The notes under the pieces are model-generated. The model made no database searches, had not been told where the DNA came from, and saw only the letters and a program-made list of their open reading frames with translations. Shown one piece after another: positions 1-32,000 of a stretch of 32,000 bases of DNA (the stretch's first letter is position 1; the number at the start of each line of letters is the position of its first letter). The stretch is from Candidatus Lokiarchaeum ossiferum. Its GTDB lineage: Archaea; Asgardarchaeota; Lokiarchaeia; Sigyniarchaeales; Promethearchaeaceae. The stretch spans positions 3,480,001-3,512,000 of the forward strand of contig CP104013.1 in the NCBI GenBank assembly GCA_025839675.1, in the 5' to 3' direction. The translations under genes and the position numbers were made by a program.

Positions 1-1058
1 ATAATTTACTCACTGGGATCATGGGAAATATCAATTTATTACAAATTGATGACACAAATCCATCGAATCTAGATATTTTGAATGATTTGAAGCAAGCCAC
101 AGAACGAGCAAGTGACCTTACTAAACAAATACTCACCTTTTCAAAGGGGGGGGCTCCCATCCAAAAAATTCAACAAATTGTACCTCTTCTCCATAATTCA
201 ATTAATTTAATCACTCGGGGTGGAGAAGCAAAAGTAATCGTGGATATAGAGCCCGATCTTCCTAATGTGAATGTTGATGCAGGTCAAATTGGGCAGGTAT
301 TTGATAATATTTTAATCAATGCTATACAAGCAATGCCTTCAGGGGGTGAAATTTCAATCAAAACTGAACTCCTCCATCATGATGAATTTTATGAATACCC
401 AATTCCGGCAGAGAAGTATATAAAAATAACAATATCTGATACTGGAGAAGGGATTCCAGAACAATTACAGCAGAACATTTTTCAGCCCTATTTTAGTACA
501 AAATCGAAAGGTAACGGATTAGGGTTGGCTACAGCATACTCTATTATTCGGAAACATAATGGTTTTTTAACTTTTAATTCTTTTCCCAGACAAGGAACCC
601 AGTTTTTAATATTTATTCCAACCATTTCTTCAGAACTCTCCTTAATTACTTCTGAAGCATCAGAACTCTCATTTCATGAATGTAAAGTTCTGATTATGGA
701 CGATGAGCATCTCGTGCGCAAAACCTTAAAAAAAATGCTTAACAAATTGGGGTGTACTGTAGAAATGGCCAAAGATGGGGAAGAAGCTCTCCAGAAATTT
801 CAAGATCATGAAAATCAGTCTTCTCCTTTTGATGTTGTCTTTCTTGATCTAATTGTTCCTGAAGGAATGGGAGGTGAATTAACAGTAAAATTATTAAAAA
901 AACAAAAACCATCTGTTAAAGTGGTTGTTTCCAGCGGATTTTCTCAGGATCCTATTTTAGCAAACTATAAAGAATATGGTTTTGATGGAAGATTGAATAA
1001 ACCATATCATATTGAAGATTTACAAAAGATTATTCAAGAAATGAATTCGAAAAAGTAG
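1..1058 (+). CDS. Hybrid sensor histidine kinase, C-terminal part (HATPase_c catalytic domain plus C-terminal receiver domain). The 5' end lies outside the window.
   Basis: ORF 21..1058, and the frame stays open back to nt 3 (NLLTGIMGN, typical of the segment just after an H-box). ATP-lid motifs are present: N-box DNILINAIQA, G1 DTGEGI, G2 GNGLGL. A CheY-like receiver follows (LIMDDE, FLDLIVPEGMGG, SSGF, NKPY). Confidence 0.85.
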   Translation, partial: NLLTGIMGNINLLQIDDTNPSNLDILNDLKQATERASDLTKQILTFSKGGAPIQKIQQIVPLLHNSINLITRGGEAKVIVDIEPDLPNVNVDAGQIGQVFDNILINAIQAMPSGGEISIKTELLHHDEFYEYPIPAEKYIKITISDTGEGIPEQLQQNIFQPYFSTKSKGNGLGLATAYSIIRKHNGFLTFNSFPRQGTQFLIFIPTISSELSLITSEASELSFHECKVLIMDDEHLVRKTLKKMLNKLGCTVEMAKDGEEALQKFQDHENQSSPFDVVFLDLIVPEGMGGELTVKLLKKQKPSVKVVVSSGFSQDPILANYKEYGFDGRLNKPYHIEDLQKIIQEMNSKK

Positions 1059-1064
1059 ATATAA

Positions 1065-1946
1065 TTAGAGAGGTTTCCTCAATCTCACAATTAAATTGTC
1101 CGGTACGGATATTGTATGAACTAAATGTTCGCATTTTTGTAGAATTTCTGAATTTGCAAAGGGTTCATCCAAAAACTCTAAAATAAATCCTGCATTTATC
1201 CCGTACATCATCCAAGTTGTCAGCATCTTATGATTGTGAAATGTTTGAGTTCCTTTTAAAGATCCATTATTCCAATTAACTACAACTTTTCCTTCCGATG
1301 TGTAATTTCCAATTTCAATGGCCTTCGATACTCCATTTGCGTCCCGTACATGTTTTCGATGTGAGGAACTTGCAAAACACGGATGCACTATAGAAAATTG
1401 AAAGAATCCGCCTGGTTTGAGCACCCGATAAGCCTCTTGTATCGCCTTTTCTGGATGATCCATATCCATCAAGCACATGAAAGCCAGAATAAAATCATAG
1501 CTATTCTCTGGAAAACTGAGATGCTCGGCATTTTCAACAAAATATGTGATATGGTGAGATTCTTGTGATTCTTTTTTCCGTGCATGGTTTATCATCACCG
1601 GTGAAATATCGCAAGCATCCAAATTAATTCCATCGGTCAATATCTTACGTGCAAGCATTCCTTCCCCACAACCAACTTCCAATCCTTTCATCCCAATTTC
1701 CAAAGAGGGAAGTGCTTCCACAAATCGAGGAAGATTTAGAAAATCACGATGAATATTTTTCCCGGATTCATTGAAGGAGATCCATTCAGCTGCGATCTCT
1801 TCCCACTTGCTTGGTTCTTGCCAGTTTGATTCCTTTGGGTTCATAGCATACATGTAAGGGATAAATGATTTAAAAATATTCTCTAGAGTATAAGAAAAAT
1901 TACTAAAAAAGACGTTATTCAATAAATTTGATACTATAAGAATCAA
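1065..1946 (-). CDS. Class I SAM-dependent methyltransferase. The true start is probably the internal ATG at 1844 (MNPKESNWQ...).
   Basis: Motif I LEVGCGEGMLA, an acidic residue after beta-2 (LDACDIS), and motif-IV-like DFILAFMCL and LKPGGFF. The first ~34 codons of the long ORF are low-complexity and run into the AT-rich upstream region. Confidence 0.75.
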   Translation of the reverse strand: MILIVSNLLNNVFFSNFSYTLENIFKSFIPYMYAMNPKESNWQEPSKWEEIAAEWISFNESGKNIHRDFLNLPRFVEALPSLEIGMKGLEVGCGEGMLARKILTDGINLDACDISPVMINHARKKESQESHHITYFVENAEHLSFPENSYDFILAFMCLMDMDHPEKAIQEAYRVLKPGGFFQFSIVHPCFASSSHRKHVRDANGVSKAIEIGNYTSEGKVVVNWNNGSLKGTQTFHNHKMLTTWMMYGINAGFILEFLDEPFANSEILQKCEHLVHTISVPDNLIVRLRKPL

Positions 1947-2203
1947 TTCTTAACACAATTTCTAATTCTTTCAGTTTTTGATGTTTTTTTTAGTATATGG
2001 AGTTTTATGCTAATGGAAAAAAAGACTATTAAATCATAGAAAATAAATAATAAAACTGAATTGTATGTTAATGGAAACCACATTGCATTAGCAATATATC
2101 AGGATTTCTAACTTCTTCATAATTTGGAATTAATCTTGCAATAAATAAATAGTAAAAATGATGGAAAAAGGGAAAAAATGTAGATTAAAGCCTTTTAATG
2201 TGA

Positions 2204-3520
2204 TCAATTTATTTTTTTGAAGGTCATATTATCATAAATCACATTTATCAACATCATTCCAACAACTGCGATACCCAAGAGTGCCACTGCCCAATAGGAA
2301 CTGATAGTAATCCCGAAGAGAGAAAGAAGGTCGTGATCCAGAAATGATGTCGCAAGTAATGGGGTAAAAATTTCCCCTAAGGATTGAATTGATGTGCTCC
2401 ATCCGGATACTTGCCCTTGTTGATCTTCAGCAACCGCCTTCGTTAAATTTGTGTTAATGATTGGGCGTAAAAGTGCAGATCCCAAAGTAAAGGGGATGAC
2501 AAATAAGATATATAATATCCAAGGAGCGGTTGCTAAACCATAAATGACCATTCCAATCCCCAACAAAATGACACCAGTCACCATTAGTTGCTGATTGGAG
2601 AATTTTTTAGTTAACATAGGCAAGATTTTCGTGATGCAAATGATATTAATAATTGCAAATTCAGCATTTAACCATCCAATGGCTGCAGGATTGGCACCAA
2701 AACGATAATTCATGATGATCGCATTCGTTGAAATAAATACTTGGAAGATTACAGTAAAAAGGAACGTTTCAAGTAATCGAATAACAACTGCTTTATTAAA
2801 AATACTATCCTGTTGTCCATTATTTAAAGTCTTTAATTTGGTTCGTTGAAGTTGTAAATCGAATCGTCTTTGTTGGGGCATTGTTTCACGTAATAGTTTT
2901 ACTGTTAGGATTATAGAGATAACACTTAATGCTGCCGTGAGGTAGGCAGGAATTCGCCAGTTGGAGTTTCCTAAAACGCCTCCTAAAACAGGTCCAATAA
3001 TTAAGCCCAGCATTGAAACTCCCATTATAGTTCCCATGTCTTTTGTACGGGTTTCTGGCGTGGTAACATCGGAAATGATCGATCTAATTACCGGAAATTG
3101 GCCTCCGAAAATTCCATCAATAATTCGGGAAAGGATTATAACCTCTACACTTTGGGCCGTGGCGAGCACGATAAAAGCACTTAAAGTACCAATCTGGTTT
3201 ATAATTAAAATTGGTTTTCGCCCATATTTATCAGATAAAGAACCCCAAATTGGACCACAGATTAACGCGGTCAACGAATTCGCGGCAGTTATGATCCCAA
3301 TCATAAAAGCTGTAGCCCCAAAATCAGAAGCAATGGAAGGTAAAATGGGAAGGATCAAAGAAAAACCAAACATATCTATTAATATTGCTAGGGAAAGAAA
3401 AGAGAGAAGGGATTTCTTATTAATATTATAACGGTTTAGTTTTTCTTCTTGTAAATCTAATGAAATTTCAGCGGAAGGGATGAATTTTTGGGTATTTGTT
3501 TCTGTTTGAATCTCTGCCAT
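2204..3520 (-). CDS. Major facilitator superfamily (MFS) transporter.
   Basis: About 12 hydrophobic segments. MFS loop 2-3 signature GPIWGSLSDKYGRKP (G-x-L-x-D-x-x-GR-K/R). The ATG at 3520 (MAEIQTE...) is preferred over the track start at 3631 because 3521-3631 carries the promoter/operator-like repeats. Confidence 0.85.
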   Translation of the reverse strand: MAEIQTETNTQKFIPSAEISLDLQEEKLNRYNINKKSLLSFLSLAILIDMFGFSLILPILPSIASDFGATAFMIGIITAANSLTALICGPIWGSLSDKYGRKPILIINQIGTLSAFIVLATAQSVEVIILSRIIDGIFGGQFPVIRSIISDVTTPETRTKDMGTIMGVSMLGLIIGPVLGGVLGNSNWRIPAYLTAALSVISIILTVKLLRETMPQQRRFDLQLQRTKLKTLNNGQQDSIFNKAVVIRLLETFLFTVIFQVFISTNAIIMNYRFGANPAAIGWLNAEFAIINIICITKILPMLTKKFSNQQLMVTGVILLGIGMVIYGLATAPWILYILFVIPFTLGSALLRPIINTNLTKAVAEDQQGQVSGWSTSIQSLGEIFTPLLATSFLDHDLLSLFGITISSYWAVALLGIAVVGMMLINVIYDNMTFKKIN

Positions 3521-3541
3521 AAGGATCACATTCTTAATATT

Positions 3542-3634
3542 ACTGACACAATGTGTCACATATTTTTTAAGGTAACATTTACATATAAATATTGTGTCGC
3601 AATGTATCACATTATGAAACTTTGTAGTCACAAA
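3542..3634. promoter_or_regulatory. Putative operator cluster in the divergent MFS/RHH intergenic region. It has three copies of a TGT-n-TCACA motif, two of them inside longer imperfect palindromes.
   Basis: A perfect 7-1-7 inverted repeat TGACACA-A-TGTGTCA lies at 3544-3558. A related 19-mer TGTGTCGCAATGTATCACA lies at 3593-3611; it matches site 1 at 13 of 16 aligned positions and the centres are 51 bp apart. A third element, TTTGTAGTCACAAA, lies at 3621-3634. Confidence 0.5.
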
Positions 3635-3682
3635 GCTTTAACTTCATTAACATTTGTTTTAAAATAAAAAAGGTTGGGAAAA

Positions 3683-4276
3683 ATGGTCACAGATAAAGAA
3701 TCACATTCTATGGGATTACGTTTGGATTCAGAAACTTACCAAGAGATTGAAACACTCTCGAAAAAGTTTGAGGTAAATAAAAGTCAAATTATCAAAATGG
3801 CAATTCACCGATTTCATGCATCGGAAATGAACGATTTTTCTTCACAACAAGTATTATTTGACAAAACTACATTTCGGAGAGTTTTTGAATTTCTGGAACC
3901 GGCTCAAATTGAATCATTGGGGATTCAAAATGCACAGAATCATATAATCAAAATTCGTAAAAGATTGATGCAGAAAATTCAGAAAAGTGGTTCCGATGGG
4001 GGATTGGAAATATTTCTCTCCAAATTCAATTTGATTCTCTCCAAAAAGCATTTGAAGTGGATTGAATCAATAAAATGGCAATTTCTTACCACTCATGAAT
4101 TATTACTTTTTATCAACCATGATATCAATACCAATTTTTCTCTTTTCATGAAGGTGCTTTTCAAACACATTCTCCACCAAGTTTTTAGTTCCGAGATCAT
4201 GGAAGATAAATCAATCATGGCAGAAAATCAGCTTGAATTGCATTTTAAGCTTTCAGAAAAAAAAGATAATAAGTAG
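3683..4276 (+). CDS. Ribbon-helix-helix (CopG/Arc/MetJ-like) putative transcriptional regulator with a ~150 aa C-terminal domain of unknown function.
   Basis: N-terminal MGLRLDSETYQEIETLSKKFEVNKSQIIKMAIHRF fits the RHH pattern (beta strand, helix, helix). It is divergent from the MFS gene across the repeat-bearing intergenic region. The start is ambiguous: TTG 3674, ATG 3683 or ATG 3710. Confidence 0.55.
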   Translation: MVTDKESHSMGLRLDSETYQEIETLSKKFEVNKSQIIKMAIHRFHASEMNDFSSQQVLFDKTTFRRVFEFLEPAQIESLGIQNAQNHIIKIRKRLMQKIQKSGSDGGLEIFLSKFNLILSKKHLKWIESIKWQFLTTHELLLFINHDINTNFSLFMKVLFKHILHQVFSSEIMEDKSIMAENQLELHFKLSEKKDNK

Positions 4277-4350
4277 AATGAGTTTTCTAGTAACATAGTT
4301 TTAAACAATTTGTTTTTATTCCTTATTCTTTTTATATTGATAAAATGGGA

Positions 4351-4830
4351 TTAAGATATTAAACCGTAGATACGTTGATGATAATAATTATCGTGCATGG
4401 AAATTGGATCTAATGATTGATTTTTATCAATAGATACGCTTGAAATTTCCCCTACTTTATCAATACAGGGTTTTTGGGCTAAATCAACTTCGCCATCTAA
4501 CAAACTAACAATTGGTTTTTTGTATGGAGATGCATAAATTTCTTTCAAACGATAAGGTTCTTGATGAAAGATTAAACGCGCTTCTTCATGAAGAATTGGA
4601 AATTGTTTGATTCTAAGATCCCGTCGGATCATCTCCTGCATGATTTCTTCCACTATTTCGAGATCATGATTGTTTAGCAATGATTTAACTTCAAAATCAT
4701 ATGAGAATTTATTTTTTCGGTCAACGTCACATTTAACGATACGTGCGCTTGGATAGATTTTCTTTACTGCTGCCATTAATAGTACAGCCCCGCTTTGTTC
4801 AATAGGAAGGTTATTTTTCATGAGTTTCAC
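4351..4830 (-). CDS. Free-standing ThrRS N2 / AlaX-like (tRNA_SAD-type) editing-domain homolog with the HxxxH motif not conserved.
   Basis: It aligns by eye to E. coli ThrRS residues ~70-240: KFSYDFEV vs GFYYDVDL, HEEARLIF vs WHEARETF, and C-terminal HQRIYGLIS vs LQRIYGTAW. The position of HSCAH reads QSGAV, and the CxxxH position reads CIDKV. Confidence 0.6.
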   Translation of the reverse strand: MKLMKNNLPIEQSGAVLLMAAVKKIYPSARIVKCDVDRKNKFSYDFEVKSLLNNHDLEIVEEIMQEMIRRDLRIKQFPILHEEARLIFHQEPYRLKEIYASPYKKPIVSLLDGEVDLAQKPCIDKVGEISSVSIDKNQSLDPISMHDNYYHQRIYGLIS

Positions 4831-4968
4831 TTTGAATTTTGTTTTTTTTTAAAAAAAGGATAAAATAGGTACACGGTGAATGAAGAAAACCCCGAAAATC
4901 AAAAGATCATATCATTACAAAAATCCTCATTTAAGTTAAAAGTAGATTTATCATGATTCTCCTCAAGT

Positions 4969-5040
4969 CACCTGATCTAGCAAGTACCTACGGATGTGTA
5001 ATGGTCAGAAGACCATGCCCGGTAGTTAACATCAGAGGTG
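4969..5040. other. Relatively G+C-rich structured island in the long intergenic region. It is a candidate small ncRNA, and it alternatively overlaps a 31-codon ORF at 4953-5048.
   Basis: The closing helix is CACCTGAT (4969-4976) with ATCAG-AG-GTG (5031-5040). An internal perfect hairpin is ATGGTC-AGAA-GACCAT (5001-5016), flanked by CTACGG/CC-g-GTAG pairing. Strand and function are unknown. Confidence 0.25.
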
Positions 5041-5347
5041 GAGTTTGAATCATGAGTATCACAATAATGATAATTGGAATTAATAGTAAACCATTCCAAT
5101 CTATGTTAAGTAACATATATTAATTCTAATATTTAAATATGATGAATAATTTCTCCGGAAATATGATATTGGCTGATCTAATTTGCATTAGAATATGTTA
5201 AAATTAGAAAACAACTTACAATGCCACAAATTCTCCTAATGAGAAAAATCAGTATTGCTCACTACTACGCAAAATTTGGTTTAGAATAAGAAGCACATCA
5301 AGAAAAAAGACTATTTTTTCAAAAAATCTCCTGTTATTCTATCCGAA

Positions 5348-5379
5348 CTCACTACGGGGCAATTTCCCGACGTAGTGAG
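5348..5379. other. Strong hairpin (9 bp + GA bulge + 3 bp, 6-nt loop) with an upstream competitor copy of its 5' arm.
   Basis: CTCACTACG (5348-5356) pairs with CGTAGTGAG (5371-5379). GGG (5357-5359) pairs with CCC (5366-5368). GCTCACTAC also occurs at 5257-5265 and is complementary to 5372-5380. Confidence 0.3.
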
Positions 5380-5622
5380 CTAACAAGTAACTCCGAATCG
5401 AAAACGAGCTTGAAACATATAATATCAGCATTGATCTAGAGCAAAGATTGCAATATAAAGTTGGTGACTTCCATTGATGCTCATTATTGGAAAAAGCGAG
5501 AATCGAATAAAAAAAAATTTTAATTCCTGAAATCTTTCCCGAGTAGACGAGATGAATGAAAAATCTTTATAACTCAAAAAAATTATAATTTCATACTTAA
5601 AAAATAGTTTCCAATCTGCTCA

Positions 5623-5725
5623 GGGAGCGTAGTCTAGCTTGGTATGATACCACGTTCGGATTCATAGATAGATTTATCTGTTTCGAAACACGTGGTGGTC
5701 GAGGATTCAAATTCCCCCGCTCCCA
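5623..5725 (+). tRNA. tRNA-Pro (anticodon CGG) with a 29-nt intron (5661-5689) at the canonical 37/38 position. CCA is not encoded.
   Basis: Acceptor stem GGGAGCG/CGCTCCC with discriminator A. D arm GTCT-AGCTTGGTA-TGAT. Anticodon stem CCACG/CGTGG with loop TTCGGA|intron|A. Variable loop TGGTC. T arm GAGGA-TTCAAAT-TCCCC. The bulge-helix-bulge has a central helix TTCG (5655-5658) with CGAA (5684-5687), 3-nt bulges GAT and ACA, and an inner intron hairpin ATAGATA/TATCTGT. The mature length is 74 nt. Confidence 0.8.
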
Positions 5726-5728
5726 CTA

Positions 5729-5734
5729 TTTTTT
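5729..5734 (+). terminator. Oligo-T tract immediately after the tRNA, a likely archaeal intrinsic termination signal.
   Basis: TTTTTT begins 4 nt after the discriminator base. Confidence 0.4.
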
Positions 5735-5862
5735 ATAATAATCAAAATTGTTATAAAATGGGTTTAAAAAAAAGGTTTAAGTGAACCGATAACCCGCTTA
5801 TTTAAGGATGAAGGCAATATTCTGGTTTAAGCCTCGATGCTTTAGTAATTCAGCATTATTCA

Positions 5863-6954
5863 TTAATTTGGGATGAATGAAGTATCCTTTGTAATCTTCT
5901 TGATTACGGCAACCGACAATTTCACAATCGCATCCACATCATTTAAATTGACAACTTCCGACATAGAATGCATATAACGGTTTGGAATTCCAATTAATGA
6001 GGTGGCTACTCCAGATCGAGAAAGATTTATGAAATTTGCATCAGTTCCAGTTCCCCGAGGTTCGGCAATGATTTGCACGGGCATCTCCATTTCTTGTGCT
6101 ATTTTGATTACGAGATCATAGAGTTTTGGAGCCATATTGGGACCTCGGGCAATGATTGGACCGCCGCTTAATTTGGAAATGCCTTGATCCTTTTCAGAAA
6201 TTGAAGGAGTATCTGTCGCGAAATCTACATCATACACGAAACTGATGTCAGGATCTACACCATAAGCACTAACTTTGGCTCCCCGCAATCCTACTTCTTC
6301 TTGGGTGGTAGAGACACCATAAACAGCGGCATCGAATTGTTCCCCTTTCAAATGTCGCAAAATTTCGGCGACAATAAAAGCTCCAATTTTATCATCGAAA
6401 CATCGTGATACAACATCCCCCTTGTTTCCCAATTTTTCATAGTAGAAGTCAAAAATGATTGGATCCCCAATGCGAATTCCAAGATCTTCAACTTCTTCTC
6501 GAGATCGAGCTCCAATATCAATGTATTGATCCTTGAGTTTTATTACTTTCTTACGTTCTTCAGGTTCTTGCAAATGGATGGCTTTTTTTCCCATGATTCC
6601 AATGATATCACCTTTGTTAGTTAAAATTTTCACGCGACATGCAGGGAGTAGATGGGCGTCTAACCCGCCAATCTGATGGACATAAATATATCCTTTTTCT
6701 GTGATATACCTTACTTGTAGGCCAACTTCGTCGACATGCCCTGCAAGCATAATTTTGGGTGATCCAGTAGGATTCACAATTCCAATTGCGTTTCCCAAGA
6801 TGTCAGTACGAATTTCGTCTACATATTCTTTAATATATGCTCGGAACAAACGTTGAGCAGGTTCTTCTGAGCCTGATGGGCTAGGAGCATTTACGAATTC
6901 TTCTAGGAATTGTTCATTAATTGTAAGTTTGTTTTCAGTCATTGACAAAATCAC
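5863..6954 (-). CDS. M42 family metallo-aminopeptidase (TET/FrvX-type), paralog 1.
   Basis: Metal-ligand motifs: AGHVDEVG, CFDDKIG, TTQEEVGLRG, YDVDFA and NRYMHS. Length is 363 aa. Confidence 0.9.
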   Translation of the reverse strand: MILSMTENKLTINEQFLEEFVNAPSPSGSEEPAQRLFRAYIKEYVDEIRTDILGNAIGIVNPTGSPKIMLAGHVDEVGLQVRYITEKGYIYVHQIGGLDAHLLPACRVKILTNKGDIIGIMGKKAIHLQEPEERKKVIKLKDQYIDIGARSREEVEDLGIRIGDPIIFDFYYEKLGNKGDVVSRCFDDKIGAFIVAEILRHLKGEQFDAAVYGVSTTQEEVGLRGAKVSAYGVDPDISFVYDVDFATDTPSISEKDQGISKLSGGPIIARGPNMAPKLYDLVIKIAQEMEMPVQIIAEPRGTGTDANFINLSRSGVATSLIGIPNRYMHSMSEVVNLNDVDAIVKLSVAVIKKITKDTSFIPN

Positions 6955-6985
6955 TTCTTGGTAATAAAAAAAAGGAAGAATTTCC

Positions 6986-8071
6986 CTACATAGGGATGAA
7001 AGAGGTGTCTTTCTTAATTTTCTTAATCACACCAACCACTAATTTGACTGTTGCTTCAACATCATCTAAATTGACAACTTCGTTCATGGTGTGCATATAA
7101 CGATTTGGAATGCCAATTAATCCTGTAGCGACACCAGCTTGTGCCATTTGGATGGATCGAGCATCAGTTCCCGTTGGACGTGGTGCTGCATCGATTTTAT
7201 ATGGTATTTCAAGTTCTTTTGCCGTTTCAACCATCAAGTCAAATAATTTCGGATTTATGTTTGGACCGCGAACAATGACTGGACCCCCTCCAAGAGGCTT
7301 TATCCCAATATCTAATTCTTTAACGTCTGGTGAATCGCTAGCATGGGTGACATCAAACGCAATTCCCACCTTTGGATTGATACTATAAGCAGAAACAATC
7401 GCTCCTCGCGTACCAACTTCTTCTTGGGTTGTGGAGACTCCGTGAATCTCTCCATCAAATTCCGTACCCTTCAATCGACGCATGACTTCAGCAATTACAA
7501 AACCTCCAATTTTATCATCAAAACATCGGGCTACGACATCACCATTATTTCCTAGCTTGGTATAATTACTAATGAAAACCATAGGATCTCCAATTTTAAC
7601 TCCTAGTTCTTCCACTTCTTCTCGTGTTCGAGCTCCGATATCAATGTATTGATCCTTGAGTTTGATTATTTTTGTACGCTCATCAGGTTGCTGCAAGTGA
7701 ATAGCCTTTTTACCAATAATCCCCAAAATTTCTCCTTTATCAGTTAAAATTTTAATACGATTTCCAGGAGTAATGTGAGCGTCAATTCCTCCTAATTGAT
7801 TGAAGTAAATATAACCTTTCTCAGTAATGTAGCGAACTTGCAAACCCACTTCATCGACATGTCCTGCAAGCATAATCTTTGGTCCTTCACCAATGTTCAT
7901 TATTGCATCTACATTTCCAAGGACATCCGTTGTAAATTTTTCAGCGATATCGGCAAGGTATTCCCGATATACTTTTTGGGCGGGTTCTTCTACTCCTGTT
8001 GGACTTGGAGTGTTAATAAATCGTTCTAAAAATTCTTCATTAATTGTTCTTTGTGTTGTCATAGTAATCAC
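6986..8071 (-). CDS. M42 family metallo-aminopeptidase (TET/FrvX-type), paralog 2.
   Basis: It has the same motif set (AGHVDEVG, CFDDKIG, TTQEEVGTRG, NRYMHT). It is roughly 60-65 percent identical to the adjacent paralog by eye, and is on the same strand with a 31-nt spacer. Confidence 0.9.
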   Translation of the reverse strand: MITMTTQRTINEEFLERFINTPSPTGVEEPAQKVYREYLADIAEKFTTDVLGNVDAIMNIGEGPKIMLAGHVDEVGLQVRYITEKGYIYFNQLGGIDAHITPGNRIKILTDKGEILGIIGKKAIHLQQPDERTKIIKLKDQYIDIGARTREEVEELGVKIGDPMVFISNYTKLGNNGDVVARCFDDKIGGFVIAEVMRRLKGTEFDGEIHGVSTTQEEVGTRGAIVSAYSINPKVGIAFDVTHASDSPDVKELDIGIKPLGGGPVIVRGPNINPKLFDLMVETAKELEIPYKIDAAPRPTGTDARSIQMAQAGVATGLIGIPNRYMHTMNEVVNLDDVEATVKLVVGVIKKIKKDTSFIPM

Positions 8072-8218
8072 TTAATATAACTATCGTGTTTGGTGAATGC
8101 AAAGTCAGTTTAAAAAATTTGGAATTTTCGAATATTTTAAAAATCCTTTCCATTTAGGATATAAAATAAATGACACCCTGAGTCGCAAGATGGATTAATA
8201 GCTGAAATAAACATCGTT

Positions 8219-8758
8219 TTAATTCTGATTTTTAGAACCGGATTTTTTAAGTAATCCATTCATCATTAATGAAATAATTTTTAGGTAGTTATATATCCCC
8301 TCGAAAGATAAAAATCGAATAACCAAGTCGTGTTCTGTATTTTCAACAAATTCAATTTGATTTTCGAGATTTATTGAATAAAACCGTTGAATGTAATTTT
8401 TTACTTCAGAATGTTGTTCTTGATCGAAAATAAAATCAAATTGAAAATCAATTCCTTCTTGAGGGAACCTGTTTGAAGAAAGAACCCCCTCCAATAATTT
8501 ATTGGGATCTAAGATAATTCCAGCTGATTGTTCAAATTCTCGTAATTCTTCACGAGAGAAATGTGAATGCATCAAGATAAATATTTCAAAACTATCATAG
8601 ATGTACAACAATCCATTTGAAAATGTTTCTAAATAAAAACCTGATTGAGACTCTCTTCCAAGGTGGTTATTAATGTAAGATGTAAACTTTGGAATATTTT
8701 GAAAGATCTTAGGATAATTTGAAGTGAATTTCAATATTATTTGTTCTCTTTTTACCAT
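8219..8758 (-). CDS. Hypothetical protein (179 aa) with no recognisable motif.
   Basis: Long ORF co-oriented with and 25 nt downstream of the 8784-9545 methyltransferase gene. The composition is coding-like. Confidence 0.5.
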   Translation of the reverse strand: MVKREQIILKFTSNYPKIFQNIPKFTSYINNHLGRESQSGFYLETFSNGLLYIYDSFEIFILMHSHFSREELREFEQSAGIILDPNKLLEGVLSSNRFPQEGIDFQFDFIFDQEQHSEVKNYIQRFYSINLENQIEFVENTEHDLVIRFLSFEGIYNYLKIISLMMNGLLKKSGSKNQN

Positions 8759-8783
8759 TTAAATATCCCGACCTCTACAATTT

Positions 8784-9545
8784 TTATTTATTCATGACTC
8801 CGTAAAAACAATGCGATATATATTTAAACTCAATTTTCCCACCAACTGCATTGTTCTTAAAAACTTGTTTTAATTCTTTCTTTAACGGAATCGAATCGGG
8901 ATTTCCTGGCTTAGGAGTGTAGGAAGAAGAGAATAATCTCCCTTCCAAACTCTTGTAATCAAAGTGTTGAGTGAAGGATGATATAAAATGAATTGGATCT
9001 TTGATGAATAAGCTAATTTCCATAGAGCCTCGATTGCGATGATTTGATTGGGGGTATTCTGGACAATATTGATTGAGCATTGCATCATATTCTTGGTGGA
9101 ATTTACTGCCCTCAATATCTCGTTCATTCCAAATATACGCGAGATGTCCGTTCGGTTTTAAAATTCGGTTGAGTTCTGGTTTAGTTTTTTCAAGATCAAA
9201 CCAATGGAATGCTTGAGCTGCAGTGATCAAATCGATGGAATGATCTGAAAGGGTTGTTGCTTCTGCTTGTCCAGCTATGCTGCTGAAATTTGGATAATCA
9301 TGTAAATATTTTTCTCCTGCCTCTCGCATTTCCCGATTAGGTTCTACTCCATAGACCTTGTAGCCTTTTTCAACTAGTAATTGGGTAAATTTTCCTGTAC
9401 CTGATCCAATATCTGCAATAACTGACTCTTTAGATAGTTCCAATTTATCATGTAATTCATCAATGATTTCCTGTGGATAATCTGGACGATACTTAACATA
9501 ATTTTCTACTCGGTTAGAAAATCGTTTTGTTGGATTGCGACTCAT
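8784..9545 (-). CDS. Class I SAM-dependent methyltransferase.
   Basis: Motif I IADIGSGTGKFT, post-I VYGVEPN, and ITAAQAFHWFD plus LKPNGHL. Confidence 0.8.
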   Translation of the reverse strand: MSRNPTKRFSNRVENYVKYRPDYPQEIIDELHDKLELSKESVIADIGSGTGKFTQLLVEKGYKVYGVEPNREMREAGEKYLHDYPNFSSIAGQAEATTLSDHSIDLITAAQAFHWFDLEKTKPELNRILKPNGHLAYIWNERDIEGSKFHQEYDAMLNQYCPEYPQSNHRNRGSMEISLFIKDPIHFISSFTQHFDYKSLEGRLFSSSYTPKPGNPDSIPLKKELKQVFKNNAVGGKIEFKYISHCFYGVMNK

Positions 9546-9628
9546 TTTTTTTCTCTTCTATGACAAATTTTCTTTTCTGCCTTAAAATTAACAATTATAT
9601 TTATTTTTGATCAACGGTAAAAACACCT

Positions 9629-10282
9629 ATGAACGATTGGTTGGAAGCGCTTCCATTTTTCAAAACTGAACAATATTCACAATTGGATCAATTTGTGCGG
9701 TCTGAAAGGTCTCAAGGAAAATCGATTCTCCCTGCTGAGGAAGATGTATTCAATGCTCTCAAATTTACACCTCTTGAACAAGTAAAAGTTGTGATTTTAG
9801 GTCAAGATCCTTATCCCAATAAACGCCATGCCCATGGATTATCATTTTCAATTCCCGAAACAACCCCTGATATTCCTAAATCTTTAAAGAATATCTTCAA
9901 AGAGTTAGAAAGTGATGTTGGAGTAAAAAAGACAACTGGGAGTTTAATAGGATGGGCCAAACAAGGTGTAATGCTATTAAATACTGTCTTGACAGTCGAG
10001 GAAGGACTTTCTAATTCCCATAAAAGCAAAGGATGGGAAAAACTGACCAAAGAAATAATCACTACCATCAGCTCACAGCGTGATCATGTAGTTTTTATCT
10101 TATGGGGAGGAAAAGCTCAAAAAATGAAGAAATGGATTGCCACTGAGAAACATTTGATTTTAGAATCTCCCCATCCCTCACCCCTTTCATCCTATCGAGG
10201 ATTCTTTGGTTCTCACCCCTTTTCACAAGTCAATGAGTACTTATCAAAAAATAAGAGAAAACCAATTGATTGGTCTCTCTAA
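9629..10282 (+). CDS. ung: Uracil-DNA glycosylase, family 1 (UNG).
   Basis: Near-full-length colinearity with E. coli Ung: catalytic water-activating loop GQDPYP, HGLSFS, LLNTVLTV, leucine-intercalation loop HPSPLSSYRGFFG, and C-terminal PIDW. Confidence 0.9.
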   Translation: MNDWLEALPFFKTEQYSQLDQFVRSERSQGKSILPAEEDVFNALKFTPLEQVKVVILGQDPYPNKRHAHGLSFSIPETTPDIPKSLKNIFKELESDVGVKKTTGSLIGWAKQGVMLLNTVLTVEEGLSNSHKSKGWEKLTKEIITTISSQRDHVVFILWGGKAQKMKKWIATEKHLILESPHPSPLSSYRGFFGSHPFSQVNEYLSKNKRKPIDWSL

Positions 10283-10292
10283 AAAGGATTTT

Positions 10293-10823
10293 TCATTTTT
10301 TTTTTTCTTGAAGTTTTTTCTTCAATGTTTGACGATTAATTCGACCTTTTTTTTTGGTTTTTGTTTCCTCCAATGTTTCTACTTCCATTATTTTTACCTT
10401 AATCATTTTATCACCCTCTTTGAATTTATCTAGAAGATTCATGCCGCGAACAACTTGACCAAATACTGTGTGCTTCCCATCTAAATGAGCTGTTTGTTCA
10501 CGCGAAAGACAAATGAAGAATTGGCTTCCTCCCGTATCTTTACCAGAATGGGCCATACTTAGTGCACCACGATCGTGTTTGAGAGGATTTCCTTCAGTTT
10601 CACATTTAATTGTCCATCCTGGACCGCCGGTGCCATCTCCTTTTGGGCATCCTCCTTGAATCACAAAATCTTCAATAACACGATGGAATGTGAGTCCATC
10701 ATAGAATTTTCTCTTAACTAGCTTCTGGAAATTTTCAACGGTTCCAGGCGCATGTTCTGGATACAATTCAATTGTCAAGGTCCCTTTATTGGTCTGCATT
10801 TTAATTTGTGGAAGAATTGTCAT
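10293..10823 (-). CDS. Cyclophilin-type peptidyl-prolyl cis-trans isomerase with a lysine-rich C-terminal tail.
   Basis: [34 protein letters not shown] and [11 protein letters not shown]. The tail is [24 protein letters not shown]. Confidence 0.9.
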
Positions 10824-10881
10824 AAATTTTGAAATGAAAAATCAGCAAAAAATCATTTCAATCAATATCTTAAGACAAAGT

Positions 10882-11307
10882 TTATTTAGCTAGATAATCT
10901 GCATTATTTGCTAAACATTCCGATATTGAAGATATTAACTCATCTATGGTATAAGGTTTATTTAAAAGGCTTGAAAAACCATATTCTTTATAGGATGTTA
11001 GATCTTGTTCTTGAAAATACCCACTCGAAATTATTGCCTTAACATCAGGATTGATTTCTTTCAACCCTACCATGGTTTGTAAACCTCCCATACCGTTAGG
11101 GACGATTAAATCTAGTATAACCAAATCATAGGGTTTTGAAGATTTAAAAGATTTCCTATATTTCTCTAACGCCTCTTCACCCGCATCGGCACAATCAACC
11201 TCACAATCCATTCTCCTTAATACTTTTGAGAGAATATTTTGGATATTATGATCATCATCCATTACCAGCACGCGTTGAGATGAGATTGTATTCTTCTTTT
11301 CACACAT
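10882..11307 (-). CDS. Stand-alone CheY-like response-regulator receiver domain.
   Basis: VMDDDH, phospho-acceptor context LDLIVPNGMGG, SSGY and NKPY. The ATG at 11307 is preferred over the track start at 11358. Confidence 0.8.
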   Translation of the reverse strand: MCEKKNTISSQRVLVMDDDHNIQNILSKVLRRMDCEVDCADAGEEALEKYRKSFKSSKPYDLVILDLIVPNGMGGLQTMVGLKEINPDVKAIISSGYFQEQDLTSYKEYGFSSLLNKPYTIDELISSISECLANNADYLAK

Positions 11308-11672
11308 ATAAGATCGAGTCTTGCACTGGATGCTCCAAAATTTCCACAGAAGTTCCATCCATGCGATTTGTATTTACTATATCTGTTCTACTTCGATTTA
11401 TAGAGCTAGGTTTATATATGATGTGGAAAACTTTCCAAGTGACACCTTTGTATTTTAGAATTTTTCCAATTTTATAAAGTCAAAAGGATAAGTTTTCAAT
11501 TTCCTTTTTTTCAATATATAATCCTGTATAAATTTTCAAAATTAGTTTTGGAACGCGCAAAAGTAGTGATAAAACGTAATGTTAATAGGTAAAATACATT
11601 GTTGTCATTAGTACAGTTTGATCTAAACCTTAGATTAAACTGCTCCAGATTTTATCTTTGGTGCAAAACAAA

Positions 11673-12206
11673 ATGAGTTTACTTGAAACCGCAGTCTTCT
11701 TTCAAGGGGAAACCCTTTTAGAAAAGCAATTTTATGCAAAAACGGAACAAGAAATGATTCCTGGTCGAACTAACTTGATCAAAGCAATTACAACTATGGC
11801 AGAAAGTGCTTTTGATGATGAAATTAAACATTTTGTCGTCGGTGACCATGAAATTATGCTCAAATCGCATGATATTGATCCTATTGATGAAGATATGGCT
11901 AAAATGCCTCTTTATATGTATGCAATTGCGGAAAAAAATATTAATAAAAAAGCTGTCGAAGACTCTATGGATGAGGCCCTTTTCCAATTTACCAATCGTT
12001 TTTCAACTCATGATATCATGGAAAAGAAAAAATCTCTATTTCAAGAATTCGTCGATCGCTTCGATAAAATTTTCAAGGGATTAATTTACACTCCTGATGC
12101 TAAAAAAACTGCGAAAGCTTTAAAAAAAATGGAAGAAGCCCAACGATATGCTGAACGACAGGCTCAACGTTCGCAGAATTATACCAATTCAATAAATCGG
12201 TTTTAA
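11673..12206 (+). CDS. Hypothetical protein with a predicted longin-like fold and a basic helical tail.
   Basis: The secondary-structure pattern, read from residue propensities, is beta-beta-alpha-beta-beta-beta-alpha-alpha: LLETAVFFQ, TLLEKQFY, GRTNLIKAITTMAESAF, IKHFVVGDH, EIMLKSHDI, PLYMYAIAEKN, then two helices. PLYMYAIAEKNINKKAVEDSMDEALFQFTNRF resembles the sigma-adaptin segment GLYFCICVD...AIHNFVEVLNEYF. The track start 11658 is TTG; ATG is at 11673. Confidence 0.4.
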   Translation: MSLLETAVFFQGETLLEKQFYAKTEQEMIPGRTNLIKAITTMAESAFDDEIKHFVVGDHEIMLKSHDIDPIDEDMAKMPLYMYAIAEKNINKKAVEDSMDEALFQFTNRFSTHDIMEKKKSLFQEFVDRFDKIFKGLIYTPDAKKTAKALKKMEEAQRYAERQAQRSQNYTNSINRF

Positions 12207-12265
12207 TTTTTTTGCTCCTTGTTTCTTCACAATTATTTTAATATAAGTAGAATTAAGTATTTGTT

Positions 12266-14338
12266 ATGATTGAACCTAGCATTAAGGATGTTCAAAAACT
12301 TCCAATTCCAAGTTCGATTTCTGTTTCAAATGATGGAAGTAAGATTGCCTATACCTTGATTAAGCCAAATTTCAAAGATAACTATTACGAAACTCATTGT
12401 TATGTTTATTCAACTGACTCAAAAAAAACGATACAGCTTACTTATGAAGGGAGCATATCCAATATTGAATGGATGGACTGTGATTCTTTAGCTTTTGTTT
12501 ATTCAAATCCTTCAATTAAGGATGAAAAACCCCAAGTCTATCTTTTTAAGGATCTTGCAGGTCAACCCCTTCAACTTACGGATCATAAAAGTGGAATTAC
12601 TTCCTTCAAGTTTTTTGAAGGAGGTTTGCTATATCTCGCAGATGATCCAGATTATTTTGAAGAAAGAGAGAATATTTATGGAGATTTGATTCATTCAGAA
12701 CGAGATAATTCTGCTTCCAATATCTATTATTTGAATATCCCTAAAGTTCTCCGATACAGGGATGAGTTGAAACTTGTTGATGATAAACAAGGGAAGAAAA
12801 TCCCAAAACCCATCCTAGATCTGAAAAAATACATGAATATTAATCGGAAAATTGAAGGAATTGTTATTCCCAATTCTCGTTCTGGTAAATTTATTGTCAA
12901 TACTCGGGAACGGGACGATCTTGTCTTCCTACAGAAAAAGAAGTCTTATTTAATGAATATTGATATAGACAATATACTCGCTGAATTTCTTATCTATCAA
13001 GAAAATGATGATAAAGATAAGGAAGAGAAAGAAATATTTGGTGAATTTGATTTCAAAGCTTTAAATTTATTTGAGGAATCCAGCGTACTAGCTTTTTCTC
13101 CGGATGATTCTAAAATATTAATTGATTTGAAAATAGAGGGGAAGCTTTTTTATCACCAAACAGAACTCTCTGTGCTTTTCCTAGATCAACTAAACTCCGA
13201 AAATCTCGAAAATATTATTCTTAAACAATGTATTACAAACTCTTTTGATCATGAGCCGTTTAGCGTGAAATGGGTTAAATCAGGTATATATCTTGCACAT
13301 GCAGCTTATTCAACTATCAATATTCAAAAATTCGATTTGAATGGAACTTTTGAAAGAATCCATTTTGGGATATACTCTCCCAGTTTTGAATTTTCTGTCA
13401 GTAATGACGGTTTGGTCTCCAGTTATATTTCCAATACTGAGAAATATCAAGAAGTTGCCTTCATAAAAGAAGGAAAACTGGAAATTATCACAAATTTGAA
13501 TAAATTAATTGAAAACTGGAATTTGGGCAGCTCAGAATCAGTCAAATGGAAAGCTTCTGATAATCTTGAGATTGAAGGAGTTCTTAGAAAACCATCGAAT
13601 TTTGATCCCAGCAAAAAATATCCTCTGGTATTTATTGTGCATGGGGGACCCACATCGTACTCTGACAATTCAATACTCACATATTACTTGATGCGATATT
13701 ATCCCGCCGTACAATTTCTTAATCGGGGTATTATTGTTGTGGAACCTAACTATCGTGGATCAATTGGTAGAGGGAAGGCATTCATGAAAAAATATGCTGA
13801 AAACATAGGTTTTGGAGATATGGATGATCTTGAAAGTGCAATTGATCACCTTGTCAAACAAGGTTTTGTAGATGAGAATAAAATTGGGTGTATGGGATGG
13901 AGTCAAGGGGGGTATATCTCTGCATTTGTGACAACTCATTCAAATCGGTTTGTTGCAACCAGTGTAGGTGCAGGAGTGTCTTCATGGAAAACCTACTACA
14001 ATTCAAATGATATACGACAATGGGCCGTACACTATTTAGGGGGCACTCCTCTGACAAACCCTGAATATTACAAAAAGACGGCTCCCATGAACAATATATT
14101 AAATGCAAAAACGCCTACACTTTTCCAACATGGTGAATTAGATCAACGATGCCCTCTCCCCAATGCAACAGCCCTCAACCGTGCTTTAATGGAGCTTGGA
14201 GTTGAGACAGACCTTTTTATTATTAAAGGAATGCCCCATGGTATTACAAAACCTCGTGAAAATATGGCAGTTCTCCACCAAAATCTGAAATGGTTTTCTC
14301 ATTACTTACTAGGGGAAGCCCTTGATTGGACTGAGTGA
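12266..14338 (+). CDS. S9 family serine peptidase (prolyl oligopeptidase / acylaminoacyl-peptidase type) with an N-terminal beta-propeller and C-terminal alpha/beta hydrolase.
   Basis: Nucleophile elbow GWSQGGY, HGGP oxyanion region, HGELDQRCP (Asp) and MPHG (His). The long N-terminal region is consistent with a propeller. Confidence 0.85.
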   Translation: MIEPSIKDVQKLPIPSSISVSNDGSKIAYTLIKPNFKDNYYETHCYVYSTDSKKTIQLTYEGSISNIEWMDCDSLAFVYSNPSIKDEKPQVYLFKDLAGQPLQLTDHKSGITSFKFFEGGLLYLADDPDYFEERENIYGDLIHSERDNSASNIYYLNIPKVLRYRDELKLVDDKQGKKIPKPILDLKKYMNINRKIEGIVIPNSRSGKFIVNTRERDDLVFLQKKKSYLMNIDIDNILAEFLIYQENDDKDKEEKEIFGEFDFKALNLFEESSVLAFSPDDSKILIDLKIEGKLFYHQTELSVLFLDQLNSENLENIILKQCITNSFDHEPFSVKWVKSGIYLAHAAYSTINIQKFDLNGTFERIHFGIYSPSFEFSVSNDGLVSSYISNTEKYQEVAFIKEGKLEIITNLNKLIENWNLGSSESVKWKASDNLEIEGVLRKPSNFDPSKKYPLVFIVHGGPTSYSDNSILTYYLMRYYPAVQFLNRGIIVVEPNYRGSIGRGKAFMKKYAENIGFGDMDDLESAIDHLVKQGFVDENKIGCMGWSQGGYISAFVTTHSNRFVATSVGAGVSSWKTYYNSNDIRQWAVHYLGGTPLTNPEYYKKTAPMNNILNAKTPTLFQHGELDQRCPLPNATALNRALMELGVETDLFIIKGMPHGITKPRENMAVLHQNLKWFSHYLLGEALDWTE

Positions 14339-14551
14339 ATCAAAAAGTATGGATAAAGGGTCATACCAGGTTTAATTTCTTCTCTATTCATTGATTGCTG
14401 GATCGGGGCTCGCGATTAATGATCTTCTTTTTATTACAAATTCATCTCGTTCTAGATAAAAAGGTCGATACCGATCATCTTATTCTTCAAATGGTTCTTG
14501 AAAAAAATTGTAAAAGAAAGATATTTAATTCCAAGAAATAATTTAGCTTTA

Positions 14552-15742
14552 ATGAATCCTACTGAAACACGTTCTCGCCAACCTCAGAAAATGGTCCTTA
14601 TGGGGATGGGAAATGCGGGAAAATCATCGATCCTCAAGACAATACTGAACGAATTTGATTCGTTTGCTTCCCTTCTGCCAACAACTGGAGTAGAAAGAAC
14701 TCGAATGGAGTTTTTTGGAAGAGAATTATCTATATGGGATTTCGGAGGGCAAATAGATTACCGAAAAATGTATTTATCTCGCCCAATAATGTATTTTCAA
14801 GGAATAAAGTATCTGTATTATGTTATAGACGCTCAAGATGATGCGAAAATTCCAGAAAGTATCGAATACTTCCTGAAGGTTTTTGAAAATACCATAGAAT
14901 TTTCGGATGATGTGAAAGTCTATCTATTCTTCCATAAGATTGATCCAAAAACCCCAAAAAATGTCGCTGTCAAATATACAGGCATTGAAGAGAATTTCTT
15001 GGTTGCTACTTTACCCGAAATGAAACGTCATAAAATTGAACCGGTGATTTTTCATACATCTATTTTTAATCCCATGACGGTTATCTCTGCGTTTTCCAGA
15101 CCATTGTTAGGAAATCAAACGATTTATGAAACTTTGTGCGAAGCGGTCGATTCTTTCTGTTGGGAACGAGAGTTACCTTTTGGAATTATTTTTCTCGATA
15201 CATTGGAAATCGGAAGTTATTACGCTAATTCTAAAGTTTTTGATTATGTAAATACTAAAATTGCGAAGTATTTGGATTGGTTAGATGATGTTGAAGAACC
15301 CCCAGAATATAAAATGGGCAAATTTGATGTGACAACCAAACAATTTACTATTCTAATTGGAGAAAATGAATTTACGTTTAATTTGATGGTGGGGGTCGAT
15401 CCTTTAAATGCTCCTGATGAAATTGACGAATTATTTACATCCATGGGTGAATTTTCTGATGGGTTGGAAAAAATTTTATTGAATGCCGAAATAATACGAT
15501 CTGGAGAGCTTCGAACAGAAAATCTATTTAATTCCATTGATCCTGAAGAACGAAGGCGCCAATTGGATGAATTGGATGAATTGGCAGAATTGGAAGAAGA
15601 AGATCGATTTAAACTGGCTGAAAAAGAGCGAGAACTTGAAATTCTCGATGAACAGTATGTGAAAATGAAGGAAAAAATGCCCGAAGAATCTGAAGATAGC
15701 GAAGATGACGACGAAGTCGATTTTGACGATCTTGACGAATAA
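14552..15742 (+). CDS. Rag/Gtr1-like small GTPase with a roadblock-type C-terminal domain, followed by a charged coiled-coil and acidic tail.
   Basis: G1 GMGNAGKSS, G2 region PTTGVE, G3 IWDFGGQ, G4 HKID (the Rag-specific HKxD variant of NKxD) and G5 HTSIF (compare RagA TSIWD). The C-terminal region pattern is alpha-beta-beta-alpha-beta-beta-alpha. The tail is EESEDSEDDDEVDFDDLDE. The track start 14498 is TTG; the first ATG is at 14552. Confidence 0.7.
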   Translation: MNPTETRSRQPQKMVLMGMGNAGKSSILKTILNEFDSFASLLPTTGVERTRMEFFGRELSIWDFGGQIDYRKMYLSRPIMYFQGIKYLYYVIDAQDDAKIPESIEYFLKVFENTIEFSDDVKVYLFFHKIDPKTPKNVAVKYTGIEENFLVATLPEMKRHKIEPVIFHTSIFNPMTVISAFSRPLLGNQTIYETLCEAVDSFCWERELPFGIIFLDTLEIGSYYANSKVFDYVNTKIAKYLDWLDDVEEPPEYKMGKFDVTTKQFTILIGENEFTFNLMVGVDPLNAPDEIDELFTSMGEFSDGLEKILLNAEIIRSGELRTENLFNSIDPEERRRQLDELDELAELEEEDRFKLAEKERELEILDEQYVKMKEKMPEESEDSEDDDEVDFDDLDE

Positions 15743-15790
15743 TTGAATGATCTCTAAACTCTTTTTTATTTTGCATTTTATTATTAATCA

Positions 15791-17149
15791 ATGGCCCATG
15801 TGATGTATTTTGATCAAAAAAAACACCCAAAATCTGCTATTAATGCTGGAACAAATTGGGCCGAATCTGTAGGGTATGTGTTTTGGTTCTTAAAAAGATG
15901 GATTCGGTATCGGATGTACTTATTAATTCGGTGGATACCGCTTACCATTCAAGAAGGAATCGCGGGGGTTTTAGGGCAATTATTTTTAGGTTTTTCGCGA
16001 AAAAATCAAATAAAAGTGCAGCAATCTTTTAATGCCTTATATAAACACAGACTCTCTACCAAGCGACTTAAACATTTATATAGAGCACATTGTAGTTATA
16101 TGGGCAAACTAGTCATTGATTTTATGAATGGGCTCCCTCTAAGAATTGATCAAGATGTCTCAGAGTTCATCACTTTCAAGCACTTGGATCGATTAGATTC
16201 TGCCCTAAAACAGGGGAAGGGTGCGATTATTCCCTGTCTTCACTTGGGACAACTCGTACATTTGCTCTATGCTCTTGCAAAACATCCAACCGGATATACT
16301 ATTGCGACCATATTTTTTGCTCCGAATATTGTTACTTATGAATTTACCAACCGAACTTGGGCTACAAACACTTATTTGTATGCAAGTACTAAATACTCCC
16401 GCGTAGCACCCTATTTGCAAGCCCATCTGGCACAAAACCATCTTGTAATTTTATTTCACGATTATGGGACTCGACATCAAATGCGTGTACCTTTTTGCCA
16501 GGGCGTTTATCCCTATTTAATTCATACTCCCCAAAGTGTAGTAAAGTTGCACAAGGATACTGGAGCCCCTATTATTCCATGTATCAATACACCCGCAGGA
16601 GTTGTTGGAAAAACCTCGCTCAATTTCCTCGATAATTCTTCTTTAGTGAACATATCCCAAAAATATCAAAACAAATCAAAAAAGGAATTTCATGGGAGAA
16701 TGAGCACAGAACTGAATCGCTTGATGAATCCATCTCTCAGGAAATTTTCACATGTTTGGGAAGAAATCACTGATTTTGCCACCACACGTATTGCTGATCA
16801 GTTAATAGTTCCACCAATGATCAATCTACAAGAGTTAATTCTGTTGGTTGCAAAAAAATCTCATCAGATATTAGAAAAAAGTTATGAGCCGGGTCGTGAT
16901 GATGCTTCTATTCATGAACTCCTTCAAGAGATGTTTCTGAAAATTCGATCGTCATTAACAGTGCCAGAAACCATCTTGGTTCAGGCTTCTGAAACTATTG
17001 ATTTATCTCAAATGAATGCATTATCTGAAATTCAAACCCTTTGCTCCTATGTGAAAAATCTATTGCAAAAAGCATCTCACTTCGATGAAGATGTATCAAT
17101 CAATTTAATAACTCAACTAAAGGAAGAGTTAAAAAAATTAAAATATTAG
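15791..17149 (+). CDS. LpxL/HtrB-like (lysophospholipid/lipid A-type) acyltransferase family protein with a ~150 aa helical C-terminal extension.
   Basis: An N-terminal hydrophobic anchor, then colinearity with the lauroyl/myristoyl acyltransferase family: ALKQGKGAIIPCLHLGQL (compare GKGVIL-x-PHFGNWE), VILFHDYG (compare PDQD) and HTPQSVVKLHKDTGAPIIPC (compare TGPARLA-x-TGAPVVPV). Confidence 0.5.
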   Translation: MAHVMYFDQKKHPKSAINAGTNWAESVGYVFWFLKRWIRYRMYLLIRWIPLTIQEGIAGVLGQLFLGFSRKNQIKVQQSFNALYKHRLSTKRLKHLYRAHCSYMGKLVIDFMNGLPLRIDQDVSEFITFKHLDRLDSALKQGKGAIIPCLHLGQLVHLLYALAKHPTGYTIATIFFAPNIVTYEFTNRTWATNTYLYASTKYSRVAPYLQAHLAQNHLVILFHDYGTRHQMRVPFCQGVYPYLIHTPQSVVKLHKDTGAPIIPCINTPAGVVGKTSLNFLDNSSLVNISQKYQNKSKKEFHGRMSTELNRLMNPSLRKFSHVWEEITDFATTRIADQLIVPPMINLQELILLVAKKSHQILEKSYEPGRDDASIHELLQEMFLKIRSSLTVPETILVQASETIDLSQMNALSEIQTLCSYVKNLLQKASHFDEDVSINLITQLKEELKKLKY

Positions 17150-18166
17150 ATAAAAGATCAGATAAAAGGCTCCAGATAACATAGCTGCAAATGGAAACGT
17201 GACGATCCACGCAATAACCATCTTTTTCAGTGCCTGCCAATTCGGTTTTTCTCCCTTAACTAATCCGCTCCCAACAATAGCAAAAATTAAGACATGTGAT
17301 CCAGAGATTGGTAAACCGAGCATTGTGCAAGTAAAAACTACCAATGCATTAGAACTTTCAATCGCTAAAGCATCACTTGGACGCATTTCGATCAAAGATC
17401 CACCAACATTTTTAATGACATTTCTCCCGACTAATATTAGACCAACTGCAATCATTATTCCTGTCGCAACCTTAAGTAGACTCGCGATGTTTTGAGGAAT
17501 ATCGCCATTTTCCACCAATCCATAATATATTCCAACTGCATTGGCCGAATCGTTTCCCCCTCGACTGAGTTGAGTAATTGATATGAATATTAGAAGAAAA
17601 TATTGGAAAGTTTTTTCACTCCGTTCAATTTCTGAAAATCCAATTTTACCATCTTTTTGCCATTTTCGATTAATTAATTTTAGAATTAACGTTTGCATTA
17701 AAAAGGCTGTAACCATTCCTAAAACTGGTGATATTACCCAACCCAAAGCAACTTTTCCGAGTTTTAACCAGTTTAATGAATCTACAAAATCATTTCCGGG
17801 AATAAATGACCAAACAAAGGCAACTCCAATGACACTTCCAACAACTGAATGAGTGGTTGAGATAGGAGCTCCTGTTTTTGAAGCAAAAACTAACCAGATA
17901 CTCGTACTTAAAATGATGGCCAACATCATCCACATATCATATTGACCTTGGAGTGTATCTCCGAGTAAACTTGATCCAATGTTTTTTCCTACACCTTCTG
18001 ATAAGAAAATACAACCGATACAAGCCAGAAAGCCTCCCCAAATAACTGCTCTATTTAAACTGAGGGTTCCGCTTCCAACCACAGAACTCATGGTTTCGTC
18101 ATTGCTGCCGATGCCAAATGCCAAGTATAGCGTGACTATCAATATTACAACGATTAAGATATCCAT
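17138..18166 (-). CDS. PiT family inorganic phosphate (or sulfate) transporter.
   Basis: Duplicated PiT signature GIGSNDETMSSVVGSG and RGGNDSANAVG. Multiple transmembrane segments. The adjacent DUF47 partner is typical of PiT genes. Confidence 0.85.
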   Translation of the reverse strand: MDILIVVILIVTLYLAFGIGSNDETMSSVVGSGTLSLNRAVIWGGFLACIGCIFLSEGVGKNIGSSLLGDTLQGQYDMWMMLAIILSTSIWLVFASKTGAPISTTHSVVGSVIGVAFVWSFIPGNDFVDSLNWLKLGKVALGWVISPVLGMVTAFLMQTLILKLINRKWQKDGKIGFSEIERSEKTFQYFLLIFISITQLSRGGNDSANAVGIYYGLVENGDIPQNIASLLKVATGIMIAVGLILVGRNVIKNVGGSLIEMRPSDALAIESSNALVVFTCTMLGLPISGSHVLIFAIVGSGLVKGEKPNWQALKKMVIAWIVTFPFAAMLSGAFYLIFYLIF

Positions 18167-18198
18167 TTCGATTTCCTACAGATGCTTTTAACTCTAAT

Positions 18199-18870
18199 TT
18201 AAAATGTAGAATACTTGGCGATTAATCCATAGATATAATCCGCAAAATGTTCCATTCGATTGGTAACTTCCGCTAAATTATTCATTAATTCTGCGTAGAA
18301 GCGAAATTCTCGATAATCTGGTTTAATATAATAGAGTGCTTTGAAAAATTCAAGTTTTCTTTCTCGTACAGAATGTCGAGCTTCGTTAATTGTGACACAT
18401 GTTTCCATAGCCTCATCAAAATTATCAAAAAATTGAGACACTAATCCATTGACCATTTTTCCAATTTGAGCTGTTTTTTTACCTACAGCCTCAATATGGA
18501 CATTTAACTCGCGAATAGGGTTTTCAGGAGTAAAAACTTCGAGGTCAAACATAACTTTTTTGGCCTGTCCTACAATCCGATCCATCGCCGTAACCATACG
18601 CATTCTATCAGGTCGAGAAAAAACCATAGATTCGGAACCGAAAATCCGTGAAATAATCTCATCACGACATTGATCCTGTTCATCTTCTAAATCAATGCAT
18701 TTATTTGAGTATCTTTTTTTCCTTTCCATATCAAAAGCACAAAATGCTGTAAGGGCAAATTGCATTGCCTCTAAAGCGTCTTCTAAAAGACATGCATCAT
18801 TGATGAAAAGATCCTGTAATTTTCCTTTAAGTTCCTTATTACTTCTCTTATAATTTTTTAGTTTACCCAT
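18199..18870 (-). CDS. DUF47 / PhoU-like putative phosphate-transport regulator.
   Basis: All-helical, 223 aa, with LEDEQDQCRDEI and RPDRMRMVTAMDRIVGQAK matching the lE-e-D...D-r-l...mD-i-d pattern of the family. It lies immediately upstream of PiT on the same strand. Confidence 0.7.
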   Translation of the reverse strand: MGKLKNYKRSNKELKGKLQDLFINDACLLEDALEAMQFALTAFCAFDMERKKRYSNKCIDLEDEQDQCRDEIISRIFGSESMVFSRPDRMRMVTAMDRIVGQAKKVMFDLEVFTPENPIRELNVHIEAVGKKTAQIGKMVNGLVSQFFDNFDEAMETCVTINEARHSVRERKLEFFKALYYIKPDYREFRFYAELMNNLAEVTNRMEHFADYIYGLIAKYSTF

Positions 18871-19086
18871 AAAAATCCCATTCAGTGATAAATTCGAATT
18901 ATGGTTTTGTTTTCATGGGAATAGGTATAAATTTTTTTATCTGTTCATTGAATCATCAATTTAACTCTAAGACATTCCATATAATAAGAATAAAATCTGC
19001 GCAAAATTATGTTGATTGATTAAAAAACGGTTGAAAATATGGTATGCTTTCATCAAATGGAATGGATTTGATTTAAAATTAAACTC

Positions 19087-20109
19087 TTAATTCCTTGGTT
19101 GAATTTTTGAAAATTGATCTTGCAACCGATGCTTGGTTTTGCAAAAAGAACATATTTTTAGATAGGTCGTCATGCCACATTCGGTGCATTCTGCTTCAAC
19201 CTTCTTCACTTCGGGAATCGTTTCGAAAAGAATGTGTTTTAGCTTTTGTTGGAACTTCTTAACCATATTCATCATATTTCCCCTTCTAAATTTCTCAATT
19301 TCAATTAAAGAACCCTTCACATTCATCATCGGTGAATCGACAGCATAGGCACATTGGGTTCCTAGATGCTCCACCTTGGCATAATAGGAGTACATAATTA
19401 ACTCTTGTTCGTAAATATAATAAAGAGGTTTTATTCGGGGAACTAATCCCTTCACATCAGTTATCGTCGTAGGACCGGCTCGACTCATCATTTCCATATC
19501 TACACTAAAAAAATTAGATACCAATTGAGTCGCTTCATCAGTTAAATTATGACCTGTGGCGACTTTAGTAAATCCATTTTCATAGGCAAACTTATTAATA
19601 TAATATCGCTTGACCAATCCACAATAGGAACATTCTCCCCGAAAACGTCCTTTTTTAGATCTTCTACCCCTTTTTCGGCTTCGTTCTCCAATTTGGTGAA
19701 TATCATCAATATCTAACCCCATATCATCCTTTATGGTTAGAGTATGAAATGGAATATTTAATTTTTCACAGAGGGAACGGGCAACTATCCCCGAATCTCG
19801 ACTATAATTTTTGGGGGTTATTCCCACTTCGACATATAAGGCTTCCATTTGAACTTTTTTTTGGAATACTTGATCCAAAATAGTCAGCAGAGTCTGAGAA
19901 TCTTTCCCTCCGCTTAAGCCAACTAATATTTTTTCTTGAGGGTTTTCAAAATCTATCAATGCATGGTCTTTGATGGTCTTTTGGACTCGATCTTGAATAT
20001 AAGTGAGAAAATGGTGCTTGCAGACTGGCATTTTCGAATATGGAACAACCGTCACTGCATTAGACTTACAATCGTGATAGAATTTACAACGTGGAAGCAT
20101 CTTGGTCAT
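19087..20109 (-). CDS. ttuA: TtuA/Ncs6-type PP-loop tRNA 2-thiolation enzyme.
   Basis: N-terminal zinc finger C-x4-C...CKHHF, PP-loop LSGGKDS, Fe-S cysteines CSYCGLVKRY...QCAY, GHNLTDEA, and C-terminal zinc finger CTECG...CSFCK. It is colinear with Pyrococcus TtuA (PH0300) as recalled. Confidence 0.85.
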   Translation of the reverse strand: MTKMLPRCKFYHDCKSNAVTVVPYSKMPVCKHHFLTYIQDRVQKTIKDHALIDFENPQEKILVGLSGGKDSQTLLTILDQVFQKKVQMEALYVEVGITPKNYSRDSGIVARSLCEKLNIPFHTLTIKDDMGLDIDDIHQIGERSRKRGRRSKKGRFRGECSYCGLVKRYYINKFAYENGFTKVATGHNLTDEATQLVSNFFSVDMEMMSRAGPTTITDVKGLVPRIKPLYYIYEQELIMYSYYAKVEHLGTQCAYAVDSPMMNVKGSLIEIEKFRRGNMMNMVKKFQQKLKHILFETIPEVKKVEAECTECGMTTYLKICSFCKTKHRLQDQFSKIQPRN

Positions 20110-20206
20110 TTTATGTAATTTATGATTGTCAAAAAATTTTGCTACGTCTCAAAGGGTCAATTTTTAAGGGGGACGATCATTTTACTTATTTGAGGTTAGC
20201 ATTTTA

Positions 20207-21040
20207 TTGAAGAAAAACTATAAATCCTATTTTGAGGCAAATCAAAAACGATGGGACGAGCTTGTCTCCCACCATATCAAGAGTCGGTATTATGATCTTG
20301 AAGGATTTAAACATGGAAAAACCTCACTTTTGCCCACAGAATTGAAAGAATTAACAAATCTTGAAGGAAAATCTTTACTCCACCTGCAATGTCATTTTGG
20401 GATGGATACTCTGTCATGGGCTCGGGATCATGGTGCCATTGTGACTGGTTTGGACTTTTCAGAGAATGCTATAGAAATGGCACGAGAATTAAGTGATGTA
20501 CTTGAAATTCCTGCCACATTTATTCAAGCAAATGTGTACGATATACCGACGGTAATTCACGAGCAATTTGATGTGGTTTTCACATCCTATGGTGTTCTTT
20601 GCTGGCTACCCGATCTCACTGGTTGGGCGAAAGCAGTAAGTCATTGCATGAAATCTGGTGGTCGCTTTTATATTGTGGATACACATCCCTATGGCGAAAT
20701 GTTGGATGAACGGTATTCTGATCGAGTGTCCTTAGGTTATCCCTATACAAGCAAAAATGGAGTTCCTCATGAATGGGAAGAAGATGGCACTTATGCTGAT
20801 CCCGAGGGAGTCACTACTATTCTTAAAAACAAGACTGAATATGGGTGGTATCATTCGATGAGCGAAATTATAAACGCTTTACTCCAAGCGGGGTTACATC
20901 TTGAGTTTTTACACGAATCCACCAAAGGATTTTTTAAATATCATCCCGATATGGTGAAACGAGCCGATGGATTATGGGAGTTTAAAAATATGCGCCCTGA
21001 AATTCCATTGACTTTCTCATTACTGGCTCGAAAACCTTAG
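20207..21040 (+). CDS. Class I SAM-dependent methyltransferase.
   Basis: LLHLQCHFGMDTLSWA (motif I variant), VTGLDFSENAI, DVVFTSYGVL and MKSGGRFY. Apparent TTG start. Confidence 0.7.
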   Translation: MKKNYKSYFEANQKRWDELVSHHIKSRYYDLEGFKHGKTSLLPTELKELTNLEGKSLLHLQCHFGMDTLSWARDHGAIVTGLDFSENAIEMARELSDVLEIPATFIQANVYDIPTVIHEQFDVVFTSYGVLCWLPDLTGWAKAVSHCMKSGGRFYIVDTHPYGEMLDERYSDRVSLGYPYTSKNGVPHEWEEDGTYADPEGVTTILKNKTEYGWYHSMSEIINALLQAGLHLEFLHESTKGFFKYHPDMVKRADGLWEFKNMRPEIPLTFSLLARKP

Positions 21041-21049
21041 GGGATTGAA

Positions 21050-21601
21050 ATGTCGAAGGGTATTCTTCTTCTTTTTGATGAAAATTCATCTAGTATCCTA
21101 AAAAAAATTTATTTGACATATCAAGAACACAATTTATGCGACTTTATGGCAAAGGAAAATATCCCTGCCCACATTACCTTAGCAGCAAATGATGAAATTG
21201 ATTTCGATCTGGTGTCTGCTTCAATTCCTCAAGCATTGAGCCTTTTTAATCCCTTTAAAATTCGCTTCGCCAGCATTGGATATTTTCCAGCAACCAAAAT
21301 AATGTTTTTGAATCCTAAGGAATCCGAAGATCTCCGCTTAATTCAATCCTTAATTCAAGATATCATCACTGATTCTCTCCCAGATTCCATCTCCGAAGGT
21401 CTGTATTCTTCAACGGTTTGGATTCCCCATTGTACTTTGGCGAATCAAATCAAATCCCAAAAGGTTTCTCAAATTATTGATATTACTCAAGAAATGTTAG
21501 ATTTACAACCTGATAAACCTTTCATTGCCACCGTTAGTGCAATTGCTCTATTCAAATATCCCGATTTTGAAATAATAAAAAAATGGTCGCTTGGCGGTTA
21601 A
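21050..21601 (+). CDS. 2H phosphoesterase superfamily protein (LigT / 2'-5' RNA ligase-like).
   Basis: Two HxT/S motifs about 90 residues apart: PAHITLAA and IPHCTLAN. Length is 183 aa. Confidence 0.75.
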   Translation: MSKGILLLFDENSSSILKKIYLTYQEHNLCDFMAKENIPAHITLAANDEIDFDLVSASIPQALSLFNPFKIRFASIGYFPATKIMFLNPKESEDLRLIQSLIQDIITDSLPDSISEGLYSSTVWIPHCTLANQIKSQKVSQIIDITQEMLDLQPDKPFIATVSAIALFKYPDFEIIKKWSLGG

Positions 21602-21603
21602 TT

Positions 21604-22395
21604 TTATTCCAATCCTGTGAAATTTGCCTTCCGTTTTTCTAAAAAGGCACTCATCCCTTCTCGTTGATCATTGGTGGCATAACATCGCGTAAATTGATCA
21701 TTTTCAATCTTAAGACCATTATCCAAAGTTGTATTCATACCTTGATCAATCGCGCGCTTAGCACAACGAACCGCAATTGGACCTTGTCGCAAAATTTTCT
21801 GGGCCAGCGCGATAGCAGTTTCCATTAATTTTTCCGCTGATACCAAGTTGTTTACCAAACCAATCTGAAGTGCTTTTTCTGCGTTTACCATCGCTCCCGT
21901 GAATATCATTTCCTTTGCTAATCCTTCTCCAATTAAACGAGGGAGTCGTTGAGTCCCGCCATATCCTGGAATAATACCTAATCCCACTTCGGGAAGTCCA
22001 AATTGTGCTTTTAGACTTGCTATACGTATATCACAGCTTAAAGCTAATTCTAAACCTCCACCAAGGGCAAACCCATTCACTGCTGCAATCACTGGGAGGT
22101 TTAAGAGTTCAATTCTTCGAAATATTGTTGATCCTTTATTGGCTATTCGGCGTCCTTCCTCTTTGGGGAGTTCTTTTATTTCACTAACATCTGCTCCTGC
22201 AACAAAAGCTTTTCCTTCCCCGGTGATAATCAAAGCTCTAATTCTGTTTTCAGCTTGAATTTTCTCTATAAGCATTGATAATTCATCGAGAACTGCCATG
22301 TTTAATGCATTCATTGCTTTGGGGCGATTTATTGACAAGAAACCGATAAAGTCTTCTTCCTTATAAATAATATTTTTTAAATCCATTTTTTTCAC
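21604..22395 (-). CDS. Enoyl-CoA hydratase/isomerase (crotonase) family protein.
   Basis: GKAFVAGADVSE, NGFALGGGLELALSCD, FGLPEVGLGIIPGYGGTQRL and FLEKRKANF. Confidence 0.9.
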   Translation of the reverse strand: MKKMDLKNIIYKEEDFIGFLSINRPKAMNALNMAVLDELSMLIEKIQAENRIRALIITGEGKAFVAGADVSEIKELPKEEGRRIANKGSTIFRRIELLNLPVIAAVNGFALGGGLELALSCDIRIASLKAQFGLPEVGLGIIPGYGGTQRLPRLIGEGLAKEMIFTGAMVNAEKALQIGLVNNLVSAEKLMETAIALAQKILRQGPIAVRCAKRAIDQGMNTTLDNGLKIENDQFTRCYATNDQREGMSAFLEKRKANFTGLE

Positions 22396-22519
22396 CTTTA
22401 GTTCAATATATATCCTTCCGAAATCGTAGTTTTAAATAGCTATTTTATATCTTTGCGTGAAAAAAATGGAGCCTTCCGAATATTTTTAGCAATAATTAGG
22501 AATGTGATCATTGATCATA

Positions 22520-22873
22520 ATGTCTTGGATCAATTACAAAAATAAAAAGCTGCTCTTTATCGATTTACGTAATAAGAAGGAAGAAGAAGTTATCAAACTC
22601 GCTGGGGATGCAAAGGACATCTTAATTAATTCAGGAAAAACCGACAATCTTCGGATTATTAATGTTGAAGGTGCTTTTGGAAATAAAGCCATCATGAATG
22701 AATTAAAACGCATTGGGAAGATAACTAAGCCATATTATACAAAAACTGCCATCATAGGGGTGACAGGCATGAAATCAATTCTTCTAAAAGCGTATAATTC
22801 TGTTGTTAAGAGCAATACTAAAAGTTTTGAGACTGAAGAAAAAGCGAAGAAATGGTTAGTAAGTGAAAAATAA
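22520..22873 (+). CDS. Small STAS/SpoIIAA-like domain protein (tentative).
   Basis: About 118 aa. The pattern is LLFIDLRN...NVEGAF...TAIIGVTGMKSILLKAYNSV...FETEEKAKKWL, and it resembles SpoIIAA-like DUF proteins that end in eeA-x-x-WL. Confidence 0.4.
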   Translation: MSWINYKNKKLLFIDLRNKKEEEVIKLAGDAKDILINSGKTDNLRIINVEGAFGNKAIMNELKRIGKITKPYYTKTAIIGVTGMKSILLKAYNSVVKSNTKSFETEEKAKKWLVSEK

Positions 22874-22891
22874 AAAAGGAAATTCGTGATT

Positions 22892-23671
22892 TTACTTATT
22901 TGTGAAAGTAGCTTTGCGCTTTTCAAGAAATGCGCCCATTCCCTCTTCCTGATCATTGGTACTGAAGCATTTACCAAAGTAATCATTTTCAATTTTCACA
23001 GCATGGTCAATATCAGTTTGTAATCCTTCATTGATGGCTTTTTTCGCATATTTGACTGCAAAAGGAGCCATTTTTGCAAAAGATCTCGCCATACTTTTAG
23101 CCGTTTCCATTAATTCTTCTGGAGGAACAACTTTATTTATCAAACCAATTTTTTCTGCTTCGGCCGCTCCAAATACCCGACCACTATAAATAAGTTCCTT
23201 AGCAACACGCGGACCCACAATTCGTGGAAGACGTTGTGTGCCTGCAAAACCTGGGGTAATACCCAGACCCACTTCTGGTTGACCAAATTTGGCTTTTTCA
23301 CTTGCTATTGCGACATCACAGCTAAGCATTAATTCATTCCCTCCACCTAAGGCAAATCCATTAACTGCAGCAATTACAGGAATATCCAAATCTTCTATTT
23401 TTTGGAATAGGGCACATCCTTTAATACCATAGGCTTTTCCCTGTTCATAATCCATAGGCTTCATCGTCGCAATATCCGCTCCCGCCATGAATCCCTTTCC
23501 TACTCCAGTAATAATTAATGCATAAATTTCAGCGTCAGCAGCAATATTATCCAGGGTGGCATCAAGCTCATCCATCAATTGAATATTGAGTGCATTTAAG
23601 GCTTTTGGACGATTAATGGTTAAAATCCCCACATTCTCATCTTTTTCAAATTGAACAAATTCACAATCCAT
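22892..23671 (-). CDS. Enoyl-CoA hydratase/isomerase (crotonase) family protein, second paralog.
   Basis: GKGFMAGADIAT, NGFALGGGNELMLSCD, FGQPEVGLGITPGFAGTQRL and FLEKRKATF. Confidence 0.9.
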   Translation of the reverse strand: MDCEFVQFEKDENVGILTINRPKALNALNIQLMDELDATLDNIAADAEIYALIITGVGKGFMAGADIATMKPMDYEQGKAYGIKGCALFQKIEDLDIPVIAAVNGFALGGGNELMLSCDVAIASEKAKFGQPEVGLGITPGFAGTQRLPRIVGPRVAKELIYSGRVFGAAEAEKIGLINKVVPPEELMETAKSMARSFAKMAPFAVKYAKKAINEGLQTDIDHAVKIENDYFGKCFSTNDQEEGMGAFLEKRKATFTNK

Positions 23672-23777
23672 GGTGAGATTATGGATGAGATGGATTATTA
23701 GGGTTTCGATTGATGTATAAAAAATTGTAAAAAAAAATTTTAGATAAAGAGATCAGTTTCGTGAAATCAGATCTAAA

Positions 23778-25586
23778 TTAAAGGAGTTTTTCTAAATCTT
23801 CGGTAAAGCGGGCGTATTGCTGCAACCCTAATTCCCAAAATTCTGGTTTAGAAATATCAAAACCGATAATTTCACCAATCTTTTTTGGTGAAAGGCTACT
23901 TCCTGCACTTAGCATTTTTTTAAACTTAGGCACAAATGATGCACCTTCTTGTTTATAAATTTGATATAATGCGTAAACAAAACAGTTTGCGAAGACATAG
24001 GGGTAGTTATAGAATCTAAAATTGGGAATATAATAATGTGCTTTCATGGCCCACTCCCAATTCATTTCATCAAACCAATCCACAGCATTTCCGAAAATTT
24101 TATCTCGTCCTGCACACCAAAGTTCCGAGATTTTTTCTCCACTTAGGAACTCTTCTTGTCGGATACTATCATATAAGCTTTGTTCAAAGAAAAATCGTGC
24201 ACTCACTTGGAAGGTTGCCATTCCAGCATCATCCAAAACATGAGCTAGAACCTTTATTTTTTCTACTTTCGTTTCGGCTTTTTCCAACAGAAGATCGGTC
24301 ATTAATAATTCTCCGAAAATGGATGCGATTTCTGCGACTACCATAGCTGTATTGGTATTGTGGAGAGTTTGTTCTTGAGAACTTAAATACGCATGACACG
24401 CGTGTCCTAATTCGTGAGCGAGGGTGTATATGTTTCCCATAGAACCAGTAAATGACTGTAACATGAACGCGGATTTTCCTTTGTACCAACTTTCACAGAA
24501 TGCGCCATTCGTTTTTCCAAAGCGGGGACTGGCATCAATATGATTGCGGGTAATCATATCTTGTACCATGGCGGCCATTGTAGGATCAAATCCATTATAA
24601 GCTTCTAAGACTAATTTAGTGGCTTCTTCCCATTCAAACTTCTTATTTTCTCCCAAGAGTAATGGAGCTACCAGATCTTGATTTCCTAACTTCGGTAAAT
24701 CCATGATCTTTGCTTTCAATGTCAAATATTTTTGATAAACCCCCACATTTGAAACGATTGCTTTCATTAGATTATCGATTGTATTTTGATCTACATCATT
24801 GGAAATTAAAGATTGGTGCATAGGACTATCATAATGGCGTCGTTTGGTGACATTCATCCAATCTCCACAAATATTTCGCAGTGCTGAAGAGAATATTTCA
24901 TTTTCCTTTCCTAGCAATCCATAAATTGCTTTGTTTGCAGAAGTTCGGGTTGCTCGATCAGGGTGGGACAATAAGCCATTGGCTTCGGCATATGACAGAT
25001 TTTTAATTTTTCCTTCCACTTCTACATCCATCATACGGGTATTTAACCACTTTGATTGAAGTTCACTCCATTTATTTACTCCGAATTCATCCTTCTCTAG
25101 CATGATTTGTTCTTCCACTTCACTTAGCTTATGGGCATGATTACGGTGAATTCGTTCCATATGGTGCTGATAATTCGAAAGTAGAGGATCTTTAATTAAA
25201 TCGGGAGTCATCAACAATAATGTTCCAACTTCAAGAGATAAAAAAGCTAATTGTTTGTTTATATTCGTTTGAAATGCATTCACACGATTAAAAAGAGATT
25301 GAACCTCTTCACTTGTCATTTCTGCGTAGAAAGATAATGAAGCGTAGGCTACTAATTCCGAAAGAGTTTCTAAAAAGCTTTCTTCCTTCTCAAATAGTTC
25401 TTTTACTCGGTTTGCGGAAAATTCTGATCCTGCAATTTTTCCTTTATAGGTTTCAACTAATAAATTGGCTTCATTCTGAAGTGCCGTTATTGTCTCATCA
25501 ATTTGAGGAGATTTGATGTTTGGAAAGATTTCACTAAAATCCCATGCGATTTCTTCTTGATTTTTAGATGTCGTCAATTTTATCAC
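23778..25586 (-). CDS. pepF: M3B family oligoendopeptidase F.
   Basis: Zinc motif HELGHACH with a downstream E (VVAEIASIFGE). Length is 602 aa, with overall PepF-like organisation. Confidence 0.85.
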   Translation of the reverse strand: MIKLTTSKNQEEIAWDFSEIFPNIKSPQIDETITALQNEANLLVETYKGKIAGSEFSANRVKELFEKEESFLETLSELVAYASLSFYAEMTSEEVQSLFNRVNAFQTNINKQLAFLSLEVGTLLLMTPDLIKDPLLSNYQHHMERIHRNHAHKLSEVEEQIMLEKDEFGVNKWSELQSKWLNTRMMDVEVEGKIKNLSYAEANGLLSHPDRATRTSANKAIYGLLGKENEIFSSALRNICGDWMNVTKRRHYDSPMHQSLISNDVDQNTIDNLMKAIVSNVGVYQKYLTLKAKIMDLPKLGNQDLVAPLLLGENKKFEWEEATKLVLEAYNGFDPTMAAMVQDMITRNHIDASPRFGKTNGAFCESWYKGKSAFMLQSFTGSMGNIYTLAHELGHACHAYLSSQEQTLHNTNTAMVVAEIASIFGELLMTDLLLEKAETKVEKIKVLAHVLDDAGMATFQVSARFFFEQSLYDSIRQEEFLSGEKISELWCAGRDKIFGNAVDWFDEMNWEWAMKAHYYIPNFRFYNYPYVFANCFVYALYQIYKQEGASFVPKFKKMLSAGSSLSPKKIGEIIGFDISKPEFWELGLQQYARFTEDLEKLL

Positions 25587-25668
25587 TAATAAAGAATGTA
25601 ATTCATTAAAAAAATGTATCGCTGAAAATGTAAATTTTAAACAAATGTTGTATGAGAAAAAAAACGAT

Positions 25669-27195
25669 TTAAACTTGTAATTCTTCGATTTGTACTACAT
25701 CTAATTCGGCACAAACCATTGGAATATTGAAAATGGTTGCAATGGATGGGCTGGTGCGAAAATTATCGCCGGAAATTAATTCCTTGATATATGTCCCACC
25801 TTGAGCTAAGACTTTCAAGTAAATGTGCAAAGGATCCACATACTTGCATTCAATGGAATAAATTATCTTAGTTCGTGTTTTATCAGGTCTGCGATGAACC
25901 ACTCGTAAGGGTGTTCGTTGTTTAATTTTTTTTTCGCATAATTGTTCCGAAACCATTGCAAATTTGACATTTGCCTCTTCTAAACTGATAGGTTGGGCTA
26001 ATTCTACTAACGCATGATATTTTTTTTTGTTAAATTCTGAGTTTTTCTTAAATTTGATCACATCTTTCTTTGATGCAACAGTAAAATTGGTAACATGAAT
26101 GGATTTACCGTGTTGTTTATTAATGGTTTGAGTTAGTTCAAGATAATTTAAATGACGACTTCTTGGTTCTTTAATTTCCATTATGAACTCTCTCCCTGCT
26201 CCTAAACATCGGGCATCCAGATCTTCTCTTCCTGCACCATGTAGAATTGCCTTTTCTCCACCAGTTGCGGGTAGCAATGTTTCAGCGATAAGATCTTCCA
26301 CAGAACTTGGGAACATGTCTCCTGATCCATGGCATTCAGGACATATTTCACCGGTAAATTTGTGTGTTCCTCGCCCGCGGCAAAAATGACAATGCCAGTG
26401 TGTTTGGGGAAGATCTCGAACAAATTTAAGATAACGGGCGCGTAAATATAAGGGTGAAGAAGTAATTTCAATTTTAGGGATATTTGATTCTCGTAAATTC
26501 ACCATAATCGTAAGATCTGGTTTTTCAAATTTCGTCGGCTTCTGAAGTGTTTTTTGCAATCGAACTCCTAACAAACGGTTCAAATTTGCTTTAAAAGATT
26601 CACCATTGGTTACCCCAAACTTACTCCGAAATTCGTCTTCTTTGTCCCCTTGAGCGGGATTGACGTAAGTTCCGACTAAGAAGTTATTGTAATCATATTT
26701 CCGTATCAAAATTTGAATTTTCTGAACAAGAGTTTGAAGGGTGGTGTCAGTGAGTAGATCTGTACATAAATCACATGGAGATCTTATAGAATTAATGGTT
26801 AAATGATCTTGAACTTCATCGGGATGAGCTCGATACCATTTTTCTAACATTTTTTTCGCTTGGATTAAGCCGGTCCGATTTGCAATAAGATGCAAAATTT
26901 CAAGGGGATTCTGATCAAATAAGGTAAATTTTTCTAAAACCAAGTTTTTGATCAGGAGTTGATGGCACTCCATAGTTAAACCTAAGAGAATTGCTTTAGC
27001 ACGATCTGTATTGTTGGTAGCTGTCCCCAAAAATGAGAATTGGCGCCCGAAACATTCAAAACAAAGATTATGGTAACGGAGAATTGAAACAGTCTGTTTG
27101 TAAAGAGAAGGTTCCATATTTATAATTTTAATTTCCTCTTTCTCTTCTTTGATTTCTTCTTCCTCAAAATTTTCAGGCGAATCGGGCATCATCAA
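25669..27195 (-). CDS. pus10: tRNA pseudouridine synthase Pus10 (psi54/psi55).
   Basis: N-terminal zinc module LCFECFGRQF...CDLC. RYLKFVRDLPQTHW followed by the zinc ribbon CHFCRGRG...CPECHGSG. Catalytic motif HGAGREDLDARCLGAGREF. Confidence 0.85.
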   Translation of the reverse strand: MMMPDSPENFEEEEIKEEKEEIKIINMEPSLYKQTVSILRYHNLCFECFGRQFSFLGTATNNTDRAKAILLGLTMECHQLLIKNLVLEKFTLFDQNPLEILHLIANRTGLIQAKKMLEKWYRAHPDEVQDHLTINSIRSPCDLCTDLLTDTTLQTLVQKIQILIRKYDYNNFLVGTYVNPAQGDKEDEFRSKFGVTNGESFKANLNRLLGVRLQKTLQKPTKFEKPDLTIMVNLRESNIPKIEITSSPLYLRARYLKFVRDLPQTHWHCHFCRGRGTHKFTGEICPECHGSGDMFPSSVEDLIAETLLPATGGEKAILHGAGREDLDARCLGAGREFIMEIKEPRSRHLNYLELTQTINKQHGKSIHVTNFTVASKKDVIKFKKNSEFNKKKYHALVELAQPISLEEANVKFAMVSEQLCEKKIKQRTPLRVVHRRPDKTRTKIIYSIECKYVDPLHIYLKVLAQGGTYIKELISGDNFRTSPSIATIFNIPMVCAELDVVQIEELQV

Positions 27196-27263
27196 ATGAA
27201 ATGAAACAAGAGCAAAAACTTTTGTGATAGGAAAAAATAAAAAATATCGCTTTGGAAGTGATT

Positions 27264-28478
27264 TTAATTCGGTACTAACTGAGTGATAACTTCTTCCATC
27301 ATAGGTACGTCAAATATCACAGGGACGGGATATTCTGGATTTCCTTCAGTAATAGCACGCTGAGCGAGTAGGGGAATATCTTCTTCTTTTAATTTATCAA
27401 TAAAGGTTGGAATTCCCATATTTTGATTGAAAAATTTAATTTTCTCAATAAATTTTGTTGCTAAATCCTTTGGAGATTCTGAGTTTGTTCCCAATCCAAC
27501 AAGTACAGCTAAATTAGCGAGTTTCTGGTGGATTTTTTCCCCAAATTTTTCTAACATATAGGGTAGTATGACTGCATTAGCTAATCCGTGTGCAACTCCG
27601 TACATACCTCCCAAATTATGAGCAACTGCGTGAATATATCCAACTGATGCCCGAGTAAATGCAATTCCAGCATAAAAGGATGCTAACGCCATATTATTTC
27701 GAGCATCTAAGTTAGAACCATCTTTGAAAACAATTTCTATGTTTTCAAAAATCATTTTCGTCGCTTTTTCTGCATTGTGTTTGATAAATTTCGTATCATG
27801 AATCCCTATATACGATTCTACTGCATGGGTTAAAGCATCCATCCCTGTTGTGGCTGTGATAAAAGGAGGAAGGCCTTGCATTAAGCGAGGATCGAGCACT
27901 GCGACCTTTGGAATAATATTTAAGTCAATGATCGCAAATTTTTCATGGGTATCTGGATTGGTCACTACCGCTGCCGCTGTGGTTTCTGAACCTGTCCCTG
28001 CTGTAGTAGGTACAGCATAAAATGGAGGCAATTTTTTCATAACCTTGAACATTCCCCGCATTTTGAGTACGGATTGATTCGGTTTCACAACTCGACATGC
28101 AGCAACCTTTGCACAATCCATAGGTGATCCTCCCCCAAATGCGATAAATCCTTGACAATTTTCATGTTTATACATCGAATACGTGTTTTCAATATTGTCA
28201 ATTGTTGGATTGGGTTGAACTTCATCGAATATGGCATATTCGATACCTTTTTCTGAAAGTTGCTTGAATAAATTGTCTAATAATCCCAATTTTCGTAAAT
28301 TAGCATCGGTTACAATTAGTATTTTTTGTAACCTTTCGTTCTTAATTCGATCTACCATTTCTTCAATACTCTGATCCCCAGTGATTAAGTCTGGATTTGG
28401 AAATGGTATGATCCGAATCGCTCCCTTAAAAATGAGTTGGCGGAAGCGATATAAACCTTTGGTTAGTAATTTCATCAT
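27264..28478 (-). CDS. Iron-containing (group III) alcohol dehydrogenase.
   Basis: GGGSPMDCAK, the metal-binding His cluster GYIHAVAHNLGGMYGVAHG, and TTAGTGSE. Confidence 0.9.
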   Translation of the reverse strand: MMKLLTKGLYRFRQLIFKGAIRIIPFPNPDLITGDQSIEEMVDRIKNERLQKILIVTDANLRKLGLLDNLFKQLSEKGIEYAIFDEVQPNPTIDNIENTYSMYKHENCQGFIAFGGGSPMDCAKVAACRVVKPNQSVLKMRGMFKVMKKLPPFYAVPTTAGTGSETTAAAVVTNPDTHEKFAIIDLNIIPKVAVLDPRLMQGLPPFITATTGMDALTHAVESYIGIHDTKFIKHNAEKATKMIFENIEIVFKDGSNLDARNNMALASFYAGIAFTRASVGYIHAVAHNLGGMYGVAHGLANAVILPYMLEKFGEKIHQKLANLAVLVGLGTNSESPKDLATKFIEKIKFFNQNMGIPTFIDKLKEEDIPLLAQRAITEGNPEYPVPVIFDVPMMEEVITQLVPN

Positions 28479-28669
28479 AGATTCCTTCTAATATTTTTAG
28501 TTAACCATGGGGCTATCTAAAGGTTTAATCACCAAAAAACGTGAAAAATGTGAAACTTTTTCTCACTAATTGTGTCTATAATCCGTGAAAATGAAAAAAT
28601 GTTTTTATTGATGTAAGAAATGTTATCCTAAAAATGGCCTTAATTGAGAAAAATGGAGGAAGTATAATC

Positions 28670-29566
28670 CTAGGATAATTTTTCGAGTAATTTGGCTGCT
28701 TCTTCATTTTTTTGCTTAATATAATCTCCTTCAAGATCTTTCCCTATTTTGAGGGCTTCTACCAACATAGATCGCGCTTGAAATGGTTTATGTTCTTCAA
28801 ATAACTTTTTTCCAACAGTGCATAAATTTATGAAATGCATCTTTTTCTCATTTTCTTTAAAATCATCCCAATGTGTTTTTAGATCCATAAATTTTTGAAT
28901 ATAGTCTAAATTGGCGTTTAATAACTTCGAAGAAGTCTGAATTTCACCATGTCCTGGAATTAATTGCTTCCATTCGATTTTTTTATAGTTTTTCAGTGTT
29001 TTAATATACTGACTTGTATCCGTTTCATTGATATAAGGCATTGGGTCCTCGATATTATCCCCAATGATCAAAACTTTGTCGATATTATCATAAACCGATA
29101 ATTGATCAGGAGTATGTCCTGGTGCATGGAATATTTCAATTCCTTCTGCAGGAAAACTTATCTTTTCCTCAAAAACAAGAGTAGGTAACATTATCGTAAC
29201 TTCTCCTTGAGCCTTTTCTTGCATCCTTTCCAAATCGGCTTGAGCTGATTGTTCCATTCCACTCCGGCAAATAGTGTGACTAATTATTTCACTTTCAGGA
29301 AAAGCACAATTTCCCCAAAAATGATCCCAGTGGCCATGAGTAATGACGATGATTAGTGGAAACTGTTCTAATTTCTGTTCTTGGATATATTTTTTTATAA
29401 AACTCATAGAATCCGGTCCGCAGAAAGTATCGAAAAGGAACAGATGATTATTCCCTTTAATTAAGTAACTGAAGGTCGTATCCCCCATGAAATCCTCATA
29501 AAAAGAGAATGCTACCCCACGGGAGCCTACTTCGATGATTTTTACTTTTTCTTCTTGATGCACCAT
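28670..29566 (-). CDS. Metallo-beta-lactamase-fold hydrolase with a short helical C-terminal extension.
   Basis: Motifs: FLFDT, THGHWDH, APGHTPD, IIGDN and PGHG. The ATG at 29566 (MVHQEE...) is preferred; the track start 29644 would overlap the divergent methyltransferase gene. Confidence 0.8.
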   Translation of the reverse strand: MVHQEEKVKIIEVGSRGVAFSFYEDFMGDTTFSYLIKGNNHLFLFDTFCGPDSMSFIKKYIQEQKLEQFPLIIVITHGHWDHFWGNCAFPESEIISHTICRSGMEQSAQADLERMQEKAQGEVTIMLPTLVFEEKISFPAEGIEIFHAPGHTPDQLSVYDNIDKVLIIGDNIEDPMPYINETDTSQYIKTLKNYKKIEWKQLIPGHGEIQTSSKLLNANLDYIQKFMDLKTHWDDFKENEKKMHFINLCTVGKKLFEEHKPFQARSMLVEALKIGKDLEGDYIKQKNEEAAKLLEKLS

Positions 29567-29625
29567 ATTGTAATGTAATAAAAATTCTAATAAAAAGACT
29601 GCATTAATTAAACAAGGGGTAAGAA

Positions 29626-31050
29626 ATGGATAAAATGGAATCAAAAAAGCGGCGTAAATTTGGACAACATTTTACAACCGTGAGTATTTGTGAAGAATTT
29701 ATCTTACCCTATATTAAGGATTCTCTCTATGATTATATCTGGGTCGATCTTTTTGCTGGGGAGGGAAATCTTATTTTTCCTATTTTAAACCTCATCCCTG
29801 AACAGGAACGGATTTCATTTTTTGAATCTCATATCTATTTATTTGATATTCAACCCGAATGGACTGAAAAATCTATTCAAAATGCTCAGAAATATGGAAT
29901 TCCGGAAAAGTTAGCTCGCCAAAAAATTCAAACGCGGGATTGTTTAAGCAACTATCCTCAATTTTTAAGAAATCTTGAATATCCTGTATATCATGTGACA
30001 AACCCTCCTTATCTGTATTTGGGATATATTGTAAAAACCGCAGAAACTCAAAAATATCTTCCCCTTTTCACCAATGAAAATAGAGGGTTACAAGATTTGT
30101 ATCAAATTGCTCTTATAAATGACTTACGAAATGCTATAGATCAAATGATTTACATCATACCTTCGAATTTCATTTTTGGTAATTCGGTTTCCAATAAAAT
30201 TAGGGATGAATTTTTACCTTATTATTCGATTAGTCGTTCTTTCATTTTCGAAAAACAAATCTTCAAACATACTGGGACCAATGTGATGATCAATTTTTTC
30301 CAACGTAATTTAAATCCTCAGTATTCCACTGTTGAATTTCAAGGCATTAAAATTGGTAAGGAACAAAAAGAAAATAGATATCTCTTAGAACCACAATATC
30401 ATTATAAAGCAGGGTCAGAGTTTGAAACATTTATCACTAATTTTAAGGTGAAAAATCCCGTAATTATGAAATATTACCTTAAACAGCATGACGTGGATGA
30501 ACATCCAGGCAAAAATGAGATAAAAGTAATTGATGCAAACAATTTTGAAAAAAGTGAATATGTTCTTTTAACCATTTTCGTAGATTCAAAATTCGCAAAC
30601 GAAATTCAATCCAATCTTCTCTGGATACGTACGGTAGACACTGGAACACTAGATGGTCGTGCAGGACTTTATTCTATTAAAGGTTCATTCAATGCATCTG
30701 GAATTTTGGTGACCAAAGCGACATATCGAACCCATCCAATTCAAATTTTCTTTTCTCCCCCACTATCAAAAGCAGAACAAAGATTATTGCAAAACTATTT
30801 CAACTTAACTCTTGAATATCTTAGATCGATTACCGATAGTGAATTTATGACGACTTACAAGTATTCCTCGGGGCCCTATACTCGAAAATATTTTGGACTC
30901 TCTCAAGCCAAGAAAATAATTGCTACTTTCCCCTTGAATCATTTGGATGATTCTGAGAAGAATTATTTCTCCAAACTTATTTATAATAAGGACGTTACTC
31001 AACTTCTCGAATTTTTAAAAACCGTTAAAAATAAATGGAAATCGAGTTAA
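29626..31050 (+). CDS. N6-adenine DNA methyltransferase (gamma-class, Eco57I/TaqI-like) with a C-terminal putative target-recognition domain.
   Basis: FGQHFTT (the x-G-x-x-F/Y-T-P/T box), motif I VDLFAGEGNL, motif IV VTNPPY, IIPSNFIFGNS..IRDEFL, then ~220 aa without motifs. Confidence 0.75.
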   Translation: MDKMESKKRRKFGQHFTTVSICEEFILPYIKDSLYDYIWVDLFAGEGNLIFPILNLIPEQERISFFESHIYLFDIQPEWTEKSIQNAQKYGIPEKLARQKIQTRDCLSNYPQFLRNLEYPVYHVTNPPYLYLGYIVKTAETQKYLPLFTNENRGLQDLYQIALINDLRNAIDQMIYIIPSNFIFGNSVSNKIRDEFLPYYSISRSFIFEKQIFKHTGTNVMINFFQRNLNPQYSTVEFQGIKIGKEQKENRYLLEPQYHYKAGSEFETFITNFKVKNPVIMKYYLKQHDVDEHPGKNEIKVIDANNFEKSEYVLLTIFVDSKFANEIQSNLLWIRTVDTGTLDGRAGLYSIKGSFNASGILVTKATYRTHPIQIFFSPPLSKAEQRLLQNYFNLTLEYLRSITDSEFMTTYKYSSGPYTRKYFGLSQAKKIIATFPLNHLDDSEKNYFSKLIYNKDVTQLLEFLKTVKNKWKSS

Positions 31051-31796
31051 TGAGAACATGTATGTTGTCAGAAGAAGAAAAAGAACGGTATCAGCGCCAA
31101 ATCTTGATTATTGGGGATAAAAAACAAGAATCTCTCAAAAATAAGAAGATTCTACAAGTAGGGGCTGGCGGATTAGGAGGCCCCCTAATTCTCGCTCTGG
31201 TTGCAGCGGGAGTTGGTGAAATTATTCTTTTCGAAAATGATGTAGTATCTCTTTCCAATTTAGGAAGACAAATTTTGTATAAAACACAAGATTTAGGACT
31301 TTCAAAAGGTGTATTGGCTCAAAAAAGATTGCAAGAATTGAACCCTCATGTCAAAATCACTGTGATTGAAGAATGGCTATCCGCAAAATCTGCCCCAAAA
31401 TATTTAGATCCAGGAGATGTTGATTACTTAGTTGATGCTTCTGATAATTTTGAAACCAAATTCCTTGTTAATGATCTTGGGTTAAAATATAATATTCCTT
31501 TTACAATAGCGGGGATCCAAGGGTTTGAAGGGCAACTTATTTCTGTAGATCCCCATCGTACGGCATGTTATCGATGCTTGTTTGGTGATGTACCCAAAAA
31601 GAAAGATACTTCGCCTATTCCAGTGATGAGTTCCACTTGCGGTGTGGTAGGTTCCCTCCAAGCAAATGAAATATTGAAAGGACTTTTAAACCATGGAACT
31701 CGCATTTTGAATGCATTGTTGATGATTGGGCTAGAAACTGGAGATTTCACCAAAATTCCAATTAATCCAAATCCAAATTGCATCTGCCAAAAATAG
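31035..31796 (+). CDS. E1-like ThiF/MoeB/UbaA family adenylyltransferase.
   Basis: RYQRQILIIG, nucleotide loop VGAGGLGGP, DNDVVSLSNLGRQ-type segment (ENDVVSLSNLGRQ), DASDNFETKF, and zinc cysteines CYRC ... CICQ. Alternative starts are 31050 (TAATG overlap with the methyltransferase stop) and 31062 (MLSEEEKERY). Confidence 0.85.
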   Translation: MEIELMRTCMLSEEEKERYQRQILIIGDKKQESLKNKKILQVGAGGLGGPLILALVAAGVGEIILFENDVVSLSNLGRQILYKTQDLGLSKGVLAQKRLQELNPHVKITVIEEWLSAKSAPKYLDPGDVDYLVDASDNFETKFLVNDLGLKYNIPFTIAGIQGFEGQLISVDPHRTACYRCLFGDVPKKKDTSPIPVMSSTCGVVGSLQANEILKGLLNHGTRILNALLMIGLETGDFTKIPINPNPNCICQK

Positions 31797-31851
31797 TTAA
31801 AATATATATATTTAATAGGTCAAAGTTTTCTAATATTTTTGGTGGACTCAA

Positions 31852-32000
31852 ATGAGTGAACGAACAAAATTTTGTTCCTTTGCCAGCGATCCCGAAAAAT
31901 GTCATCAATTTGAAAAAATGATGTCCAACATTGGCAACAAAATGAATTTACCCGTACAAATGCTCCAATCCATTGGGCAAAGCTCATTTCAAAAAATTGA
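31852..32000 (+). CDS. Partial ORF running off the right edge. Product unknown.
   Basis: ATG at 31852, preceded by GGTGG 7 nt upstream. It is open for 49 codons to the window end (MSERTKFCSFASDPEKCHQFEKMM...). Confidence 0.35.
   Translation, partial: MSERTKFCSFASDPEKCHQFEKMMSNIGNKMNLPVQMLQSIGQSSFQKI

Follow-up and report, generated by a model that had tools for sequence, protein, structure and literature searches.

A probable Rag/Gtr-family small GTPase ending in a conserved charged helix and acidic tail in Candidatus Lokiarchaeum ossiferum

The gene NEF87_002958 of Candidatus Lokiarchaeum ossiferum, whose database annotation is "hypothetical protein", most probably encodes a Lokiarchaeial small GTPase of the Rag/Gtr family that is orthologous to the crystallised protein LokiRagM, a reading to which we give a probability of roughly 0.87. 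The protein joins a known family and is no discovery, since relatives have already been described and one of them has been crystallised. It is encoded on the + strand at positions 14552–15742 of the window (the whole stretch of DNA analysed here, 32 kb), as a complete gene for a Rag-like GTPase of 396 aa, and the ORF list gives an unbroken frame from the ATG at 14552 to the stop codon at 15740–15742. An exact-sequence look-up returned the identical protein records UYP46673.1 and WP_371802181.1, and public gene calls on identical DNA agree with both the frame (396 aa) and the start. A longer alternative beginning at a TTG (14498) was dropped, as the public calls begin at the ATG and most relatives use the equivalent position in the family alignment. 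Roughly 25 nt 5' of this ATG lies an A/T-rich box (aaagatatttaat, about 14517–14530), which suggests that the transcript may be a leaderless archaeal one. The protein as a whole carries a net charge of −40.

Functionally, the N-terminal part of the protein (residues about 10–186, 14579–15109; Pfam Gtr1_RagA over residues 13–183) is, as judged from its motifs, a nucleotide switch of the Rag type: it has the P-loop, the threonine of switch I, the DxxGQ glutamine and HKxD for guanine recognition. An earlier note, made from the sequence of the window, had described all five G motifs as readable and G4 as HKID, and each of them is where it had been placed. They comprise the G1 or P-loop motif GMGNAGKS (residues 18–25, 14603–14626; G18, G23 and K24 invariant across the family), the G2 or switch I threonine T44 (14681–14683; invariant, inside PTTGV), the G3 motif WDFGGQ at the start of switch II (residues 62–67, 14735–14752; W62, D63, G66 and Q67 invariant, with Q67 the glutamine at the catalytic position), G4 as HKID (residues 128–131, 14933–14944; H128, K129 and D131 invariant, and HKxD, not NKxD), and G5 as TSI (residues 169–171, 15056–15064; T169 invariant, S170 and I171 nearly so). 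These invariant residues, together with S26, are unchanged throughout the 30-sequence family alignment. HKxD, which the earlier note had taken as the hallmark of eukaryotic Rag/Gtr proteins, is indeed common to Gtr1, RagC and Gtr2, with HMMER alignments giving HKxD in yeast Gtr1 (LLHKMD), HKVD in human RagC and Schizosaccharomyces pombe Gtr2, and HKFD in LokiRagO. The Rag resemblance that had been noted for G3 and G5 is likewise visible in the alignments: G3 aligns with WDCGGQ of Gtr1 and with WDFPGQ of RagC and Gtr2, and G5 with the TSI of RagC (TSIYD), the Gtr1 alignment being offset by four residues here. NEF87_002958 and Gtr1 have switch II regions of roughly equal length, and the two align there almost without gaps.

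Profile comparisons place the protein with Rag/Gtr rather than with Arf, Ras or MglA, the check that the earlier note had proposed. The top Pfam match was Gtr1_RagA (PF04670; 82.4 bits, E = 4e-23, cut-off 22), followed by Arf as second (55.1 bits, 8e-15), with Ras at 24.2, so that the best profile was neither Arf, Rab nor MglA; Gtr1_RagA was matched by 30/30 family members. When a clean family profile (A3), built from 27 Lokiarchaeial relatives with the sequences P0043–P0045 left out, was compared with the PDB, 8ZLA scored 612 bits, 8YL2 172, Gtr1 81 and RagA 76, with lower scores for Arl3 (59), RagC/Gtr2 (52) and Arf (45), and RagA aligned to the profile as 9–269 to 5–265. Another profile (A1) had put RagC and Gtr2 first, and was set aside; it included P0045, a eukaryote-like RagC/Gtr2 sequence, and in the profile rebuilt without P0043–P0045 Gtr1 and RagA moved to the first ranks.

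An Arf/Arl-family GTPase that had acquired a C-terminal domain, and that worked via an Arf-type interswitch toggle and membrane insertion, would also fit several of these observations: Arf is the second-best Pfam match, a search of the PDB with the single sequence left RagA (3.2e-10) and Arl3 (3.4e-10) nearly tied, many relatives bear NCBI's automatic name 'ADP-ribosylation factor-like protein', and the WDxGGQ motif also occurs in Arf. We nevertheless consider this extremely unlikely, given that Gtr1_RagA is ahead of Arf by 27 bits in Pfam, that the family profile scores Gtr1/RagA 17–36 bits over Arl3/Arf, and that the Arf matches span only about residues 9–135 whereas the Rag matches reach through the roadblock domain. 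Proteins of the Arf/Arl/Sar type are expected to have NKxD, an N-terminal amphipathic helix, often with myristoylation at Gly2, and a single domain; NEF87_002958 has HKID with NKxD absent, an N-terminus (MNPTETRSRQPQK) that reads as having neither Gly2 nor an amphipathic helix, and two domains.

Structurally, the second of these domains is the fused C-terminal roadblock that characterises the Rag/Gtr family (residues about 187–317, 15110–15502), delimited here by DSSP on an AlphaFold2 (AF2) model and by Foldseek. The model is the alignment-based one (pLDDT 73.7); a single-sequence run gave a pLDDT of 40 and was discarded. DSSP assigns helices to residues 189–205, 227–245 and 291–317 and strands to 210–215, 218–224, 253–269 and 272–282, so that the order after the G domain is alpha-beta-beta-alpha-beta-beta-alpha, the roadblock topology and the very pattern that had been read from the letters, and the domain ends in the nearly invariant motif L305..L309.N311.E313.I315-R316. 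In Foldseek, the model aligned with RagA and Gtr1 through both domains (TM about 0.70, target-normalised, over about 300–315 columns), which bears out the predicted roadblock fold; 3R7W and 6S6A were among the matches. The closest agreement was with LokiRagO (8YL2; target-normalised TM 0.85, rmsd 3.0 Å), whereas global superposition on 8ZLA/9M28, the LokiRagM crystal structures, was poor (TM 0.40–0.48, rmsd 16–17 Å). Either the real domain arrangement would be unlike the Rag-like one, or the AF2 model would be wrong there.

The PDB sequence search returned 8ZLA/9M28 with E = 7e-112, residues 7–391 aligning with 6–383 and remaining collinear through the post-roadblock helix, at 48% identity across 360 residues. 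The deposited titles describe 8ZLA (GDP) and 9M28 (GTP) as 'monomeric Rag-like small GTPase from Asgard Lokiarchaeota (LokiRagM)' and 8YL2 as 'Homo Tetrameric RagA-like ... LokiRagO'; our literature search found no paper on 8ZLA, 9M28, 8YL2 or LokiRag, and the monomeric state of the relative is taken from these titles. LokiRagM shares with NEF87_002958 the G domain, the roadblock, a conserved charged helix, an acidic C-terminus and the invariant motifs, HKID included, but it comes from another Lokiarchaeial lineage, its tail sequence is unlike, and in its clade the gene downstream encodes an IFT52_GIFT protein where NEF87_002958 is followed by an LpxL-like gene. LokiRagO also has an HKxD Rag-type G domain fused to a roadblock, but it is only about 26–28% identical, is without the charged helix and acidic tail, and was deposited as a tetramer; it belongs to a paralogous lineage, and both it and the tailed type are found in the Harpocratesius repetitus genome (L008 and L075).

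The C-terminal extension that sets these proteins apart begins with a low-confidence linker (residues 318–329) followed by a charged helix (about 331–375), both delimited by AF2 secondary structure and pLDDT and together covering 15503–15676. The helix has the conserved pattern EL..LE.ED[KR].K...[KR]..ELEI[LM][DE], and residues 321–375 include 20 acidic and 11 basic residues; conservation between NEF87_002958 and 8ZLA extends through this region as far as residue 368. Beyond it lies the acidic tail (MPEESEDSEDDDEVDFDDLDE, residues 376–396, 15677–15739), recognised by its composition and by a pLDDT <50, in which 14 of the 21 residues are D or E and none is basic. Among relatives in the family alignment the tail varies in length and sequence and is constant in its acidity. 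The charged segment and very acidic tail that had been noticed in the sequence are real: both are kept in the tailed clade and missing from the tail-less sister clade (P0036 to P0041), and they are specific to the tailed Lokiarchaeial clade. Evolutionarily, a neighbour-joining tree puts NEF87_002958 and the 8ZLA-like sequences in this one clade of tailed proteins, which is monophyletic. Among the named database matches, L. ossiferum is represented by a single tailed copy and by one paralogue that lacks the tail, NEF87_000054 (43% identity). A genome scan yielded, among the matches listed, at least one full-length orthologue, in H. repetitus, and a metagenome scan yielded two orthologues, each on a contig of <2 kb that gives no gene context.

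The wider family was already on record, as the earlier note had mentioned. Rag-family GTPases are plentiful in Asgard archaea (bioRxiv 10.1101/2020.10.19.343400), and Gtr1/RagA GTPases are listed as enriched in the genome by the L. ossiferum genome paper (PMC9834061). GTPase-roadblock fusions that are Rag-like yet close to Arf have been described from AF2 models in Promethearchaeum syntrophicum MK-D1, a study in which the tailed clade was not singled out and in which homo- and heterodimers were modelled, with no monomer proposed (Tran et al. 2024, PMC10933270). With RagA/B and Gtr1 of eukaryotes (and, at a greater distance, with RagC/D and Gtr2), NEF87_002958 has in common PF04670, the HKxD G4, the WDxGGQ G3 and the roadblock, but identity is about 20%, the extra charged helix and acidic tail belong to the archaeal protein, no RagA-type/RagC-type heterodimer partner is evident for it, and a Ragulator/EGO, GATOR/SEA, FLCN or TORC1 context is absent around it. 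To our knowledge, archaea are without TOR/TORC1.

The earlier note had counted a single Rag copy in the window and set it against the obligate eukaryotic heterodimers. The count holds: when six-frame ORFs of >=50 aa from the 32-kb window were searched with hmmsearch, there was one match at 5e-91 and the next was at 0.23, with no second Rag-like G domain. It is no puzzle, since a single copy is to be expected where the 8ZLA/9M28 relative is titled monomeric. A roadblock/LAMTOR-like partner, which the earlier note had suggested looking for, was not detectable in the 32-kb window, as either a roadblock or a longin protein: a scan of 29 neighbouring ORFs gave no match to Pfam roadblock, longin, DENN or NPRL, and the family roadblock profile found nothing in the window beyond NEF87_002958 itself. 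Nor did the 32 kb hold a Ragulator/EGO scaffold or a GATOR/FLCN-type regulator, genes for which may sit elsewhere in the genome, and the analysis brought no GAP or GEF to light. An upstream ORF of 177/182 aa (11658/11673–12206) looked longin-like by eye; it had no Pfam, NCBIfam or PDB match, aligned to the family roadblock domain with an hhalign probability of 2.7%, has six relatives only, and is not counted as a partner.

That the protein is instead a subunit of a Rag-style dimer, its roadblock pairing with itself or with a paralogue (NEF87_000054 or one of LokiRagO type) while the 'monomeric' label reflects construct or conditions, seems to us unlikely, though it has several points in its favour. 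Eukaryotic Rags dimerise via the roadblock domain, LokiRagO was deposited as a homotetramer, and the AF2 model of NEF87_002958 takes a Rag/RagO-like arrangement. Paralogues also occur in the same genomes, namely the 43%-identical NEF87_000054 and, in H. repetitus, the RagO-like gene L075 (8YL2 at E = 4.7e-33), and a heterodimer has been modelled for one operonic Rag-like gene pair in strain MK-D1 (Tran et al., PMC10933270). On the other side, the titles of 8ZLA and 9M28 call this close relative a monomer whether GDP or GTP is bound, no paralogue adjoins the gene in the window or in the 11 related loci examined, and the clade-specific C-terminal helix could cover the dimer surface.

A different kind of partnership might be sought in the gene that follows. 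NEF87_002959 (15791–17149, + strand), 48 nt downstream of NEF87_002958, encodes a 452-aa LpxL/LpxP-like acyltransferase homologue; 5 of 6 orthologues match PF03279 (best E = 5e-7), and the NCBIfam LpxL models match weakly. Were the two a functional module, the GTPase could control acylation or lipid remodelling, or could itself be anchored at the membrane by its neighbour, and there are reasons to entertain this: the genes share a strand with a gap of 48 nt; the LpxL-like gene adjoins the tailed GTPase gene in six related loci in which the GTPases are 50–87% and the acyltransferase homologues 37–84% identical; the outer flanks of those loci vary (S9 peptidase, methyltransferase, UDG or flavodoxin upstream, PHO4 or PP-loop ATPase downstream); and the neighbour combines LpxL-family similarity with a hydrophobic N-terminal segment. 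We regard such a module as highly improbable all the same. The adjacency is found neither in P. syntrophicum, where the 31%-identical homologue of strain MK-D1 sits amid lipid genes (acyl-CoA synthetase, patatin) with no GTPase gene close by, nor in the 8ZLA-like clade, where the downstream gene encodes the unrelated IFT52_GIFT protein. In addition, a T6AT4 run right after the GTPase stop and an A/T-rich box before the next ATG suggest separate transcripts, and synteny extends more widely among the loci in which the pair is kept, so that common descent could be enough to account for the adjacency. A more specific form, in which the GTPase and the LpxL-like homologue, kept downstream of it in several Lokiarchaeial genera, make up a GTP-switched module for membrane-lipid remodelling and the acidic tail or charged helix docks on the membrane enzyme, is in our view a long shot; if true, the control of membrane composition by small GTPases would have a precedent among prokaryotes, in the lineage nearest to eukaryotes. 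A link to amino-acid sensing through the peptidase-rich neighbourhood (S9, two M42, M3) was set aside: of the related loci, just the two closest have the S9 gene alongside, and the remaining peptidase neighbourhood looks like shared synteny.

Returning to the Rag/Gtr reading, we posit that NEF87_002958 would alternate between GTP and GDP states, by analogy with the 48%-identical relative crystallised in both, and that its switch state may be sensed by partners binding the G domain or the roadblock, a fold that forms the C-terminal platform in eukaryotic Rags. By the same analogy with a relative titled monomeric, it would probably work as one chain rather than in an obligate heterodimer of the RagA/RagC type, while the charged helix and acidic tail would either dock a partner or cap the roadblock surface within the molecule. 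In eukaryotes, Rag GTPases form the arm of TORC1 signalling that responds to amino acids. The locus of NEF87_002958 has nothing that points to nutrient sensing; the protein's most likely role may be regulation of a membrane-associated or trafficking type, as generally proposed for Asgard small GTPases.

The family, the fused architecture and the abundance of these proteins in the L. ossiferum genome had all been reported before this analysis. Asgard Rag-like proteins are candidate ancestors of the eukaryotic Rag GTPases, and among them NEF87_002958 is well placed: it comes from Ca. L. ossiferum, which is among the few Asgard archaea in culture, it has a 48%-identical relative whose structure is available in both nucleotide states, and it carries the conserved helix and acidic tail of its clade.

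The Rag-like GTPase gene (NEF87_002958) runs on the forward strand from an ATG at 14552 to a stop codon at 15740-15742, encoding 396 aa, which is the length given by public gene calls on identical DNA; its product matches UYP46673.1 / WP_371802181.1 exactly. A contig assembled from run SRR22273276 matches the window at 100% identity over 11.36 kb. A TTG at 14498 is a possible start for a longer reading frame, with the ATG position of nearly all relatives and the 396-aa public calls standing against it. The earlier note's reading of this protein held throughout, with all five G motifs located where it had placed them: G1 at residues 18-25 (GMGNAGKS), G2 at T44, G3 at residues 62-67 (WDFGGQ), G4 at residues 128-131 (HKID), and G5 at residues 169-171 (TSI). 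Their key residues are invariant in an alignment of 30 relatives and in a cleaner 27-sequence alignment, and the HKxD form of G4 recurs in the aligned yeast Gtr1 (LLHKMD), human RagC and S. pombe Gtr2 (both HKVD), and LokiRagO (HKFD). The acidic tail it had described is equally real, with 14 Asp/Glu and no Lys/Arg among the final 21 residues; residues 321-375 carry 20 acidic and 11 basic residues, and the whole protein has a net charge of −40.

By sequence comparison, the protein is assigned to the Rag family, as had been proposed. Its best Pfam match is Gtr1_RagA (82.4 bits against a cut-off of 22 bits, E=4e-23, residues 13-183), ahead of Arf (55.1 bits) and Ras (24.2 bits), and all 30 relatives match the same model. 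In a PDB sequence search, the strongest hits were the full-length alignments to LokiRagM (8ZLA with GDP, 9M28 with GTP; E=7e-112, residues 7-391), followed by LokiRagO (8YL2, 3e-31) and Gtr1 (~2e-13), with RagA and Arl3 in a near-tie at ~3e-10 each. An initial family profile (A1) ranked RagC and Gtr2 first and was set aside, its alignment having included a eukaryote-like RagC/Gtr2 sequence (P0045). With that sequence and two RagO-like ones removed, the 27-sequence profile (A3) scored 8ZLA at 612 bits, 8YL2 at 172, Gtr1 at 81, RagA at 76 (residues 9-269 aligned to 5-265, reaching well into the C-terminal domain), Arl3 at 59, RagC/Gtr2 at 52, and Arf at 45. Since A3 places Gtr1 and RagA over Arl3 and Arf, the Rag assignment holds, and the scores lean toward the RagA/Gtr1 side of the family.

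Structurally, an AlphaFold2 model built with the 30-sequence alignment (pLDDT 73.7, pTM 0.59) has a G domain to about residue 186, then helix 189-205, strands 210-215 and 218-224, helix 227-245, strands 253-269 and 272-282, and helix 291-317. This is the alpha-beta-beta-alpha-beta-beta-alpha order of a roadblock domain, the fold expected in the earlier note; it is followed by a low-confidence linker (residues 318-329), a long helix (residues 331-375), and a disordered tail. Foldseek searches against the PDB aligned eukaryotic RagA and Gtr1 chains over ~290-325 columns (TM ~0.70, target), versus only ~170-180 columns for single-domain Arl and Arf GTPases. Because of this topology and the two-domain alignments, the C-terminal fold is taken as the Rag-type roadblock. 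The best fit was to 8YL2, deposited as "Homo Tetrameric RagA-like small GTPase ... (LokiRagO)" (TM 0.85, target; rmsd 3.0 Å). The model (m6fac254d653b) fits LokiRagO (0.85) and RagA (0.70), yet poorly the 48%-identical LokiRagM (0.37-0.48), with TM 0.40 (query) / 0.48 (target) and rmsd 16.6 Å for 8ZLA (released 2025-11-26), and 0.37 / 0.48 and 17.0 Å for the GTP-bound 9M28 (released 2026-03-04). This misfit may mean that the domains are arranged differently in the monomeric crystal form; alternatively, it may be a modelling artefact.

Evolutionarily, LokiRagM is similar over its full length, including the charged helix (48% BLASTP identity over 360 residues, through to residue 368). Homologues number 45 among 5.8 billion clusters; those with a named source are all Promethearchaeota (Lokiarchaeia), and many carry the NCBI name "ADP-ribosylation factor-like protein". 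A search of 1.84 billion 50%-identity representatives yielded 43 proteins at E<=1e-30, with the tail aligned in only one and the others being two-domain proteins of 300-348 aa. A neighbour-joining tree of the shared region groups the window protein with 8ZLA-like sequences in a monophyletic tailed clade, sister to a tail-less clade that contains NEF87_000054 from the same genome (43% identity), with RagO-like sequences outside. Paralogues are dispersed: in Harpocratesius repetitus (contig JAIZWK010000001.1), the tailed RagM-type gene (locus L008, 5971-7242) lies at ~0.42 Mb and a 324-aa RagO-type paralogue (locus L075, 5989-6963; G4 HKSD; best PDB match 8YL2, E=4.7e-33) at ~2.9 Mb, ~2.5 Mb away.

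As the earlier note had observed, the window holds a single Rag-like copy: profile searches covering all six-frame ORFs of 50 aa or more detected neither a second Rag-like G domain nor a related roadblock domain elsewhere in the 32 kb, and 29 neighbouring ORFs scanned with Pfam lacked roadblock, longin, DENN, and NPRL domains. Directly upstream lies an S9 prolyl-oligopeptidase-family peptidase (12266-14338, +), preceded by an orphan ORF, NEF87_002956 (11658-12206, +; 177/182 aa, ATG 11673), that has six relatives only and matches nothing in Pfam, NCBIfam, or the PDB. Judged by eye, this ORF is beta-beta-alpha-beta-beta-beta-alpha-like, resembling a longin domain, with a basic C-terminal helix; hhalign gave no support for a relation to the roadblock domain. 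The surroundings are rich in peptidases, with tandem M42 aminopeptidases (5863-8071, −) and an M3 oligopeptidase (23778-25586, −) besides the S9 enzyme; synteny of the M42 pair extends to several relatives, and the S9 gene adjoins the GTPase only in loci of the closest relative (L001, L002).

Downstream by 48 nt is NEF87_002959 (15791-17149, +; 452 aa), a homologue of LpxL/LpxP lipid A acyltransferases with a hydrophobic N-terminal segment. The similarity is weak but recurrent (PF03279 in five of six orthologues, best E=5e-7, and NCBIfam). The His of the HX4D/E motif is preserved within a conserved PxxHLGQ, but V, A, or T stands in place of the acidic residue at +5 in each of the six orthologues. 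This archaeal homologue may be atypical as an acyltransferase, or inactive. The 3' end of NEF87_002959 is overlapped by 12 nt by a PHO4-family phosphate transporter gene (17138-18870, −), which is followed, also opposite to the GTPase, by a PhoU-like PhoU_div (DUF47) gene, a standard Pit-type phosphate uptake pair. The tailed GTPase and LpxL-like genes adjoin in the window and in loci L001/L002, L003, L006/L008 (H. repetitus), L007, and L088, with variable outer flanks. In the 8ZLA-like clade of LokiRagM itself, by contrast, the downstream gene encodes an unrelated 474-aa IFT52_GIFT (PF23355) protein with a coiled-coil C-terminal half (L004 4338-5762, L089 7227-8651, L090 7191-8615); an intraflagellar-transport-type domain adjoins a Rag-like GTPase in these Lokiarchaeia. 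Tail-less loci have neither gene downstream, and in P. syntrophicum MK-D1 the LpxL-like homologue sits among lipid genes with no GTPase close by. Past the GTPase stop codon, the intergenic stretch (15743-15790) carries cttttttatttt (T6AT4), which could serve as an archaeal oligo-T terminator, and an A/T-rich box (ttttattattaatc) lies directly before the LpxL-like ATG; given these two elements, the genes may be transcribed separately. We consider the pairing an improbable functional lead.

Read from sequence and model together, the protein combines a nucleotide switch of the Rag type, its catalytic and binding motifs all intact, with a roadblock platform; the charged helix, which is conserved, and the acidic tail come after these. 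It would cycle between GTP and GDP, both states having been crystallised for LokiRagM, and, as the depositors title the LokiRagM entries 'monomeric', it probably works as a single chain rather than a RagA/RagC-type heterodimer. Partners would sense the state of the switch through the G domain or roadblock surface; more speculatively, the conserved helix (EL..LE.ED[KR].K...[KR]..ELEI) and tail could be a docking element or an intramolecular cap. To our knowledge, Archaea lack TORC1, nor does the locus contain regulators. In strain MK-D1, GTPase-roadblock fusions rank second in size among GTPase classes; they were described as Rag-like yet close to Arf and left without an assigned role (Tran et al. 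2024, PMC10933270). No publication on LokiRagM or LokiRagO was found in the literature searched. The Rag family had already been noted in the L. ossiferum genome, reported as enriched in "Gtr1/RagA GTPase" eukaryotic signature proteins (PMC9834061), and the window GTPase is a further, hitherto unannotated, member of this known and recently crystallised family.
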